Origin: an uncultured Eubacteriales bacterium
GTDB lineage: Bacteria; Bacillota; Clostridia; Oscillospirales; CAG-272
Length of the DNA stretch: 64,000 bases
Assembly: GCA_934796165.1 (NCBI GenBank)
Contig: CAKVOU010000001.1
Coordinates: 78,752-142,751 of the forward strand
Direction of reading: 5' to 3'
The notes below the pieces were generated by a model. It did no database searches, had not been told where the DNA came from, and saw only the letters and a list, made by a program, of their open reading frames with translations. Of the stretch, positions 1 through 64,000 are shown one piece after another; positions within the stretch are counted from its first letter, which is position 1; each line of letters begins with the position of its first letter. Made by a program: the position numbers and the translations under genes.

Positions 1-227
1 CCCGCCGGAGATATGACGAACTGATTGCCAAGGGGATGAACGTCCGGTATGAGGACGTTTTCCGCGAAATGACCGAGCGCGACAGACAGGACAGCGGCAG
101 ACAGACTGCCCCCTGCGTTCCCGCGCCCGACGCGATTTTGTTTGACAATTCCGACCTCACGCCGGACGAATGCGTGGATCGGATCATCGGTTTTGCCGAA
201 AAAAAGAAGGCGGAGGTCGGTCGGTAA
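1..227 (+). CDS. cmk: cytidylate kinase, C-terminal fragment (5' end outside window)
   Basis: Frame is open from the window edge: RRRYDELIAKGMNVRYEDVFREMTERDRQDSGRQTAPCVPAPDAILFDNSDL..., a typical Cmk C-terminus. Stop TAA 225-227 overlaps the next ATG. cmk-plsC-ispH/S1 neighbourhood. Confidence 0.75.
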   Translation, partial: RRRYDELIAKGMNVRYEDVFREMTERDRQDSGRQTAPCVPAPDAILFDNSDLTPDECVDRIIGFAEKKKAEVGR

Positions 228-904
228 TGGAGAAGCAAACGGAAAAGCACGAAGGAAAGACCAAAAAGACAAAGCGCAAAAACGGCACCGGGACCTACCG
301 CTTTGTGCGGGGACTGCTCGGTTGGTTTGTGCGCCTGATCCACCGGATCCATGTTGTCGGCAGGGAAAACGAACCGGACGCGACCGAGGGTCCGTATCTG
401 CTCGTCTGCAATCACCTGCAATGGTGCGACCCCATCTGGATCTGCGTCGCACTGAAATATCAGCAGCCGCATTACATGGCGAAAAAGGAGCTGTTCGGGG
501 TACCCGTCCTCGGCGGGCTGATCCGCAAGCTCGGTGCGTACCCGGTCAACCGCGGCGGCGCGGATGTCGGAGCGGTCCGGCATACCATTGAGCTTTTGAA
601 GAACGGCGACTCGGTCGGTATGTTCCCGCAGGGGCACCGCTATCCCGGTGTGGATCCCCGCACGACCCCGATCCGTCCCGGTGCGGGCATGATCGCCCAG
701 CACGCGGGTGTGCCGGTACTTCCCGTGTTCATCAAAACCAAGGATAACCGCCCGAAATTTCTTCGCCGCGTGGATATTATCATCGGAAAGCCGATCACCC
801 CGGAGGAGCTGCATTATAATAAGGAAGCATCCGGCGAGTACGCCCGCATGACCGAAGAGATTTTCGAGAGAGTCTGCGCGCTCGGCGACAGCGCCGGGAA
901 TTGA
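227..904 (+). CDS. plsC: 1-acyl-sn-glycerol-3-phosphate acyltransferase
   Basis: ORF 170-904. Preferred start is ATG 227 (MEKQTEKHEG), overlapping the cmk stop. Acyltransferase HX4D motif (NHLQWCD) and FPQGHR block. Confidence 0.85.
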   Translation: MEKQTEKHEGKTKKTKRKNGTGTYRFVRGLLGWFVRLIHRIHVVGRENEPDATEGPYLLVCNHLQWCDPIWICVALKYQQPHYMAKKELFGVPVLGGLIRKLGAYPVNRGGADVGAVRHTIELLKNGDSVGMFPQGHRYPGVDPRTTPIRPGAGMIAQHAGVPVLPVFIKTKDNRPKFLRRVDIIIGKPITPEELHYNKEASGEYARMTEEIFERVCALGDSAGN

Positions 905-907
905 TCC

Positions 908-2947
908 ATGGCGAAGAAACTGATCGTTGCGCAGCACGCCGGGTTCTGCTTCGGTGTCAGGCGTGCAACCGAATGTCTCGGCGCGAAGCTCTCCGACCGG
1001 GTGCCGGGGGAACGTCTGTATACCCTCGGTCACCTCATTCACAATGAACTTTATAACGCGGAGCTGGAACAAAAGGGCGTGCGGAGCGTCGTACCTGATG
1101 AGATTCCCGCGCTTGCCCGCAGTGCGACCGACGCGTCGCCGGTAACGCTCTTCATCCGCGCACACGGGATTCCCAAAGAGACCGAAGCGCTCCTTGCCCG
1201 CCTTGCCGCGGAATACCCCGCGTTTCACTACGAGGACTGTACCTGTCCGTATGTGAAAAAGATTCAGAACATTGCCGAAAAATACGACGACGGAGAACAT
1301 CTGCTCCTTCTGTTCGGCGCGGCGGAGCATCCGGAGGTCGTCGGGATTCTCAGTCATTTTTCGGGAGAAGCGTATGTGTTTCCGGATGCGGAGACCTTCC
1401 GCCGGGCGCTTTCTGACGGCTTGATTGTAAATTTGCACAAAAAATCACCAATTGCAGCGGCGCAAACGACCTTTCATTTGTCGGAATGGCAAAATTGTCA
1501 GGAAATTCTCAAAAAAGTCTGTACAAGCGCAGTTATTTTTGATACAATATGTAAGGTTACGGATGAGCGGCAGTCCGAGGCGAAACGCCTTGCGACGGCG
1601 TGTGACTCAATGATCGTGATCGGCGGCAGGGAAAGCTCCAACACAGCCAAACTGTATGCCGTCTGCCGCGAGCATTGCGCACATACCGTGTGGGTCGTTT
1701 CTGCGGAAGAACTTGCCGGAATCCATCCGTTGCTCCCCGGAGTCACCGGGATCGTTGCCGGAGCCTCAACCCCCGGCAGCATAATTGAGGAGGTAGTCAA
1801 AACCATGAGCGAAGCAGAAAACTTCGAAGCAATGCTGGAAAAATCAATCAAAACTTTAAATACAGGAGATACAGTTACCGGACTCGTAACACGCGTTACC
1901 GATCAAGAGTTGCAGCTTGACCTCGGCACCAAGGTTACCGGCGTGATCAAGGCTGAGCAGATCACCGATGACCCGTCCGCTAAGCTGACTTCCATGTTTA
2001 AGGTCGGCGATGAGGTCGAGGCATTCGTCATCCGTGTCAGTGACGTCGAGGGCGTCGCAGAGCTTTCCAAGAAGCGCGTTGATGCAGACAAGAACATCAA
2101 GACGCTGGTGGAAGCAGAAGAGAACAAGGAAGTCGTTGAAGGCAAGGTCACTGAGGTGGTCAAGGGCGGCGTTGTCGCCACTGTCAACTCCAACCGCGTG
2201 TTTATTCCCGCGGCTCTGACCGGTGTCCCGAAGGACGGCGACCTGAACACGCTTGTCGGCACGACCGTCAAGCTCCGGATCATTGAGGTCAAGGGCAAGA
2301 ACATCAAGGGCTCTATCCGTTCTGTTCTCCGCGAGGAGAAGAAGGCGCAGGAGGCAGCGTTCTGGGCAAACATCGAAGTCGGTAAGAAGTATACCGGTAA
2401 GGTCAGAAGCATGACCGATTACGGTGCATTTGTTGATCTCGGCGGTGTGGACGGCATGATTCACAGGACCGAACTGTCCTGGAAACACATCAAGTCTCCC
2501 GCGGACGTGCTGAAGATCGGCGAAGAGGTCACCGTGTTCGTCAAGAGCTTTGACCCCGAGAAGAAGAGAATTTCTCTCGGCTACAAGACCGAAGAATCCG
2601 AACCCTGGTACGTCTTCACCCATACCTATCAGGTGGGCGACGTTGCCGCTGTCAAGATCGTCAATATGATGCCTTTCGGCGCATTTGCTGAGATCGTTGA
2701 TGGCGTGGACGGACTGATTCACATTTCTCAGATCGCGCAGACCCGGATCGGCAAGCCGTCCGACGTTCTGGAGATCGGTCAGATCGTTGATGCTAAGATC
2801 ATCGACATCGACAACGAGAAGAAGAAGGTCAGCCTTTCCATCCGTGCGCTTCTCGACGAGGCGCAGGCAGCAGAGGAAGCCGCTCCCGCAGAGGACGTTC
2901 CCGCTGAGGAAACTGCCGAGGAAGCTCCCGCTTCTGACGAGCAGTAA
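908..2947 (+). CDS. ispH: bifunctional 4-hydroxy-3-methylbut-2-enyl diphosphate reductase / S1 RNA-binding repeat protein
   Basis: 679 aa. The N-terminal ~280 aa are LytB/IspH-like (AQHAGFCFGVRRA...IVIGGRESSNT). The C-terminal half carries four S1-type repeats (e.g. GKVRSMTDYGAFVDLGGVDGMIH, VKIVNMMPFGAFAEIVDGVDGLIHISQ). Confidence 0.9.
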   Translation: MAKKLIVAQHAGFCFGVRRATECLGAKLSDRVPGERLYTLGHLIHNELYNAELEQKGVRSVVPDEIPALARSATDASPVTLFIRAHGIPKETEALLARLAAEYPAFHYEDCTCPYVKKIQNIAEKYDDGEHLLLLFGAAEHPEVVGILSHFSGEAYVFPDAETFRRALSDGLIVNLHKKSPIAAAQTTFHLSEWQNCQEILKKVCTSAVIFDTICKVTDERQSEAKRLATACDSMIVIGGRESSNTAKLYAVCREHCAHTVWVVSAEELAGIHPLLPGVTGIVAGASTPGSIIEEVVKTMSEAENFEAMLEKSIKTLNTGDTVTGLVTRVTDQELQLDLGTKVTGVIKAEQITDDPSAKLTSMFKVGDEVEAFVIRVSDVEGVAELSKKRVDADKNIKTLVEAEENKEVVEGKVTEVVKGGVVATVNSNRVFIPAALTGVPKDGDLNTLVGTTVKLRIIEVKGKNIKGSIRSVLREEKKAQEAAFWANIEVGKKYTGKVRSMTDYGAFVDLGGVDGMIHRTELSWKHIKSPADVLKIGEEVTVFVKSFDPEKKRISLGYKTEESEPWYVFTHTYQVGDVAAVKIVNMMPFGAFAEIVDGVDGLIHISQIAQTRIGKPSDVLEIGQIVDAKIIDIDNEKKKVSLSIRALLDEAQAAEEAAPAEDVPAEETAEEAPASDEQ

Positions 2948-2957
2948 TCAAAAAATC

Positions 2958-2988
2958 AAAGAGCCGCCCGTATGGGCGGCTCTTTTTT
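2958..2988 (+). terminator. rho-independent terminator after ispH/S1
   Basis: GAGCCGCCC-gtat-GGGCGGCTC hairpin followed by TTTTTT. A-rich on the other side, so possibly bidirectional. Confidence 0.7.
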
Positions 2989-3111
2989 GCATGACGGAAG
3001 TCGCCGGCATGACGGTGGTTTTGCGAGGGGGTGCCGGTGCAGAAGTGCTGCGACGGCTTTTTTCTGCATTTTTGTTTAACAGGCATGGTTACGGCGACAA
3101 CCGTCTGCTTT

Positions 3112-3507
3112 TCAACCCTTGACCCCGCGCACGGTCATGGTTACAGCCACCGTGGTGTCCCATTGCCGGATCCCGCAGTCGTAAAGCCGGATCCTTTTGT
3201 CATATCTGGCGTTCGCCAGACGCTTGAGTTCTTCCGTTTCCGCGGCAGTGACCAGCCCTTCGGTAACGGCGGGCAGGCTGTCAATGTGATCGAGATGACA
3301 CTGCCGGTTTGCGTTGATGATGGCGTGTGCCGTTTCGGGAGAGACGTTTGGATTGTCCGGGGTCAGATTGACGGTCAGGTATTCCGTTGAAACGTTCCGG
3401 AAGCCGTATTTTTCCATGCAGAGCTGCAGCTCCGCTTCATTCTGCGGGTAGGCGCAGACGGCATATTTCTGTTGAATCTCTGAGAGAATCGGCTCGGTGC
3501 GCTCCCG
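3112..3507 (-). pseudogene. 5'-truncated remnant of a SAM-dependent methyltransferase-like gene
   Basis: The frame is open from the stop at 3508-3510 down to 3112 (...IQQKYAVCAYPQNEAELQLCMEKYGFRNVSTEYLTVNL...). This resembles the C-terminal half of class I methyltransferases. No SAM-binding N-terminal half, no start codon in the upstream extension, and no SD before the internal ATG at 3417. Confidence 0.35.
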
Positions 3508-3644
3508 GATTTACCGTTCAAATTCTGTTTCCACGGCGATACACGGCGCGGTGACCTGAATTCTGCGTTCGTTTTGATGCGGGTTCTGATTCCATCGTAA
3601 ATCCCGGCGAATGTCAACGGGGGATGCTTTCCGACAAAAAACTC

Positions 3645-3673
3645 TTGATTTCGGCGGGGAAGTGTAGTATAAT
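3645..3673 (+). promoter_or_regulatory. sigma-A type promoter upstream of smpB
   Basis: TTGATT (3645-3650), 17-nt spacer, TATAAT (3668-3673), with TGTAG in the -16 region. Confidence 0.5.
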
Positions 3674-3706
3674 GGTATTCCGAAGTTCGGGAAAGGAGGA
3701 CGACCC

Positions 3707-4183
3707 ATGGCGGAAAAGAAACAGGACGGCAAGATCATCGCGGAAAACCGCAAGGCATGGCACGATTATTTTGTGGACGAACGCTTTGAAGCCGGGATCG
3801 CACTTTTCGGAACCGAGGTCAAGAGTCTTCGCAAGGGGGCGGTCAATCTCAAGGACTCCTACTGCGAGATCCGGAACGGCGAAATTTTCGCGGTCGGCGT
3901 GCATATCAGCCCGTTCGAGCAGGGAAACATCTTCAATAAGAACCCTCTGCGCGACCGGAAGCTGCTCATGCACCGGCGGGAAATCATGAAGCTGAACGGT
4001 CAGGTATCCCAGAAGGGGCTGACGCTGGTTCCGCTCAAGCTGTACTTTTCCGGTTCGCGCGTCAAAATGGAGATCGGACTTTGCCGCGGCAAAAAGCTGT
4101 ATGACAAGCGGGATGCCGCCGCGGAGCGCGATGCAAACCGTTCGATCGACCGTCATATGAAGGACAGCCGTTACGAGGACTGA
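3707..4183 (+). CDS. smpB: SsrA-binding protein
   Basis: 158 aa, [32 protein letters not shown]..., full-length SmpB-like. Immediately upstream of tmRNA. Confidence 0.95.
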
Positions 4184-4197
4184 CACAATTCAGATAA

Positions 4198-4570
4198 GGG
4201 GACGTAAAGGTTTCGACGGGGATTCTGAGGCATGATAAGCGTGGCAGGCCGGGCAATCCTGTAAAAGGCCCAACTTTTAAACAATAAACGACAACAATAC
4301 TGTTGCAATGGCTGCCTGAGAGGGCAGTGCCGTAGGACTGCGGTCCTACCCGGTCAGCCGATGAGTATCGCGGCTTCGGATTGACCGTCAATGAGCGATG
4401 CACGTGCACCGGCGGTTCGCACTTGAACCGGTCATGCAGAAAAGCGCTACCGAAGAGGTGAGCCTGTCATCCGGCGCTCCTCCGAGGGAAATCTAAAAGA
4501 ATGACTGCCCACGAAGAAAGTTGTGTCAAGGGATTTTCGGACAGGGGTTCGACTCCCCTCGTCTCCACCA
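4198..4570 (+). ncRNA. ssrA: transfer-messenger RNA (tmRNA)
   Basis: 5' GGGGACGTAAAGGTTTCGACGGGG and 3' GGACAGGGGTTCGACTCCCCTCGTCTCCACCA (tRNA-Ala-like acceptor/T-arm with CCA). Internal tag frame reads ...N-D-N-N-T-V-A-M-A-A-stop (TGA 4317-4319). Lies 14 nt after smpB. Confidence 0.9.
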
Positions 4571-4571
4571 A

Positions 4572-4612
4572 GCACAAACAGCCCGGCTTTATGCCGGGCT
4601 GTTTGTGCTTCT
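4572..4612 (+). terminator. tmRNA terminator hairpin
   Basis: Perfect 16-bp stem GCACAAACAGCCCGGC / GCCGGGCTGTTTGTGC with loop TTTAT, followed by TTCTT. Confidence 0.7.
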
Positions 4613-4857
4613 TGGATAGATGGAGGGAGTCGAACGGGTCGGAAGTGAATGACAGCCCGGTGGGCGGTCAAAGCCGACCCTGCGGGGGCCCGCAGGCGAG
4701 AACGACTCCCTGAACGGATTTACCCGGCTTTATGCCGGGCTGTTTGTGCTTTTTGGATAGATGGAGGGAGTCGAACGGGTCGGAAGTGAATGACAGCCCG
4801 GTGGGCGGTCAGAGCCGACCCTGACCGAGCCCGCAGGCGAGAACGATTCCCCGAACC
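4582..4857. repeat. tandem direct duplication (2 x ~141 bp) of the ssrA-distal flank
   Basis: Copy 1 is 4582-4722 and copy 2 is 4723-~4857. Both start inside the terminator hairpin (CCCGGCTTTATGCCGGGCTGTTTGTGCTT) and continue through GGATAGATGGAGGGAGTCGAACGGGTCGGAAGTGAATGACAGCCCGGTGGGCGGTCA(A/G)AGCCGACCCTG. Only a few substitutions separate the copies. Confidence 0.9.
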
Positions 4858-4984
4858 GCAAGTTATGTTTTTACGAGCAATCTGAGTAAAAATGTGCGTA
4901 ACTTTTTAAATAACAATCCCATGTGGAATCTATAGAATATGTAACTAGGAATTTAACTATTTAATAATATTTTGATTGAAAAGG

Positions 4985-5013
4985 TTGACAACCAATTCCA
5001 ACAGTGATATAAT
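4985..5013 (+). promoter_or_regulatory. consensus sigma-A promoter of the islet
   Basis: TTGACA (4985-4990), exactly 17-nt spacer, TATAAT (5008-5013). Confidence 0.65.
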
Positions 5014-5095
5014 ACATTTGATCGTTTCTCCTACGTTTTTTGGGGTTACCACTTACCTTATAGGAAGTTAAGGTCCCTTGTAGGAGGTTCCTACC

Positions 5096-5503
5096 ATGAA
5101 GAGTTGGAACAAGAGAAACGGTCAAAGAGCTACCACAAAGCGTCCTGGAACGAAAGAGTATCACGATGACTTTGTCAATCGGGGCAACCAGTTCTTCCAA
5201 AAGAAGACCAAAGCTGGCTGTACGAATTGCGGATCATCGAATGTTCGTGCTACGGGAGGAGATGGACGTCTGTTTGTCTTCTGTGCTAACTGTGGTAAGC
5301 AACTGAAGGTGATAAATACCAAACCAACACCAGTTGGTAATTGGTCGAAAAAAACCATCTTCCGTTCACGAGCGGGCTTATGCCTCTTGTGCGGAGGAGG
5401 TAGCTTCACCGGACAGTTGCACAGTGACCTTTCGCAGAAGCGGTATGCGCTTTCGCTCACATGTTGCCGCTGTGGGAGATCCTGTAATTGGCACAATTTC
5501 TGA
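5096..5503 (+). CDS. hypothetical small basic protein with two CxxC...CxxC zinc-ribbon motifs
   Basis: 135 aa. AGGAGG (5082-5087) lies 8 nt before the ATG. Motifs are CTNCG-x19-CANCG and CLLCG-x23-CCRCG. Promoter upstream and hairpin+T-run downstream. No family recognised by eye. Confidence 0.6.
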   Translation: MKSWNKRNGQRATTKRPGTKEYHDDFVNRGNQFFQKKTKAGCTNCGSSNVRATGGDGRLFVFCANCGKQLKVINTKPTPVGNWSKKTIFRSRAGLCLLCGGGSFTGQLHSDLSQKRYALSLTCCRCGRSCNWHNF

Positions 5504-5515
5504 CGTGAAAGCGTC

Positions 5516-5537
5516 AGAGGGCGTGCCCTCTTTTTTA
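5516..5537 (+). terminator. short intrinsic terminator/attenuator between islet ORF1 and ORF2
   Basis: (A)GAGGG-cgtg-CCCTC(T) stem followed by TTTTTT, preceded by a second small hairpin TGACG-tgaaag-CGTCA that overlaps the stop codon. Confidence 0.5.
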
Positions 5538-5572
5538 TATAAAAAATAATAAAATTGAAGTAGGAGAAAAAT

Positions 5573-7510
5573 ATGGGATTTGAAGAATCAATTAACAACT
5601 TGAAAAATCAATTAAGTAAAACGAATTCCTTCCAAGCAAAGTCTATATTGTTGAGAGATTTTCTGTGCAACAATAAATGTTTTGAAAAAAAACACTATTA
5701 TAGCGAAGAGGAGAAAAATGACCCGGTTATTCTGGCAGTCAAGAAAAATTATGGACTTAACGACATTTGTTATGAAACTTGCTTTGCCTTAAAGACTTGT
5801 TATTTTGAGGGGGAATTGGTTAAACCGGGTAACGTAAAAACGATGTATGAACATGTTTTAACCGGCATACAAGAAGGAAAAATTCAACTGGATGTGGATG
5901 TAAAATATTTTTGCGATTTGTATTTAGAGTTGGTTGATGCACTTTTCCCTCATGGGGGCGGAGATAACATGGAGGTCTATAAAGATCAGTTTAGCGATTT
6001 TGATATTGATAAAACAAAGTTAGACTCAGAAGAGTACCCAAGTTTGCTGTGCTATAAACATTATCGGAAGGATCTTTTAATATCTCTTATTTGTTTTTTG
6101 CTAAATCAAAGGAATAAAGAATCATTCCATTTAGCTATCAATTATTTTGAATTGTACGGTAAAAAATATCAAATTAATAATGTGACATTTATCAATGCTT
6201 TTTGGGGGCCTTTTAGAAAAAAAGATATAATAGATGAAGATTTTAGAAAAAAAGATGAACTAGACATAATTGAATTTAAAAGATTTCTTCAGAAAATCGA
6301 TGAGCGGGACTTAATACTATTTTTAAAATTGTTTGAAGCCGAAAGTTTAGAAAGTGCCAGCTCAATCCGGTGGGAGCAATTTGTTAAAGAGTCTATCGAG
6401 TTTCAGAACGAGTTGAAAATCGATAAAGAGAATTCGGAAGGTTTCTTTGTGATACCAACACCAGATTTAGATGTTAAGGAAATTGAACATAACATTAATA
6501 ATTTATTGAGTGCTGATCTCAAAACGATTGAAAACGATAATTACCATGAAATGTATAAATTCTACCAAGATCTGTGGGCTTTTTATGGTATATTCTCCTG
6601 GGTTAGAATTTCAAATAAGACAAAATATTTTTTGTCTCTTTTGATAAGGGATTATCCGGAACTATACAGGAAGGAATCTTATAATACTAGTTCGGATCCT
6701 AATACATATAGTTCGAGTCTTTATAAAATGACTATTACTATGATTGACGAAAGATTGGACGACATCGACAAAAAAAGAACTGAAAAATTGTTAGAAGAAA
6801 TGAATAGTATTGAAAAGGAGGAAATAGAAAGGTACTGTAAAAGTTTTTTTGCAACAATACAAGTCGGAGATAAGATCGAAAAATTGGATGAGGCTAGTGT
6901 AAATAAATTATACACTAAGTTTTCGGGTATGAAGGGCGGCGAAGATTTAGTTAAACTCATTGCCGGTGCACAAAAATTTATTGAACCTTACGAAAAAATT
7001 GATCAAACATTAGCCGGCGATTTTACGAAACTGATTGTAACACAAGTCAAGGTGATTGAGCGTTACTTAAAATCTGTTATTATTTCCAATATGACGGGTG
7101 AAAAAATCTTGTCAAAATACAATTTCAAACAAGCATACGACTCAAACCTAAAAAGCGAATCAAAAACACCTTTTATAATTATTGGAGAAGGAATGACTTG
7201 GGAGAATTTATCGCGGCAAAATAAGGCTGGAATAACAAATAGTATTTCTATTGAATTGGCGACTGCATCCTATATCATTCAACAAAATATGGATAAGGTA
7301 AAGGACAAAAACGCGAAAGAGGAGGACTTCAAAGCGTTTTTTGATGTGCAAAAGGAGTATGATAAAAGAATTCGTAGTTTCTTATATTGGAAAGATGATG
7401 TGCGCAACGGTTATTTCCACTCTCACCCCATAAAAACGTTAGGAGAGGCTTTGGCTATTCACAGGAAGACGGCATACTGCTTGGCAAAATGTATCGAATT
7501 ATTAAAGTGA
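5573..7510 (+). CDS. hypothetical 645-aa protein with C-terminal HEPN-like RNxxxH motif
   Basis: Long uninterrupted ORF in AT-rich DNA. AGGAG lies 6 nt before the ATG. C-terminus reads ...FLYWKDDVRNGYFHSHPIKTLGEALAIHRK... (R611-x4-H616). A second looser motif is QRNKESFH (R180-x5-H186). The function call is inference. Confidence 0.75.
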   Translation: MGFEESINNLKNQLSKTNSFQAKSILLRDFLCNNKCFEKKHYYSEEEKNDPVILAVKKNYGLNDICYETCFALKTCYFEGELVKPGNVKTMYEHVLTGIQEGKIQLDVDVKYFCDLYLELVDALFPHGGGDNMEVYKDQFSDFDIDKTKLDSEEYPSLLCYKHYRKDLLISLICFLLNQRNKESFHLAINYFELYGKKYQINNVTFINAFWGPFRKKDIIDEDFRKKDELDIIEFKRFLQKIDERDLILFLKLFEAESLESASSIRWEQFVKESIEFQNELKIDKENSEGFFVIPTPDLDVKEIEHNINNLLSADLKTIENDNYHEMYKFYQDLWAFYGIFSWVRISNKTKYFLSLLIRDYPELYRKESYNTSSDPNTYSSSLYKMTITMIDERLDDIDKKRTEKLLEEMNSIEKEEIERYCKSFFATIQVGDKIEKLDEASVNKLYTKFSGMKGGEDLVKLIAGAQKFIEPYEKIDQTLAGDFTKLIVTQVKVIERYLKSVIISNMTGEKILSKYNFKQAYDSNLKSESKTPFIIIGEGMTWENLSRQNKAGITNSISIELATASYIIQQNMDKVKDKNAKEEDFKAFFDVQKEYDKRIRSFLYWKDDVRNGYFHSHPIKTLGEALAIHRKTAYCLAKCIELLK

Positions 7511-7636
7511 CTGAGTCAAAAACTCTTTAATACCAGAATGTTTCCCTAGCCAATGGCGTCAAGGTTCCCATTGAAAATGCCCGGAAGAAAGCGTTGCATA
7601 TCCCCCGCAAATCCGTCCGGAAAACCGGCTCCGCTA

Positions 7637-7665
7637 TTTACTTTACCCGCCCGGTATGGTATACT
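7637..7665 (+). promoter_or_regulatory. possible promoter upstream of GH31 gene
   Basis: TTTACT, 17 nt, TATACT, with TATGG in the -16 region (tatggTATACT). Confidence 0.35.
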
Positions 7666-7765
7666 TTGAAGAGAAGATACGTTTTTGAAACGCTACAACC
7701 GCGTCCGGAACAAAGCACGGCGCAGGCGGCTGTGCCCCGGGAAATGAGGAAAGGCTGAGAATCAT

Positions 7766-10681
7766 ATGGCAATGGATGCAGGCAGGCAAAAGAAAAACGA
7801 CAGATCAATAAAGGAGCCTTGCCGGAAAGCGGTGAATTGCCGCAAGCCGGTCTCCGGGGCGCCGTTCCGGTGCAGTTATGAGATCGGCGACGTGCGGATT
7901 CAGCTCCTTTCTGATACGCTCGTCCGCATTGAAAACCGGAAAGATTCCGGGGACTTTGAAAACCGGGAAAGTTACATTGTGACCAACCGGTTGGACTGGC
8001 AGGGAACGGATGCACGGGTGCTCCGGACGGACGGTGGAACAAAGATCGTTGCTCCCGGTTATACGGTGATGATTCCGGACGGCGGGAAAGCGGAGCAGGT
8101 GACCGTCACAGATAAAAACGGGAAGCTCCTGTATTCGTGGGCGGGAACAACCGGCATGAACATTTATCTTCCAAGCCCCTCCGATGAGCTTGGCAGTTGG
8201 TACTTCACCGACTCGCCGCGGATCATTCCGTCCTGCGCGGGGTACAGTGACGAGGGACTGACAAATCTGCAGAATTGGGATTTCGGGAGCCGCGCGACCG
8301 ACATTTTTGTCTTTTTGCCGGGCGGCAGTTACGGGCGGTTCTTGGAGGATTTTGTGCGGCTGACGGGTAGGTCAGAGATGGTGGAGCTTCGCACGCTCGG
8401 TTTCTGGGATTCCCGTTACTATGCATACAGCGAAGAGACCGCCCTCCGTCAGATCCGGGACTACCGCGATCGGGGTTACGCCATTGATATGCTCGTAATC
8501 GACACCGACTGGAGGGAAAACAAGGGAACCCGCGGGATCGGCTACGACGTCAACACGGAACTGTTCCCGGACATGAAGCGCTTCCTCCGGGAATGTCATG
8601 AGGCGGGCGTCGGGGTCTGCTTCAACGATCACCCGGAGCCGGTCGCCGGTACGAAGAACGGCTTGGACGGCGCGGAGGTCCGTTACCGCAATGAGAAGCT
8701 CAAGGGACTGCTCTCAATCGGTCTGGATGTCTGGTGGTATGACCGGAACTGGGAAACCTCGCTGTTGTCCGCGGATCCCGGGATCTCCGTTTACGCGTTC
8801 GGAATGTACGCGTTTCACCGGATTACGGAGGATTATTACAGAAGGCTCGCCGGAGAGCAGGAGTATGCGCGCCGCGCAGTCATCATGGGAAACGTGGATG
8901 GCGTGATGCACGGGGAATGGAAGTACGCGTCGGATCTCTCCGCACACCGGTATCCGGTGCAATGGACAGGCGATATCTGCGGGGAAAGCGCGGATCTTGC
9001 CCAAGAAATCTGCACGGCAGTATTCGGTGGGGCGGAGGTCGGGATCCCGTATGTTTCCTCCGATCTCGGCGGACATCTGGGGACACCGACGGAGGCGCAA
9101 TACATCCGTTGGATTCAGTACGGAATGCTGACCCCGTTTTGCCGCGTACACTGTTGGGCACGGGACGGTTCCGGGCGGATGCCGTGGCTGTTCGGGGACC
9201 GGGCAGAAGCCGTGTTCAGGGCGTATCAGGGGATACGCTATCGCCTGTTGCCGCTGTTTTACCTGCTCGTGCGGGAAAACTATGACCGCGGACTGCCGCT
9301 GATGCGCCGGCTGGACATCCGGTATCCGCAGTACCCGGAGGCGTCGCGCAACGACGAATACCTGCTGGGAGACGGGATTCTTGTCGCTCCGCCGGCACAG
9401 TCGGAACCGGAGAATGACGGCGGGCAATGCAGGCGGGAGGTATTTTTCCCGGACGGCACGTGGATCGACGTCTTTTCCGGTAAGCGATACACGGGACCGT
9501 GCAGCGTTACGGTAAGTCACCCGCTTGACACGTCCCCGCTGTATGTGAGGGAAGGCTCCCTTGTTATACTGGCGCAGAACGGGATCAATACCGGGGACTC
9601 CGATTGGAGTCGGCTTTCGCTTGACGTTTACCCGTCCGCAAAGGATTCGGCGGTTACCCGGCTGTATGAGGATGATACCAAAACCGTCGCTTACCGGGAC
9701 GGACAATTCCGTACCACGGAGCTTTCCATGCATTGCGACAGAGAAAAGCGGACGGTAACCGTGCGTATCGACGCGGCAAACGGTACTTTTGAGGGAAAGC
9801 GGGCGTCTGATGTCCGTGAATGGAATATCCGTGTGCACAAGAATCCCGGATGGGGGAATCTCCGTCTTGTGACCGTCAACGGAGAGCGGATCCCCGCCGG
9901 CAACATCAGAAGGAGTGCCACAGATTCCTCGGTGGTTCCCTTTGCGTTTTGCGGTGCCGCGGCAGACGGCGATGTCTGGGAGTTCCCGGTAAGCGGGCGT
10001 GTGGATACGGAATACGAAATCGGGCTGTCCTTTGAAGCGGTTGCGGCTCCCGTGGAGAGTTGTGCGTATGACCGCCAGCCGATCGGATTTACCCTGACGA
10101 AAAACGGAGAGGTACAGTCGGTCGATCTTTCGCATGACGGCACGCTCGGCTGGGTTTCCTTCGGCGACGGCGGAACCGTTTCGGCGACGGGAGATACACA
10201 ACTGTTCTCTTACCCCCGTACCCGTGTCTGCGGAAGCGGCAGGGCAAAGGAGCAAAGCGTCGTTTCACTCAGTCCGATGGTCGGTTCGGTGCAGAAGATT
10301 CATTGTACTGCCGATGGGCAGTACAGCGGCAACGATGCGGTATACACGAATCCGTTCTTTGATCTGGAGATCAGAACCGTCGGAAGGCACGCACGGTATG
10401 TGCTGATCCTCGGCGGGGTGTTTTCCACGGCAAAGGTGACGGTCCGCGACCGCGGAGGAAATGTGAGAACGGTCTCTTTCGGCAGTCTTGCTGGCGAGTG
10501 GTCGCAAAAGGTTACGATTGAAGTGCCCGGGACGGAAGTGGGAACGCTGTACGTCCATATCGCCGTGGTCTGTGCGGGAAGAAGCGAAAGTCCGGAGTAT
10601 CCTGCCGCGACGCGCCTGAAGCATCCCGCCGCACTCAAGCTGTACGGTTGCTGCGCGGAGGACGCGGAACGGACTCTTTGA
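7766..10681 (+). CDS. glycoside hydrolase family 31 protein (alpha-glucosidase/alpha-xylosidase-like)
   Basis: 971 aa. GH31-type blocks: IDMLVIDTDWRENKG, GLDVWWYDRNWE, HRYPVQWTGDI, GIPYVSSDLGGH, YIRWIQYGMLTPFCRVH. Long C-terminal beta-rich extension. The exact start is uncertain. Confidence 0.85.
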   Translation: MAMDAGRQKKNDRSIKEPCRKAVNCRKPVSGAPFRCSYEIGDVRIQLLSDTLVRIENRKDSGDFENRESYIVTNRLDWQGTDARVLRTDGGTKIVAPGYTVMIPDGGKAEQVTVTDKNGKLLYSWAGTTGMNIYLPSPSDELGSWYFTDSPRIIPSCAGYSDEGLTNLQNWDFGSRATDIFVFLPGGSYGRFLEDFVRLTGRSEMVELRTLGFWDSRYYAYSEETALRQIRDYRDRGYAIDMLVIDTDWRENKGTRGIGYDVNTELFPDMKRFLRECHEAGVGVCFNDHPEPVAGTKNGLDGAEVRYRNEKLKGLLSIGLDVWWYDRNWETSLLSADPGISVYAFGMYAFHRITEDYYRRLAGEQEYARRAVIMGNVDGVMHGEWKYASDLSAHRYPVQWTGDICGESADLAQEICTAVFGGAEVGIPYVSSDLGGHLGTPTEAQYIRWIQYGMLTPFCRVHCWARDGSGRMPWLFGDRAEAVFRAYQGIRYRLLPLFYLLVRENYDRGLPLMRRLDIRYPQYPEASRNDEYLLGDGILVAPPAQSEPENDGGQCRREVFFPDGTWIDVFSGKRYTGPCSVTVSHPLDTSPLYVREGSLVILAQNGINTGDSDWSRLSLDVYPSAKDSAVTRLYEDDTKTVAYRDGQFRTTELSMHCDREKRTVTVRIDAANGTFEGKRASDVREWNIRVHKNPGWGNLRLVTVNGERIPAGNIRRSATDSSVVPFAFCGAAADGDVWEFPVSGRVDTEYEIGLSFEAVAAPVESCAYDRQPIGFTLTKNGEVQSVDLSHDGTLGWVSFGDGGTVSATGDTQLFSYPRTRVCGSGRAKEQSVVSLSPMVGSVQKIHCTADGQYSGNDAVYTNPFFDLEIRTVGRHARYVLILGGVFSTAKVTVRDRGGNVRTVSFGSLAGEWSQKVTIEVPGTEVGTLYVHIAVVCAGRSESPEYPAATRLKHPAALKLYGCCAEDAERTL

Positions 10682-10747
10682 GTACGCCGCATTTTTGCCC
10701 CGGAGCGGCAGGTTTGACGGATCCGGTCGAAAAAGATCACGGAGCGA

Positions 10748-10776
10748 TTGACACGGGAGGGAAAATATGCTATGCT
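10748..10776 (+). promoter_or_regulatory. sigma-A type promoter upstream of repeat-protein gene
   Basis: TTGACA (10748-10753), 17 nt, TATGCT (10771-10776). Confidence 0.5.
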
Positions 10777-10868
10777 GATTCTGTAAAACGACAAATGCAA
10801 CGGAAGGCTTTGACGCGTATCCCGCCATACGGCGTATTACGCTTTAGCTATCAGGATCGGAGGAAACA

Positions 10869-12455
10869 ATGGATTCACAGGACCAAAAGAACCGGGGAAC
10901 AGCTTTTTCGGAAGGATCCGCTCCGGGAACCACAACGCCGCCCGCAAGACGGGGAATGCACCCGGCGCTTCGGGTACTGACCTATGTACTGGTGTTTCTG
11001 CTTGGCGCAGGAACGGCAGTCAGTGCGATCGTCGGGGCGGTATTTTACGGATACGACCACGTTCCCGTCAATTCGGTGCTGGAAGTGGTCTACCCGGATT
11101 ACCGGGAGATTCTGAATGAAGAATTTGCGGAGAAGACCGTAGCGGGAATGCTCCGGGAGCTCGGCTCCGGCAATATTCACACGCTCGCCGACCTCCGGGG
11201 CATTACGCCGTGCGTCGATTCTCTCCTTGACAGATTGGAGGAAGCACTGGCGGAGTTCGGCATCGTTCCGGATAGGGAGGAGCTTTGCAGGGTACGCTGG
11301 GAAGACCTCGGGACCTATGTATCGGAGAATCTTGTCCGCTCTGCACATCTTGACCGTTTGCTTTCGGTGAACGCCTCCTCCTCCGATCTGGAAAAGTATC
11401 TGGTGTACGGCGTGGAGGGCGAGGACTATACCGTTCTCAACGGGGAAATCGTCATGAAGGAAGGCAAGTCGGTGCATACGCTCGGAACCCTGCTTGACCC
11501 GGATGAAAGAAAAGCACTGCTTGACGGAATGCGTCTTTGCGACGCAATGGAGATCACGGAGGACAGCGAGCTGATACTCCGCAGCCTCAGAGATACCAAG
11601 GTCAGTGAGCTTTCCGAAAAGGTGGACACGCTTCTTCTTTGCGAAGTGGTCGAGATCGGGGAGGAGAGCAGTCAGGCTCTTCTCTCGCTGAAGGATACGC
11701 CGGTCAGTGAGATCGGTGACCGTCTGGATACTCTGACGCTCGGCGAAGCGGTGAAAATCACGGAGGACAGCGAACGACTTCTGCAACGGCTGAAGGATAC
11801 CGAGATCCGGAATCTGACGGCAGAGGTCAGGGAACTGACGGTGACCGACGTGGTGGAGATCCGGGAAGACAGTGCGCATGTCGTCCTGACCCTGAAGGAT
11901 ACCAAGCTTTCCGCCCTGAACACAAGGCTGGAAGCACTGACGCTTTCAGAAGTAGTGAAGCTGGATGAAAGCAGTCCGCTGATTCTCCGGACGCTTGCCG
12001 GAAGCCGGCTGGAAAACATCGATGAGGATGTCAATGCGTTGACGATGGAACAGGTGCTCGGGGAAGAGACGTTCGGGCACAATGTGGTGCTGGATGCGAT
12101 CCGTTCGTCCCGCCTTGACACCGTGGCGGATGACATTGAGACGCTGACGGTCAACGAGCTGTTCCGGGATGAGATTTATGGCGCGGACGGAGACGTCAAG
12201 GGCGCATGGAGATATATTCTGATGGAAGACGGTGTGGAGCAGATCACCTACCTCAAGGATATTGACCGGCTTTCGGGGCGGATCTCCGCAAATGTCAACC
12301 GCGCGACCCTCAGGGAGCTTCAGACCGACGGCATGATCGCCGTGACGAATCCGGCGGATCTGGAGAAGACGGTCCTTGTGGACGGTCAGCGGGTTAAGCT
12401 CGGGGATATGACCGTGTCGCATTTGGTGGACTATATTCTTCGTTATGTTCATTGA
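10869..12455 (+). CDS. membrane-anchored protein with tandem 34-aa repeats
   Basis: 528 aa. GGAGG RBS. N-terminal TM helix (VLTYVLVFLLGAGTAVSAIVGAVFYGY) followed by periodic E/D/L-rich repeats. No family recognised. Confidence 0.8.
   Translation: MDSQDQKNRGTAFSEGSAPGTTTPPARRGMHPALRVLTYVLVFLLGAGTAVSAIVGAVFYGYDHVPVNSVLEVVYPDYREILNEEFAEKTVAGMLRELGSGNIHTLADLRGITPCVDSLLDRLEEALAEFGIVPDREELCRVRWEDLGTYVSENLVRSAHLDRLLSVNASSSDLEKYLVYGVEGEDYTVLNGEIVMKEGKSVHTLGTLLDPDERKALLDGMRLCDAMEITEDSELILRSLRDTKVSELSEKVDTLLLCEVVEIGEESSQALLSLKDTPVSEIGDRLDTLTLGEAVKITEDSERLLQRLKDTEIRNLTAEVRELTVTDVVEIREDSAHVVLTLKDTKLSALNTRLEALTLSEVVKLDESSPLILRTLAGSRLENIDEDVNALTMEQVLGEETFGHNVVLDAIRSSRLDTVADDIETLTVNELFRDEIYGADGDVKGAWRYILMEDGVEQITYLKDIDRLSGRISANVNRATLRELQTDGMIAVTNPADLEKTVLVDGQRVKLGDMTVSHLVDYILRYVH
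11550..12059 (+). repeat. five in-frame 102-nt (34-aa) coding repeats
   Basis: EITEDSELILRSLRDTKVSELSEKVDTLLLCEVV / EIGEESSQALLSLKDTPVSEIGDRLDTLTLGEAV / KITEDSERLLQRLKDTEIRNLTAEVRELTVTDVV / EIREDSAHVVLTLKDTKLSALNTRLEALTLSEVV / KLDESSPLILRTLAGSRLENIDEDVNALTMEQVL. A degenerate sixth unit follows. Confidence 0.8.
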
Positions 12456-12539
12456 ATTTCCGGGGCGGTCATGATTCTGACCGCGTATTGATCCAATATC
12501 CACCGCTGTTGTGGCACTGACCGCGGAGCGGATACCTTA

Positions 12540-12582
12540 AAAAAAAGAAACACCCGCCGGACAGGCGGGTGCTTCTTTTTTG
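12540..12582. terminator. bidirectional terminator between convergent genes
   Basis: AAAAAAAGAAaCACCCGCC-ggaca-GGCGGGTGcTTCTTTTTT. A-run and T-run flank a GC stem. Confidence 0.7.
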
Positions 12583-12603
12583 AAGCAGGATCAAACGCGT
12601 GTT

Positions 12604-13764
12604 TTATCTGTCTTGCTTGTCCGATAAAAGAACTTTCGCGTGCCCCGCAAGATAAGCGCGCATGGCGTTTTCCGCGGCGGCGGTCAGATTCCGTTTCGCG
12701 TGCTTCATGGCTTCGTCGAGTGGCACCACCGAGGTGACGGCGCCGAATGCCGCAGTGACCCCGATATGGTACAGTTCTGTTATGTCCCCAGTGACGGCAC
12801 CACTCAGAAGAAAGCAGGGAACTTTGTGCGTCCGGCAGATCGCCGCAACGCCGGCGGGCAATTTGCCGTATGCCGTCTGTTCGTCGGTGCGTCCCTCGCC
12901 GGTGAAGACCAGATCGGCGTTCCGGATTTTTTTGTCAAGTCCGACCGCATCCGCCACCATATCGAAGCCGTGCCGGAGCTTCGCGCCGCAGAAGACGGTC
13001 AGTCCCGCGCCGAGTCCTCCCGCCGCACCGCCGCCGGGGAGCGCGGAAACATCGGTTCCGAGACATTCCCGGATTACTTCCGCGTAATGTACCATGTTTT
13101 CTTCGAGCAGTTCCACGTCCTCCGGCGAAGCTCCCTTCTGCGGGGCAAATACACGCGATGCCCCCTCTGATCCCACAATCGGATTGGTCACGTCGCACGC
13201 GACGAGGAATTCCGTGTCTCTGATACGCGGGTCAATGGAACCCGTGTCGATACGGTCAATGCGGGAAAGCGTTGCGCCCGTCGGGATGAATGCGTTTCCG
13301 TCTCTGCCTATGAAGCGGACGCCGAGTGCCGCCGCCATGCCCGCGCCGCCGTCGTTGGTTGCGCTTCCGCCAATCCCGATGAGAATCTGCCGGCATCCGT
13401 GCCCGATGGCATCAAGGATCATCTGTCCCACGCCGTAGGTATTTGCGAGCAATGGATTCCGCTCGTCGGGGGAGAGCAGGCAAAGCCCGTTTGCTTCCGC
13501 CATCTCCATCACGGCGGTGTCCCCGGCAATGCCGTATTCCGCGCGGATTTCCTTGCCGAGCGGGTTTCTGACGGTAACCCGGACCTGATTGCCGCCGAGC
13601 GCCTTGGTCAGTACCGTCCCGGTACCTTCGCCGCCATCCGCCATCGGAATTTTCACCGTCCCGCAGTCGGGAAGCACGCGCCGGATGCCTGCGTCCACGC
13701 ATTCCGCGGCTTGCTCCGCGGTCAGGCTTCCTTTGAAAGAATCCATGGCAATGACAATCTTCAT
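12604..13764 (-). CDS. glxK: glycerate kinase
   Basis: 386 aa, MKIVIAMDSFKGSLTAEQAAE...PMADGGEGT...GIGGSATNDGGAGM...FTGEGRTDEQT, glycerate kinase family. Confidence 0.9.
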   Translation of the reverse strand: MKIVIAMDSFKGSLTAEQAAECVDAGIRRVLPDCGTVKIPMADGGEGTGTVLTKALGGNQVRVTVRNPLGKEIRAEYGIAGDTAVMEMAEANGLCLLSPDERNPLLANTYGVGQMILDAIGHGCRQILIGIGGSATNDGGAGMAAALGVRFIGRDGNAFIPTGATLSRIDRIDTGSIDPRIRDTEFLVACDVTNPIVGSEGASRVFAPQKGASPEDVELLEENMVHYAEVIRECLGTDVSALPGGGAAGGLGAGLTVFCGAKLRHGFDMVADAVGLDKKIRNADLVFTGEGRTDEQTAYGKLPAGVAAICRTHKVPCFLLSGAVTGDITELYHIGVTAAFGAVTSVVPLDEAMKHAKRNLTAAAENAMRAYLAGHAKVLLSDKQDR

Positions 13765-14168
13765 GGTTGCTCCTCCGTTTGTTCTGTGAAATCAGTGTGC
13801 GCTCTGCCGTGTTTGGGTAGCTTTTCCGGATATCCGGATTTCACCCGTTCCCGGGAAAGGGAACGTTTTTCTGTGGCAGCTTTCCGGGGACACCGTCCTG
13901 CGGATGCTTCGGATACAGAGCGGCAAGCTCCGTCCGGCTTACAGAACTCCCTGATCGCGCTGCCGGCGGGCTGTTCCTTTTTATTGTACCCGCGAACCGC
14001 CGGTTTGTCAACCGGGAAGCAGGGTATGCGGCACAAAACCACACAATTTGTCAGAAAAACTGACGGACGGATGCCTGTCCCCCAAGGACAGGTTTTTCTT
14101 CGGCGGAACGGTTCTATTCGGGGAAGACCTCCCATATATTCTACCGATGAAAAACGGGAGGTACACAT

Positions 14169-15647
14169 ATGCCTGCACATTCGATTTATCAGGATATTGC
14201 CGAGCGCACGGGCGGGGAAATCTACGTCGGTGTGGTCGGACCCGTCAGAACGGGAAAATCAACATTTATCAAGCGGTTCATGGAGTCCCTGGTGCTCCCG
14301 AACATTGCCGACGGCTACGGCCGCGACCGTGCGCGGGATGAAATGCCCCAGTCGGCGGCGGGGAAGACCGTCATGACGACCGAGCCGAAATTCGTGCCGG
14401 ATGAAGCGGTCACGGTCAGCCTGGACGACGCGTCCGCGGTGAAGGTACGTCTTGTCGATTGCGTCGGGTATCTGGTCCCCGACGCGATGGGCGCAGTGGA
14501 GAACGGACAGCCGCGCATGGTCCGCACGCCGTGGAGAAAGGAACCCATGCCGTTTTCGGAGGCGGCGGAGCTCGGCACACACAAGGTCATCACGGAGCAT
14601 TCCACCATCGGGATGCTGGTGACGACCGACGGTTCCATCGGCGACATTCCGCGGGAGAACTATGTGGAAGCCGAGGAGCGCATTGTGAAGGAACTGAAGG
14701 AAATGGGCAAACCCTTTGCGCTGATCCTCAATTCCGCCAATCCGTCGGGCGACGCGGCGGTCTCGCTTGCGTATGAGCTTGAGAAAAAGTACGGGGCACC
14801 AATCGCCCTCGTCAGTTGCCTGGATCTTGACGCGGAGGACATCCGCCACATCCTTGAACTGGTGCTTCACGAATTCCCGGTGACCGAGGTTTCTGTCCGT
14901 CTGCCGGAATGGATGAGTGCGCTGGACACGGCGCATCCGATCCGGCAGTCCCTTGTCGCAAGCATCCGTGCCTGCGCCGATTCGGTGCAGAAAACCGGAG
15001 ACGTCAAGGCGGCGTTTGCCCCGCTTTCGGACAACGAATACGTAGGGCGTGCAACGGTGGACGAGGTGAACCTCGGCACCGGTAAGGCGCAGGTATCCGT
15101 CACGGCGCGCGACGGGCTGTACTACGAAGTTATCAGCGAGCTGACCGGATTCCGGATCGACGGGGAGGAACAGCTCATCACGCTTCTCCGCGAGCTTTCC
15201 GGAATGAAGGAAAAATACGACAAGGTCGCTTCGGCGCTTGCCGATGCGGACGAAAAGGGCTACGGCATCGTCATGCCGGAGATCGGGGACCTGCATCTCG
15301 CCGAGCCGGAGCTGACGAGACAGGCGGGCGGATACGGAATCAAACTCCGCGCGTCGGCGCAGTCGATCCACATGATCCGCGCCAACATCGAAACCGAGAT
15401 CAACCCCATTGTCGGCACGGAACAGCAGTCCGAGGATATGGTGAAGTACCTGATGGACGGCTTTTCCAAGGATCCGTCGGCGCTCTGGCAGTCCAATATG
15501 TTCGGCAAGAGCCTGTATGAACTGGTCAACGACGGACTGCATTCCAAACTCGAACATATGCCGGAGGAATCCCGCACCAAATTGTCCGAGACGCTCGAAC
15601 GCATCATCAACGAGGGAAGCGGAGGACTCATCTGCATCCTGCTCTGA
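14169..15647 (+). CDS. spoIVA: stage IV sporulation protein A
   Basis: 492 aa, IYQDIAERTGGEIYVGVVGPVRTGKSTFIKRFME..., full-length SpoIVA-like with Walker A. Confidence 0.95.
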   Translation: MPAHSIYQDIAERTGGEIYVGVVGPVRTGKSTFIKRFMESLVLPNIADGYGRDRARDEMPQSAAGKTVMTTEPKFVPDEAVTVSLDDASAVKVRLVDCVGYLVPDAMGAVENGQPRMVRTPWRKEPMPFSEAAELGTHKVITEHSTIGMLVTTDGSIGDIPRENYVEAEERIVKELKEMGKPFALILNSANPSGDAAVSLAYELEKKYGAPIALVSCLDLDAEDIRHILELVLHEFPVTEVSVRLPEWMSALDTAHPIRQSLVASIRACADSVQKTGDVKAAFAPLSDNEYVGRATVDEVNLGTGKAQVSVTARDGLYYEVISELTGFRIDGEEQLITLLRELSGMKEKYDKVASALADADEKGYGIVMPEIGDLHLAEPELTRQAGGYGIKLRASAQSIHMIRANIETEINPIVGTEQQSEDMVKYLMDGFSKDPSALWQSNMFGKSLYELVNDGLHSKLEHMPEESRTKLSETLERIINEGSGGLICILL

Positions 15648-15667
15648 AAAACGAAAATTTGTTTTTC

Positions 15668-15704
15668 CGCCGCCCCGTTTTCAAAAAAACGGGGCGGCTT
15701 TTTT
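15668..15704 (+). terminator. rho-independent terminator after spoIVA
   Basis: GCCGCCCCGT-tttcaaaaaa-ACGGGGCGGC followed by TTTTTT. Confidence 0.75.
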
Positions 15705-15778
15705 GCCTTTATCCGTGGAAATCCGGAAGAATTTATGGTATACTGGTAGCGACTGAGAAACCACTGCCGGAAAGGAGA

Positions 15779-16864
15779 ATGACCGCCGTGAAATTTCTGC
15801 TTGCTGCCGACCTGCATCTTGACGCGAAACTGGAATCCAATCTTCCGCCCGCCAAAGCGAGGATGAGAAGACGGGAACTGCTCGATACCTTCCGCCGCAT
15901 TCTGAAGTTCGGCGAAGAAAAGGGCGCCGGGGTAATTCTTCTTGCGGGCGACCTGTTTGACGCCGACCGTGTGAGCGAAAAAACGCGCGATTATGTCGCC
16001 GCCGCGATTGCGGAACATCCCGGATTGACGGTTCTCTACCTGCGCGGCAACCACGACGGCGGATTCGGCGGGGAAGCGCTCCCCGGAAACGTCCGCACCT
16101 TCGGCGGGGCAGAGGGCTGGCGGCAGTACCGCTTCGGCAACGTCGTTTTCACCGGTACCGAGGATAACGCCGCGCCGGACATCTACGAACGGCTGACGCT
16201 TGCTCCGGAGGACGTCAACGTCGTGATGATGCACGGGCAGATCAGCCCGTCGTCGTCCGTTCCCGCGCCTGACACCGTCTGCCTGAAGCTGCTCAAAAAC
16301 AGGAATATCGACCTGCTTGCGCTCGGACACCTGCATACGGCGCGGGTGGACAAGCTCGACCGCCGCGGCAGGTATGCCTATCCCGGCTGCCCGGACGGAA
16401 GGGGCTTTGACGAATGCGGGGAGAAGGGCGTGTACCTCTTTGACGTGGGGGACGACGGGAAACTGACGGAAACCTTCCTCCCGACCTCCTCGCGCACGCT
16501 TCACGCACCGGAGGTGGACGTAAGCGGGCTTGAGACATACCCCGAGGTGGAAGAAAAAGTCCTTGACGCGGTCTCCGGAATCCCCGGGGACGATCTTGTC
16601 AAGGTCGTGCTGACCGGTTCCCGCAGCCCCGACGCGCGCCCGGTGGAGGAACACCTGACCGAAACGCTCCGGAGCCGGTTCTTCTTTGCCAAGGTTAAGG
16701 ACATGACCACGCTTGAAATCCGCCCGGAGGATTACGTCGGGGATATTTCGCTCAAGGGCGAGTTTATCCGGTCGGTGCTTGCCTCCCGGATGCCGGAGGA
16801 AATGAAAAACCGCGTGATTCTGACGGGTCTGCGCGCCCTGCGGGGAGAGGAGCCTGACGTATGA
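15779..16864 (+). CDS. metallophosphoesterase, SbcD/YhaO-like DNA repair exonuclease
   Basis: ORF 15659-16864. Preferred start is ATG 15779 after GGAAAGGAG. Motifs are LLAADLHLD, AGDLFD and RGNHD. 4-bp overlap with the downstream ATPase gene. Confidence 0.8.
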   Translation: MTAVKFLLAADLHLDAKLESNLPPAKARMRRRELLDTFRRILKFGEEKGAGVILLAGDLFDADRVSEKTRDYVAAAIAEHPGLTVLYLRGNHDGGFGGEALPGNVRTFGGAEGWRQYRFGNVVFTGTEDNAAPDIYERLTLAPEDVNVVMMHGQISPSSSVPAPDTVCLKLLKNRNIDLLALGHLHTARVDKLDRRGRYAYPGCPDGRGFDECGEKGVYLFDVGDDGKLTETFLPTSSRTLHAPEVDVSGLETYPEVEEKVLDAVSGIPGDDLVKVVLTGSRSPDARPVEEHLTETLRSRFFFAKVKDMTTLEIRPEDYVGDISLKGEFIRSVLASRMPEEMKNRVILTGLRALRGEEPDV

Positions 16865-19197
16865 GATTGTTATCCTGCGAGATTGCCGGGTTCGGCGTGC
16901 TCCGGAACGAGACCCGGACCTTCACGGACGGGCTGAACTGTGTCTGCGCCCCCAACGGCGAAGGAAAGAGCACGCTTGCCGTGTTCATCAAGGCAATGCT
17001 GTACGGTTTGCCGCAATCGACCAAGCGCAAGCTGAACGACAACGAGCGCAAGAGATATCAGCCGTGGGACGGCGGTATCTACGGCGGCTCCTTAACCTTT
17101 GAGGTACATGGGAAACGCTACCGCGCGGAGCGGTTCTTCGGCGCGAAGGAATCCGAGGATACCTTTGCCCTCACCAACCTTGACACCAATCTGCCGGGGA
17201 CGGAGTATTCTGCAAACCTCGGCTACGAACTGTTCGGCATCGGCGCCGACGCGTATGAAAGAAGCACCTACATCAGCCAGAGGATTCTTGCGGACAAGCC
17301 GGAGGACAATGACCTCCGGGTCAAACTGACCCACCTCATTGAGGAATCCGGCGACTTTTCCACGCTGGAGCCTGCCCTTGCGATTCTGGATAAAAAGCGG
17401 AGCGAGTATCAGGTCCGCGGCGGACGCGGGTTGATCGGGGACACCGACCGCGACCTGCAGGCGACCGAAAGCGAGATCATCCGCTTGCGCGGGGAATGCG
17501 ACAGTCTCCGTCGTTTCCGCGCGTCACTCCGGGAGGAAACGGGGAAAGCGGAGCAACTGCGCGCCGCGCGGGAGCAGTACGAAAAGACGCTTCACGCGCT
17601 TGCCGACGAAAAGGCAAAACGTGAGATTACCGCCCGGATGCGCGAACTGGAAACGGAGCGCGACCGGCTCCGGAAAGAAACCGAAGAGACCGCGGCGCGT
17701 CTCGGCACCCCTTTCCCGACCAAAGAGGAAATTGCCGCAAAAAGGACGGACTGCGAGCGGCTTATCCGCCTGTCCGCAGAGATCGACGCGGCGCGGCTGT
17801 CCCCCGAGGATACAAAGCGGTTTGACGGGTTGTCCGTGCGATTCGCTCACGGGTGTCCGACGGAGGGAACCATAGAGAGCGCCCGCGCGTCGCTTACGGA
17901 GGCGGCAACCCTGGAATCAGAGAATCAGAACCTCAGAGTGCAGGCGGAAACGCTGCGGAGCATTGCAAAAATCCGCAAAGAAGCGCAAAAGGCGGGAAAG
18001 AAACCCGTGCCGAAGGCGGTTTATCTGATTCCCGCGCTTGTTCTGCTTATTGCGGCGATCCCACTGTTCGCGCTTTCCCTGACGGTTCCCGCCACCGTCG
18101 TGATGGCAGCGGGTCTGCTCTGTGGCGCGGCAGGGGCGCTGTTTACCGCCCGGAAAAAGCCGGAACCCGTTGAACCCGAAACAGACGACGGGACGGCGGA
18201 CTACGAGCGGAAAATCGCAGAAAACAGCCGCCGCGCGGCGGAACTGCGGGGAGACGTCCTGAAGCTGACGGGAGAGGGAAGCGATCCCTCGGCGGCGCTT
18301 TCCCGGCTCGCCGCCGACGTACGGGAATACCGCACGCTTTCCGACCGGAAAGCGGCGCTTGCGGAAAAGCGGGAGACGCTTGAGAATGAATCCGACACGC
18401 TTTCCGACCGCGTCAAAGCCTACCTTGCCCGTTGGTTCGATCCCGACAGCGACAAGCCGTCGGCGCTCCTGGTGCGCCTGGAGGCGCTACTTGACCGTTA
18501 CGCTTCGCTCGTGGCGGATGCAAAGAACGCGGAGGACCACGCCAAGCGTTACCGCGAGGAACACGGGCTCCCCGATCCGCTCCCGGAACAGCCCGGAAGT
18601 GATCTGCCGGATGAGGAGGGGCTGAACGCCGAACGCGACCGCATCACCCGGGAAACGGATCTTGTGAACGCGGAGATTGCCCGGCTCGGGCGGCTGATTG
18701 AGGAGCGGGCGGACGCGGAGGAAGAACTTGCCGCCGCCGAATCGCGGGCGGATGACCTGAGAGAAGCAGGGAAGCGTTACCGCGAAAATCTTGATGTCAT
18801 AAAGGAAACCGTAAAATACCTGTCCGCGGCGCGGGACAATCTGTCCGCGCGTTATCTCGGCACCATGCAGGACAGTTTCCGCAAATACTTTGCCGCCCTG
18901 ACCGGGACGGATTCCGGCGCATATGAGATGAACGCGGATTTTGAAGTGACCTACCGCCAAAACGGCAGGAGTTACAGCGCGGAGTATCTGAGCCGCGGAA
19001 TGCGGGACGCGATTCTGGTCTGTACCCGGCTGGCGCTTGCCGACGCGCTGTTTGAAGGGGAAAAGCCGTTCCTCGTTCTGGATGACCCACTTGTCAACCT
19101 GGACGACGAAAAGCAAAAAAATGCCGCGGCGCTTCTCCGTGCGGCGGCAGAGGACTATCAGATTCTGTATTTCGTATGCAGTAAATCAAGAATGTGA
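16861..19197 (+). CDS. AAA/SMC-like ATPase, SbcC/YhaN-like
   Basis: 778 aa. N-terminal Walker A (APNGEGKSTL), long coiled-coil region, C-terminal FLVLDDPLVNLD (Walker B-like). Two hydrophobic helices mid-protein. Confidence 0.8.
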   Translation: MRLLSCEIAGFGVLRNETRTFTDGLNCVCAPNGEGKSTLAVFIKAMLYGLPQSTKRKLNDNERKRYQPWDGGIYGGSLTFEVHGKRYRAERFFGAKESEDTFALTNLDTNLPGTEYSANLGYELFGIGADAYERSTYISQRILADKPEDNDLRVKLTHLIEESGDFSTLEPALAILDKKRSEYQVRGGRGLIGDTDRDLQATESEIIRLRGECDSLRRFRASLREETGKAEQLRAAREQYEKTLHALADEKAKREITARMRELETERDRLRKETEETAARLGTPFPTKEEIAAKRTDCERLIRLSAEIDAARLSPEDTKRFDGLSVRFAHGCPTEGTIESARASLTEAATLESENQNLRVQAETLRSIAKIRKEAQKAGKKPVPKAVYLIPALVLLIAAIPLFALSLTVPATVVMAAGLLCGAAGALFTARKKPEPVEPETDDGTADYERKIAENSRRAAELRGDVLKLTGEGSDPSAALSRLAADVREYRTLSDRKAALAEKRETLENESDTLSDRVKAYLARWFDPDSDKPSALLVRLEALLDRYASLVADAKNAEDHAKRYREEHGLPDPLPEQPGSDLPDEEGLNAERDRITRETDLVNAEIARLGRLIEERADAEEELAAAESRADDLREAGKRYRENLDVIKETVKYLSAARDNLSARYLGTMQDSFRKYFAALTGTDSGAYEMNADFEVTYRQNGRSYSAEYLSRGMRDAILVCTRLALADALFEGEKPFLVLDDPLVNLDDEKQKNAAALLRAAAEDYQILYFVCSKSRM

Positions 19198-19210
19198 AAG
19201 AGGAATTTCT

Positions 19211-20329
19211 GTGGAATTTGTAGCAACCTGCCTGTTCGGGCTGGAAAAACAGCTCGGCGAAGAAATCGACGCGCTCGGATACCGTCGCCTCTCCACCATG
19301 GACGGGCGTGTGACTTTCTCGGGGGACGAGAGCGCCGTTTCCCGCGCCAACATCAACCTGCGGCTTGCCGAGCGGGTCTATCTCCGCATCGGTTCCTATC
19401 CCGCAGATACCTTCGACGCTCTTTTTGAGGGCGCAAAGGCGTTGCCGTGGGAAAATTACATCGGAAAAGACGATGCGTTTCCCGTCAAGGGGCACTCCAT
19501 CAAAAGCAAGCTGACCTCGCTCCCCGACTGTCAGAGTATCCTCAAAAAGGCGGTCGTCGAGCGGCTGAAATCCCGGTACGGGATCGGCTGGTTCCCGGAG
19601 ACCGGCGTGAAATACCAGATCGAGTTCTTTCTCTTCAAGGATGAGGCGACCCTTATGATCGACACCTCCGGCATGGCGCTCCACAAGCGCGGGTACCGCC
19701 CCGACGCGGGTGTGGCGCCGCTCCGGGAAACGCTTGCCGCCTCGCTTGCACTGAATGCCCGCGTCAGGGAGGACGTGCTTCTGTGGGACCCGTTTTGCGG
19801 GTCGGGCACCATTGCCATCGAGTCCGCCATGATCGTTTCTCACCGTGCCCCGGGCAGGAACCGTTCTTTTGCCGCCGAGGCGTTTCCCATGTTCCCGAAA
19901 GAGTTGTGGGACAGGGCGCGCGAGGAGGCGGACGACAACATCCTCCGCGACTGTAAATTCGAGGCATATGCTTCGGACATTGACGAGGACGTACTGGACC
20001 TCTGCTATGACAACGCCGTCCGTGCCGGGGTGGAGGAGTACCTGAATATTTTTGAGGCGGACGCGCGGAGCATCAGAAAGGAGGACCGCCGCGGAACGGT
20101 CATCTGCAATCCGCCCTACGGCGAGCGCATGATGGAGATGCGCGAGGTGGAGGCGCTCTACCGCGACCTCGGAAAAACGTTCCGCACGCTTTCTCCGTGG
20201 CAGGTCTATGTGCTGACCTCGTGCGAGACCTTCGAGCGGCTGTACGGAGAACGTGCCGACCGTGTCAAAAAGCTGTATAACGGCACAATTCCGTGCTATC
20301 TGTATCAGTATTTCAAGCCGAAGAACTGA
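19211..20329 (+). CDS. THUMP-domain class I SAM-dependent RNA methyltransferase (RlmL/YpsC-like)
   Basis: ORF 19037-20329 overlaps the upstream gene. Preferred start is GTG 19211 (VEFVATCLFGLEKQLGEEI) after GAAAGAGGAA. Contains DPFCGSGTI and ICNPPYGERM motifs. Confidence 0.8.
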   Translation: MEFVATCLFGLEKQLGEEIDALGYRRLSTMDGRVTFSGDESAVSRANINLRLAERVYLRIGSYPADTFDALFEGAKALPWENYIGKDDAFPVKGHSIKSKLTSLPDCQSILKKAVVERLKSRYGIGWFPETGVKYQIEFFLFKDEATLMIDTSGMALHKRGYRPDAGVAPLRETLAASLALNARVREDVLLWDPFCGSGTIAIESAMIVSHRAPGRNRSFAAEAFPMFPKELWDRAREEADDNILRDCKFEAYASDIDEDVLDLCYDNAVRAGVEEYLNIFEADARSIRKEDRRGTVICNPPYGERMMEMREVEALYRDLGKTFRTLSPWQVYVLTSCETFERLYGERADRVKKLYNGTIPCYLYQYFKPKN

Positions 20330-20579
20330 CGGTAGGCGCGCTGCCGGACGTGAAACTGCCGCACGAGAACCGTGGCGTGTGCCGCGAAACGTGGGGGGGT
20401 CGGGAAATCCTGAATCCCACGTTGGAGGATGCGGAAACCGCCGCCCGGAAAACATCACAGCGTGTACCGCCAGCCGACGGAAAATCCCGCCCGCAGGACG
20501 CGGCGACAAACACGGACGGACGCGGGAAATTTTCCGCCGGAAAAATCTGCGGCACGCGCTCTTTTCGGGCGGGAATCCG

Positions 20580-20608
20580 TTGACAACACACACGGAAAAT
20601 GGTATACT
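20580..20608 (+). promoter_or_regulatory. sigma-A type promoter
   Basis: TTGACA (20580-20585), 17 nt, TATACT (20603-20608), preceded by AATGG. Confidence 0.55.
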
Positions 20609-20672
20609 CATAGATGATGTTGTCAGCGCGCAACCGCGCGGCGAAAATGAAAACAGGGGACGGTGAGATAAC

Positions 20673-21800
20673 ATGAAAACCGGCAGACGTTTGTGGGTTT
20701 CTGTGCTGACCGCGCTCCTGTTTTTGCTTTGCCTAACTTCCTTGTTGTTCGTCTCCTGTGCGCCTGAACCGTCAGGAGAACAGGACGGGGCGTTTGACGC
20801 AGTGCACACGCGCGACCTTCGGGTCGGAATCGGTGCAAGGCTTCCGTCAGGTTCCGATTTCTTTTCGTCCCTGCCGGAGGGGTATACCGCCGCGATCCTG
20901 ACGGATTACGCGGAACTGTCCCGCATGGGCGAGCATGAGATCCGGCTTTCGGTGGTGTCGCCGTCCGGCAGCACCCGGGAGTTTTTGGCAAAGCTGACGC
21001 TTGTGACGGATACGGTTCCGCCGACGATTGACGGCATTACGGATATTTCGGTGCAGATCGGCGACGCGATCGCTTACCGCAAGGGCATCACGGTAACGGA
21101 CGACTGCTTCGGCGAGGTCACCCTGACGGTCGATTCCTCCAAGGTGGACCCGGCGAAAGAGGGAAGCTATCCCGTCGTCTATACCGCAACGGATGCCGCC
21201 GGGAATTCGGTGTCCTGCACTGCGTATGTCCATGTGTATCAGCATCTGTTCTCGGAGGACGAGCTCTGGGAAACGGTGGACAAGCTGATCGTGGAGCGCA
21301 AGCTGGCGGGAAAAACAACCGTCGAGCAGTGCCGGAGCATCTATGAATACGCACAGAACCATATTTCATACAGCGGCACGTCGGACAAGACCGACTGGAA
21401 AAAGGAAGCCTATAACGCCATTGTCAAGGGAAGCGGCGACTGCTTTTCCTATTTCGCCGTGGCAAAAGCCTTTTTCGTGCGGCTCGGGATTGAACATCTT
21501 GATGTGGAACGGTCTCCCGATGTGGCGCAGAAAGTCAACGAGCGGCACTACTGGTTGATGGTCAATATTGCCGGCGAGGGAGAATCCCCGCGCTGGTATC
21601 ATTTCGACGCCTGCCGGCTGAACTCCCTGTATCCGCACAGCGGTTGCCTTCTGACGGACAAACAGCTAGACGCTTATAACCGCTTGCGGTACAATTCCGA
21701 CGGCGTGAACAATTATTTTTACGCCTACAACCGGGCAAATTATCCGGCGACGGATACCGAGATCATTACGCCGACCCCGAATCTGGAACCCTACGACTGA
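20673..21800 (+). CDS. putative lipoprotein with Ig-like domain and transglutaminase-like cysteine protease domain
   Basis: 375 aa. Signal peptide ends LLFVSC. Ig-like segment PPTIDGITDISVQIGD...YTATDAAGNSVSCTAYVHV. Transglutaminase-like core GSGDCFSYFAV...HYWLMV...WYHFDA (Cys-His-Asp). Confidence 0.75.
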   Translation: MKTGRRLWVSVLTALLFLLCLTSLLFVSCAPEPSGEQDGAFDAVHTRDLRVGIGARLPSGSDFFSSLPEGYTAAILTDYAELSRMGEHEIRLSVVSPSGSTREFLAKLTLVTDTVPPTIDGITDISVQIGDAIAYRKGITVTDDCFGEVTLTVDSSKVDPAKEGSYPVVYTATDAAGNSVSCTAYVHVYQHLFSEDELWETVDKLIVERKLAGKTTVEQCRSIYEYAQNHISYSGTSDKTDWKKEAYNAIVKGSGDCFSYFAVAKAFFVRLGIEHLDVERSPDVAQKVNERHYWLMVNIAGEGESPRWYHFDACRLNSLYPHSGCLLTDKQLDAYNRLRYNSDGVNNYFYAYNRANYPATDTEIITPTPNLEPYD

Positions 21801-21882
21801 ATATGCGCCGGTGTCCCGGCTTTGAATGCCATACGGCAGACGTTCCCGTGAACGGTTTTCCGGGGCGGCAAAGGAGAATTCC

Positions 21883-23391
21883 ATGCGAAAAAATGTTCTG
21901 CAATATCTCGAATCGACCGTCGCACGGCTTCCGGATAAGGTCGCGTTTTCCGACGGTACGGATTCGCTTACATTCGGGGAAACACTGGAGAATACCGAAC
22001 GCGTCGCTTCCGTCCTCGCTGCGGCGGGGTATTACGGGGAAGCGGTGACGGTGCTGATGGAGCGCCACCCGAACGAACTTTGCGCGTTTTTCGGGATCAT
22101 TGACGCGGGGTGTTTTTATGTGGCGCTGGATTCCTCCATGCCGGATGCCCGGATGCGCAAAATCATGGAAACGACCGCGTCCCGTGTGGTCATCTGCGAC
22201 AAAAAAAACGAGGGAACCGCGCACGCACTTCTGCCGGACGGGCAGGTGTATCTGTACGACGACCTGCTTGTGGGAGAGAAACGTGCGGAACTGCTTTTGT
22301 CGGTGCGTTCCCGCCAGATCGACACCGATCCGATCTATATCGTGTTTACCTCCGGCTCTACCGGGGTGCCCAAGGGTGTGATCGCCTGCCATCGCTCGGT
22401 CATGGATTACGCTGAGGCGCTGTCCGACGCACTTCCGTTTGACGAGACGACCGTGTTCGGTAACCAGACTCCGCTTTATTTCGACGCGCCGCTCAAGGAG
22501 ATTCTGCCGACCATCCGTTCCGGTGCGACCACTTACCTGATTCCGAAGAAGTTGTTTCTGCTTCCGGTCAAGCTGATCGGTTTTCTGAACGAACACCGCA
22601 TCAATACCATCTGCTGGGTCGTGACCGCACTGACCACGGTTTCCTCCCTCGGCACCTTCCGCACGGTCCGCCCCGAGACGCTGACGATCGTCTGCTTCGG
22701 CAGTGAAGTGTTTCCGCGTCCGCAGTACGACCTGTGGCGTAAGACGCTTCCGGCGGCGCGGTTTTATAACCTCTACGGTCCCACCGAGGCGACGGGAATG
22801 TCCTGCTATTATAAATGCGACCGTGAGCTTGACCCGGAGGAACCGATTCCCGTCGGAAAGCCGTTCGACAATACGGGGATTCTGCTTCTCGGGGAGGACG
22901 GCAAGGCGGTTCCCGACGGCGAGGTCGGGGAGATCTGTATGCGCGGTACCTGCGTGACGCTCGGATATTTTGCAAATCCCGAAAAAACGGCGGAGGCGTT
23001 CTGCCAGAATCCGCTGAATCACGCCTATCCCGAGCGTATCTACCGCACGGGCGATCTCGGCAGATATAATGAGCACGGAGAACTGGTGTTCCTCTCCCGC
23101 AAGGATCAGCAGATCAAGCATCAGGGCCACCGCATTGAGCTTGGCGAGATTGAAGCCGCCGCGGCGGAATGTGGGGGTGTGCGCCTTGCCTGCTCGGTTT
23201 ATGACCATGAGAACAAAAAGATCCGGCTGTACTACACCGGGGAGACGGAACCGCGGGAACTGCTCGCGGAACTGCGTACCCGGATCCCTCGGTATATGAT
23301 TCCCGCCGTTCTCCGAAAACTCGACGAAATGCCGCGCACCCCGAACGGCAAGCTCGACCGCAAAACGCTTGCCGCCAGAGCGGAGGACTGA
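21883..23391 (+). CDS. AMP-binding adenylation enzyme, DltA-like (D-alanine--carrier protein ligase family)
   Basis: ORF 21826-23391. Preferred start is ATG 21883 after AAAGGAG. Motifs are FTSGSTGVPKG, YGPTEAT, YRTGDLG and PNGKLDRK. Confidence 0.85.
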   Translation: MRKNVLQYLESTVARLPDKVAFSDGTDSLTFGETLENTERVASVLAAAGYYGEAVTVLMERHPNELCAFFGIIDAGCFYVALDSSMPDARMRKIMETTASRVVICDKKNEGTAHALLPDGQVYLYDDLLVGEKRAELLLSVRSRQIDTDPIYIVFTSGSTGVPKGVIACHRSVMDYAEALSDALPFDETTVFGNQTPLYFDAPLKEILPTIRSGATTYLIPKKLFLLPVKLIGFLNEHRINTICWVVTALTTVSSLGTFRTVRPETLTIVCFGSEVFPRPQYDLWRKTLPAARFYNLYGPTEATGMSCYYKCDRELDPEEPIPVGKPFDNTGILLLGEDGKAVPDGEVGEICMRGTCVTLGYFANPEKTAEAFCQNPLNHAYPERIYRTGDLGRYNEHGELVFLSRKDQQIKHQGHRIELGEIEAAAAECGGVRLACSVYDHENKKIRLYYTGETEPRELLAELRTRIPRYMIPAVLRKLDEMPRTPNGKLDRKTLAARAED

Positions 23392-23556
23392 ACGCCGCCC
23401 CAATGGAAGCCGTGCAGCATTTGTCGCCGGAATGGAGGCTTACTTGTTGCCCGGAGAAGGCACAGCATTCGCCGCCGGAATTCAGGACCCGATGCCGCCC
23501 TCGTGGCGGAACCTGTCCATCAAGTTACCCGCACCTGCGGGAGAAAAGAGAAACAC

Positions 23557-23784
23557 ATGGAAACTTTGCTTCAGATTCTGAATGAACTTCACCCCGATGT
23601 GGATTTTACCGCCGAGAACGCACTCATTGATGACGGCGTGCTGGATTCTCTGGACATTGTCACGCTGATTACCGAGATTAACGACAAGTTTGACGTGGAG
23701 ATCCCCGCGGAGGAAATCCTCCCCGAGAACTTCAATTCCGCGAAGGCGCTGTACGCCCTGATTCAGCGCATCGACGAGGAGTAA
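23557..23784 (+). CDS. acyl/D-alanyl carrier protein
   Basis: 75 aa from ATG 23557 (METLLQILNELHPD...). Phosphopantetheine-attachment type DDGVLDSLDIVTL. Confidence 0.8.
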   Translation: METLLQILNELHPDVDFTAENALIDDGVLDSLDIVTLITEINDKFDVEIPAEEILPENFNSAKALYALIQRIDEE

Positions 23785-23884
23785 TTCTTTTGGCGTTCCG
23801 CCGTCGGATCCCCGCTCTGCGGGTGCCCGCCGACAGGCGGAACCTCTCTTTATTTTTCCAAACTCATGAAAGGAGTATTGCGCC

Positions 23885-25486
23885 GTGTCTTTCATCTCGC
23901 TTTCGTTTCTCGCGTTTCTCGGCGTACTGCTGCTTTTATACTACCTGCTCCCGAAGCGTGCCCAGTGGGTCCTTCTTCTGATCGGCAGTTACGTGTTTTA
24001 CGCCTTCGCGGGGCTTCCGTGCCTCGCGTTTCTCGTGTTCACCACTGCCGTTGCCTATGTCACGGGACGACTGCTTGCCCGGTCGCAGGCGCGGGAGGAC
24101 GCGTACATTGCCTCGGTCAGAGACGAAATCTCCAAGGAGGAGCGCAAGGCTTACCGCGCAAAGGGAAAGGGGCAGCGCCGCCTGATCCTTGCCGCCGGGC
24201 TGGTACTCGGCTTCGGGCTTCTCGCCGTGTTCAAGTATACCGGCTTTACCGTCCGCAACCTGAATGCCGTCATTCATCTTTTTGATAGAAATACTTCCAT
24301 CCCGGTGCCGTCGCTCCTGCTCCCGCTCGGACTTTCCTTTTATGTCTTTCAGACGATGGGGTATCTCATCGACGTTTACCGCGGAAAAGCCGGGGCGGAG
24401 AAGAATCCGTTCCGCCTTGCCCTGTTCGTCAGTTTCTTTCCGCAGCTGGTGCAGGGACCCATCAGCCGGTATTCCGAGCTTGCAAAGCAGCTGTATACCC
24501 CGCACCGTGCCGACTGGGGCATGATCTCCGGCGGGCTTCTGCGCGTCGCGTGGGGATACTTCAAAAAGCTTGTGGTCGCCGATACGGTGCTCATCGCCAT
24601 CCGTACCTTGCTATCGGATACCGCAGCCTACGAGGGCGCATACGTCCTTCTCCTGATTCTTCTTTATTCCATTGAGATTTACGGCGACTTCACCGGCGGT
24701 ATCGACATTACCATCGGCACAGCGCAGATGTTCGGCATCCGCCTGACGGAAAACTTCGACCGCCCGTTTTCCTCGGAATCCACCAAGGAATACTGGCGCC
24801 GCTGGCATATCACCATGGGGACCTGGTTCACCGATTACATTTTCTACCCGCTTTCGGTCTCAAAGCCCATGCAGAAGCTGTCCAAATGGTCGCGCGCGCA
24901 CCTGGGACAGGCGGTCGGCAAGCGACTCCCGGTCTACATTGCCACCATCGTGACGTGGTTCCTGACCGGTCTCTGGCACGGAGCGGACTGGAATTTCATC
25001 GTTTGGGGGCTTCTCAACTGCCTTATTATCCTGGTTTCGCAGGAGCTGGAACCGCTCTGGCGCCGCTTCCGCGAAAAATTCCCGCAGCTTGATCAATCCG
25101 CATTTTTCCACGGCTTCCGCGCCGTCAGAACCTTTCTTCTGATGGGACTTATCCGCAGTCTCGACTGCTACCGCGACGTTCCCAAGACCTTTTCCTTGTG
25201 GGCAACTATGTTTACCCGTCCAGATACCTACGGAGTGCTCTTCGGCGGGGGAATCCTCGCGCTCGGTCTCACCGTTTCCGATTTTATCCTGATCGGACTG
25301 TCCGTGCTGCTTATTTTCTTTGTATCCCGTGCTGGAAGGGAAAAACACCTTTCCGCCCCCGACCGCCTGCCGACAAAACCTGCGCTCCTTTGTCTTTGCG
25401 TGTGTGCGCTTGTGATCGTGGCTATCGTGTTCGGCAATTACGGGCAGGGGTACGACGCTTCCGACTTTATTTACGGGCAGTTCTGA
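23885..25486 (+). CDS. MBOAT family O-acyltransferase (DltB/AlgI-like)
   Basis: 533 aa, GTG start, polytopic membrane protein. Contains FYVFQTMGYLIDVYRG and EYWRRWHITMGTWFTDYIFYPL (conserved His). Confidence 0.9.
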   Translation: MSFISLSFLAFLGVLLLLYYLLPKRAQWVLLLIGSYVFYAFAGLPCLAFLVFTTAVAYVTGRLLARSQAREDAYIASVRDEISKEERKAYRAKGKGQRRLILAAGLVLGFGLLAVFKYTGFTVRNLNAVIHLFDRNTSIPVPSLLLPLGLSFYVFQTMGYLIDVYRGKAGAEKNPFRLALFVSFFPQLVQGPISRYSELAKQLYTPHRADWGMISGGLLRVAWGYFKKLVVADTVLIAIRTLLSDTAAYEGAYVLLLILLYSIEIYGDFTGGIDITIGTAQMFGIRLTENFDRPFSSESTKEYWRRWHITMGTWFTDYIFYPLSVSKPMQKLSKWSRAHLGQAVGKRLPVYIATIVTWFLTGLWHGADWNFIVWGLLNCLIILVSQELEPLWRRFREKFPQLDQSAFFHGFRAVRTFLLMGLIRSLDCYRDVPKTFSLWATMFTRPDTYGVLFGGGILALGLTVSDFILIGLSVLLIFFVSRAGREKHLSAPDRLPTKPALLCLCVCALVIVAIVFGNYGQGYDASDFIYGQF

Positions 25487-25593
25487 CGCCCATGACGACG
25501 GGGCGGAGAAGATCAACCGTGCCCGGCATATCGTCGTAATCCGGAATCTGCCGGACATCCGATACACCAACAAAAGAAGAAAGGAGGATTGCC

Positions 25594-26667
25594 ATGGAAG
25601 AAAATCAGACCGCCGGAACCGCTCCGGAGAGAAAAAAGACCGTGCGACGCGTTCTGACCGTCGCGGTTGCCGTCCTGCTCCTTTTTGCGATCCTCTTCGG
25701 ACTGAACCTTCTGTTTCTGCCCAAGTATTCCAAGGAGTATCTTGCGGAGGGCGCACTCATCGGGGAATACTACCGGGAGACGACCGACCATGATGTGCTC
25801 TTTGTCGGGGACTGCGAGGTCTACGAGGGTTTCATCCCCGAGGTGCTCTGGAAGGAGTACGGTATGACCGCCTACGTCCGCGGTTCCGCGCAACAGCTTG
25901 TCTGGCAGTCCTATTATATTATGGAAGAGACCTTCCGCTACGAGTCGCCGAAGGTCGTTGTCTTCAACGTGCTTGCTCTCAAGTACGGCGAGCCGCAGAA
26001 GGAAGAGTATAACCGCATGACGCTGGACGGCATGAGGCTGTCCGCCTCCAAGTGGAATGCAATCCGCGCGTCGATGACGGAGGGAGAATCCTTTGCGTCC
26101 TATCTGTTTCCGCTTCTGCGGTATCACTCCCGCTGGAAGGACCTTTCATGGGCGGACGTGACCGGGATATTCCGCAAGGAAACCGTCTCTCATTCCGGCT
26201 ACCTCATGCAGACTGAAATCAAGCCGCAGACCTCTGCGTCCGAGGGACTCCCCTTGGAGGATTACACACTTCCCGCGATCGGTTTTGCATATCTTGACAA
26301 AATGAAAGCGCTCTGCGAGGAACACGGGGCGACGCTGATTCTCATCAAAGCGCCGACCAACAACTGGCGGTACTGGTGGTACGATGAGTGGGATGAACAG
26401 GTTTCACAATACGCAGCCGCGAAAGGGCTGACCTACCTCAACCTGATTCCCGAAGCGGATGCAATGGGCATCGACTGGTCAACGGATACCTACGACGCAG
26501 GGGTACACCTCAACGTCTATGGCGCGGAGAAGCTGACGCGGTATTTCGGAAAATATCTTTCGGAACACTTCGACTTCGGAGCGCATGACGAAAAGACAAA
26601 CAAAGTCTGGCAGAAGAAATACGATTCTTACCTGAAGGAGCGGAACGGGGAAGATTCCGGGAGCTGA
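25594..26667 (+). CDS. membrane-anchored SGNH/DltD-like protein
   Basis: 357 aa. N-terminal TM helix. HDVLFVGDCEVY sits where SGNH block I GDS is expected. DAGVHLN resembles block V (DxxH). Placed 3' of the MBOAT gene. Confidence 0.6.
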   Translation: MEENQTAGTAPERKKTVRRVLTVAVAVLLLFAILFGLNLLFLPKYSKEYLAEGALIGEYYRETTDHDVLFVGDCEVYEGFIPEVLWKEYGMTAYVRGSAQQLVWQSYYIMEETFRYESPKVVVFNVLALKYGEPQKEEYNRMTLDGMRLSASKWNAIRASMTEGESFASYLFPLLRYHSRWKDLSWADVTGIFRKETVSHSGYLMQTEIKPQTSASEGLPLEDYTLPAIGFAYLDKMKALCEEHGATLILIKAPTNNWRYWWYDEWDEQVSQYAAAKGLTYLNLIPEADAMGIDWSTDTYDAGVHLNVYGAEKLTRYFGKYLSEHFDFGAHDEKTNKVWQKKYDSYLKERNGEDSGS

Positions 26668-26831
26668 GGAAAGGATGAATCGTTTTTCGCAAAGATCCCT
26701 TGCCGGAGGGTGATGGAATTCCGAACGCCAACCGACAGATACCCGGGTACGTCCGCGCAGGCGCGGAGAACAAAGCGCGAAGCGCAAACCGGAAACTGAA
26801 AAAAGAGAACGGAGAGACAAGGAGATACCAT

Positions 26832-27335
26832 ATGAAAAAAACAATTGCAATCATTCTTCTGGCAGTTGCCTGCCTGACCTTCTTTGCCTGTGCTGGGAAG
26901 GGCGGGGAAACCGGCACGGAGACGACAACAACTGCGCCCGCGGCAGGTTACACCCTGAAAATCGGAACCGTGACCATCGCCATGCGAGAGAGTGCGACCG
27001 ATGCGCTTGCGGCACTGGGCACTCCCAAGTCCCGCGAGGCGACCGGTTCCTGTGCGTACGGCGGGGAGGACATTCGCTATACCTATGACCATTTTGTACT
27101 TCTGACCTACGAAAGCGACGGCGCGGAATATTTCTCGCAGATTTCGCTTTCGGATGATACCTACGCCACGCCCGAGGGCATCCGCATCGGCGACAGCGCA
27201 GACAAGGTGAAGTCTGCCTACGGCACGCCCGCAAACGAAACCGCAACGTCGGTTTCCTATGTCAAGGGCAACACCAAGCTGCTGTTTCTTCTGCGCGACG
27301 GCAGCGTGACCAACATTCAGTATCTGATCGCCTGA
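26832..27335 (+). CDS. putative lipoprotein, unknown function
   Basis: ORF 26700-27335. Preferred start is ATG 26832 after GGAGA. Starts MKKTIAIILLAVACLTFFAC, a lipobox-like signal peptide. Confidence 0.65.
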   Translation: MKKTIAIILLAVACLTFFACAGKGGETGTETTTTAPAAGYTLKIGTVTIAMRESATDALAALGTPKSREATGSCAYGGEDIRYTYDHFVLLTYESDGAEYFSQISLSDDTYATPEGIRIGDSADKVKSAYGTPANETATSVSYVKGNTKLLFLLRDGSVTNIQYLIA

Positions 27336-27355
27336 CATACGTTTTGGCTGAATTG

Positions 27356-27385
27356 AAGCCGCCCTCCGGGCGGCTTTTGTTTTTT
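27356..27385 (+). terminator. rho-independent terminator
   Basis: AAGCCGCCC-tcc-GGGCGGCTT followed by TTTGTTTTTT. Confidence 0.7.
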
Positions 27386-27420
27386 GGGTGAGAAATTCAG
27401 ACTGCCCGCCGCTCCGGGCG

Positions 27421-27897
27421 ACTTCCGCCGTGCTTGCACGGCTGTTCCGCCGCTCTCGGGCGACTTTCGCTCCCCGTCCCGGCAACTCCGGCGCCGGGGC
27501 GGGGAACTTCCGCCGCCCTCCGGCTTGATTTCTCCGTCTTAAAAACTTCCGTCGTGCCTGCACGCTTTCCCGCCGCCCTCGGGCGACTTCCGCTCCCCGT
27601 CCCGGCAACTCCGGCGCCGGGGCGGGGTACTTCCGCCGCCCTCGGGCTTGATTTCTCCGTCTTGAAAAATTTCCGCCGTGCTTGCACGGCTGTTCCGCCG
27701 CTCTCGGGCGACTTCCGCTCCCCGTCCCGGCAACTCCGGCGCCGGGGCGGGGTACTTCCGCCGCCCTCGGGCATGATTTCTCCGTCTTGAAAAATTTTCG
27801 CCGTACCTGCACGCTTTCCCGCCGCCTCGGGCGACTTCCGCTCCCCACCCCGGCAACTCCGGCGCCGGGGCGGGGTACTTCCGCCGCTCTCGGGCGG
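27421..27897. repeat. non-coding tandem array, 4 x ~124 bp (248-bp higher-order period)
   Basis: Units start at 27421, 27545, 27669 and ~27793 (the last is truncated). Units 1/3 and 2/4 are pairwise more similar. Each carries a 12-bp GC hairpin CCCCGTCCCGGC-aactccggc-GCCGGGGCGGGG and several (A/T)(C/T)TTCCGC(C/T) cores. Confidence 0.9.
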
Positions 27898-28116
27898 TTC
27901 CCCGGAATCCAGCACAACATTCCCGCGTCTGCCAATCCTGTTTTGCGCCTCCGTACCGTCAATACGTATTACATCTCCGATTCTATCTCATAATAAGAAG
28001 CATCCGCCGAAAGCCAATTGCTTCCGCTCCATTCCGGGCACCCCCCGCCGGTCTCCGAAATTTGCACTCGAAGTGCAGAGTTAACAAAAAATTCATAACT
28101 AAATTTGCAAAAACTA

Positions 28117-28145
28117 TTGACAAAGGGGGTGAAACGGGGTATATT
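28117..28145 (+). promoter_or_regulatory. sigma-A promoter of the hrcA operon
   Basis: TTGACA (28117-28122), 17 nt, TATATT (28140-28145). Immediately upstream of CIRCE. Confidence 0.6.
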
Positions 28146-28156
28146 TATATCAAAGA

Positions 28157-28183
28157 TTAGCACTTGATGCTTTTGAGTGCTAA
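28157..28183 (+). promoter_or_regulatory. CIRCE operator (HrcA binding site)
   Basis: TTAGCACTT-GATGCTTTT-GAGTGCTAA matches the TTAGCACTC-N9-GAGTGCTAA consensus with one mismatch. Confidence 0.9.
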
Positions 28184-28220
28184 TTTTAAAGCAAAAAAAT
28201 CAGAAAAGGAGGAATGCGGA

Positions 28221-29318
28221 ATGAGTAACGCGTCGAAGGATCCGAAAGAATTCAGCGAACTGAGCGAACGTAAAAAGCTGATCCTCAAGTCCATCGTCGA
28301 AGCACATATCGCCGAAGGCGAACCGGTCGGTTCCAAATATCTGATCGAGAATAACCGTCAGCTCACCTGCTCCTCCGCAACCATCCGCAATGAAATGGCG
28401 GAGCTGGAGGCAATGGGGTATCTGGAACAGCCGCATACCTCTGCCGGACGTGTGCCGAGCGAAAGAGGCTACCGGCTCTACATTGATTCCCTCATCGAGC
28501 GTTATGCCATGACCGCGTCGGAGATCACGGAAATCAACCGTCTGCTCCGTTCCAAGGTCAGCGAGCTTGACCAGATCCTGGCGCTTGCGTCCAAGCTTGC
28601 GTCGTCGCTCACGGATTACGCGGGAATCGCGGTCAAGCCGAAACGCCGGATGGTACAGATCGAAAAATTCGAGCTGATCTTTATGGATCCCACGACTTCG
28701 GTGCTGGTGGCAGTGCCTGCCGAGGGTTCCATCAAGACCAAGAACGTCCGTTTCCCGGAGAACACCGACACGGTAGCAACCGCGCACTTGGCAACGCTTC
28801 TGAATCAGGAGCTGTCGGGACTGTCCGCCGAGGAGATCACGCTTCCGGTCATCATGAAACTGGAAAACGAGATGGGCGACAACGCGTCGATGGTCAATCC
28901 GGTCATCAAGACCGTTTATGAGATTCTGAAGGAGCTGGATGACGGCGACCTCAAGGTCAGCGGCATCGACCGCCTGCTCAATTATCCCGAATACAGTAAC
29001 ACCGAACAGCTGAAAAAGGTGCTCGGCGCGATCGAGGATCAGGACGAGATCGTCAATCTGGTCAGTAAGGAAGAAGAAAAGGACACCAACATCCCGTCGG
29101 GCGAAAGCTCGGTGAAGGTCATGGACAATTCCGCGATCGTATACCGGCAGATCATGAAGGACGGACACACGGTCGGCGCAATCGGCGTGATCGGACCCTT
29201 ACGTATGGACTACGCAAAGGTGCTGGCGACGCTTGATGAATTGAGCGGGAACATCGAAACCATGATCAGCGGCGATGACAAGAAACTCTTAAGTGGAGGT
29301 GGGGAACAGAATGGATAG
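28221..29318 (+). CDS. hrcA: heat-inducible transcription repressor HrcA
   Basis: ORF 28164-29318. Preferred start is ATG 28221 after AAGGAGG. Sequence reads LSERKKLILKSIVEAHIAEGEPVGSKYL... Confidence 0.95.
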   Translation: MSNASKDPKEFSELSERKKLILKSIVEAHIAEGEPVGSKYLIENNRQLTCSSATIRNEMAELEAMGYLEQPHTSAGRVPSERGYRLYIDSLIERYAMTASEITEINRLLRSKVSELDQILALASKLASSLTDYAGIAVKPKRRMVQIEKFELIFMDPTTSVLVAVPAEGSIKTKNVRFPENTDTVATAHLATLLNQELSGLSAEEITLPVIMKLENEMGDNASMVNPVIKTVYEILKELDDGDLKVSGIDRLLNYPEYSNTEQLKKVLGAIEDQDEIVNLVSKEEEKDTNIPSGESSVKVMDNSAIVYRQIMKDGHTVGAIGVIGPLRMDYAKVLATLDELSGNIETMISGDDKKLLSGGGEQNG

Positions 29319-29922
29319 TGCAGAGATGAAAAAAGAGGAACCCGGAACCGGTACGGAGAATGCGGTACAGGAAAAGACCGCATCCCGGGAGGTCCCGGAA
29401 AACGATAAGAAAGCTGAGGAGACGGAGGAAACGGAACCCAAAGCAGAGAAAAAGAAGATCCGGCATCTGGAAACCGAGCTTGCGGAAGCAAGAAAGAAAC
29501 TGGAAAGTGCCGAAGCCGGACTGAAAGAAGAAAAAGACAAATATATGCGTATGATTGCGGAATACGACAACTTCCGCAAACGCACGCAGAAGGAAAAGGA
29601 AAACACCTACGCCGATGCTTACGCCGATGCGGTCAACGCGATCCTGCCCGTTCTTGACAATCTGGAAAGAGCAGAGCAGTACGACGACCCGGAAGCGGTC
29701 AAGAAAGGCGTTTCCATGACGCTGAAGGCGGCGAAGGATACGTTCACCAAGCTCGGAATCACCGAGATCGAGACAAAGACCTTCGACCCGAACCTGCACA
29801 ACGCCGTCATGCATATCGAGGACGATCAGCTCGGTGAGGGCGAGATCGTCGAGGTGCTCCAGAAGGGGTACCGCAAGGGCGACAAGATCATCCGCTATGC
29901 GATGGTCAAGGTCGCAAACTAA
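29311..29922 (+). CDS. grpE: nucleotide exchange factor GrpE
   Basis: ORF 29293-29922. Preferred start is ATG 29311 after GGAGGTGG. Contains AEYDNFRKRTQKE and a C-terminal GrpE core. Confidence 0.9.
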   Translation: MDSAEMKKEEPGTGTENAVQEKTASREVPENDKKAEETEETEPKAEKKKIRHLETELAEARKKLESAEAGLKEEKDKYMRMIAEYDNFRKRTQKEKENTYADAYADAVNAILPVLDNLERAEQYDDPEAVKKGVSMTLKAAKDTFTKLGITEIETKTFDPNLHNAVMHIEDDQLGEGEIVEVLQKGYRKGDKIIRYAMVKVAN

Positions 29923-29961
29923 AATAAATTCTGTAAATTGATTCAAAGGAGATAAATTACT

Positions 29962-31806
29962 ATGGGAAAGATTATTGGTATTGACCTTGGCACGACCAAC
30001 TCGTGCGTTGCTGTATATGAAGGCTCTGAGCCGATCGTGATTCCGAACCCCGAAGGGGCAAGAACCACTCCGTCCGTCGTCGCATTCTCCAAGACCGGTG
30101 AGAGAATGGTCGGTCAGGTTGCAAAGCGTCAGGCGATCACCAACCCTGACAGAACCATTGCTTCCATCAAGAGAAAGATGGGTACTGCGGAAAAGGTGAC
30201 CATCGACGGCAAGTCCTACACACCTCAGGAAATTTCCGCAATGATCCTGCAGAAGCTGAAATCCGACGCGGAAGCTTACCTCGGCACGCCTGTCACGCAG
30301 GCTGTCATCACCGTTCCTGCATACTTCTCCGACGCACAGCGTCAGGCAACCAAGGACGCAGGCAAGATTGCGGGTCTTGAAGTGCTCCGTATTATCAACG
30401 AGCCGACCGCAGCCGCACTTGCTTACGGCATGGATAAGGAAAACAACCAGAAGATCATGGTGTTCGACCTCGGCGGCGGTACGTTCGATGTCTCCATCCT
30501 GGAGATTTCCGACGGCGTGTTTGAGGTGCTTGCCACCAACGGTGATACCCACCTCGGCGGCGATGACTTCGACCAGCGCCTGATCGACTGGATGGCAAAC
30601 AAGTTCCAGCAGGAGCACGGCATCGACCTCCGCAAGGACAAGATGGTGCTTCAGAGACTCAAGGATGCCGCAGAAAAGGCAAAGATCGAGCTGTCCGGTA
30701 TGACCACCACCAGCATCAACCTGCCCTTCATCACTGCAACCGCAGAAGGACCTCTGCATTTCGAAGCAACGCTCACCCGGGCGGAATTTGATTCGCTCAC
30801 CGCAGACCTCGTCGAGCGTGCAATGGTGCCGACCAAGAAGGCACTGGCAGACGCAGGACTGAACGTCAACCAGATCGACAAGATCCTGCTCGTCGGCGGT
30901 TCCACGAGAATCCCCGCCGTTCAGGAAGCGGTCAAGAAGTTCAGCGGCAAGGAGCCCTTCAAGGGCATCAACCCCGACGAATGTGTCGCAGTCGGTGCGG
31001 CAATTCAGGCAGGCGTCCTCGGCGGCGAAGTCAAGGATCTGCTTCTGCTTGACGTCACGCCTCTGTCCCTCGGCATCGAGACGCTCGGCGGCGTGTTCAA
31101 TAAGATCATCGACCGTAACACGACCATCCCGGTCAAGAAGAGCCAGGTTTACTCCACCGCAGCTGACGGACAGACCTCTGTTGAGATTCATGTCCTGCAG
31201 GGCGAACGGGAAATGGCAGCCGGCAACACGACGCTCGGCAGATTCATCCTCGACGGCATCGCTCCCGCTCCCCGCGGAGTTCCGCAGATCGAAGTCACCT
31301 TCGATATCGACGCAAACGGTATCGTCAACGTGACCGCGCAGGATAAGGGCACCGGCAAGGAACAGCACATCACCATCACCTCTTCCACCAATATGTCCAA
31401 GGAAGACATTGATAAGGCAGTCAAGGAAGCAGAGAAGTTCGCGGCAGAGGACAAGGCGGCAAAGGAAGCCGTTGATGTCAAGAACCGTGCGGAATCCCTG
31501 ATCTTCCAGTCCGAGAAGACGCTCGGCGAGATCGGCGATAAGGTTTCCGAGGACGAAAAGGCTCCCGTCAAGGCGGCAATCGACAAGCTGAAAGAAACCG
31601 TCAAGGGCAGCGACACCGCGGCAATCAAGGCGGACACCGAAGCTCTGGAGCAGGCGTTCTACAAGATTTCCGAAAAGCTCTACCAGCAGAACGCGGGCGA
31701 CGCGAATGCAAACCCGAACGGTGGAGCCGGTAACGGTGAGGGCGGTCAGAACGGCGGCGACGGCACCTATTACAACGCGGATTTCGAGGATCACAGCAAG
31801 CAGTAA
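29962..31806 (+). CDS. dnaK: molecular chaperone DnaK
   Basis: 614 aa, [17 protein letters not shown]...[12 protein letters not shown]..., canonical Hsp70. Confidence 0.98.
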
Positions 31807-31963
31807 TGCGGCACTGTGACCGGCAATACGCGGTCAATCACGAAAGCGGGGAAGGGACTCTGTGCCCTTTCCCGCAAAGGGCGTTTTATCGGGAATCGGA
31901 AACGGCGCGAAAAAAGCCGCGTCGCTTCCCATTTCCGATAACAGAAACGAGAGGAACAAATTC

Positions 31964-33094
31964 ATGGCAGAAAAAAGAGATTATTACGAGGTACTCGGTA
32001 TCGACAAAAGCGCCGATCAGGACGCGATCAAGAAAGCATACCGCACCCTCGCTAAGAAATATCATCCCGATATGAACCCCGGCGACAAAACGGCGGAGGA
32101 AAAATTCAAGGAGATCAACGAGGCGTATGCCGTTTTGTCGGATCCCGACAAGAAGGCAAAGTACGACCAGTTCGGTCATGCGGCGTTCGATCCCTCAGCC
32201 GGTGCGGGATACGGCGGACAGGGCTTCTCCGGATTCGGCGATTTCGGCGGATTCGGCGACATTTTCAGCGACATCTTCGGCGGCGCGTTTGGCGGGGGCG
32301 GTTCCCGCTCCTCGGCGCGGAACGCCCCGATGCAGGGTGACGATCTGTCCATCCGCATGACCATCACCTTTGAGGAAGCGGTCTTCGGCGTCAAAAAGGA
32401 CATCCGTTACCACAGGGTCGCAAAGTGCCCCGATTGCGGCGGCAGCGGCGCGGAAAAGGGAACCCAGGCGCAGACCTGCCCCGACTGCGGCGGCTCCGGT
32501 CAGAAGCGGATCACCCAGCGGATGGGCGGAATGCAGTTCCAGTCCACCGTGACCTGTAATACCTGCGGCGGCACGGGACGTATCATCAAGAGCCGTTGCA
32601 AAAAGTGCGGCGGCAGCGGCACCGTCCAGGAGGAAAAGAAGCTGACGGTTTCCATTCCCGCAGGCATCGACGACGGCGAGCGCATCGCACTCCGCGGTCA
32701 GGGCTGTGACGGACGCAACGGCGGTCCTGCCGGTGACCTGATCATCACGGTCAGCGTGCGCCCGAGCTCCACCTTCCGCCGCGACGGCTACAACCTCTAT
32801 TGCGAGGTACCCCTCACGGTCGCGGAAGCAACGCTCGGCGCAGAGATCGACGTTCCCACGCTCGAGGGAACGACCAAATACACAGTTCCCGAGGGAACAC
32901 AGCCCGGTGCAGTCTTCACCCTGCGAGGCAAGGGCGTGCCTTATGTCAATTCGTCCCGCCGCGGTGACCTGATCTTCACCGCGAGCGTGAAGATCCCCAA
33001 GGGTCTGAACGAAAAGCAGAAGGCGGCAATGCGTGCGTTTGACGAAGCGTGCGGCGGCAGTAACGCAAAGAAAAGCAAATTCTTCAAGAAGTAA
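31964..33094 (+). CDS. dnaJ: molecular chaperone DnaJ
   Basis: ORF 31862-33094. Preferred start is ATG 31964 (MAEKRDYYEVLGI). J-domain HPD, G/F-rich region and four CxxCxGxG zinc motifs. Confidence 0.95.
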   Translation: MAEKRDYYEVLGIDKSADQDAIKKAYRTLAKKYHPDMNPGDKTAEEKFKEINEAYAVLSDPDKKAKYDQFGHAAFDPSAGAGYGGQGFSGFGDFGGFGDIFSDIFGGAFGGGGSRSSARNAPMQGDDLSIRMTITFEEAVFGVKKDIRYHRVAKCPDCGGSGAEKGTQAQTCPDCGGSGQKRITQRMGGMQFQSTVTCNTCGGTGRIIKSRCKKCGGSGTVQEEKKLTVSIPAGIDDGERIALRGQGCDGRNGGPAGDLIITVSVRPSSTFRRDGYNLYCEVPLTVAEATLGAEIDVPTLEGTTKYTVPEGTQPGAVFTLRGKGVPYVNSSRRGDLIFTASVKIPKGLNEKQKAAMRAFDEACGGSNAKKSKFFKK

Positions 33095-33195
33095 CGGGGA
33101 AGAGAGAAGGATCGGTTCCGGCGGTTTTTGAGGATGACGAAGACGGGAAAAACTTCGCGTGCCGGAACGCGGTTCCTTGAACGGGAGGTGAACGC

Positions 33196-34005
33196 ATGGA
33201 ATACATTTCGACAGACGGGCTGATCGTGTCTGTCCGCGACAGCGGAGAAAACGACCGTCTCATTTCCATGCTGACCCCGACGCTCGGCAGAATCCGCGTG
33301 ACCGTCAAGGGCGGCAGATCCATCCGCGGCGGGCAGAGCGCCGTCACCCAGCTTTTTACCTACGGAAATTTTGAACTGACCAAAAGAAACGGTTTTTACA
33401 GCTTCCGCGGCGGCGTTGCGGAGCGGGTGTTTTTCCCGTTCCGCACTCCCGTGGAAGACAGCGCGCTTATGTATTACCTCTCCGAGATCGCCTCGGAGGT
33501 GACCGACGAAAACGAGCCGGCGGACGAGGTCATGCGGATGTTGCTCAACGCGCTGTATCTTCTTTACGGCGAAGCGGAGGTTAACCCGCGTGACCCGCGC
33601 CTTGTCAAGGCGGCGTTTGAAATTCGCGCGGCGACGCTTGCGGGATACGCCCCCGAGGTAACGCCGGATTGCGCCGAATGCGGCGGGGAATCGGACGTGT
33701 ATTTCCTCGACGTGGACAACGGACGGGTGCTATGCCCCGCCTGCGTCGCGCGGCTGGGGCAGAACGTCCCGCTTCCCACAGAGGATGACCGACGGGTGCA
33801 GAATGTCTTCTGCCGCATGAGTGCGTCCACGCTTGCAGCGCTTGCGTATGTCTCCACAGCGCCGCAGAAACGGCTGTATTCCTTTTCACTCCCCGATGAG
33901 CAGGATGTGAAGGAGTTTTCCAAACTCGCGGAAACATACCTGCTTCACCACCTTGACCGCAGGTTTCCGACGCTGGATTTCTACAAATCCATCACGTCAG
34001 TCTGA
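33196..34005 (+). CDS. recO: DNA repair protein RecO
   Basis: 269 aa. N-terminal OB-fold-like segment (GLIVSVRDSGENDRLISMLTP) and zinc motif CAECG...CPAC. Confidence 0.85.
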   Translation: MEYISTDGLIVSVRDSGENDRLISMLTPTLGRIRVTVKGGRSIRGGQSAVTQLFTYGNFELTKRNGFYSFRGGVAERVFFPFRTPVEDSALMYYLSEIASEVTDENEPADEVMRMLLNALYLLYGEAEVNPRDPRLVKAAFEIRAATLAGYAPEVTPDCAECGGESDVYFLDVDNGRVLCPACVARLGQNVPLPTEDDRRVQNVFCRMSASTLAALAYVSTAPQKRLYSFSLPDEQDVKEFSKLAETYLLHHLDRRFPTLDFYKSITSV

Positions 34006-34072
34006 TCCGGGATCGGTTCCGGCGGCGCGAAAGAATATCAGTCAACAACCATCTTGAAAATGAAAGGTTCCT

Positions 34073-36466
34073 ATGAATATTACAGGAAAAACACTGCACA
34101 CACTGGAATTCGATAAAATTCTCGAAATGCTTGCCGATTGTGCCATGACCGAAGGCGCAAAGGAGCAGGCACTTCTCCTCACTCCCTCCGACGACCCGGA
34201 GACGGTGGAGAAGAGACTCAGGCGTACCTCGGACGCGCGACGGCTTGCCGACGCAAAGGGTACGCCTTCTTTCGGTATGGTGACGGATGTTTCCGCCGCC
34301 TGCGAACGCGCGGACAAGGGCGCGGCGCTGACCCCGAAGGAACTGCTTGCCGTGGCGGCAGTCTTCCGCACCGCAAGAGGGCTTCTCGATTACGGAAAGG
34401 TCAACCGCACATTTGCGTCGTCGCTTGATGAGATTTTTGACCGCCTGATCCCCAACCGTTACCTGGAGGATCGCATCACGCGCTCCATTCTGGCGGAGGA
34501 TATGATCGCCGACGAAGCAAGTACGACGCTTGCAGACATCCGCAGAAAGATCCGCGCGGAGAACAGCCACATCAAGGACTCGCTCCAGAAGTACGTGACC
34601 TCCGGGGCATACTCCAAGTATCTTCAGGAAAATATCGTAACAACGAGAGACGGACGTTACGTTATCCCGGTCAAAGCGGAGCACCGCAACGAGGTCAAGG
34701 GACTGGTACACGACACCTCTTCCACGGGTGCGACACTCTTTATCGAGCCGCTTGCCGTGGTCGAGGCGAACAACCGCCTCAGGGAGCTCGGCGCCAAGGA
34801 AGCGCATGAGATTGAGCGGATCCTGCATGAGATCTCCGCCGAGGTCTCGGTGCATTCCGGCGAACTTCTTCTGGATTATCACAACATCACCGAGCTTGCT
34901 CTCATCTTTGCAAAGGCGGAATTGTCCTCGCGGATGAAGGCGACGGAACCGGTTCTCTCCGATGACCGTTCCGTTTGTCTGCACAAGGCGCGCCACCCCC
35001 TCATTGACCGGAACAAGGTCGTTCCGGTGGATGTCGCCATCGGCGGCGATTACGATACGCTTGTCATCACGGGCCCGAATACCGGCGGTAAAACCGTTAC
35101 GCTCAAAACGCTGGGACTTTTCGCCCTCATGACACAGGCGGGACTGCATATCCCCGCCGAAGAGCCGTCAAACCTTTGTATCTTTGACGACGTGCTTGCC
35201 GACATCGGGGACGAGCAGAGCATTGAGCAGTCACTGTCCACCTTCTCGTCGCACATGACCAACATCGTCTCGCTGCTTGACCGCGTGAATGCCCGTTCGC
35301 TGGTTCTTTTTGACGAGCTTGGCGGCGGTACCGACCCCGTGGAGGGCGCGGCGCTTGCCGTTTCCATCATCGAAGCGGTCAGAGAGAAGGGCGCCATGTG
35401 CGCCGCGACGACCCACTACGCCGAACTCAAGGAATACGCGCTTGACACCGAGGGTGTCTGCAACGCATCGTGCGAATTCGACGTGGAAACGCTACGCCCG
35501 ACCTATCGCCTGATCATCGGCACGCCGGGTAAGTCCAACGCGTTTGCCATTTCCGAGCGGCTGGGGCTTCCCGCCGCGATCGTGGAGAGCGCGCGCGGAT
35601 ACGTCAGCGGCGACAGCAAGCGCTTTGAGCGCGTCATCGAACAACTGGAAGCCATGCGGCTGGAAATGGACCGCGACAAGCAGGCGGCAGAAAAGTCTCA
35701 CGCGGAATTTGAACGCTACCGCGCCGACGCGGAGAAGACGCTTGCAAAACGGCTCCGCGATTCCGAAACGGAGTTGGAAAAAGCCAGGCAGAAGGCGGCT
35801 TCCATGGTGGAAAGCGCACGGATTTCGAGCGACTATATTTTAGCCGAAATGGACAAGGTACGGAAGGCAAAGGAATCCGAGCGGCTTGCCGAGACCATTG
35901 CCCAAGCCAGAAAAAACGTCCGCGACCACATCCGCGCAAATGAGGACAGCTTCAACCCCGTGGAGGAAGCGGAAAACGACGAGGAATACGTGCTTCCGCG
36001 CCCGCTGGTAAAGGGCGACGAGGTGTATATGACCGACGTCCGCAAACAGGCAACGGTGCTTGCCCCTGCCGATAAAAACGACTGGGTGCAGGTGCAGGTC
36101 GGCTCCTTCAAGACGCGCACCAAACTGAAAAACCTCAAGCTGGTGGAAAAGAAGCCGCAGAAGCCAAAGGAGAAACCCAAGCCCGTCAAGGGCGCCGGGT
36201 ATCATGTGGAAATGGACCGTTCTTTCTCCAACGAGATTGATCTGCGCGGACTGACCGGCGACGAAGCGTGGCAGAGAGTGGACAAATACCTTGACGATGC
36301 AGTCATGTCGGGGCTTTCGGAGGTTCGCCTGATCCACGGAAAGGGAACCGGTGCGCTGAAAAACGCGCTTTGGTTGTACCTGAAGGGCGACCGCCGGATT
36401 TCTTCTTACCGTCTCGGCAGATACGGTGAGGGCGACGGCGGTGTGACGGTCGTGACCATGAAATAA
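34073..36466 (+). CDS. mutS2: endonuclease MutS2
   Basis: 797 aa. Walker A ITGPNTGGKT, MutS domain V and C-terminal Smr domain (IDLRGLTGDEA...LIHGKGTGALK). Confidence 0.92.
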   Translation: MNITGKTLHTLEFDKILEMLADCAMTEGAKEQALLLTPSDDPETVEKRLRRTSDARRLADAKGTPSFGMVTDVSAACERADKGAALTPKELLAVAAVFRTARGLLDYGKVNRTFASSLDEIFDRLIPNRYLEDRITRSILAEDMIADEASTTLADIRRKIRAENSHIKDSLQKYVTSGAYSKYLQENIVTTRDGRYVIPVKAEHRNEVKGLVHDTSSTGATLFIEPLAVVEANNRLRELGAKEAHEIERILHEISAEVSVHSGELLLDYHNITELALIFAKAELSSRMKATEPVLSDDRSVCLHKARHPLIDRNKVVPVDVAIGGDYDTLVITGPNTGGKTVTLKTLGLFALMTQAGLHIPAEEPSNLCIFDDVLADIGDEQSIEQSLSTFSSHMTNIVSLLDRVNARSLVLFDELGGGTDPVEGAALAVSIIEAVREKGAMCAATTHYAELKEYALDTEGVCNASCEFDVETLRPTYRLIIGTPGKSNAFAISERLGLPAAIVESARGYVSGDSKRFERVIEQLEAMRLEMDRDKQAAEKSHAEFERYRADAEKTLAKRLRDSETELEKARQKAASMVESARISSDYILAEMDKVRKAKESERLAETIAQARKNVRDHIRANEDSFNPVEEAENDEEYVLPRPLVKGDEVYMTDVRKQATVLAPADKNDWVQVQVGSFKTRTKLKNLKLVEKKPQKPKEKPKPVKGAGYHVEMDRSFSNEIDLRGLTGDEAWQRVDKYLDDAVMSGLSEVRLIHGKGTGALKNALWLYLKGDRRISSYRLGRYGEGDGGVTVVTMK

Positions 36467-36511
36467 GCGGCCGACGCCCGAAAATCCCCGGAAATATGAA
36501 AAAACAGCAAA

Positions 36512-36547
36512 GAAACGCGCAAGACTATTGCCTGCGCGCTTCTTTTG
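36512..36547 (+). terminator. probable terminator after mutS2
   Basis: GAAaCGCGCA / TGCGCGcTTC stem (one mismatch) with an 11-nt loop, followed by TTTTG. Confidence 0.45.
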
Positions 36548-36556
36548 TGGTACAAT
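36528..36556 (+). promoter_or_regulatory. possible promoter of metY-metA
   Basis: TTGCCT, 17 nt, TACAAT, with TGTGG in the -16 region. Overlaps the preceding hairpin. Confidence 0.4.
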
Positions 36557-36596
36557 ACTATTTATATATCTTGATGTTTCCGGAAGGAGAAATGCT

Positions 36597-37889
36597 ATGA
36601 CCGATCATTATGAGTTTGAGACCAATTGCATTCAGGCGGGGTATCACCCGAAGAACGGCGAACCGCGTGTTCTGCCGATCTGCGAGAGTACTACTTACCG
36701 CTACGACAGCGCCGCTTCGGTCGGCGACCTGTTCGACCTGCGCGCCGAGGGACATATGTATTCCCGTATCTCCAACCCGACCGTCGCGGCGGTGGAGGAG
36801 AAGATCGCGGTGCTGGAGGGCGGCGTCGGTGCGATCCTGACGTCGTCGGGACAGGCGGCAAACTTCATTGCCGTGCTCAACATCACGAGTGCGGGGCAGA
36901 ACATCCTTGCCATGTCCTCTATTTACGGCGGAACGGTTAACCTGTTTGCCGTGACCTTGAAACGGCTCGGCATTGAAGTGCGCTTTGTAACTCCGGAAAT
37001 GACCGACGACCGGGTTGAGGCATTGATCGACGAAAACACCCGTCTTTTCTTCGGCGAGACCATTGCCAATCCCGCGCTCACCGTGTTTGACATGGAGCGC
37101 TACACGACGCTTGCGCACCGCCACGGGCTTCCCGTTATCGTGGACAATACCTTCGCAACGCCGTATCTCTGTCGCCCGTTTGCGTGGGGTGTGGACATCG
37201 TGACCCATTCCACCACCAAGTATATGGACGGTCACGCGGAGATCGTCGGCGGCGCGGTCGTGGACAGCGGGAATTTCGACTGGACAAAAGGAAACCGTTA
37301 CCCCGAATTGACCACGCCCGATGAATCCTATCACGGCGTCACCTACACGGAGCAGTTCGGCAGAGCGGCTTATATCACCAAGGCGCGGGTGCAGCTCGTC
37401 CGCGACCTCGGCTGTCTCATGACCCCCGTGACTGCCTTCCAGCTCAACACGAGCCTGGAATCTCTCCCCGTCCGCATGGACCGGCACTGTGCAAACGCGC
37501 TTGCCGTTGCGCGGTATCTGGAGGGGCACGATATGGTGACCTATGTCCGCTATCCCGGGCTTCCGTCCGATCCGCAGTATCCGCTGGCACAGAAGTACTT
37601 TCCGCACGGCGCGTCCGGCGTGATTACATTCGGCGTGAAGGGCGGTCGCGGGGCGGCAATGAAGTTCATGGATTCTCTCCGCCTTGCCGCGATCGTCGTC
37701 CATGTTGCCGACGCGCGGACCTCGGTGCTGCATCCCGCAAGCTCGACGCACCGCCAGTTGACCGACGAACAGCTCGTCGCCGCGGGAGTGCTTCCGGAAC
37801 AGGTACGGCTTTCGGTCGGACTTGAGAATATTTCGGATATCCTCTCGGATATCGGTCAGGCGCTCGAAGCGGCGCGGACGGAAGGGTAA
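36597..37889 (+). CDS. metY: O-acetylhomoserine aminocarboxypropyltransferase/sulfhydrylase (PLP-dependent)
   Basis: ORF 36528-37889. Preferred start is ATG 36597 after GGAAGGAG. Contains FETNCIQAGY...YSRISNPT...HSTTKYMDGH (PLP lysine). Confidence 0.85.
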   Translation: MTDHYEFETNCIQAGYHPKNGEPRVLPICESTTYRYDSAASVGDLFDLRAEGHMYSRISNPTVAAVEEKIAVLEGGVGAILTSSGQAANFIAVLNITSAGQNILAMSSIYGGTVNLFAVTLKRLGIEVRFVTPEMTDDRVEALIDENTRLFFGETIANPALTVFDMERYTTLAHRHGLPVIVDNTFATPYLCRPFAWGVDIVTHSTTKYMDGHAEIVGGAVVDSGNFDWTKGNRYPELTTPDESYHGVTYTEQFGRAAYITKARVQLVRDLGCLMTPVTAFQLNTSLESLPVRMDRHCANALAVARYLEGHDMVTYVRYPGLPSDPQYPLAQKYFPHGASGVITFGVKGGRGAAMKFMDSLRLAAIVVHVADARTSVLHPASSTHRQLTDEQLVAAGVLPEQVRLSVGLENISDILSDIGQALEAARTEG

Positions 37890-37898
37890 GGTGGAAGA

Positions 37899-38816
37899 AT
37901 GCCGATCAAAATTCCCAACCTGCTTCCTGCCACAAAGACGCTGACCGAAGAGAATATCTTCGTCATGACCGAGACCCGCGCCATGACGCAGGACATCCGT
38001 CCTTTGCATATTCTGATGCTGAATCTGATGCCGACCAAGATCGTGACGGAGACCCAGATCGCGCGGCTTGTCGGCAATACGCCGCTTCAGGTGGAGCTGG
38101 AGCTGCTCCAGACCGCCTCGCACAAGGCAACGCACACCGATGAAGCGCATATGCTGGCGTTTTACAAGACCTTTGACGAGGTGGCGGACGAGAAATATGA
38201 CGGCATGATTATTACCGGTGCCCCGGTCGAACAGATGCCGTTTGAATCCGTCAACTATTGGGAGGAGCTTTGCCGGATCATGGAATGGAGCAAGAGCCAC
38301 GTGACAAGTACCCTTCATATCTGCTGGGGCGCACAGGCGGGGTTGTATTATCATTACGGAATCCCAAAGTATCCGCTCCCGGAAAAGCTGTCCGGCGTGT
38401 TTTCCCACAGCGTGGAGCACAAAGGCTCGATTCTGTTCCGCGGGTTTGATGACGCGTTTTACGTGCCCCATTCCCGCTTTACCACCTGTCGGCGCGAGGA
38501 CATCGAAGCGGTCCCGGCGCTCAAGATTCTTGCCTCGTCGCCCGAGGCGGGCGTGTACGCCGTCAGTACCGACGGCGGCAAACAGATCTTCCTCACGGGG
38601 CACCTCGAATATGACGGGGACACGCTCGCAAAGGAGTATTTCCGCGATGAGGCAGCGGGGCTTTCTCCCCGCGTGCCGAAGCATTATTTCCCGGGTGACG
38701 ACCCGAAGTGTCCTCCCGTTGTCAACTGGCGCTCCTGTGCCAACCTGCTGTTTTCCAACTGGCTCAACTACTTTGTTTACCAGACCACGCCCTATGATGT
38801 GGGCAGAATCAGCTGA
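37899..38816 (+). CDS. metA: homoserine O-acyltransferase (MetA family)
   Basis: 305 aa, [23 protein letters not shown]...ILNLMPTKI...ICWGAQA..., MetA-type. Confidence 0.9.
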
Positions 38817-38988
38817 GTGCCGAGCCGGACAGCCGGACGGGATCATCGGTTTTGGTAATCTTTCGAAAGAGGGATGAAAGAACCCGGTAAAATCAAAGAA
38901 ACCCAACAAAACGCATCCGGGACGTTCCGCCTATGCCGCACGGCAAAAGGGAAGCCGCCCCGGAAGCATTCAAAAGAGGTATATAAAA

Positions 38989-39828
38989 ATGGCAGAAGAA
39001 AATTGCACGCATGACTGTTCGACCTGTTCTTCAAACTGTGCCGATCGTCAGCCCGAAAGTCTCCTGGAAGCGCCCAATCCGCTCTCCTCGGTCGGTCATG
39101 TGATCGCCGTTGTCAGCGGAAAAGGCGGTGTCGGCAAATCCATGGTTACGTCGCTTCTCGCGGTCGCCATGCAGAGAGCCGGCTTCCGCGTCGGCATTCT
39201 TGACGCAGATGTCACGGGACCGTCCATCCCCAAGGCGTTCGGACTCACCGCACAGGTCACCGGCTCCGATCACGCCATGATTCCGCCGGAAACCAAGACG
39301 GGAATTCCCGTCATGTCGGTCAACCTGATGCTGGAGGATGTAGAAGCGCCCGTCGTGTGGCGCGGACCCGTGATTGCGGGCGTGGTCAAGCAGTTTTGGT
39401 CGGATACCGTCTGGGACAGCCTCGATTACCTGTTTGTCGATTGCCCTCCCGGAACCGGCGACGTGCCGCTGACCGTGTTCCAGTCGCTCCCCGTGGACGG
39501 CGTTGTGATCGTGACCAGCCCGCAGGAGCTTGTCTCCATGATCGTGGCAAAGGCGGTCAACATGGCGGACATGATGAAGATCCCGGTGCTCGGCATTGTG
39601 GAGAACATGAGCTATGTGCGCTGTCCCGACTGCGGGCATGAGATTCATTTGTTCGGCGAGAGCCATGTGGAGGAGACCGCGAAAAAGTTCCGGATTGATC
39701 TGCTTGCGAAGATGCCGATCGACCCGGCGCTTGCTTCTCTTGTTGACGCAGGACGGGTGGAGGATGCGGAGAACGACTATCTGACCGAAGCCGCCGAAAA
39801 GATTAAAGAAAAGACCTACACCGAGTGA
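38989..39828 (+). CDS. Mrp/NBP35 family iron-sulfur cluster carrier ATPase
   Basis: 279 aa. N-terminal Cys-rich CTHDCSTCSSNC, P-loop VVSGKGGVGKS and CPDCGHE motif. Confidence 0.85.
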   Translation: MAEENCTHDCSTCSSNCADRQPESLLEAPNPLSSVGHVIAVVSGKGGVGKSMVTSLLAVAMQRAGFRVGILDADVTGPSIPKAFGLTAQVTGSDHAMIPPETKTGIPVMSVNLMLEDVEAPVVWRGPVIAGVVKQFWSDTVWDSLDYLFVDCPPGTGDVPLTVFQSLPVDGVVIVTSPQELVSMIVAKAVNMADMMKIPVLGIVENMSYVRCPDCGHEIHLFGESHVEETAKKFRIDLLAKMPIDPALASLVDAGRVEDAENDYLTEAAEKIKEKTYTE

Positions 39829-39921
39829 ACCGACGCCGCGGAGGATTTTTCCGCACAAGCCGGAATCCGGTGCCGCGATGGATTTTCTTCACTGTAAACC
39901 GAACGATCAAAGGAGGCAGGT

Positions 39922-40593
39922 ATGCAAAAGGATACAGTCAATGCGGTAACGCACACGCAATGCGTGACACACTCCCGCCGCGGTCTTCGCGTCACCCTGA
40001 TGGTGTTTGCCGGTGTCCTTGCGGCACTTTGCCTCCTTTTGCTTGTCACCAATCTCTTTGTTTATTTCCGTGGGAAATCCCGCATCCGTACTTCGGAACA
40101 GCTTGCAGAGGAGGAGTACCGCGCCGATGTGATCCTTGTGCTCGGCGCGGGGCTTCGCCCTGACGGGATGCCCAGCGATATGCTGTCCGATCGCGTCCGT
40201 ACTGCGGTCGGGGTGTATGAAAAGGGGATTTCCGGTCTGCTTCTGATGAGCGGCGACCGTTCGTCCGATACATACGACGAACCGCGGGCGATGGCGACGT
40301 ATGCCGGAACCCTCGCGGTTTTCGCGGACGGCGGGATCGATACCGACGGGGAGGGGTACTCCACCTACGAAAGCCTTGCCAACGTCAAAGCCCGTTTCGG
40401 GGAAGGGGCGCGCGTCGTCATTGTGACCCAGTCCTATCATCTTTACCGTGCGCTGGACATCGCAAAGGTGCTGGGGCTTGACGCGGTGGGTGTTTCCGCG
40501 GATCTGCGTTCCTACCGCGGACAGTTTGTCCGCGAGGTACGGGAGATGCTTGCCCGTACCAAGGATTTTTTGTTTGCGCGTTTCAGAGGATAA
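39922..40593 (+). CDS. SanA/YdcF (DUF218) family membrane protein
   Basis: 223 aa. N-terminal TM helix, then ADVILVLGAGLRPDGMPSDMLSDRV...SGD...QSYHLYRA. Confidence 0.7.
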   Translation: MQKDTVNAVTHTQCVTHSRRGLRVTLMVFAGVLAALCLLLLVTNLFVYFRGKSRIRTSEQLAEEEYRADVILVLGAGLRPDGMPSDMLSDRVRTAVGVYEKGISGLLLMSGDRSSDTYDEPRAMATYAGTLAVFADGGIDTDGEGYSTYESLANVKARFGEGARVVIVTQSYHLYRALDIAKVLGLDAVGVSADLRSYRGQFVREVREMLARTKDFLFARFRG

Positions 40594-40647
40594 AGGGGAG
40601 AGGAGACTCTCCTCTTTTGCGTATCAATCGGAAAAGGAGGACTGCGA

Positions 40648-41187
40648 ATGAGAAAAAAGATCAGGGACCGGATTGTCTCCGCAGACGAAGTCATACGGGA
40701 CGGATTTTCCGCGGATGTAATTTTAGTGTTCGGCGCGGGGTATCTGCCAGATGGTACGCCGAGCGATATGCTTGCCGACCGCATCCGGACCGGCGCGGAG
40801 CTGTATCTTGCGGGCGCGGGAGCAACGCTTTGCCTGAGCGGTGCCGTCGGGGCGGGGCATGACGAGCCCGCCGTCATGCGGCGGTACGCGCTTGCCTGCG
40901 GTGTGCCGGAGGAAGCGATCGTCACGGATTCGGACGGCGTTTCCACCTATGCAAGCGTTTCGTATCTTGCCCGCATGGGGTGCCGACGCGCCCTGCTCGT
41001 TTCCCAGTCCTATCACCTTCCGCGGGCGATTGATCTTGCGCTTTCCATGGGAATCGACGCGCGCGGTGTTCCCGCTGATCGCCAGCACTACCGCAGAATG
41101 CCGTACTACCGGCTCCGGGAGCTGTTTGCCCGCGCCAAGGATCACGTCAAGGTCAGGGTGTGTGCCCGCCACGGAAAGTTTCAATAA
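40648..41187 (+). CDS. DUF218 (SanA/YdcF-like) paralog lacking the N-terminal TM helix
   Basis: 179 aa, ADVILVFGAGYLPDGTPSDMLADRI...QSYHLPRA. Clear paralog of the upstream gene. AAGGAGG RBS. Confidence 0.7.
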   Translation: MRKKIRDRIVSADEVIRDGFSADVILVFGAGYLPDGTPSDMLADRIRTGAELYLAGAGATLCLSGAVGAGHDEPAVMRRYALACGVPEEAIVTDSDGVSTYASVSYLARMGCRRALLVSQSYHLPRAIDLALSMGIDARGVPADRQHYRRMPYYRLRELFARAKDHVKVRVCARHGKFQ

Positions 41188-41202
41188 ATTTCACGTTTTC
41201 TC

Positions 41203-41231
41203 TGTACATTCCTGCCGGATTGTGCTAAAAT
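41203..41231 (+). promoter_or_regulatory. possible promoter
   Basis: TGTACA, 17 nt, TAAAAT, with TGTGC in the -16 region. Confidence 0.4.
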
Positions 41232-41279
41232 GACTTACTGGATACTATAAGTTTTATCCAACATCAAAGGAGATCTATC

Positions 41280-42191
41280 ATGAAGAACAAATTGTTCAGC
41301 GGTGTCTATCCGGCGTCCTTCAGTGTTTACGACGAAAACATGAAGGTCATCGTCCCCACGGTGGAAAAGATCATCAACTGGCAGCTTGCCTGCGGCGTCA
41401 AGGGCTTCTACGTCGGCGGTCATACCGGCGAGTGCCAGGTGCTTCCGCAGCGTACCCGTATCGAGATGCTGGAAGTGGTCAAAAATACGGTCGGCGACCG
41501 CGGCAAGGTCTTTGCGCACGTCGGTTCCGGTCGGATGGAGGATGTTCTGGAGCTGACCAGATACGCCGATTCCATCGGTGTGGACGCGGTTTCTTCCATG
41601 GCGCCCGCCATGATGCCGTACTATAACGACGAGGAAACGCTGGAGTACTACCGCATGATCGCGGCGAATACCTCCAAGCCGGTCCTTGCATATGTCACTC
41701 CCGCACTTTCGAACCCCGTTCAGTTTATGGAAAAGGCAATGCAGATCGACCATGTGATCGGCGCGAAGATCACCATTCCGAACTACTACGCGTTCGAGCA
41801 GGTGCTTCAGATCAACGGCGGCGATCTCAACGTCTTCAACGGTCCCGATGAAACCATGGTCTGCGGTCTTGCTCTCGGTGCGGACGGCGCAATCGGCACG
41901 ACCTATAACTTCGCCCCGGAGCTTGCGGTCGGCATTTACAATGATTTCGTGTCCGGCAATATCGCCTCTGCAAGAGAGAAGCAGTTCAAGTTGGACAAGC
42001 TGATTTCCATCGGCATCCGTCACGGCGGTTCTGCGGCATACTGGAAGGCATACATGACTCTGCTCGGCTTTGACATGGGCATTGTCGTCGCTCCCCGCCA
42101 CAATCTCGATAAGGACGAGATGAAGGCATTTGAAAAGGAAGCGGTCGCCCTCGGACTGTACGAGGTCAACGACATGACCAAACTCAAGTAA
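41280..42191 (+). CDS. dihydrodipicolinate synthase family lyase (DapA/NanA-like)
   Basis: 303 aa. GFYVGGHTGE (compare GTTGE/GSTGE), IGAKITIP (Schiff-base Lys region). TIM-barrel aldolase family. Substrate not assignable. Confidence 0.75.
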   Translation: MKNKLFSGVYPASFSVYDENMKVIVPTVEKIINWQLACGVKGFYVGGHTGECQVLPQRTRIEMLEVVKNTVGDRGKVFAHVGSGRMEDVLELTRYADSIGVDAVSSMAPAMMPYYNDEETLEYYRMIAANTSKPVLAYVTPALSNPVQFMEKAMQIDHVIGAKITIPNYYAFEQVLQINGGDLNVFNGPDETMVCGLALGADGAIGTTYNFAPELAVGIYNDFVSGNIASAREKQFKLDKLISIGIRHGGSAAYWKAYMTLLGFDMGIVVAPRHNLDKDEMKAFEKEAVALGLYEVNDMTKLK

Positions 42192-42204
42192 TCAAAAAGC
42201 AATG

Positions 42205-42239
42205 AAAAAAGGCTCCCCGCGGGGAGCCTTTTTGTTTTT
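42205..42239. terminator. bidirectional terminator
   Basis: AAAAAAGGCTCCCCGCGGGGAGCCTTTTTGTTTTT lies between convergent genes. Confidence 0.75.
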
Positions 42240-43159
42240 CAGATTTCAAACATTTTGATCGCCTTGATTGCGGAGCCGTCCGGATAGTCGCGCACCTCGC
42301 CGAGCGCATAGAAGTGTCCCCCGGCATCTGCCATGCGGACACGCTGTCCCGAAGGAAGGGTCGTTCCGATTTTTTTCTGGTAGATCTCGCAACCGCTCCT
42401 TGAGAGTTTTTCGTAAAACGCGGGGAGTCTTACCACGGGCAGATCATAAAACAAGGATTCCACGGGGGAAAGACGCGCAAGCCGTTCCTCCATCGTCATC
42501 CCGCCAAGTTCCGCCGGGGTGACGCAGGCATCAAGCGGGAAGCCGCACGCCTCGGTGCGAAGGAGCGAAGCCATCACGCCGCCGCAGCCGAGCGCCCGAC
42601 CGATGTCCGCGCAGAGCGTGCGGATGTACGTGCCGCCGGAACAGTGAACGTCCAGGACATAATCGGACGGCACGTCCGTCGGTGTGACGGTAAGTGCGAA
42701 AATTTCGATTTCCCGCGCCTGCCGTTCGACCACCTTTCCCTCGCGGGCAAGATCCACCAGCTTGCGCCCGTCTACCTTGAGCGCCGAGTACATCGGAGGA
42801 ACCTGACGGATTTTCCCGACGAACGACCGGCAGATCTCCGTTACCGCTTCGGGGGAAGGGAGTGTATCGGTTTCGGTCAGCACTTTTCCCGTTGTGTCCT
42901 CCGTGTCCGTCGTCAGCCCGAGCCGGAGTGTCGCGCGGTAGCGCTTCGCGTCGTGGGAGAGATACTCCGCCGCCTTCGCGGCGCGTCCCACGAGAATGAC
43001 CAGAACCCCTTCTGCCATCGGGTCAAGCGTACCCGTGTGACCGACCCGTCTGGTGCCGTAGAGCTTCCGCATCATGCCGACCACATCGTGGGAGGTGCAG
43101 TCCGCGGGCTTGTTGACCGTGAGAACGCCGCACGGCTCAGTGTTTGCCGCCGCGTTCAT
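42239..43159 (-). CDS. truB: tRNA pseudouridine(55) synthase
   Basis: 306 aa, GVLTVNKPADCTSHDVV...GHTGTLDPMAEGVL... Confidence 0.92.
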   Translation of the reverse strand: MNAAANTEPCGVLTVNKPADCTSHDVVGMMRKLYGTRRVGHTGTLDPMAEGVLVILVGRAAKAAEYLSHDAKRYRATLRLGLTTDTEDTTGKVLTETDTLPSPEAVTEICRSFVGKIRQVPPMYSALKVDGRKLVDLAREGKVVERQAREIEIFALTVTPTDVPSDYVLDVHCSGGTYIRTLCADIGRALGCGGVMASLLRTEACGFPLDACVTPAELGGMTMEERLARLSPVESLFYDLPVVRLPAFYEKLSRSGCEIYQKKIGTTLPSGQRVRMADAGGHFYALGEVRDYPDGSAIKAIKMFEI

Positions 43160-44409
43160 GGCAGAAGAACGTCGTCCGGGCGACGCTTGGGAACATAGTG
43201 AATTCCGTTTTCCCGGTAGTAACTGTAATCGGTCGCGCCCTCGGGCAGACCTTCGACCAGCTCCACTGTCTCATCGGGCTTGCCGATGGCGAGGATCAGC
43301 TCCGGGGTGATTCCGTCCCCCAAGCCGAACAGCTTCCTCACGCCCTCCATGTCAAACGCGCCGACCATGCACCCGCCGAGTCCGTATTCCGTCGCACAAA
43401 GCAAGATCGCTTCGGCGGCAATTCCGACATCTTTTTGGTACGCGTGCGCGCCGGGGGCAAGAGTTTCATCGGAGCAGATGACCACATAAGCGGCAGGCTC
43501 ATGCCCTGCGGGGGGCAGGTGAATTTCCTTGAACTTTCCCGCAAAGCGGAGAAGGGAAAGCAGGTTTGTACGCTCTTCTGCACCGGTCACCGGGCGGTAA
43601 CGCAGTGGTTGCAGATTGACCGACGATGCGGTAAATCTCGCACTGTCAAGGAACAGAAGTAGCTGTTCCCGCGTCACAAGGACCGAGGGGTCAAACGAGC
43701 GATAGGAGCGGTTTTTCCGGAGCAGTTCCGCCATCGGCATTTCGCGGTGCTCCGGCAGAAAGCGGACGTGGACCGCACAGATGTCAAAGCCCTTGGCGGA
43801 GAAGCTACGCTCGTATTCGGTCTCAATATTCCCCGCAGCAAGCGCGCTGTGGTGCAGATCGTAGGAAAGAAACAGCGTCTCGGTACCCACTGCGGCAAGC
43901 TCCGAGAGCGAGAAATCAAAGAGCCCCCGGTTGTCGGTCTTGAATTCCAGTCTGCCGTCTGCCTTCAGCAATCGGCGGTAAAGCGCGAGAAAGCCCCGGT
44001 AGGTCAGGCGGCGCTTGGCGTGTCCCTTTTTGGGCCACGGGTCGCTGAAATTCAGATAAATGCAGTCGAAGACACCGTCCGGGAACCAGTCGGCAAGATT
44101 CTTCGCGTCGCCGATGAGAAAGCGGAGATTGTCCGCGGGGCGCTCCCCGGCAGTCGCCTTTGCTTTTTCAAGTGCGAGGCAGGCGGCATCCGCAAATTTC
44201 TCCATTGCGATGAAGTTGATGTCCGGATACTTCTTCGCCATCCCGACGGCAAAGTCGCCTTTCCCGCATCCGATTTCCAGGCACAGCGGTTTTCCGGAAT
44301 CAGGAAAAAACGCCGTCGGATCGGCGATTCTTTCCGACGGCGTTTCAATGAGCAGTTCGGCACAGGCGGCGATCCGTTCCGCTCCGTGCTTTTTCTTACG
44401 CATTCTCAT
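43156..44409 (-). CDS. trmB: tRNA (guanine-N7)-methyltransferase fused to a nitroreductase-family domain
   Basis: 417 aa. The N-terminal ~225 aa are TrmB-like (LCLEIGCGKGDFAV...NFSDPWPKKGHAKRR). The C-terminal ~185 aa are nitroreductase-like (LLRKNRSYRSFD...LGGCMVGAFD). A single uninterrupted frame. Confidence 0.8.
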   Translation of the reverse strand: MRMRKKKHGAERIAACAELLIETPSERIADPTAFFPDSGKPLCLEIGCGKGDFAVGMAKKYPDINFIAMEKFADAACLALEKAKATAGERPADNLRFLIGDAKNLADWFPDGVFDCIYLNFSDPWPKKGHAKRRLTYRGFLALYRRLLKADGRLEFKTDNRGLFDFSLSELAAVGTETLFLSYDLHHSALAAGNIETEYERSFSAKGFDICAVHVRFLPEHREMPMAELLRKNRSYRSFDPSVLVTREQLLLFLDSARFTASSVNLQPLRYRPVTGAEERTNLLSLLRFAGKFKEIHLPPAGHEPAAYVVICSDETLAPGAHAYQKDVGIAAEAILLCATEYGLGGCMVGAFDMEGVRKLFGLGDGITPELILAIGKPDETVELVEGLPEGATDYSYYRENGIHYVPKRRPDDVLLP

Positions 44410-44412
44410 AAG

Positions 44413-45507
44413 TTATACATTGAAGCGGAACAGCACAATGTCGCCGTCCTGCATGACGTAATCTTTCCCCTCACTGCGGTAGAGCCCCGCTTCCTTGGCG
44501 GCGTTCATGGAGCCGCACTTCACGAGGTCGTCAAACGCGACGATTTCCGCGCGGATGAATCCGCGTTCAAAGTCGCTGTGAATCTTGCCTGCCGCCTGCG
44601 GCGCCTTGGTGCCCCTTGTGATCGTCCACGCGCGGACTTCTGTGGGACCTGCGGTCAGGTAACTGATGAGACCGAGCAGGGAATAGCTTGCCTTGATGAG
44701 ACGGTCGAGACCGCTCTCCTCAATTCCGAGGTCAGAAAGGAATGCAGCCTTTTCATCGGCGGGAAGCTCCGCGATCTCTGCTTCGATCTGCGCGCAGATG
44801 GCGATCGCCTCGGTGTGTTCCTCTTTCGCAAACTTCTTGACGGTCATGTACATGGGATTCCCGAGCGGTTCCGATGCCGCCTCGTCCTCGGATACGTTTG
44901 CAACGTAAATGACCGGCTTCATGGTAAGGAGGGGCGTTTCCGCAAGGTATGCGCGCTCGTCCTCGCTGAGCTCCACCGTGCGTGCGCTTTTGCCGTCCTC
45001 CAGTGCCGCCATGATCTTTTCAAAGACATCCAGCGCCGCCTGAAGCGTCTTGTCGCCGCGCAGATCCTTCTTGGTACGGTCGATGCGGCGGGAGAGAATG
45101 TCAATGTCCGAATAGATCAGCTCCAGATTGATGGTATCGAGATCTCTTTTGGGATCAACCTTTCCATCCACGTGGATGATGTTTTCGTCTTCAAAGCAAC
45201 GCACGACGTGAACGATTGCGTCCACCTCGCGGATGTTGGAGAGGAACTGGTTTCCGAGTCCCTCGCCTTTGGATGCGCCGCGGACAAGTCCCGCAATATC
45301 GACGAATTCAATGATCGCGGGCGTGTATTTCGCGGGATGATACATATCCGAGAGAAAATCCAGACGCTTGTCCGGCACCGAGACGACGCCGACGTTGGGG
45401 TCGATGGTGCAGAAGGGATAGTTTGCAGAGGGGGCTCCCGCGTTGGTCAGCGCATTGAACAGCGTGCTTTTTCCGACGTTGGGGAGTCCGACGATTCCGA
45501 GCTTCAT
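44413..45507 (-). CDS. ychF: redox-regulated ATPase YchF
   Basis: ORF runs to 45645. Preferred start is ATG 45507 ([21 protein letters not shown]), giving a typical ~364-aa YchF. Confidence 0.92.
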
Positions 45508-45663
45508 GGTTTTTATGGTCCTTTCTTCGCCGCGAAGGTCACCGGCGGCAGATTCTGAATACAAATTGCATAGAAATAACATTTTCATTATAGTACAAGT
45601 GACGGAATTTCGCAAGTATTTCGCAAAAAAAGAACTGATTTTCAAAAAAATTTAAGAAATCTC

Positions 45664-45692
45664 TTTACAAAAATACGGAAAAAAGATATAAT
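45664..45692 (+). promoter_or_regulatory. sigma-A type promoter of the two-component operon
   Basis: TTTACA (45664-45669), 17 nt, TATAAT (45687-45692). Confidence 0.55.
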
Positions 45693-45733
45693 AAGCATAT
45701 ATCGACAAATACTCACGACATGGAGGAAACGAG

Positions 45734-46426
45734 ATGCTGGATTCAAAAATTCTGGTTGTGGACGATGATCCCAATATCAGCGATCTTTTAAAGATGTATT
45801 TTGAAAATGAGGGATATGAGGTCAAAGTCGCAAACGACGGAGCAGAAGGCATCAATTTCTTTAAGATGTATGAGCCGGATCTTGTTCTGCTTGATATCAT
45901 GCTTCCAAAGAAGGACGGCTGGCAGGTCTGCCGGGAGATCCGTGAAATATCGTCCAAACCGATCATCATGATTACGGCGAAGGGCGAGGTGTTTGACAAG
46001 GTACTTGGGCTGGAGCTCGGTGCCGATGACTTTGTAGTCAAGCCCTTTGACATGAAGGAGCTGTCCGCGAGAGTCAAGGCGGTGCTTCGCCGTTATCAGC
46101 AGCACGACAACAAGAACGACGATGAGGTCATCAAGTTCGACAACATCGAGATCAGCCTGCAGAAGTACGAGCTCAAGCTGAAGGGCAAGTCGGTGGACAT
46201 TCCGCCCAAGGAACTGGAGCTTCTGTATTTCCTCGCTTCCAACTACAACCGGGTCTTTACGAGAGACCAGCTGCTTGACAAGGTCTGGGGCTTTGATTAC
46301 CTCGGCGACTCCCGTACCGTGGATGTTCATGTCAAGCGTCTGCGCGAGAAGCTGGAGGGCGTTTCGGACAAGTGGGTACTCAAAACGGTCTGGGGCGTCG
46401 GCTACAAGTTTGAACTTCTGAACTGA
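45734..46426 (+). CDS. OmpR-family response regulator
   Basis: 230 aa. Receiver domain (ILVVDDD...DLVLLDIMLP) plus winged-helix trans_reg_C (DVHVKRLREKL...VWGVGYKF). Confidence 0.9.
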   Translation: MLDSKILVVDDDPNISDLLKMYFENEGYEVKVANDGAEGINFFKMYEPDLVLLDIMLPKKDGWQVCREIREISSKPIIMITAKGEVFDKVLGLELGADDFVVKPFDMKELSARVKAVLRRYQQHDNKNDDEVIKFDNIEISLQKYELKLKGKSVDIPPKELELLYFLASNYNRVFTRDQLLDKVWGFDYLGDSRTVDVHVKRLREKLEGVSDKWVLKTVWGVGYKFELLN

Positions 46427-46504
46427 TTGCCGGACTGTCCGGCGGATGAATTAGGGTTGGCGCACACTGCGTGCCAACCCTTTCTTTGCAAGCGGAGGGA
46501 TACT

Positions 46505-48052
46505 GTGTTTAAAAGCCTGAGAACCAAATACATTGTAACGTTTCTGATCGTCATCGGGATGTCTTTTCTGATTCTTTGGATCGTAATGATATCGCTGGTA
46601 CGGGCACAGGGCAAGCAGATCAAACAGACGATCATAGAAAACAAGGCAAGCAATGTGTATATGTATCTGAATAATCTGACCCGGTCGAACCCCGAGCTGA
46701 CACTTGACGAGCAGGTGGCGATCAACGGGTACGAACTCATGGACAACATCACGAATGATACCAACGAGCTTTCCATCGTGATCGTGGACGCTGACGGCAA
46801 GGTGCTCGCGGTGCAGGGCGAGGGAGCCAACTGCAAACTGGGGGATACGCTTCCGGACAAGGTCATGAGCCTGCTTCGCAGCGGAGCCACCATTACGACA
46901 GAGGAGCGGGCAGGCGAAAGCGCGACGGAGATTCCGGACGAACCGAAGCCGCACAGCGTGCAGGAAATGTTTTCCGGAACACTCGGCTCTCCGGAGCTGG
47001 TGGTCGGGTATCCGATCTTCTCGATGAACGGTTCCGATGTCCGTCAGGTGTGCGGAGCGGTAATTGTGTACTCACAAAGCGCCAGTTGGGAGCATCTGAC
47101 GAGGATCATGACCAGTGCTATCCTGATCGCGACCGTCATTGTTCTGGCCATTGCCCTGATCGCGGTATCTGTCATCAGTATTCATGTTACCTCTCCGCTC
47201 AAACGGATGAATGAGGCAGTCAAGGAATACGCAAAGGGCAATTTCTCCGCCCGCGTTGCGGTGTACGGAAAGGACGAGGTCGCGGAGCTGGGCGTTGCAT
47301 TCAACCGTATGGCGGAGGATCTCGGAAGACTCGAGACCATGCGGAACTCCTTCCTTGCCAATGTTTCCCACGATCTCCGCACGCCGATGACGACCATCGG
47401 CGGGTTTGTGGACGGGATCTTGCAAGGGTTCATCCCGCCGGAAAAGGAGAAGCATTACCTCGAGATCGTTTCAACCGAGATCAAGCGCCTGTCAAGACTG
47501 GTTTCCTCTCTTCTGGATATTTCCAAGATGGAAGCGGGCGACCGCAAATTTGTCATGTCAACCTTCGATATCTGCGAGATGGGCAGACAGATTCTCATCT
47601 CCTCGGAGCAGCGTATCGAAAAAAAGCATCTGGATGTCACCTTTGACTGTGACGAGGAAAACATTTATGTGACAGCAGATCGTGATGCGATATATCAGGT
47701 GTTTTATAACCTGTGTGACAACGCCGTCAAGTATTCCTCAGAGGGGGCGAAGCTGCGGATCCGGATTGCCGGGCAAAAGGGACACAAGGTGCTGATTACC
47801 GTGTTCAACGAAGGGCAGGGAATCCCGTATGAGGACCAGCCTCTGATTTTCGAGCGGTTCTACAAGGCGGACAAGAGCCGCAGTCTTGACAAGAGCGGGC
47901 TGGGACTTGGTCTTTACATTGTCAAGACCATCATCAAGGCGCACGGCGAAGACATCTGGGTCAGGAGTGAGTACGGAAAGAACTGCGAATTCGGTTTCAC
48001 TCTGACCGTTTCTTCTCACGGAAAACCGCAGGCAGAGCGCAGAGCCTATTGA
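46505..48052 (+). CDS. sensor histidine kinase
   Basis: ORF 46427-48052. Preferred start is GTG 46505 after GGAGGG. Two TM helices, HAMP, H-box NVSHDLRTPMT and HATPase N/G boxes (DNAVKY, GLGLGLYIVK). Confidence 0.85.
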   Translation: MFKSLRTKYIVTFLIVIGMSFLILWIVMISLVRAQGKQIKQTIIENKASNVYMYLNNLTRSNPELTLDEQVAINGYELMDNITNDTNELSIVIVDADGKVLAVQGEGANCKLGDTLPDKVMSLLRSGATITTEERAGESATEIPDEPKPHSVQEMFSGTLGSPELVVGYPIFSMNGSDVRQVCGAVIVYSQSASWEHLTRIMTSAILIATVIVLAIALIAVSVISIHVTSPLKRMNEAVKEYAKGNFSARVAVYGKDEVAELGVAFNRMAEDLGRLETMRNSFLANVSHDLRTPMTTIGGFVDGILQGFIPPEKEKHYLEIVSTEIKRLSRLVSSLLDISKMEAGDRKFVMSTFDICEMGRQILISSEQRIEKKHLDVTFDCDEENIYVTADRDAIYQVFYNLCDNAVKYSSEGAKLRIRIAGQKGHKVLITVFNEGQGIPYEDQPLIFERFYKADKSRSLDKSGLGLGLYIVKTIIKAHGEDIWVRSEYGKNCEFGFTLTVSSHGKPQAERRAY

Positions 48053-48060
48053 TTCCATCA

Positions 48061-48102
48061 AAAAACGCTCCCGCATCCGTACCGGATGCGGGAGCGTTTT
48101 TT
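48061..48102. terminator. bidirectional terminator
   Basis: AAAAACGCTCCCGCATCCG-gta-CGGATGCGGGAGCGTTTTT. Confidence 0.8.
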
Positions 48103-48125
48103 GATGAAAGCCGGGAAAGCGGAGA

Positions 48126-48803
48126 TTACGAAAGTCTGCGGAAGGGATGCTCCTCTGCCGAGTGCAGCATGGATTCCACGGTCGCGCGCACCTTGCGTGC
48201 ACCGAAAATGGCGGAACCGGCAACGATGACGTTGGCACCTGCTTCGGTCGCAAGCGAGATGTTGTCCGCGTTGATGCCGCCGTCCACCTCAATGTCAAGC
48301 GGGATCCCGTGATCATCGGCGTAGGTACGGATCATTCTTACCTTGTCAAGCATTTCGGGAATCATTTTCTGACCGCCGAACCCCGGATAAACCGTCATAA
48401 TGAGCACCATATTTACCTTGTCAAGAAGCGGAATCAGCACGTCCGCCGGTGTGTCCGGCGAGATCGCAACCCCAACTCTCACCTGTTCCCGGCGGATCGA
48501 CCGCGCAAGCGCGGCGGGATTTTCCGACGCCTCATAATGGAAGGTGATGATGTCCGCTCCGGCGCGGATGAAGTCCCTGATGTAACGCTCGGGGCGCTGA
48601 ATCATCAGGTGTACATCAAAGATCTGCTTGGAATGGGGACGCAGGGAGGAGATGACCGGTGCGCCGAAACTGATGTTCGGAACGAACGCGCCGTCCATGA
48701 CGTCGAGGTGCAGATATGCGGCACCTGCGGCTTCGACCCTTGCGACATCCTGTGCAAGCTTGGAAAAATCCGCGGAAAGAATAGAAGGAGAAATGTAGAT
48801 CAT
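48126..48803 (-). CDS. rpe: ribulose-phosphate 3-epimerase
   Basis: ORF runs to 48932. Preferred start is ATG 48803 (MIYISPSILSADFSKL...HLDVMDG...). Confidence 0.9.
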   Translation of the reverse strand: MIYISPSILSADFSKLAQDVARVEAAGAAYLHLDVMDGAFVPNISFGAPVISSLRPHSKQIFDVHLMIQRPERYIRDFIRAGADIITFHYEASENPAALARSIRREQVRVGVAISPDTPADVLIPLLDKVNMVLIMTVYPGFGGQKMIPEMLDKVRMIRTYADDHGIPLDIEVDGGINADNISLATEAGANVIVAGSAIFGARKVRATVESMLHSAEEHPFRRLS

Positions 48804-49160
48804 GACCGTGACCCTGGCTTTCGGAATGAAAGCTTCCTTTCTTATGCTTCTTATGCTCTTGGTTCTTGTTCTTGAGCGCTTGAAATCGTGGGCTTTCCGG
48901 TTTTTGCTTTGATTTTCATCAAATCTGAGCATGCCTGTCCGGGGCGGGACGAGCAGTGCAGAATCCTCACAAAATCCTTGATTCCGACATAATATGAGGT
49001 GTACCCCTTTTGAAGATTCGTATTCCTCCCGCCTGGCAAGGTTGAAAAAAGAACAGGAACTGACGGAACGGGACCATGTGGGAGGGTACTTTTGCGTCGG
49101 CTCGCAGGGAATGTCCGCACGTGTTCGTTGCGCGTGAACTGCCTGCCGACGCGCCTTTCG

Positions 49161-49640
49161 TCAGTCGTCTGCCGGGAAGAGCAGGCAGACCGCGTGCGCG
49201 GCAATTCCTTCGCCCGTACCGGTAAATCCCAGCCCTTCTTCGGTCGTCGCCTTGACGCTGACGTCCGTGACCGGGATCCCGAGCACCCGCGCAAGATTCT
49301 GCCGCATGGCAGGAATGTGTCCGGCGAGTTTCGGAGCCTCGCAAAGAATCGTCGCATCAATGTTGCCGATGCGGTAACCGTGCGAGCGGACAAGCCCTCC
49401 GACACGGGACGCGAGCTTCAGGCTGTCGGCACCTGCATAAACCGGGTCGGTGTCCGGGAAGAGCTTCCCGATGTCCCCGAGCGCGAGCGCACCGAGCAGT
49501 GCATCCATGACCGCATGGGTCAGAACGTCCGCGTCGGAATGCCCGAGCAGTCCCTTGGTAAACGGGATTTCCACCCCGCCGAGGATCAGCTTTCTGCCTT
49601 CCGTCAGGCGGTGTACATCATAACCGTGTCCGATTCGCAT
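49161..49640 (-). CDS. ispF: 2-C-methyl-D-erythritol 2,4-cyclodiphosphate synthase
   Basis: ORF runs to 49736. Preferred start is ATG 49640 ([12 protein letters not shown]...GHSDADV...). Confidence 0.9.
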
Positions 49641-49876
49641 TGCCGTTTCGCCATCCTTTCCGTTTCTGTAAAACGATGTGTCAGATTCAAAGCCTACGCG
49701 CTCACAGTTGCATCCAGCCGTCACGCCCGGAGTCAAACCCTGTAATTTGTTGGCTTGGGACGGACGGGTTTGATTTTCGTTCTCCGCTTTTTCCGTCGCA
49801 CCTGTCGGAATACTTTTCCGGTATGCGTCGGTGTCCTCCGGGAACCAACTTACATTGAAAACTTCATCGGGCGGGT

Positions 49877-50644
49877 TTATTTCCCGTCCTTTCCCTTGCC
49901 TGTCTCCCGCGCCCGGATGACCGCTTCCGCTAAAATCAGGTCGTCCGGCTCGGTGATTTTGAAATTCAGATGTCCCACGTCCACCGGCGTGACCGTGTGG
50001 CGGATATGCTCCACCAGGGACGCGTCGTCGGTGCCGACGAATTTTTCATCCCTTGCGGTGTACGCCGCGGCGCGGTAGAGATTTGCAAGAAATACCTGCG
50101 GGGTGGACGCGAGCCAGAGGTTCTTCCGGTCAGGCGTTTCGAGGAAGCCCTTCTTTTTGACTTCCTTGACGGTGTCCACCGCAGGGCAGGCGGCAATTGC
50201 CGCATCACTTGCGTATGCGGCATAACAGACGCTGTCGATCTGCTCCGGCAGAATGAGACAGCGCGCCGCGTCGGAAATGGCAACGTACCGTGCCTTCTCC
50301 GAAATTGCTTCCACACCGAGGAGCACCGATTCCTGCCGGGTCTCCCCACCAGGGACGACCGCGCGGAGCTTTCCGATGCCGTATCTGCTCCGGAGTTCGT
50401 CATATAAGGGAATTTCCTCCGCCTTCGCGGCGACCACGATCTCCGAGATGCAGTCCGACGCCTGGAACGCCATCAGTGTCCGCGCGACGACGGGAATTCC
50501 GCAGATCGGGAGCATTTGCTTGGATACGTTCCCGCCCATCCGCACGGAGGATCCGCCCGCCACAATGACCGCGGCGGTCAGATGCTGCGGCACCCCGCCG
50601 ACAGCCCGGATGAGGTCGGCGATTCTGTGATTCAGCTTTGCCAT
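49877..50644 (-). CDS. ispD: 2-C-methyl-D-erythritol 4-phosphate cytidylyltransferase
   Basis: 255 aa, [14 protein letters not shown]...[10 protein letters not shown]..., with a ~20-aa N-terminal extension. The start is uncertain. Confidence 0.85.
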
Positions 50645-50804
50645 GCGGCGCCTCCTTCAAAAAAATGATGTGCTTTCCGGAAAGTTGTGCTTGTCCGGCG
50701 CGGGGGCATTGGTTGCCGACGACGCGCCGTAATCACTGACCGACAGAGAAACGCCGGAAAACCAGTGCTTCCGTCCGGGTTGCCGGAGTCCTACCGGATT
50801 CTGC

Positions 50805-51272
50805 TTATTCGTGAAAGGTCCCGGCTTCGATCTCGTCGATCATGCCGACGCGCAGTGCGTGCTTGCCGCCCTGATATTCGGCGTCGATGAAGTTATCTAC
50901 CAGGTCAAACGCAAGCCCCATGCCAACGACTCTCTCGCCGAAGCAGAGCACGTTTGCGTTGTTGTGTTCCCGCGTCAGGCGAGCGGAAAACGTATCCGAG
51001 CAGGCAGCGGCGCGGATGCCCTTATGCTTGTTTGCCGCCATGGACATTCCGATGCCGGTGCCGCAGACCAGAATACCAAGCTCGAATTCGCCGCTCTGAA
51101 TCTTTTCGCAGACGCGGTGCGCGAACACGGGGTAATGGCAGGAGGCGGTCGAATCGGTGCCGACGTCGGTCACTTCGATGCCGCGTTCGTTCAGATGTTC
51201 AATGACCTTTTTCTTGAGTTCATAACCTGCGTGATCCGAGCCGATCACGATCTTTTTGATCTTTGCTTCCAT
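50805..51272 (-). CDS. rpiB: ribose 5-phosphate isomerase B
   Basis: ORF runs to 51308. Preferred start is ATG 51272 (MEAKIKKIVIGSDHAGYELK...CGTGIGMSMAANK). Confidence 0.9.
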   Translation of the reverse strand: MEAKIKKIVIGSDHAGYELKKKVIEHLNERGIEVTDVGTDSTASCHYPVFAHRVCEKIQSGEFELGILVCGTGIGMSMAANKHKGIRAAACSDTFSARLTREHNNANVLCFGERVVGMGLAFDLVDNFIDAEYQGGKHALRVGMIDEIEAGTFHE

Positions 51273-51401
51273 GGAAATATCCTCCGTAAATATGTAGATG
51301 TGCCGCACGGATCGGATCCCTTTGCCGGTTGGCGATGCCGATGACCGGTCGCTTTCCGCGGTCCCCCTGCGGACAACGGTATCTGATAAACTTTTTCCGG
51401 G

Positions 51402-52133
51402 TTACATTTTGATCCCGCCGGGGTTCTCACGCTTCAGTCGTTCTCTCTCCGCCTGTGACAGGCGCAGATAGAACGGTTTCAGGTCGGAATCAGAGACAGT
51501 CCTGCCTTCTTTGTACATTTTTTGCCCGATCACAGCGACCGAATACGCGCTTTGCGCGCGAAGCGCAACCGGTGTCCCGGGGCAGACAATCGGGGAAGTC
51601 AGGTCAAGAAATGCTTGTTTGGTCAGGTCGTATCCGTCGCCGGACAGCATGACCTCCCGCCCCGCGTAAACGGTGCGCAGTTCCGCTTCCAGCTCCGTGA
51701 CCGAGAGTGCCCGATCGGGGGTAAGGCGGGTGAGTGTTCCGTCATGTGCTTCAAACAGCGCGTTGTAAACCTGTCCGCGCCGTGCGTTCATGACGGGGCA
51801 GAGGATCATATTCTCAAAGCCGATGAGATTGTATGCAAGTGCCTCCAGTGTCGAAACGGCAACGCAGGGCTTGTCCTTTCCGAACGCGAGCCCTTTGACG
51901 GTTGCCGCGCCGATGCGTACCCCGGTAAAGGAACCGGGACCTGCGGACAGGGCAAACAGCCCGATGTCGTTCATGGAAAGGGAGAGCCGCAGAAGCGACG
52001 ACTCAATCATCGGCAGCAGGTTCTCGCTGTGGGTATTCTTGTTGGAAACGGTGAACAGCGCGAGCGGCGCCTCTTCCTCTGCAATGCAGACCGACGCGGT
52101 GACTGCGGTGCTTTCAACGGCAAGCGTCAGCAT
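51402..52133 (-). CDS. tsaB: tRNA t6A biosynthesis protein TsaB
   Basis: 243 aa, MLTLAVESTAVTASVCI...GPGSFTGVRIG... Overlaps tsaE by 7 bp. Confidence 0.85.
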   Translation of the reverse strand: MLTLAVESTAVTASVCIAEEEAPLALFTVSNKNTHSENLLPMIESSLLRLSLSMNDIGLFALSAGPGSFTGVRIGAATVKGLAFGKDKPCVAVSTLEALAYNLIGFENMILCPVMNARRGQVYNALFEAHDGTLTRLTPDRALSVTELEAELRTVYAGREVMLSGDGYDLTKQAFLDLTSPIVCPGTPVALRAQSAYSVAVIGQKMYKEGRTVSDSDLKPFYLRLSQAERERLKRENPGGIKM

Positions 52134-52579
52134 GATAAAAGAACCTCCTCAATCCGGATATTGCGGTCGTCGGGCGAGCCGTCCGGTATCTTTTCAATGG
52201 TGACGCGCAGATGGCGGTCGGGCAGGGCAAAGGGGATCTTTTCGCTCCATTCGACGAGGCACACGCCGGGGCGGTCGAGGTAATCATAAAACCCGATGGA
52301 GTCAAGGTCGTCCTCGTTCTCAATGCGATACATATCAAAGTGGAAAAGAGACATTTTCCCGTTTTTGTACTCATTGACAAGCGCGAAGGTGGGGGAGCGG
52401 ACCGGGACGCCCGGGGCGTACACCGAGGCGTATCCGCGGGTGAACGCCGTTTTCCCGACACCGAGGTCGCCGAACAGCGCGATGAACGGCGGCAAATCCG
52501 GGTGGGAAATCATATATTCCGCAAGCCGCGCGCCGCACGCTTCGGTTTCTTCCGGGGAATGAGTCTGGATGTTCTTCAT
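52127..52579 (-). CDS. tsaE: tRNA t6A biosynthesis ATPase TsaE
   Basis: ORF runs to 52657. Preferred start is ATG 52579 (MKNIQTHSPEET...LFGDLGVGKTAFTRG). Confidence 0.85.
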   Translation of the reverse strand: MKNIQTHSPEETEACGARLAEYMISHPDLPPFIALFGDLGVGKTAFTRGYASVYAPGVPVRSPTFALVNEYKNGKMSLFHFDMYRIENEDDLDSIGFYDYLDRPGVCLVEWSEKIPFALPDRHLRVTIEKIPDGSPDDRNIRIEEVLLSC

Positions 52580-52675
52580 AAAACAGCAACCGCTCCTGTC
52601 GTGGGAGCTCCGCGGGTCTTGTTCCGGGCGGATCTCTTCACGGAAATTATAGCACAAATGTGCCGGTTTGTAAAG

Positions 52676-52885
52676 TTATTTCTTTTTGAGATCGGACAGC
52701 GGAATCCGTGTCCCGTCGGGTTCCACAATGACGGTGTGATCCAGCTCCGAGCCGAAAGAAATGCGGATCTCCTTCAGATACTCCTCCCGAAGCGCTTTCT
52801 GTTCCGCAAGCTCCTCTTCGGTCAGCTTTCTTTCGCGGGATGCGCGTCCCAGTTCGTTGATGCGTGCGATTTTTGCTTTTTCCAT
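52676..52885 (-). CDS. DUF896 (UPF0291/YnzC-like) small protein
   Basis: 69 aa, MEKAKIARINELGRASRERKLTEEELAEQKALREEYLKEIR... Confidence 0.7.
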   Translation of the reverse strand: MEKAKIARINELGRASRERKLTEEELAEQKALREEYLKEIRISFGSELDHTVIVEPDGTRIPLSDLKKK

Positions 52886-52952
52886 GGTATTTTTTCTCCT
52901 TTGTGTCTGCGGCTTTGATTACCCGGTCGGCTTGATTTCGGACTATCTCCGG

Positions 52953-54713
52953 TCAGACCGTACTGTACAGGCGGTACAACTCGCTGTAAATGCCGCCCTT
53001 GTTCATCAGTTCCTCATGGGTACCCGTTTCGGCAATGCCGTCCTCGGTCAATACCACAATGGTGTCCGCCCCGCGGATGGTGGTCAGGCGGTGCGCAATG
53101 GTCAGCGTCGTGCGACCCTTTGCCAGTTTTTCAAGCGATTTCTGAATCAGCCGTTCGCTTTCGTTGTCCAGCGCACTGGTCGCCTCGTCGAGGATGAGGA
53201 TCGGCGGATCCTTTAAGAACACGCGGGCAATGGAAATCCGTTGCTTCTGCCCGCCGGACAATTTGACGCCGCGTTCGCCGACGTATGTATCGTAGCCGTT
53301 CGGCAGACCCATGATGAATTCATGCGCTCCCGCAAGCCGCGCGGCGCGCTCGATCTCTTCGTCCGTCGCACCGGGCTTCCCGTAGGCGATATTCTCGCGG
53401 ACGTTGCCGGAGAAAAGGTACACGTCCTGCTGCACGATACCGATCTGGCGGCGGAGCGAGGACATGGTGATGTCGCGGATGTCGCGTCCGTCAAGGAGAA
53501 TGCGCCCCTCCGTGATTTCATAGAACCGGGGAATGAGCGAGCAGAGCGTCGTCTTGCCGCCGCCCGACGGTCCCACGAGAGCCACGTTTTCCCCTTCGCG
53601 GATATGCAGATTCAGGTGGGTCAGGACGTTCTTGTCCACGTCGGTGTAGTGGAACGAAATGTCGTCCATCACGATGTCGCCGCGCGCGGAGGTGATCTCC
53701 ACGGCATCCTTGCGGTCAACGATTTCCGGCTCGGTCTCCATGATCTCGGTGAAACGTTCGATGCCCGTCATGCCCCGCTGGAACTGTTCCGCAAACTCCA
53801 CAATCCGGCGGACGGTGGAGAGCAGCGTGGTCACATAGAGTAAGAAGGTCACCATATCCGCCGCATCGATCTGACCGTTCTTGATAAACAGCGCACCGAT
53901 GATGACGACCACGAGGTACAGGATTCCCTCGGAGCAACGGGTCGCGGTCTGAAATCCGCCGAAATAGCGGTACATCAGCTTCTTGATTGCAAGAAACCGC
54001 TGGTTGCCTTTTTCAAACTTTTCGATCTCCGTTTCCTCGTTGGCAAACGCCTTGACCTCGTGATTTCCGAGCAGGCTGTCCTCCACCTGCGCGTTGAGTT
54101 CCGCGACACAGCGGCGGGATTCTCTCTGGGTCTCGCGCATTTTGCGGTTGAAGAGGGCAAGCACTACGACCATCACGGGGAGTATGGCGAAGATGATGAG
54201 TGTGAGCGGCTTGTTGATAAAGAACAGAATGAAGAATGAGGCGATGATCTTGATGCCTGCGATGAAAAATTCCTCGGGGCAGTGGTGCGCGAACTCGGTC
54301 ACGTCAAAGAGATCGCTCGTAATACGCGACATGAGCGTGCCGATCTTGGTGTTGTCGTAAAAAGAGAAGGACAGCTTCTGCAGATGGGTGAAGAAGTCTC
54401 TCCGCATATCCGTTTCGATCTTGGTGCCCATGATGTGCCCGACCGAGGACATATAGAAATACGCGGCGGTGTCCACCAGCCGGAGGATGAGATACAGCGC
54501 GGCGCACTTGCCGATGAGCGACAGAGTCAGGGATGCGATATCATAGATTGCGGCATTGGAAATGGTGCGGACGATCATGGGGAGTGCGAGATCGCACAGC
54601 GTCGTCAGGGCGGCGCAGAAGAGATCGAGCAGGACCGTGCCGATGTGCCGCCGGTAATACGGAAGGAATTTCTTGAGAAGACTTCGCTTTTTGGCTTTTT
54701 CTTTGGAATTCAT
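52953..54713 (-). CDS. ABC transporter permease/ATP-binding protein (type I exporter)
   Basis: 586 aa. Six-TM domain plus NBD with GPSGGGKTT, LSGGQKQR and ILILDEATSALD. Confidence 0.9.
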   Translation of the reverse strand: MNSKEKAKKRSLLKKFLPYYRRHIGTVLLDLFCAALTTLCDLALPMIVRTISNAAIYDIASLTLSLIGKCAALYLILRLVDTAAYFYMSSVGHIMGTKIETDMRRDFFTHLQKLSFSFYDNTKIGTLMSRITSDLFDVTEFAHHCPEEFFIAGIKIIASFFILFFINKPLTLIIFAILPVMVVVLALFNRKMRETQRESRRCVAELNAQVEDSLLGNHEVKAFANEETEIEKFEKGNQRFLAIKKLMYRYFGGFQTATRCSEGILYLVVVIIGALFIKNGQIDAADMVTFLLYVTTLLSTVRRIVEFAEQFQRGMTGIERFTEIMETEPEIVDRKDAVEITSARGDIVMDDISFHYTDVDKNVLTHLNLHIREGENVALVGPSGGGKTTLCSLIPRFYEITEGRILLDGRDIRDITMSSLRRQIGIVQQDVYLFSGNVRENIAYGKPGATDEEIERAARLAGAHEFIMGLPNGYDTYVGERGVKLSGGQKQRISIARVFLKDPPILILDEATSALDNESERLIQKSLEKLAKGRTTLTIAHRLTTIRGADTIVVLTEDGIAETGTHEELMNKGGIYSELYRLYSTV

Positions 54714-55000
54714 AGGTTACCTCGTCACTCGGGAAAGCCGGTATTTTTCAACGGTGTCCGTCAGGTACCGTCGGCGTTTCAATCATATTATTATATCACA
54801 ACCAAAGATAAAAGAAAAGACCTTCCCGGAAAAACGCGAGAAAAAGTGGCACCGCAAGGCATCCAGTTTCGGGAAAATTCCCCGCGCGCTGGTCGCAGTG
54901 ACAGATGCCCGTCGGAAAAAACGTGAGAAGAGGAATACGGTACCTCTTTGGTTTTGGAAAAGAATCCGGCGCGCCGACCGGGTTCCGTCGAAAATCGCAC

Positions 55001-55036
55001 AAAAAAGGGACTGCCTTGCGGCAGTCCCGGATTTTT
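55001..55036 (-). terminator. terminator after pheT
   Basis: GGGACTGCC-ttgc-GGCAGTCCC with an A-run/T-run on both sides. The T-run follows the hairpin on the minus strand. Confidence 0.7.
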
Positions 55037-55057
55037 GGAGAAAAGATTCAACCTGCG

Positions 55058-57457
55058 TCAGCCGCGCAGACCGATCCCCATCTTGAATTGCAGATCCTTG
55101 ACGATCTTGGCGGAAACCTTGTCCGCTTCCTCCACGGTGAGAGTACGGTCGGCGGCGCGGAGCGTGACGCGCAGGGAGACCGACTTCTTGCCGTCGCCGA
55201 GCTGCGGTCCGCGGTAGATGTCAAATACTTCGATGCTCTCCACCAGTTTGCCCGCCGCCTTACGCATGACGGCTTCCACGTGACCGACCTCCACGTCCTC
55301 ATCGCAGACGAAGGAGTAATCGCGGGTGGTTGCGGGGAACTTGGGAAGCGGCTTGAAATCGCGGGTCAGATCGGCGTTTGCCCAAAGCGCTTCAAAGTCG
55401 ATGACGGCGAGGTATACGGGTTCGTCTATGCCGTAATTCTGTGCGGTGAGGGGGTGTACCTGCCCGACGGTTCCGAGTTGCGTGCCGTCTGTCGACAGAA
55501 TCTTTGCGCATCTGCCGGGATGGTAGATCGGGTCATCGGTCACTGCTTCATAGGACGCGTCGCGGATGCCCGCAAGCGAAAGAACATTGTCGCAGATGCC
55601 CTTCATCCGGTAGAAATCGGTGTCTCCGTATGCGCCGACGGTCAGGGTCTTGCGCTCCTCGGGGAGCTTATCGGGATCGGTGTCGGGCAGATAGACGTTT
55701 CCGATCTCAAAGAGGCGGACGTTCTTGTTGGAATAGTTGTAGTTGTGCATGAGGATTTCCAGCATGGAGGGGACGGTCGTCGTCCGCATGACGCTGGTGT
55801 CCTCGCCGAGCGGGTTGGAGATGACGACCGAACGGCGGAGCGGACTGTCGGGTGCCAGCCGGATTTTGTCGTAGTATTTCGGGCTGACGAAGGAGAAGGT
55901 CTGGATCTGGTCCACACCCATGCCGTACATTGCGCGCTCCAGTGCCACTTCAAACGCCTGCTTGGGCGTCCGTCTGCCCGTCACGGTCTCCGCGCGGATG
56001 CAGGTGGAGGGGAGGCTGTTGTAGCCGTGGATCCGTCCGATTTCCTCTGCAATGTCCTGCATACAGTTGAGGTCGCCGCGGAAGGAGGGAACACAGATCT
56101 TGCCGTCCGCAACGCGGCATTCCAGCTTTTCAAGAATGGATTTCATCTCGGATTCTTCAAGAGAGGTTCCGAGGAAGCGGTTGTAGCGGTCAGGTTCAAA
56201 GGGCAGGATCACCTGCGGCTTCTTGGTCGGGTATTCGTCCACAAGTCCGTCCACCACATCGCCCGCGCCGAGCAGCTGAACCAGTTCGCAGGCGCGCATG
56301 AGTCCGCCGTAGCAGTTTTCGGGATCCAGTTCCTTTTCAAAGCGCGCGGAGGATTCGGTGCGCATTCCGTTCTTTTTGCCCGTCACGCGCACGGAAGTAC
56401 CCTTGAAGCAGGCGGATTCAAAGACGACCGTCGTGGTTTCGTCCGTGATCTCGCTGTTTGCACCGCCCATCACACCCGCCAGCGCACACGCCTTCTTTTC
56501 GTCGGCGATGACGAGCATGGAGGAGTCCAGCACGTGATCCGTTTCGTCGAGCGAACGGAACGCTTCGCCGTCAGCGGCGCGGCGGACGCGGATCGCGGAG
56601 CCTTCGAGCTGCTTGTAGTCGAACGCGTGCATCGGCTGACCGTATTCCAGCATGACATAGTTGGTGATGTCCACGATGTTGTTGATCGGGCGGACACCGG
56701 CGGCGCGCAGACGCATCCGGAGCCAGAGCGGGGAGGGGGCGATGCGGACGTTCTTGACGACCTTCGCCATATAGCGGTAGCAGAGATCGGGCGCTTCCAC
56801 CGAGACGGAAAGATACTTGGAAATGTCGTCGCCGTCGCCGAGCGGTTTGACGGTCGGTTCGGAAATATGAAGCGGGCGGTCAAAGGTCACGGCGCTCTCG
56901 CGGGCAAGACCGATGACGGAGAGGCAGTCGGGACGGTTGGAGGTGATCTCAAATTCCACCACCTTGTCGGAAAGGAGCAGTGCCTCGCGGATGTCCTTGC
57001 CGATCATGGGGGCAAAGCTCTCATCGAGAATGAGGATTCCGTTTTCCTCCTTGCCGGGCATATCGTGCGCCGTGAGTCCCAGCTCGCCGAAGGAGCAGAG
57101 CATACCGTCCGACGGAACGCCGCGGAGCTTGCCCGGTTTGATGGTCACGCCGCCGGGCAGGGTTGCCACGGGGAGCGCGGCGGGAACGATTGCGCCCTCA
57201 AATACATTTCCGGCGCCCGTGACGATCTGCACGTCGGTGCCGGTTCCCACGTCCATCTGACAGATCTGCAGATGGTCGGAATCCGGGTGCTTTTCCAGCG
57301 ATTTGATCCGCGCGACCACAACGTTTCTCACGTCGTCGCCAAGCAGAGTATAGCTCTCGACCTTGGAGCCGGAATCGGTCATGCGGTCGCAGTATTCCTT
57401 GATTTCGATGCCGTCCGTTTTTACGAAGTCGGACAGCCAATTCATGGAAAGATTCAT
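55058..57457 (-). CDS. pheT: phenylalanine--tRNA ligase beta subunit
   Basis: 799 aa, MNLSMNWLSDFV...; tRNA-binding, B3/4, B5 and FDX-ACB regions recognisable. Confidence 0.95.
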   Translation of the reverse strand: MNLSMNWLSDFVKTDGIEIKEYCDRMTDSGSKVESYTLLGDDVRNVVVARIKSLEKHPDSDHLQICQMDVGTGTDVQIVTGAGNVFEGAIVPAALPVATLPGGVTIKPGKLRGVPSDGMLCSFGELGLTAHDMPGKEENGILILDESFAPMIGKDIREALLLSDKVVEFEITSNRPDCLSVIGLARESAVTFDRPLHISEPTVKPLGDGDDISKYLSVSVEAPDLCYRYMAKVVKNVRIAPSPLWLRMRLRAAGVRPINNIVDITNYVMLEYGQPMHAFDYKQLEGSAIRVRRAADGEAFRSLDETDHVLDSSMLVIADEKKACALAGVMGGANSEITDETTTVVFESACFKGTSVRVTGKKNGMRTESSARFEKELDPENCYGGLMRACELVQLLGAGDVVDGLVDEYPTKKPQVILPFEPDRYNRFLGTSLEESEMKSILEKLECRVADGKICVPSFRGDLNCMQDIAEEIGRIHGYNSLPSTCIRAETVTGRRTPKQAFEVALERAMYGMGVDQIQTFSFVSPKYYDKIRLAPDSPLRRSVVISNPLGEDTSVMRTTTVPSMLEILMHNYNYSNKNVRLFEIGNVYLPDTDPDKLPEERKTLTVGAYGDTDFYRMKGICDNVLSLAGIRDASYEAVTDDPIYHPGRCAKILSTDGTQLGTVGQVHPLTAQNYGIDEPVYLAVIDFEALWANADLTRDFKPLPKFPATTRDYSFVCDEDVEVGHVEAVMRKAAGKLVESIEVFDIYRGPQLGDGKKSVSLRVTLRAADRTLTVEEADKVSAKIVKDLQFKMGIGLRG

Positions 57458-57472
57458 GTCTTCTTACCTCCT

Positions 57473-58486
57473 TCAGAACTGCTCAAGGAACCGGATATCG
57501 TTGTCGTAGAACATCCGGATGTCGTCGATGTGATACTTGAGCATGGCAATACGTTCAATGCCCATGCCGAACGCAAAGCCGGAGTAAACATCGGGGTCAA
57601 TGCCGCAGTTGCGGAGCACGTTGGGGTGTACCATGCCCGCGCCGAGGATTTCGATCCAGCCCTCGTTCTTGCACAGCCGGCAGCCCTTGCCGCCGCAGAC
57701 AAAGCAGGAGACATCCACCTCGGCGGACGGCTCCGTGAAGGGGAAGTGGTGCGGGCGGAAGCGGATACGGGTATCCTCGCCGAACTCGGTCTTTGCGAAG
57801 GTCTCAAGGATGCCCTTGAGGTCGCTCATGGCAATTCCCTTGTCCACGACAAGTCCCTCAAACTGATGGAAGAGCGGGGAATGGGTTGCGTCCATGGTGT
57901 CCGAGCGGTACACGCGTCCGGGGGAAATGATGCGGATCGGCGGCTTCTGCTTTTCCATAACCCGCGCCTGAACGGGCGAGGTCTGGGAGCGGAGCAGGAT
58001 CTTGTCGGTGATGTAGAAGGTGTCCTGCGTGTCGCGCGCCGGATGATCGGGCGGAATGTTGAGCGCCTGGAAGTTGTAGTAGTCGTATTCGACCTCGGGA
58101 CCTTCGGCAATGGAGAAGCCCATGCCGATGAAGATGTCTTCGAGATCGCGCTGTACCAGCGTGAGCGGGTGGATGTGCCCCATTGCGGGAGCCTTGCCCG
58201 GCATGGTGACGTCCAGCTTTTCCGAGCGAAGCTTTACCTCAAGGGCGCGTTCCTTCATCTTTTCGGCACGTTTTGCGATTGCCTCTTCGATGTTTGCCCG
58301 CACCTCGTTTGCAAGCTGCCCGATGACGGGGCGCTCTTCGGCAGAGAGGGAACCCATGCCGCGGAGTACCGCGGTAAGCTCACCCTTCTTGCCGAGATAC
58401 CTGACGCGGATCTGCTCGAGATCCGCCTTGTCGTCCGCGATCTGGGAGAGCGCGTCCGATTTCAGTTTTGCAAGAATTTCTTTCAT
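57473..58486 (-). CDS. pheS: phenylalanine--tRNA ligase alpha subunit
   Basis: 337 aa, ...[11 protein letters not shown]...[15 protein letters not shown]...[10 protein letters not shown]... Confidence 0.95.
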
Positions 58487-58543
58487 AACGGTATACAGTT
58501 TCCTTTCTTGTGAAAGTAAAAATTTTCATGTGTCAGCGGGGGG

Positions 58544-58797
58544 CAAAACAAAAAACATCCCGTCCTGTTTTTACAGGACGGGATGAAAAATTCATTCCGC
58601 GGTACCACCCGTATTTCGGCAAAAGCCAACACTTTCGCGGCAGGTAACGGTGCCATCCGTGACCCGCTACCGAACACCTTCACGGGTCATGCTCCGAAGC
58701 GAAGGGCAGTATCCGAATCTACGTGACCGCTTTCAGCCTGAGGACGGTCTCTCTGTGACGCAGACGGTCGGAACGCCGACTTCATCAATGCATTTCT
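58544..58797 (-). promoter_or_regulatory. T-box riboswitch leader (Phe specifier) with terminator
   Basis: Minus strand shows AGAGAG and GCTGAAAGC stem I elements. Specifier loop reads ...CCC-TTC-G (TTC is the complement of 58701-58703). T-box core GGGTGGTACCGCG is the complement of 58598-58610. Terminator is CATCCCGTCCTGT-aaaa-ACAGGACGGGATG plus TTTTTTGTTTT. Confidence 0.85.
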
Positions 58798-58803
58798 TTT
58801 TAC

Positions 58804-58831
58804 AGTATAACACATTCCGCGGGAAAATCAA
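58804..58831 (-). promoter_or_regulatory. possible promoter of the pheST leader
   Basis: Minus strand shows TTGATT, 16 nt, TATACT, with TGTGT in the -16 region. Confidence 0.45.
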
Positions 58832-58838
58832 GTGGTTT

Positions 58839-60326
58839 TCAAATATTTTCTGCCGGGACCATTGCTTTTTTCCTGAGCGCATCCATGACGATGTTGTGCT
58901 CGGAAAACGGCAGATACTGTCCTGCGACAAGCTGGTAGGTCTCATGTCCTTTGCCGACGAGCGCGAGGATGTCGCCCGGGCGGAGCCGCCGGATCGCTTC
59001 CCGTATCGCTTCTTCGCGGTCGGGAATACTGACATACGGACAGCTGCCCTCCGGGAATGCGACGGCGATTTCCGCAATGATATGGCTCGGCAACTCATTG
59101 TCGGGGTTGTCCGACGTCAGAATGCACAGATCTGCGCGGGGACCTGCCGCTTCTGCCAATTCGCGCCGACGGATGCGGGTCCTGCCGCCGACCGAGCCGA
59201 ACAGGCAGATGAGACGGTTCGGATGGTACGCGCGGAGCGCGTCAAGCAGGGAGGACAGGCTTACCCCGTTGTGCGCGTAGTCAATGATGACAGAAGCACC
59301 GTCCGGCGTTTCGATCAGCTCAAAGCGACCGGGAATGGAGACATTCGCAAGTACCTTTGCACACGCCGCGGGAGAAACGCCGAACAAGCCCGCCGCGGCG
59401 ACCGCGCACATCGCGTTGTACATACTGAATCTGCCGGGGAACGGAATTTTAAAATCGGTTGTGTGACCGTCCTTTTCGCGTACGGAAAACCGGATGCCCA
59501 TCCAGGAACCCTCGCGCAGAAGCGAGAAGTCCTCGCCGGAATAGTCAGCGCCGGGATCTGCGGAAACCGTGAGGAGTCTGCCGTGAAAATCTTCCGTCAT
59601 GTAAGCGGCAAACGGGTCGTCGCCGTTGACGATGACGGTCGTGGCGCCGTAATCGGAAAACAGACGTTTCTTGCAGTCTCTGTAATGATTGAAATCGGGA
59701 TGCTCACGTGGACCGATGTGGTCGGGAGACAGGTTTGTGAAGATGCAGGTGCGGAAGGTCAGACCGCGGATCCTTTGCATCAGGATTGCCTGAGAGGATA
59801 CCTCGATCGCCACGGCGCGTATGCCGGCATTGTGCATTTCCGAGAGATACCGGTAAAGCTCAGGCGCTTCGGGGGTGGTGTTGTGGGTCTCTTCTTTGCG
59901 CCCCGCGTACTGTACCCCGTTGGTGCCGATGTATCCCGCAGGGATGCCGTTGTCGTCCAGCAGGCGACGGGTCAGGATGGCAACCGAGGTTTTTCCCTTG
60001 GTGCCGGTGATGCCGATCAGATGCATATCCCGTTCGGGATGTCCGTAATAATTGCCGGAGATCAGCGCCATATCCCGGCGTACATCGTCGGAAAACAGGA
60101 TCAGCGCGTCGGGGGGCAGGGTGATGGGACGCTGTACCAGAAACAGGCGACAGCCGTGTGTGTACGCCGCAGGGGCGAAATTGTGACCGTCGGATACCGT
60201 GCCGACAAGACAAAAAAACAGAACGCCGTCCCGGGCAAGCCGGGAGTCGTGGCAAAGTCCCCGGACGTCCGGATTCTCCTCCGGCATGGCAATATCGGTT
60301 CCCAAAAGCAGGTCGGAAAGCAGCAT
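58839..60326 (-). CDS. murE: UDP-N-acetylmuramoyl-tripeptide synthetase (MurE family)
   Basis: 495 aa, GITGTKGKTS, DYAHNG, GKGHETYQ. The position of the meso-DAP-specifying DNPR motif reads DNPD. Confidence 0.88.
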   Translation of the reverse strand: MLLSDLLLGTDIAMPEENPDVRGLCHDSRLARDGVLFFCLVGTVSDGHNFAPAAYTHGCRLFLVQRPITLPPDALILFSDDVRRDMALISGNYYGHPERDMHLIGITGTKGKTSVAILTRRLLDDNGIPAGYIGTNGVQYAGRKEETHNTTPEAPELYRYLSEMHNAGIRAVAIEVSSQAILMQRIRGLTFRTCIFTNLSPDHIGPREHPDFNHYRDCKKRLFSDYGATTVIVNGDDPFAAYMTEDFHGRLLTVSADPGADYSGEDFSLLREGSWMGIRFSVREKDGHTTDFKIPFPGRFSMYNAMCAVAAAGLFGVSPAACAKVLANVSIPGRFELIETPDGASVIIDYAHNGVSLSSLLDALRAYHPNRLICLFGSVGGRTRIRRRELAEAAGPRADLCILTSDNPDNELPSHIIAEIAVAFPEGSCPYVSIPDREEAIREAIRRLRPGDILALVGKGHETYQLVAGQYLPFSEHNIVMDALRKKAMVPAENI

Positions 60327-60346
60327 GAGGTCCTCCTTTTTTCAGT

Positions 60347-61105
60347 TCATTCCGCCGGAGAAGGGACGCGCAAAAACCAGTCCGGGAATCCGACGGGAGT
60401 TTTGTGGCAGGCAAGAATGGTTTTGTGGGCAAGGATTTCCAAGGAATCCGCAAAGACCGACGGATCGGGACGAGCGGCTTTGCCGATCAGCGACAGCTCG
60501 GTACAGCCGAGCACCAGCCGGTCGCAGCCGTCTTTCCGGAGATGCCCGCAAACGCGGGAAAACGCTTCCGTGTCCGGAGCGTCGCCGCGCTTGATCTGCC
60601 CGTAGATCAGATGATTCAATGTTTTCTGATCTGCGTCGCACGGGACCGCGTAGCCGATCCCATACCGCTCCGCGACGCTCTTGTACGCGCCGGAACGGAC
60701 GGTGCCCTCGGTTGCCAGCACGCCGATTTTGCGGGTGCCGCTCTGCGCGAGCATTTTCACGGTTTCTTCAATGATATTGATGACGGGAACCGAGACCGCT
60801 TCTCTGATCTGACGATAGAAAAAATGCGCGGTGTTGCAGGGAATCGCGATGAGCGTTGCCCCGGCACGTTCCAGCCGTCTCGCCTCTTCGCACATGACGG
60901 GGGCGGGATCCTCTTCCGATTCCCCCAGAATAAACGCGGTACGGTCGGGAGTGGATGCCCGGCTCGATAAGATCAGGTCAATGTGATCGCTGTCTTTTTT
61001 TGCGGCGGTGTGCGCGGTCAGAAGCTCGTAAAAATAAACCGAAGCCATCGGACCAAGCCCCCCGAGAATGCCGAGCAGCTCGTGCTTTGATTCATGCGGC
61101 ATCAT
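60347..61105 (-). CDS. aspartate racemase family protein
   Basis: 252 aa, LGILGGLGPMAS..., with two catalytic Cys contexts IPCNTAH and LGCTELS. Confidence 0.8.
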   Translation of the reverse strand: MMPHESKHELLGILGGLGPMASVYFYELLTAHTAAKKDSDHIDLILSSRASTPDRTAFILGESEEDPAPVMCEEARRLERAGATLIAIPCNTAHFFYRQIREAVSVPVINIIEETVKMLAQSGTRKIGVLATEGTVRSGAYKSVAERYGIGYAVPCDADQKTLNHLIYGQIKRGDAPDTEAFSRVCGHLRKDGCDRLVLGCTELSLIGKAARPDPSVFADSLEILAHKTILACHKTPVGFPDWFLRVPSPAE

Positions 61106-61488
61106 TCCTGCCTCCTTCCGGTCGGGACCCGGCAGAACGGTATTCCCATGGGATCGTTTGTTTTAGCGCAGATATAATACTCCTCCAAAAAGCGGCGGTT
61201 TTCCTCGACGAAGCGCCGGAAATCCGGCGTACAGGGTACAAGACAAAGAATCCTGTCCTCCTCCGCTTCGGCGATGGAGGCAAGCAGGTCACAAAGGAAG
61301 GGAAGCTCTTCTTTTGCAAGGCGGCGGACCCGAACGGGGAAAATCGCGGGAAGAAACGGATGGGAATGCAGCGTCAGCGCGAGCGGAACGACTCCATCTG
61401 ACTGCCCGATTGCGGCAATGCTCCGGATCAACCCGATCCCGTCGCCGAGCAGGACCGGCAGAAGCATCTCTTTCATGATTTCCTGCAC
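61102..61488 (-). CDS. hypothetical protein, possibly a stand-alone or truncated pre-ATP-grasp domain
   Basis: 128 aa. 4-bp overlap with the racemase start. LLPVLLGDGIGLIRSIAAIG and ILCLVPCTPDFRRFVEENRRFLEEYY resemble by eye the N-terminal region of carboxylate-amine (D-Asp) ligases. Confidence 0.45.
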   Translation of the reverse strand: MQEIMKEMLLPVLLGDGIGLIRSIAAIGQSDGVVPLALTLHSHPFLPAIFPVRVRRLAKEELPFLCDLLASIAEAEEDRILCLVPCTPDFRRFVEENRRFLEEYYICAKTNDPMGIPFCRVPTGRRQE

Positions 61489-61673
61489 ACACTCGCCCCC
61501 GTTTCTCCCGATTTTCCAAAAAAATCAGATACTTTCCAGAATATTGTAACACATTTTTCTGCAAAATGGAAGTCTTCTCTGAAGTTTTCCGCCGGGAAAA
61601 TTCGCGTTTTGCTTGCAAATCCGCACGGCAGGGCGTATAATGAAACAAAACAGCCGGAAGTGAGGCGAGACTT

Positions 61674-62261
61674 TTGAAAAAAGAAACCGTATACCGCGTG
61701 TTTTCCCATCTTCCGACCCTGGAAACCGACCGGCTGATTCTGCGCCGGATGGCGGTCACGGACGCGGAGGATATGTTTGCCTACGCGAAAAATGAGGAGA
61801 CCACCCGCTACCTGACGTGGTACCCGCACCGGGACGTGAACTATACCCGCGAATACCTGCGGTATATCGGGCAGCGCTACCGCGTCGGTTCGTTTTACGA
61901 CTGGGCGTTGGAGTGGAAGCAGGATCACCGCATGATCGGGACCTGCGGTTTTACCTCGTTTGATTTCCCGAACAACCGGGGGGAGATCGGGTACGTCATC
62001 AACCCCGCGTACCGCGGGCAGGGGATTGCGCCGGAGGCTTGCCGCGCGGTGATGACCTTCGGATTTACGGAGCTGGGACTGCACCGTATCGAAGCACGGT
62101 ACATCACGGGAAACGACGCGTCGGAGCACGTGATGGAGAAATTGGGTATGAAGCCGGAGGGCGTGAGCCGCGGAGCAATGCTCATCAAGGGGCAGTACCG
62201 CGACATCGGCATTTGCGCGATCTTGCGCGATGAGTTTCTCGCCGGAAAAAAGTCTGAATAA
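61674..62261 (+). CDS. GNAT family N-acetyltransferase (RimJ/RimL-like)
   Basis: 195 aa from TTG 61674. LETDRLILRRM...EIGYVINPAYRGQGIAPEA...LHRIEA... Confidence 0.8.
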   Translation: MKKETVYRVFSHLPTLETDRLILRRMAVTDAEDMFAYAKNEETTRYLTWYPHRDVNYTREYLRYIGQRYRVGSFYDWALEWKQDHRMIGTCGFTSFDFPNNRGEIGYVINPAYRGQGIAPEACRAVMTFGFTELGLHRIEARYITGNDASEHVMEKLGMKPEGVSRGAMLIKGQYRDIGICAILRDEFLAGKKSE

Positions 62262-62351
62262 AGTGTGCTTGGCGTGTCAATCCTTTCCGCGAAGATCTTT
62301 TGCGGCGACAAACGGAATTCCGCAAAGAGTTCAGGAAAGGAAGGGATCCCT

Positions 62352-62915
62352 ATGGCAACCTATACAAAGCAGGGCGTTGATGTGGAAACGCTTCGCGGCA
62401 CCGAAACCGAAAAGAATCTGCACACGGCGCTGAGCGGGGAATCGCAGGCGTATCTCCGGTACAAGTGGTTTGAAGCCAAAGCGAAAAGCGACGGGTATGT
62501 GGAAATTGCCCGTATTTTTCAGGAGACGGCGGAGAACGAAAAGGAGCACGCGGAGATCTGGTTCCGCTATCTCGGCGGCTGGAGCGCGACCGAGCGCAAC
62601 CTGGATGCCGCGGCGGGCGGCGAGCATTTCGAGTGGGCGACCATGTACAAGGAATTTGAGGAGACCGCGAGGAAAGAGGGCTTTGACACCATTGCCGATC
62701 TGTTTTCCCGCGTTGCCTCCATTGAGAAAATGCACGAGGAACGCTATATGAAGTACCTTGATGAGGTGCGGCGCGGCGACAGTTTCCGGTCGGATACGGA
62801 AACAAAATGGATCTGCCTCAACTGCGGGTATGTCGTGACCGGCAAAGAGCCGCCCGCGATCTGCCCGGTCTGCTCTCACCCCGAAGGGTATTTTGCAAGG
62901 CAAGAACGATCATAA
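62352..62915 (+). CDS. rbr: rubrerythrin
   Basis: ORF 62265-62915. Preferred start is ATG 62352. Diiron four-helix motifs (EKNLHTALSGESQAYLRY, EKEHAEIW, EKMHEERY) plus C-terminal rubredoxin-like CLNCG...CPVC. Confidence 0.9.
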   Translation: MATYTKQGVDVETLRGTETEKNLHTALSGESQAYLRYKWFEAKAKSDGYVEIARIFQETAENEKEHAEIWFRYLGGWSATERNLDAAAGGEHFEWATMYKEFEETARKEGFDTIADLFSRVASIEKMHEERYMKYLDEVRRGDSFRSDTETKWICLNCGYVVTGKEPPAICPVCSHPEGYFARQERS

Positions 62916-62959
62916 GATACCGGCACAAACGCGCAGCGTTTGTGCCGGTATCTTTGTTT
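62916..62959 (+). terminator. rho-independent terminator after rubrerythrin
   Basis: GATACCGGCACAAACG-cgcag-CGTTTGTGCCGGTATC followed by TTTGTTT. Confidence 0.75.
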
Positions 62960-63144
62960 CCCGGAAGGCCGACCCTTTCTCCGCGTCCCGGTCAGGTCCG
63001 CGTTTTCCGGTACACGTAAATGCTCCTGCTCTTGATCCGGAGAGAAGACGCGCACTGCCCGGCGGTCTTCCCTCGGGCGGCAACTGCCGGAGCGCCTTGC
63101 TCCCGTCCCGCTCAAATTTTGCGGGAAAAGATCCCTTTGCCTTC

Positions 63145-63173
63145 TTGCTATTCCCGGCGGAATGTGCTAAAAT
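63145..63173 (+). promoter_or_regulatory. possible promoter of the helicase gene
   Basis: TTGCTA, 17 nt, TAAAAT, with TGTGC in the -16 region. Confidence 0.45.
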
Positions 63174-63209
63174 AAAGTATATTTTGAAGGATAGAAACGG
63201 GGATAGCAA

Positions 63210-64000
63210 ATGTCTGTCGCAGAAAGATATCTGAATGTCAAACGGGCGTTGTTTGAGCGGGCGTATTCCGACCTCAACGAACGCCAGAGGGAAGCGGTGT
63301 TCCGGACAGAGGGACCGCTTCTGGTGCTTGCGGGGGCGGGAAGCGGAAAAACGACGGTGTTGGTGCGCCGCGTTGCTTTTATCCTCCGCTTCGGAAACGC
63401 GTACCATTCGGACGAGGTTCCTTACGGCGTGACCGAGGAGAGCGTGGCGGAACTGGAACAGGCGCTGACGCTCCCGCCCGCGGAGATTTTTCCGATCCTT
63501 GACCGCTTTGCGGTTGGTGCCTGCCCGCCGTGGCGGATGCTCGCCATCACCTTTACCAACAAAGCGGCAAATGAGATCAAAACACGGCTTGCGGCGGCGC
63601 TCGGCGACCTGCCCGGCGTCGGCGATATCTGGGCGGGTACCTTCCACTCGATCTGTATGCGCATCCTGCGTCAGCACGGCGACAAGGTCGGCTACGGGCG
63701 GGATTTTTCGGTGTACGATACCGACGACACCAAGCGCGCGATCCTCTCGGTCATGAAGGCGGAGAGAATTGAAGAAAAGGCGTTCCCCGTCAAGAGCGTG
63801 ATGAACGCGATCGGCAGAGCCAAGGATAAACTGGAGACGCCGGACGACATGGCGGAGCACGCGCGGGATTTCCGGGAAAAGCAGATCGCGCGGATCTACC
63901 GCGGGTACGCCGAACGGCTGAGGGCATCCAACGCGTTGGATTTTGATGACATCATCATGCAGACGGTGTTCCTGCTCCGCGATTTTCCCGAGGTGCGGGA
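63210..64000 (+). CDS. pcrA: ATP-dependent DNA helicase PcrA/UvrD family, N-terminal part (continues past window)
   Basis: Not in the ORF track because it has no stop in the window. Hand translation from ATG 63210 gives MSVAERYLNVKRALFERAYSDLNERQREAVFRTEGPLLVLAGAGSGKTTVLVRRVAF...ITFTNKAANEIKTRL (UvrD motifs I and Ia). Confidence 0.85.
   Translation, partial: MSVAERYLNVKRALFERAYSDLNERQREAVFRTEGPLLVLAGAGSGKTTVLVRRVAFILRFGNAYHSDEVPYGVTEESVAELEQALTLPPAEIFPILDRFAVGACPPWRMLAITFTNKAANEIKTRLAAALGDLPGVGDIWAGTFHSICMRILRQHGDKVGYGRDFSVYDTDDTKRAILSVMKAERIEEKAFPVKSVMNAIGRAKDKLETPDDMAEHARDFREKQIARIYRGYAERLRASNALDFDDIIMQTVFLLRDFPEVR

Follow-up and report, generated by a model that had tools for sequence, protein, structure and literature searches.

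A low-GC islet beside the tmRNA gene

The window, by which we mean the whole 64,000-nt stretch of DNA analyzed here, contains an intact tmRNA gene (ssrA) followed by two tandem 134-nt units and then by a low-GC islet with two genes, ORF1 and ORF2 (Table 1). The islet has a foreign composition, with a GC content of 0.352 versus 0.560 leftward and 0.575 rightward, and no other 2.7-kb stretch in the 64-kb window is as GC-poor (minimum 0.354 at 4901; median 0.575). On the left, GC drops directly 3' of the second copy of the 134-nt tandem direct repeat, and on the right it is back up at approximately 7550-7600, about 50 bp past the ORF2 stop at 7510. A sequence-only reading of this DNA had made two single-line G+C counts, 18/60 at 6181-6240 and 39/60 at 8581-8640, both of which we reproduced exactly. 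Its other descriptive claims also stood, namely a sharp drop in composition that ends about 50 bp after a 645-aa ORF, a textbook promoter, a 135-aa basic protein with two zinc ribbons, a 645-aa protein with a C-terminal RNxxxH motif, and an absence of integrase, transposase, inverted repeats, and cas genes.

Table 1. Features of the ssrA-adjacent islet and its left border, in window positions.
Feature	Position	Strand	Evidence
tmRNA (ssrA) gene, intact, landmark of the islet	4198..4570	+	ARAGORN; Rfam RF00023
Two tandem 134-nt units, left border of the islet	4582..4856	+	Direct repeat D1, inverted repeats I1-I4
Low-GC islet	4857..7560	.	GC 0.352; strain-specific; absent after ssrA in L023
Sigma-70-type promoter, TTGACA-17-TATAAT with extended TG	4985..5013	+	12/12 match
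Conserved ORF1 5' leader	5020..5095	+	Conservation, covariation, folding; transcription start inferred
ORF1, 135-aa basic protein; two Cys4 zinc ribbons, N-terminal tail basic and conserved	5096..5503	+	Homologs, AF2
Terminator-like hairpin and T-run between ORF1 and ORF2	5516..5531	+	Scan match AGAGGGCGTGCCCTCT then TTTTTT
ORF2, all-alpha, 645 aa; the N-terminal ~430 aa vary, and the C terminus holds a conserved HEPN-like domain	5573..7510	+	Relatives, AF2
Predicted HEPN domain, residues about 455-645	6935..7507	+	Invariant motifs, predicted helices

The tmRNA carries the tag peptide DNNTVAMAA (ARAGORN) and matches RF00023 over its full length with 147.8 bits (Rfam). The 134-nt units (4582-4715 and 4723-4856) are 94% identical and strongly structured (z of -7.4 and -9.1), and these are the only two copies in the window. 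Each contains a hairpin resembling the ssrA terminator, together with a degenerate tmRNA 3' end in inverted orientation. Neither the islet nor the units matched a known RNA in Rfam. What had been described as a duplicated ssrA flank is a real duplication, but it is tandem and lies wholly to the left of the islet, and is not an attL/attR pair around it. In and around the islet we found neither an integrase or transposase gene nor a cas gene, and no inverted or direct repeats flank it; no ORF between 4571 and 7765 encodes an integrase. The islet is also not bracketed by a direct repeat, which would have placed a repeat of the ssrA 3' end at its far border as in ssrA-targeting islands or prophages. 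The placement at ssrA is explained by neither an att duplication nor an integrase.

Comparison within the source species showed that the genes following ssrA differ between strains. A 96.5% identical strain, L023, has an identical SmpB and carries Cupin, Fer4, and Crp genes after ssrA in place of the islet, and there a single 134-nt copy precedes an inverted fragment of the tmRNA 3' end. At least 5 other contigs of the species, which are most of the others, stop at or just past ssrA. L023 is the sole alternative occupant seen, and a clean smpB-ssrA-GH31 empty site was not found because the nearest GH31 homolog outside the source strain is only ~60% identical and the exact SpoIVA sequence is confined to that strain. 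These data document ssrA as a strain-variable hotspot in the source species, and with different genes after ssrA in L023, the region is not conserved in a host-like manner across the clade.

ORF1 is a tandem zinc-ribbon protein behind a conserved leader

Strong promoters equivalent to the one in the islet lie 5' of the ORF1 homologs in L003, L005, L009, L011, and L027. The leader is kept across 6 lineages, with covarying pairs in its hairpin, and base pairing between its 5' GAUCGUUUCUCC segment and the Shine-Dalgarno sequence, enclosing a central hairpin, is predicted. GGAG pairs with leader nucleotides 9-13 in the MFE structures of 5 of the 7 leaders (the window, L005, L007, L009, and L011), and this pairing is absent from the MFE folds of the remaining 2 (L003 and L027). 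A short hairpin with a pyrimidine or T tract follows the ORF1 stop at other loci as well, and in the window both ORFs are intact and have good ribosome-binding sites.

ORF1 has a pI of 10.1, with 24 K+R versus 5 D+E, and its four CxxC pairs provide 8 Cys that are invariant in 23 sequences of the family. The family is rare, with the 22 homologs sharing 51-70% identity, and profile scans returned one locus from JGI metagenomes and no match from IMG/VR. Third-codon-position changes dominate among these sequences, and ORF1 is under purifying selection. The AF2 model (pLDDT 74.6) contains beta-hairpin ribbons. Pfam returned a sub-threshold match to DUF7351, and there is weak similarity to L33-like zinc ribbons (E 0.018). 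The PADLOC HEC-08 model gave weak matches in 2 of 23 family members (E about 2-3e-3); in P0018 (E 3e-3) the aligned model residues are 284-351 of 358, in the C-terminal zinc-ribbon part. A Pfam scan of ORF1 found no nucleotidyltransferase features. A mobility function for ORF1 was also considered and rejected, since the protein is too small for this, lacks a catalytic motif, and has no terminal repeats around its gene.

Neither ORF1 nor ORF2 had a significant match in Pfam, NCBIfam, PHROGs, or PADLOC. PADLOC-DB v2.0.0 matched no system in any member of either family, returning only noise, and neither protein was matched by tblastn in phage or plasmid records. Across these collections and PDB sequences, neither protein hits a characterized non-defense family.

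ORF2 carries a predicted HEPN domain

A k-mer-indexed protein search with ORF2 returned only ORF2 itself, while an exhaustive HMMER search surfaced 28 remote relatives that share residues about 330-645, including the C-terminal ~200. With at least 28 representative relatives of ORF2 and 22 of ORF1, the label "orphan" that the pair had been given no longer applies. Mutual identity among the aligned ORF2-family members is only 18-43%, yet R611-N612-G-Y-F-H616 (within VRNGYFH, residues 610-616; codons of R611-N612-x3-H616 at 7403-7420) is invariant in 24/24 sequences of alignment A3 and 26/26 of alignment A2. E496-R-Y-L-K500 (codons at 7058-7072) is likewise invariant across the aligned family (24-26 sequences). 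That all five residues (R, N, H, E, and K) are kept without exception at otherwise ~20% identity argues for an active site.

HEPN domains are four-helix up-down bundles in which an insert separates helices 2 and 3. [quoted passage not shown] The ORF2 family has an Rx4-6H motif with a polar residue after the R, and upstream of it the Ex3[KR] motif formed by E496 and K500. In the AF2 model of ORF2, which is of moderate confidence (pLDDT 74.7), E496 and K500 fall inside a predicted helix (485-506) that is followed by a 96-residue insert, R611 and N612 close helix 603-615, H616 opens a loop, and helix 623-643 ends the domain. The predicted placement of the two motifs and the insert agrees with the published layout (PMC3710099). 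The suggestion of a HEPN-like domain, originally made from the RNxxxH motif, is strengthened by the invariance of that motif and by an invariant Ex3K upstream in the expected predicted helix.

No ORF2-family member matched a curated HEPN profile above threshold, and the recurrent Pfam hints are to HEPN families only. RnlA-toxin_DBD was hit by 4 of 23 members (best E 1e-3; 15-18 bits versus a cut-off of 27), covering the Ex3K helix only, and Abi_2 by 2 of 23 members below threshold (best E 0.013). A PDB sequence search with full-length and C-terminal profiles gave no HEPN match, and Foldseek returned nothing below E 0.02 for both AF2 models against PDB or for ORF2 against BFVD. From the motifs and their placement we predict that the C-terminal domain of ORF2 is a HEPN RNase domain of the metal-independent endoribonuclease type.

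ORF1 and ORF2 are frequently linked

Relatives of ORF1 adjoin relatives of ORF2 in 6 of the 9 ORF2-family loci with readable flanks (the window, L005, L007, L009, L011/L012, and L014), so that the two families co-occur in other genomes as well. ORF1 and ORF2 are separated by 57-69 nt in four loci and are arranged divergently in L005, and L007, L009, and L011 cluster together for both proteins. ORF2-family genes occur without ORF1 in L013, L016, and L028, and two ORF2 loci have a different small basic partner. The link between ORF1 and ORF2 is frequent but not obligate. ORF1 is far slower-evolving, with identities of 58-83% versus 27-64% for ORF2. A 1324-aa protein upstream of ORF1 in L003 was considered as a partner and rejected, as it is a secreted surface protein outside the ORF2 family.

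The sequence-only reading had suspected anti-phage or toxin-antitoxin-like cargo, which our results support, and other loci lie in defense-gene neighborhoods. Downstream in L011 are a PDC-M13-like gene, PDC-S18 (E 4e-131), and a type I R-M methyltransferase (E 1e-303), and IetA-like AAA ATPases are present in L013, L014, and L028. L005 adjoins methyltransferase, RNA-ligase, and HD/AAA_33 genes, which constitute an RNA-repair-like set. No neighboring defense genes were found within this window.

Comparison with known HEPN systems

HEPN RNases are a recurring effector in bacterial immunity and in toxin-antitoxin systems. RnlA-RnlB and LsoA-LsoB (RNase LS), which act in toxin-antitoxin and anti-T4 defense, likewise have a large multidomain protein with a C-terminal HEPN RNase and a small separate partner, and action at the RNA level would be common to them and the module proposed here. 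The N-terminal region of ORF2 is unrelated to theirs, however, and ORF1 is a tandem zinc-ribbon protein that is not RnlB-like; a Pfam scan of ORF1 and ORF2 found neither the RnlA N-terminal domains nor RnlB. Abi2 (AbiD/AbiF) and other single-gene HEPN abortive-infection proteins share an RNxxxH-type motif with ORF2, but they differ in architecture and have no zinc-ribbon partner. Abi2-type proteins are found in defense islands or R-M operons. In HEPN-MNT type VII toxin-antitoxin systems the HEPN RNase toxin is neutralized by an adjacent small partner, as may be the case here, but this partner is a nucleotidyltransferase that AMPylates the toxin, and ORF1 lacks such features.

Two validated defense systems combine HEPN domains with zinc ribbons. 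RAZR (ring-activated zinc-finger RNase), an abortive infection system in which a zinc-finger domain recognizes the phage trigger, has a Cys4 zinc ribbon and a divergent HEPN RNase, the combination predicted for ORF1 and ORF2 (PMC13017515). RAZR is one short polypeptide with an N-terminal ribbon and a DUF4145 HEPN, whereas the ribbons and the predicted HEPN domain here are on two proteins, and ORF2 has no DUF4145 match and about 430 additional helical residues. HEC-08 (Hma-embedded candidate 08) is a validated defense system with a HEPN domain and several zinc-ribbon-like domains, in which the histidine of Rx4-6H is essential (bioRxiv 10.1101/2024.01.29.577857). It shares this theme, and the weak model match in two ORF1-family members, with the present module; in contrast, HEC-08 is one polypeptide whose DUF3644 HEPN domain is at the N terminus, the similarity of ORF1 is far below significance, and none of 24 ORF2-family members match the PADLOC model. 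Our best reading is that the module resembles RnlAB, RAZR, and HEC-08 and belongs to none of them. The pair is probably an undescribed variant of the HEPN toxin/defense theme, with a function that we infer.

A candidate two-component conflict module

On balance, we favor the explanation that the islet is horizontally acquired cargo encoding a two-component, RNA-targeting conflict module, in which a HEPN RNase effector is accompanied by a small zinc-ribbon regulator, antitoxin, or adaptor. ORF2 would be the effector, with R611/N612/H616 and E496/K500 as its predicted active site, and its fast-evolving helical region of ~430 residues probably senses a trigger or controls activity. ORF1 would be made from the strong promoter through a self-sequestering leader, and it is expected to be in excess over ORF2 because a leaky terminator separates the two genes. 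ORF1 is most likely a regulator or antitoxin-like partner, or else a nucleic-acid- or target-binding adaptor, that would silence or direct the RNase. If, for example, phage infection or a halt in host expression upset this balance, RNA cleavage by the HEPN domain would arrest growth, a logic of abortive infection or toxin-antitoxin. The data establish the foreign composition, the strain variability, the gene structure, the conservation of both families and of the motifs, the recurrent linkage, and the defense-gene neighborhoods, and these, with the promoter-leader-terminator arrangement and the precedent of RAZR and HEC-08, speak for the explanation; the HEPN fold, RNase activity, the ORF1 role, and a defense or toxic phenotype are predictions. 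The combination of slow ORF1 and fast ORF2 evolution is unusual for a co-evolving antitoxin and counts against this explanation, as do the small sample, both families being rare, the lack of an above-threshold HEPN profile or PADLOC match, the non-obligate linkage, and the thin defense context in the window.

We tentatively raise the possibility that the ORF1 and ORF2 families form a previously undescribed two-gene anti-phage system. A strongly conserved, ribosomal-protein-like protein with tandem ribbons, with a Shine-Dalgarno-sequestering leader that it or the RNase may control, would bind a conserved RNA or RNP target and gate or direct a new family of HEPN RNases. The hypervariable N-terminal half would sense infection, and the ORF1 cassette would be an exchangeable module able to pair with other cargo too.

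It is unlikely, in our assessment, that the two genes form a selfish toxin-antitoxin or addiction cassette, with ORF2 as toxin and ORF1 as antitoxin, that stabilizes itself or the hotspot and has no part in phage defense. The gene order would suit such a cassette, with the small partner first behind a strong promoter and a terminator ahead of the toxin, and so would the lone ORF1 of L027, which looks like an orphan antitoxin, and the lack of defense neighbors in the window. However, several other loci lie among R-M, PDC-S18, and IetA-like genes, ORF2 is far bigger than typical type II toxins and has a sensor-like, fast-evolving N-terminal region, and known HEPN toxin-antitoxin systems such as RnlAB have a defense role too.

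We consider it quite unlikely that ORF1 is an independent, autoregulated zinc-ribbon cassette, binding RNA, ribosomes, or DNA and marking a cargo hotspot, beside which ORF2-type genes merely land with no joint function. ORF1 does stand alone in L027 with its promoter and leader intact, a 541-nt ORF1 cassette is shared by L003 and L027 at 94% identity, against 78-79% for its flanks, and contigs frequently end straight after ORF1. Its much better conservation than that of ORF2 and its L33-like ribbon similarity point in the same direction. Against this are six independent adjacencies in hosts of 25% to 57% GC, including the divergent pair in L005, the tight spacing in four loci, and the arrival of both genes together in one low-GC islet in the window.

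That the ORF2 C-terminal domain is a non-catalytic helical mimic of HEPN, in a pair with a regulatory or scaffolding role, seems very unlikely; the lack of a significant HEPN profile or structural match and the moderate confidence of the AF2 model would allow for it, but the five strictly invariant residues and the HEPN-like motif placement speak against it. The idea that a prophage or island once integrated at ssrA has decayed and left the islet as a leftover with two nonfunctional genes can hardly be credited, since the islet's ssrA-adjacent location, the relics of inverted tmRNA 3' ends carried by the 134-nt units and by L023, and the missing integrase are outweighed by two intact ORFs with good ribosome-binding sites and a perfect promoter, by purifying selection on ORF1, and by the absence of matches for either protein in phage, plasmid, or IMG/VR collections.

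If the favored reading of a HEPN-based conflict module is correct, ORF2 would represent a HEPN family that is unrecognized by current Pfam, NCBIfam, PADLOC v2, and PHROGs profiles. The combination of zinc ribbon and HEPN, which is fused in RAZR and HEC-08, would occur here in a split two-gene form that allows the roles of ribbon and nuclease to be separated genetically. The module would be compact, at 2.5 kb with its own promoter, and would come from gut Clostridia, in which few defense systems have to our knowledge been tested so far; the variable ssrA hotspot is documented alongside it. Pairs of this type are found in additional gut Clostridia, where known anti-phage genes frequently lie next to them.

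Layout and composition of the islet

The window comes from a Clostridia-type chromosome of 57% GC, with SpoIVA, SmpB, and IspH-S1 encoded close by. Beyond the intact ssrA gene, GC falls to 0.352, against 0.560 in the left flank and 0.575 in the right, making the islet the lowest-GC 2.7-kb stretch of the 64-kb window; the drop begins at 4857 and recovery comes about 50 bp past the ORF2 stop. The sequence-only reading had described this sharp drop, and its hand counts of 18/60 and 39/60 G+C were exact on recount. Its further observations, a textbook promoter belonging to the islet and only two ORFs, also held, with ORF1 and ORF2 the only plausible genes. As it had stated, integrase, transposase, and cas genes are absent, and our gene and repeat scan of the islet found no bracketing repeat. 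The two-gene module in the islet is real and was acquired horizontally.

Coordinates of features in the window and in loci retrieved from sequence collections (L numbers)
Sequence	Feature	Position	Strand	Remarks
Window	smpB	3707-4183
Window	tmRNA gene (ssrA), intact	4198-4570		ARAGORN; Rfam 147.8 bits
Window	tandem 134-nt units, two copies	4582-4715 and 4723-4856		94% identical
Window	low-GC islet	4857-7560		GC 0.352
Window	promoter TTGACA-17-TATAAT with extended TG	4985-5013		scores 12/12
Window	ORF1 leader	5020-5095
Window	ORF1	5096-5503		ribosome-binding site AGGAGG
Window	terminator-like hairpin between ORF1 and ORF2	5516-5531
Window	ORF2	5573-7510		ribosome-binding site AGGAG
L001	ORF1, uncalled	9524-9931		ENA record, same strain
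L003	ORF1 cassette	7939-8479
L027	ORF1 cassette	6888-7428
L005	ORF2-family gene beside RNA-repair-like gene set	1982-4630	(-)
L013	small basic protein	1268-1729
L016	small basic protein	1694-2200	(-)
L013	78-aa ORF2-family fragment	1774-2007	(-)
L013	IetA-like AAA+ ATPase	5266-6582	(-)	PADLOC IetA E 2e-24
L014	IetA-like AAA+ ATPase	8278-9411		PADLOC IetA E 1e-38
L028	IetA-like AAA+ ATPase	3684-4736		45% identical to L014 protein
L023	134-nt unit, then inverted tmRNA 3'-end fragment	1079-1275

The ssrA site

Identical SmpB proteins occur in 38 blocks of the collection, and among the matches listed, most of their contigs end about 50-415 nt past smpB, either inside ssrA or shortly beyond it. In other samples, six contigs encoding the identical SmpB (L018-L022 and L024) break at ssrA. 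This systematic breakage in assemblies of the species is consistent with a variable hotspot. The related strain L023 is 96.5% identical to the window through ssrA and continues with one 134-nt unit, an inverted tmRNA 3'-end fragment, and Cupin, Fer4, and Crp genes, all absent from the 64-kb window. A clean smpB-ssrA-GH31 empty site was not found. GH31 homologs outside the window's strain reach about 60% identity at most, and exact SpoIVA matches are confined to that strain. Taken together, these findings identify the islet as strain-specific cargo at a hotspot.

The 134-nt units in the window are strongly structured (z -7.4 and -9.1) and include a degenerate version of the tmRNA 3' end in inverted orientation (TGGATAGATGGAGGGAGTCGAAC); the corresponding fragment after the L023 unit is near-perfect (TGGTGGAGACGAGGGGAGTCGAACC). 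The unit matches no Rfam family; it may be left over from past integrase activity, or it may be an undescribed small RNA.

ORF1 and its leader

ORF1 is a genuine, conserved protein with tandem zinc ribbons (pI 10.1). It has 22 homologs at 51-70% identity, and the invariant features of the family are all eight cysteines of four CxxC pairs and the basic N-terminal segment NGQRATVKRPGTKEY. Most codon differences fall at position 3 (66-89, versus 11-45 for positions 1 and 2), a pattern indicative of purifying selection. The AF2 model contains two beta-hairpin ribbons (pLDDT 87-93). Similarity to described families is weak: DUF7351 falls below cut-off, an L33-like ribbon in PDB gives E 0.018, Rpb9-like double ribbons give E 0.13, and 2 of 23 family members weakly match the PADLOC HEC-08 model at its zinc-ribbon end. 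Because the public record's gene caller left ORF1 uncalled and the exact protein was not found in the protein collection, the family is probably under-counted in databases. A frameshift splits the homolog in the L009 MAG.

The leader is conserved, with counterparts upstream of ORF1 in L003, L005, L007, L009, L011, and L027, and (GAT)CGTTTCnCC directly follows the -10 box. It has no Rfam match. Seven leaders were folded, and in the MFE structures of five (window, L005, L007, L009, and L011) the 5' UUUCUCC segment base-pairs with the Shine-Dalgarno GGAG around a hairpin that covaries (ACC/GGT to GCC/GGC; ACTT/AAGT to ACTG/CAGT). This suggests that ORF1 is under translational control by its leader.

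ORF2 as a predicted HEPN family

ORF2 has no match in Pfam, NCBIfam, PHROGs, or PADLOC, and a word-indexed protein search returned only the identical protein. An exhaustive HMMER search of 1.84 billion representatives recovered 28 relatives (E 1e-45 to 3e-4) with residues about 330-645 in common. Eight columns are invariant in alignments of 24-26 sequences at 18-43% identity (D483, K493, E496, L499, K500, R611, N612, and H616), giving the motifs GDFTxLVVxQIKxVERYLKE and VRNGYFHxHP.

The HEPN superfamily is characterized by an Rx4-6H motif at the end of helix 3, by an Ex3[KR] motif that is frequent upstream in helix 2, and by an insert separating helices 2 and 3 (PMC3710099). In the AF2 model of ORF2 (pLDDT 74.7; C-terminal blocks mostly 80-95), helix 485-506 holds E496 and K500 and is followed by a 96-residue insert, helix 603-615 ends with R611 and N612, H616 opens a loop, and helix 623-643 completes the domain, a predicted layout that matches the description in PMC3710099. 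The only recurrent weak Pfam matches among family members are to HEPN families, namely RnlA-toxin_DBD in 4 of 23, on the Ex3K helix, and Abi_2 in 2 of 23. Motifs and model together point to ORF2 as a new HEPN-like family.

Linkage of the two families

Among ORF2-family loci with readable flanks, ORF1 lies directly upstream with a 57-69 nt gap in the window, L007, L009, and L011/L012, is divergent in L005, lies 2.5 kb upstream in L014, and is absent in L013, L016, and L028. Host GC across these loci ranges from 25% to 57%. The families thus travel together, though not always, and the L007, L009, and L011 proteins form a clade in both. ORF1 evolves far slower, at 58-83% identity versus 27-64% for ORF2. 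In L027, a solo ORF1 sits between GDSL lipase and dehydrogenase genes. Its 541-nt cassette, which comprises promoter, leader, gene, and hairpin, shares 94% identity with that of L003, against 78-79% for the flanking genes, so the cassette itself has been exchanged.

In L013 and L016, another small basic helical protein adjoins the ORF2-family gene. These proteins (153 and 168 aa) are homologous at 37% identity, contain no Cys clusters, and may be an alternative ORF2 partner. Upstream of the intact L013 gene lies a 78-aa fragment that matches positions 499-544 at the C-terminus of the ORF2-family profile (E 7e-16); an earlier copy of the gene has probably survived here as a pseudogene remnant.

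Relation to known systems and proposed mechanism

By analogy, the module would work most like RnlAB/LsoAB, which combine a large HEPN RNase and a small partner protein, and like RAZR and HEC-08, in which zinc ribbons are linked to HEPN in validated defense. It belongs to none of them: there is no above-threshold RnlA match, no DUF4145 match as in RAZR, and no DUF3644 match as in HEC-08. Its architecture is split, unlike the fused ribbon/HEPN of RAZR and HEC-08, and the ORF2 N-terminal region is unrelated. The module most likely represents a new variation on the HEPN toxin/defense theme, one in which the zinc-ribbon partner is novel. Although its effector belongs to a well-known class, both families are unannotated; new are the split arrangement, the unusually conserved ORF1, and its leader, which are directly testable.

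What we observed directly is the foreign composition, the structure of the genes, their conservation and motifs, the linkage of the two families, and the neighborhoods. Beyond these observations, we infer that ORF2 would act as a HEPN endoribonuclease, with its variable N-terminal half a putative sensor or regulator. ORF1, presumably in excess given its strong promoter and position upstream of a leaky terminator, would be an antitoxin-like regulator or a nucleic-acid/target-binding adaptor. Activation would lead to RNA cleavage and then growth arrest.

Gene neighborhoods

Phage, plasmid, and IMG/VR collections yielded neither ORF1 nor ORF2. Downstream of the pair in L011 come a PDC-M13-like gene, then PDC-S18 (E 4e-131) and a gene for a type I R-M methyltransferase (E 1e-303). 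An IetA-like AAA+ ATPase lies within one or two genes of the ORF2-family gene in L013, L014, and L028, the last also with an N6 methyltransferase; the window has no such ATPase gene. In L005, methyltransferase, RNA-ligase, and HD/AAA_33 kinase-like genes directly adjoin the ORF2-family gene, a set that resembles Pnkp/Hen1-type RNA repair and is an interesting neighbor for a predicted RNase.

Follow-up and report, generated by a model that had tools for sequence, protein, structure and literature searches.

A rare HEPN-type ribonuclease candidate encoded behind a double zinc-ribbon protein on an AT-rich island beside the tmRNA gene of an uncultured Eubacteriales bacterium

The gene for a 645-aa protein in the 64-kb stretch of Eubacteriales DNA analyzed here (the window) carries, near its 3′ end, the code for invariant HEPN-type motifs and lies directly behind a gene for a small zinc-ribbon protein (ZnR) on an island of foreign composition. 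On balance, we consider it probable that the 645-aa protein belongs to a mobile cassette whose effector has a single HEPN RNase domain, works as a dimer, is controlled by ZnR and serves in defence or growth arrest. In the mechanism we propose, the 645-aa protein would be the effector of a small mobile two-gene cassette, and its C-terminal ~200 residues would form one catalytic, metal-independent endoribonuclease domain of the HEPN type from a family not yet in databases. The active site would be RnlA/LsoA-like: K493 and E496 (in E496-x3-K500) would share a helix, and R611-N612-x3-H616 would complete the site from the junction that precedes the last helix. A homodimer would form the composite active site, with the invariant D483 as the counterpart of the RnlA dimer-interface residue D245, and the N-terminal 440 residues would control the nuclease together with ZnR. 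Most likely ZnR either restrains the nuclease as an antitoxin would or links it to a trigger that derives from a phage. Once infection sets in or the partner is lost, the RNase would cleave RNA of the cell or the phage and growth would stop, whether as abortive infection or as a toxin-antitoxin response. The role of ZnR and the function in defence are what we infer; the positions of the features discussed below are collected in Table 1.

Table 1. Features of the island and its surroundings (window positions), and occurrence of the two genes at homologous loci (L numbers).
Feature	Location	Strand	Basis or remarks
tmRNA gene (ssrA)	4198..4570	+	ARAGORN; Rfam RF00023, 147.8 bits
Tandem 134-nt direct repeats (n = 2)	4582-4715 and 4723-4856 (span 4582..4856)	+	94% identical; between tmRNA gene and island
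AT-rich island, ~2.8 kb	4857..7650	.	Edges approximate, set by composition shift
Sigma-70 promoter of ZnR	4985..5013	+	TTGACA, 17-nt spacer, TATAAT, extended -10 TG; 12/12 match
ZnR 5′ leader, weakly conserved hairpin	5014..5095	+	RNAalifold: 13 pairs, 8 with compensatory changes, weak (-4.7 kcal/mol)
ZnR, 135 aa	5096..5503	+	Basic N-terminal segment and two Cys4 zinc ribbons; 22 homologous clusters
Terminator-like hairpin and T-run between ZnR and 645-aa gene	5516..5531	+	Recurs elsewhere
645-aa protein gene	5573..7510	+	28 family representatives by exhaustive HMMER search
N-terminal region, aa 1-439	5573..6889	+	All-helical, fast-diverging; AF2 full-length model, identity by region
R180-N-K-E-S-F-H186 (RNKESFH)	6110..6130	+	Not conserved; judged chance
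C-terminal HEPN-like domain, aa 440-645	6890..7507	+	AF2, eight invariant residues, weak RnlA-toxin_DBD/Abi_2 matches, hhalign
Block 1, DFTKLIVTQVKVIERYLK	7019..7072	+	Invariant D483, K493, E496, L499, K500 (Ex3K motif)
Block 2, RNGYFH	7403..7420	+	Invariant R611, N612, H616 (Rx4H motif)
ZnR 42-69 nt upstream of family member	Window (tmRNA), L003, L004/L005, L010/L011, L015		
ZnR 2.6 kb upstream of family member	L008		HTH gene and 498-aa gene between
HEPN-like gene, no ZnR nearby	L007, L025, L026, L027		Distant members
ZnR, no HEPN-like gene within available 4.2 kb	L016		
ZnR near other unannotated genes	L008, L015, L017		

Relatives of the 645-aa protein were difficult to find. Nothing usable came from searches of Pfam, PADLOC, PHROGs, NCBIfam and PDB sequences, and a word-indexed search of 5.8 billion proteins returned the query itself alone, whether started from the single sequence or from the 28-sequence alignment; K/E/N-rich low-complexity words probably swamp the candidate list in that type of search. 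The family was detected because we used an exhaustive HMMER search instead, which found 28 proteins among 1.84 billion cluster representatives, 11 of them at E ≤ 1e-10. All 28 are metagenomic, unnamed proteins from tiny clusters, and at 28 clusters (50% identity) among 1.8 billion representatives the family is very rare in public data. No match was found by tblastn in phage and plasmid records, neither the HEPN-like domain nor ZnR was found in viral contigs, a search of a genome collection led to one locus, and in JGI metagenomes ZnR was present on one 1.1-kb contig. The similarity within the family is concentrated in the last ~200-300 residues, with 32-46% identity to the query over aa 440-645 as opposed to 15-23% over aa 1-439.

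The open reading frame given in the initial annotation holds up, as its ATG comes three codons past an in-frame stop, with AGGAG as the ribosome-binding site 8 nt 5′ of the start. Its GC content is 0.327, compared to 0.574 for the remaining window, and the island around it has a GC content of 0.25-0.50 compared to 0.55-0.63 outside, marking the island as imported; in the most AT-rich terms the contrast is 0.25-0.40 in the island to 0.57-0.60 in the host. ZnR and the 645-aa gene are its entire gene content, and no further ORF is found downstream of the latter at 7510-7766. The genes surrounding the island are housekeeping genes of a spore-forming Firmicute, including LytB-S1, GH31, SpoIVA, DnaK/DnaJ and MutS2. 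On the upstream side, smpB (3707-4183; SmpB Pfam match 1.3e-62) is followed immediately by the tmRNA gene, which is a classic site for imported DNA. Each copy of the tandem repeat past the tmRNA gene includes the terminator hairpin as well as 18 nt that match the 3′ end of the tmRNA in inverted orientation, and the repeats are possibly the scar of integration events; an Rfam scan of the 134-nt unit gave a sub-threshold SorX-like match alone. Neither the AT-rich island nor the zinc-ribbon ORF that precedes the 645-aa gene had been mentioned in the initial annotation.

ZnR was left uncalled by the gene caller of the public contig. Its ribbons are built from four CxxC pairs (C42/C45/C63/C66 and C96/C99/C123/C126), and the homologs, in 22 clusters, are 51-70% identical to the window protein, with the eight Cys and the N-terminal segment WNxRNGQRATVKRPGTKEY essentially invariant, making ZnR much better conserved than the 645-aa effector. 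The -35 and -10 elements of its promoter are also found 5′ of ZnR at other loci, and a hairpin with a T-run sits just 3′ of its stop codon at most loci, including L003, L004 and L015; the one in the window is a possible attenuator. A strong promoter together with a hairpin and T-run after ZnR, taken as a weak terminator, suggests high expression of ZnR and lower expression of the effector, and ZnR is probably made in excess over the 645-aa protein.

In five genomic contexts that are independent of one another (the window, L003, L004, L010 and L015), ZnR lies directly upstream of a family member. In L003 the pair adjoins a tRNA-Met gene and is frameshifted, and in L004/L005 it comes after a DAPDH gene. 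A small, co-oriented, adjacent partner gene conserved as a pair across five contexts is the arrangement looked for in type II toxin-antitoxin modules. The pairing is a conserved trait of this subclade and not of the whole family. The neighbourhoods of the homologs often resemble defence islands: L004 has type I R-M genes together with an AAA_15/21 ATPase, L007 encodes a Schlafen-like ATPase, helicase/PLD/methylase genes are present in L010, and L027 has a methylase.

The pairing also bears on a different explanation, which is that the 645-aa protein is a self-contained Abi HEPN nuclease similar to HepS or AbiF/AbiD and that ZnR is an unrelated backbone or regulatory gene of mobile elements. 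The distant members L007, L025, L026 and L027 do without ZnR, L016 has ZnR but no HEPN-like gene, and ZnR is accompanied by other recurrent, unannotated genes in L008, L015, L016 and L017, for which the only informative Pfam or PHROG matches were to an HTH regulator and an FtsK-gamma domain. The terminator-like hairpin parts the two genes, ZnR itself has weak Lar-like and zinc-ribbon matches only, and HepS provides a precedent for a lone HEPN protein that both senses and acts (PMC13043305). Against this explanation, the two genes stay together at a spacing of 42-69 nt in five contexts that have nothing else in common, among them minimal islands with no other gene (the window, L003 and L004), and no promoter of its own was detected for the 645-aa gene in the window. 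We find a self-contained nuclease unlikely and prefer an effector that is controlled by ZnR.

The case for the nuclease itself comes from conservation within the C-terminal domain. D483, K493, E496, L499 and K500 are conserved in all 28 sequences and R611, N612 and H616 in 27 of 27, the sole gap among the 28 being a truncated fragment. The hallmarks described for HEPN domains are a conserved Rx4-6H, a polar residue (mostly N, D or H) next to its R, and a second conserved acidic residue further upstream, typically in Ex3[KR] (PMC3710099), and all three are present here as invariant positions: R611-x4-H616, N612 and E496-R-Y-L-K500. The motif count by itself says less. In 20,000 shuffles of the 645-aa protein, the generic Rx4-6H pattern occurred 0.90 times per sequence and at least twice with P = 0.22, which is unremarkable, and the stricter RNx3-5H occurred 0.054 times per sequence and at least twice with P = 0.0013. 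Since the RNx3-5H pattern was picked after the sequence had been seen, conservation is the real test of these motifs, and by this measure the RNGYFH at R611-H616 that was initially read as a HEPN motif is well founded. The helix singled out at that time (QVKVIERYLKSVI) likewise proved to be the second conserved block. The invariant Ex3K lies upstream of the Rx4H motif, in a long helix. Given the family alignment, AF2 predicts a mainly helical domain with good confidence (mean pLDDT 87.3, pTM 0.87); the model places block 1 within a long helix and the RN motif at the end of the penultimate helix, with a beta-hairpin and extra helices inserted between the two blocks.

Among known systems, the toxins RnlA/LsoA (RNase LS family) come closest. 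When the family was searched against Pfam member by member, 6 of 25 proteins matched RnlA-toxin_DBD at 13.6-18.1 bits (best E = 8.6e-4), below the cut-off of 27, and all six matches put block 1 (GDxTxLVxxQIKxVERYLKE) at profile positions ~36-89 of 125; the 645-aa query itself did not match this profile (PF19034). Two of the 25 proteins matched Abi_2 (PF07751), also a HEPN family, with a best E of 0.011 and below the gathering score. We also built a profile of the RnlA/LsoA HEPN domain from eight sequences (E. coli K-12 and seven plasmid homologs), whose alignment has two conserved blocks, DY....[FY]P.LR..EG.LK and RH..FH. The family aligned to this profile with a local hhalign score of 23.5 (E = 0.007), while 30 column-shuffled controls scored 8.7-14.1, giving the real score a z of 8.7. 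The hhalign probability was 5.6%, which falls short of the 75-98% HHpred probability used in the HEPN census (PMC3710099). With relaxed settings, a single collinear alignment places D483/K493/E496/L499/K500 on RnlA D245/R255/E258/L261/K262 and R611-NGYF-H616 on RnlA R318-HSLF-H323. RnlA requires every one of R255, E258, R318 and H323 to be an active RNase and to be toxic, and its D245 sits in the canonical HEPN dimer interface (PMC8266594).

The likeness to the RnlAB and LsoAB anti-phage toxin-antitoxin systems includes a C-terminal HEPN domain with the residues D...[R/K]xxExxLK followed by R-[H/N]-x-x-F-H, as well as a two-gene module with a small partner, located on mobile DNA in a defence-type context. 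There are also several differences. K493 takes the place of R255, the blocks are ~55 residues further apart than in RnlA, and the protein is 645 aa long as opposed to 357 aa. The N-terminal region is all-helical instead of TBP-like (NTD/NRD) or RNase H-like, with no such Pfam domains, and the partner is encoded upstream and is a double zinc ribbon. ZnR was considered as a homolog of RnlB and rejected, because its profile does not resemble RnlB. Because the Pfam matches are below threshold and the N-terminal architecture and partner are different, the 645-aa protein is outside the RnlA family proper.

Another explanation is that the C-terminal domain is something other than a HEPN RNase. R-N-x3-H and E-x3-K would then serve another function (such as that of some other hydrolase, the binding of a nucleotide or ligand, or structure alone), and the likeness to RnlA would be convergent. 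The checks proposed in the initial annotation, profile searches and AlphaFold with Foldseek, provide points in favour of this explanation: every sequence match to HEPN families remains below its threshold, and Foldseek returned no HEPN neighbour for the confident helical model. The longer stretch between the blocks, with its beta-hairpin and extra helices, is also in its favour. Given the invariant hallmarks and the alignment of these residues to RnlA, we find a non-HEPN domain unlikely, and predict that this is very probably a catalytic domain of the HEPN superfamily. The ORFs, the conservation of the motifs, the existence of the family, the pairing of the genes and the foreign composition are demonstrated here; we infer the HEPN fold, RNase catalysis and dimerisation of the 645-aa protein.

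The rest of the protein is less conserved. In the AF2 full-length model (mean pLDDT 72), aa 1-440 are all-helical, and the most likely role of this region is to detect a trigger or to keep the nuclease inactive; an N-terminus that diverges faster than the C-terminus is a pattern typical of defence sensors. The initial annotation had pointed to a second motif here, R180/H186, and to the two HEPN motifs per chain seen in Cas13. This did not survive comparison with the homologs, since R180 is present in 3 of 28 sequences and H186 in the query alone, inside a three-residue insertion unique to it. Profiles of aa 1-439 and of aa 140-300, the latter covering the part suggested as a possible second HEPN fold (aa ~150-300), scored 11.8-14.0 against the family HEPN-like and RnlA profiles, within the shuffled background of 8.7-14.1, and we rejected a second HEPN domain in aa 150-300 on the conservation data and these profile scores. 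A Foldseek search with the full-length model gave generic helical-repeat noise only and no Cas13. As had been noted at the outset, there is no CRISPR array in the 64 kb, nor any other regularly spaced repeat family, and no cas domains were found in the large ORFs scanned, which are housekeeping genes; an association with Cas13 or CRISPR was rejected accordingly. A Cas13-like enzyme in which R180/H186 and R611/H616 form an intramolecular active site is thus highly improbable, even though both RN-type motifs are present, two of them are rare by chance, and the full-length model puts R180-N181 in an inter-helix loop with high local pLDDT. What is shared with Cas13 is the Rx4H HEPN-type motif only, as the protein would have one HEPN domain rather than two and lacks a structural match or crRNA-binding lobes. 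Of the single-chain HEPN RNase first suggested, it is the C-terminal ~200 residues that behave as a HEPN-type domain. One HEPN domain per chain implies a composite active site formed by a homodimer, the arrangement found in RnlA and in HEPN RNases more widely.

In many immune and toxin-antitoxin systems of bacteria, among them Cas13, Csm6, RnlA, HepS and RAZR, it is a HEPN ribonuclease that kills or arrests. In RAZR (ring-activated zinc-finger RNase), which combines a Cys4 zinc ribbon with a divergent HEPN RNase in abortive-infection defence, the zinc ribbon is the sensor of a phage protein (PMC13017515); we take the comparison as an analogy only. RAZR has its one zinc ribbon and the HEPN domain DUF4145 together in a chain of ~200 aa, whereas here two ribbons are located on a separate 135-aa protein, the effector is 645 aa long and there is no match to DUF4145. 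HepS, which is tetrameric and cleaves tRNA anticodon loops (PMC13043305), and AbiD/AbiF (Abi_2) resemble the present family in coupling a HEPN nuclease to a variable part that is proposed to act as the infection sensor. The weak Abi_2 matches and the distant members that stand alone fit with this resemblance, but no match reaches threshold and the subclade studied here has a conserved partner gene.

As a tentative extension of the favoured cassette, ZnR and the 645-aa protein could constitute an undescribed two-component anti-phage system, in which the highly conserved ZnR would be a trigger-recognising hub, on the lines of the zinc-ribbon sensor of RAZR but carried on a protein of its own, and the large protein would represent a new HEPN RNase family. 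ZnR may then serve other effectors as well (L008, L013, L016 and L017), and the hypervariable helical N-terminus of the large protein would tune specificity. We see this as possible, though doubtful in its entirety.

The family is a rare and uncatalogued one inside the well-known HEPN superfamily, and its partner and architecture are new. No new category is opened by it, as it would be another HEPN effector. If our interpretation is true, it adds a HEPN family that is missed entirely by current profile libraries and defence-finder models, along with a new type of partner (two zinc ribbons on a protein of their own) and a mobile layout pared down to two genes, in gut-type Firmicutes. Models of the family could go into annotation tools.

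Directly 3′ of the tmRNA gene the window holds a tandem duplication of a 134-nt segment, with 94% identity between copies. Both copies include the tmRNA terminator hairpin, along with 18 nt that match the 3′ end of the tmRNA in inverted orientation. The duplication may be a scar left by past integration or excision of the island, the AT-rich imported segment that follows. A search of the repeat region against Rfam returned a single match, a SorX-like element at 4671–4747 that was below threshold (25 bits as opposed to a cut-off of 46.6).

The leader running from the consensus promoter to the start codon of ZnR, the double zinc-ribbon partner gene, contains a partly conserved hairpin. When the window leader was compared with the sequences upstream of ZnR in L003, L004, L010, L015 and L017, RNAalifold predicted 13 pairs with compensatory changes in 8, though the energy was weak, and the hairpin may be a cis-regulatory element. 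The ZnR ORF was left uncalled by the gene caller of the public assembly (8611–10001 of L001, the public contig of the window), which is why the exact ZnR sequence of the window is absent from the protein collection. The ORF nonetheless has 22 clusters of conserved homologs, and a strong promoter and ribosome-binding site precede it.

In other contigs, two more unannotated protein families (150–190 aa and 334–357 aa) recur in the vicinity of ZnR or HEPN-like genes. Neither gave any match in Pfam or PHROG, and they may represent the backbone of a mobile element bearing the cassette. In L007, immediately upstream of the intact family member P0004 and in the opposite orientation, there is a 78-aa fragment that corresponds to the C-terminal third of the HEPN-like domain; it appears to be what is left of a second copy. 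In L026, two genes converge on that of the distant family member P0013: one for a 1439-aa protein, whose sole Pfam match is a faint one to RdRP, and one for a 413-aa unannotated protein.

Coordinates of the features discussed
Contig	Position	Strand	Feature
Window	4582–4856		134-nt tandem duplication
Window	5014–5095		ZnR leader
Window	5096–5503	+	ZnR
Window	5573–7510	+	HEPN-like gene
Window	6203–6271		internal duplication
Window	10869–12455		528-aa ORF
Window	54905–58513		1202-aa ORF
Window	58650–60605		651-aa ORF
L007	1268–1729		recurrent neighbour
L007	1774–2007	−	78-aa fragment
L008	2945–3457		recurrent neighbour
L015	332–838		recurrent neighbour
L015	1448–2518		recurrent neighbour
L016	1031–2035	−	recurrent neighbour
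L017	179–736		recurrent neighbour
L026	3962–8281	−	1439-aa protein

Within the window, the N-terminal region of the 645-aa HEPN-like protein carries a short internal duplication (FRKKDIIDED/FRKKDELDII), visible in the DNA as a 24-nt direct repeat with copies 30 nt apart. Three sizeable ORFs in the host-GC part had no significant Pfam match.

ZnR exceeded its neighbouring HEPN-like gene in GC by 10–17 points at every locus compared (the window, L003, L004, L008, L010 and L015), with values of 0.48 vs. 0.33 in the window and 0.41 vs. 0.25 in L010. Since GC of the HEPN-like gene equals that of the host where the host is low-GC, these results suggest that the HEPN-like family is native to low-GC Firmicutes.
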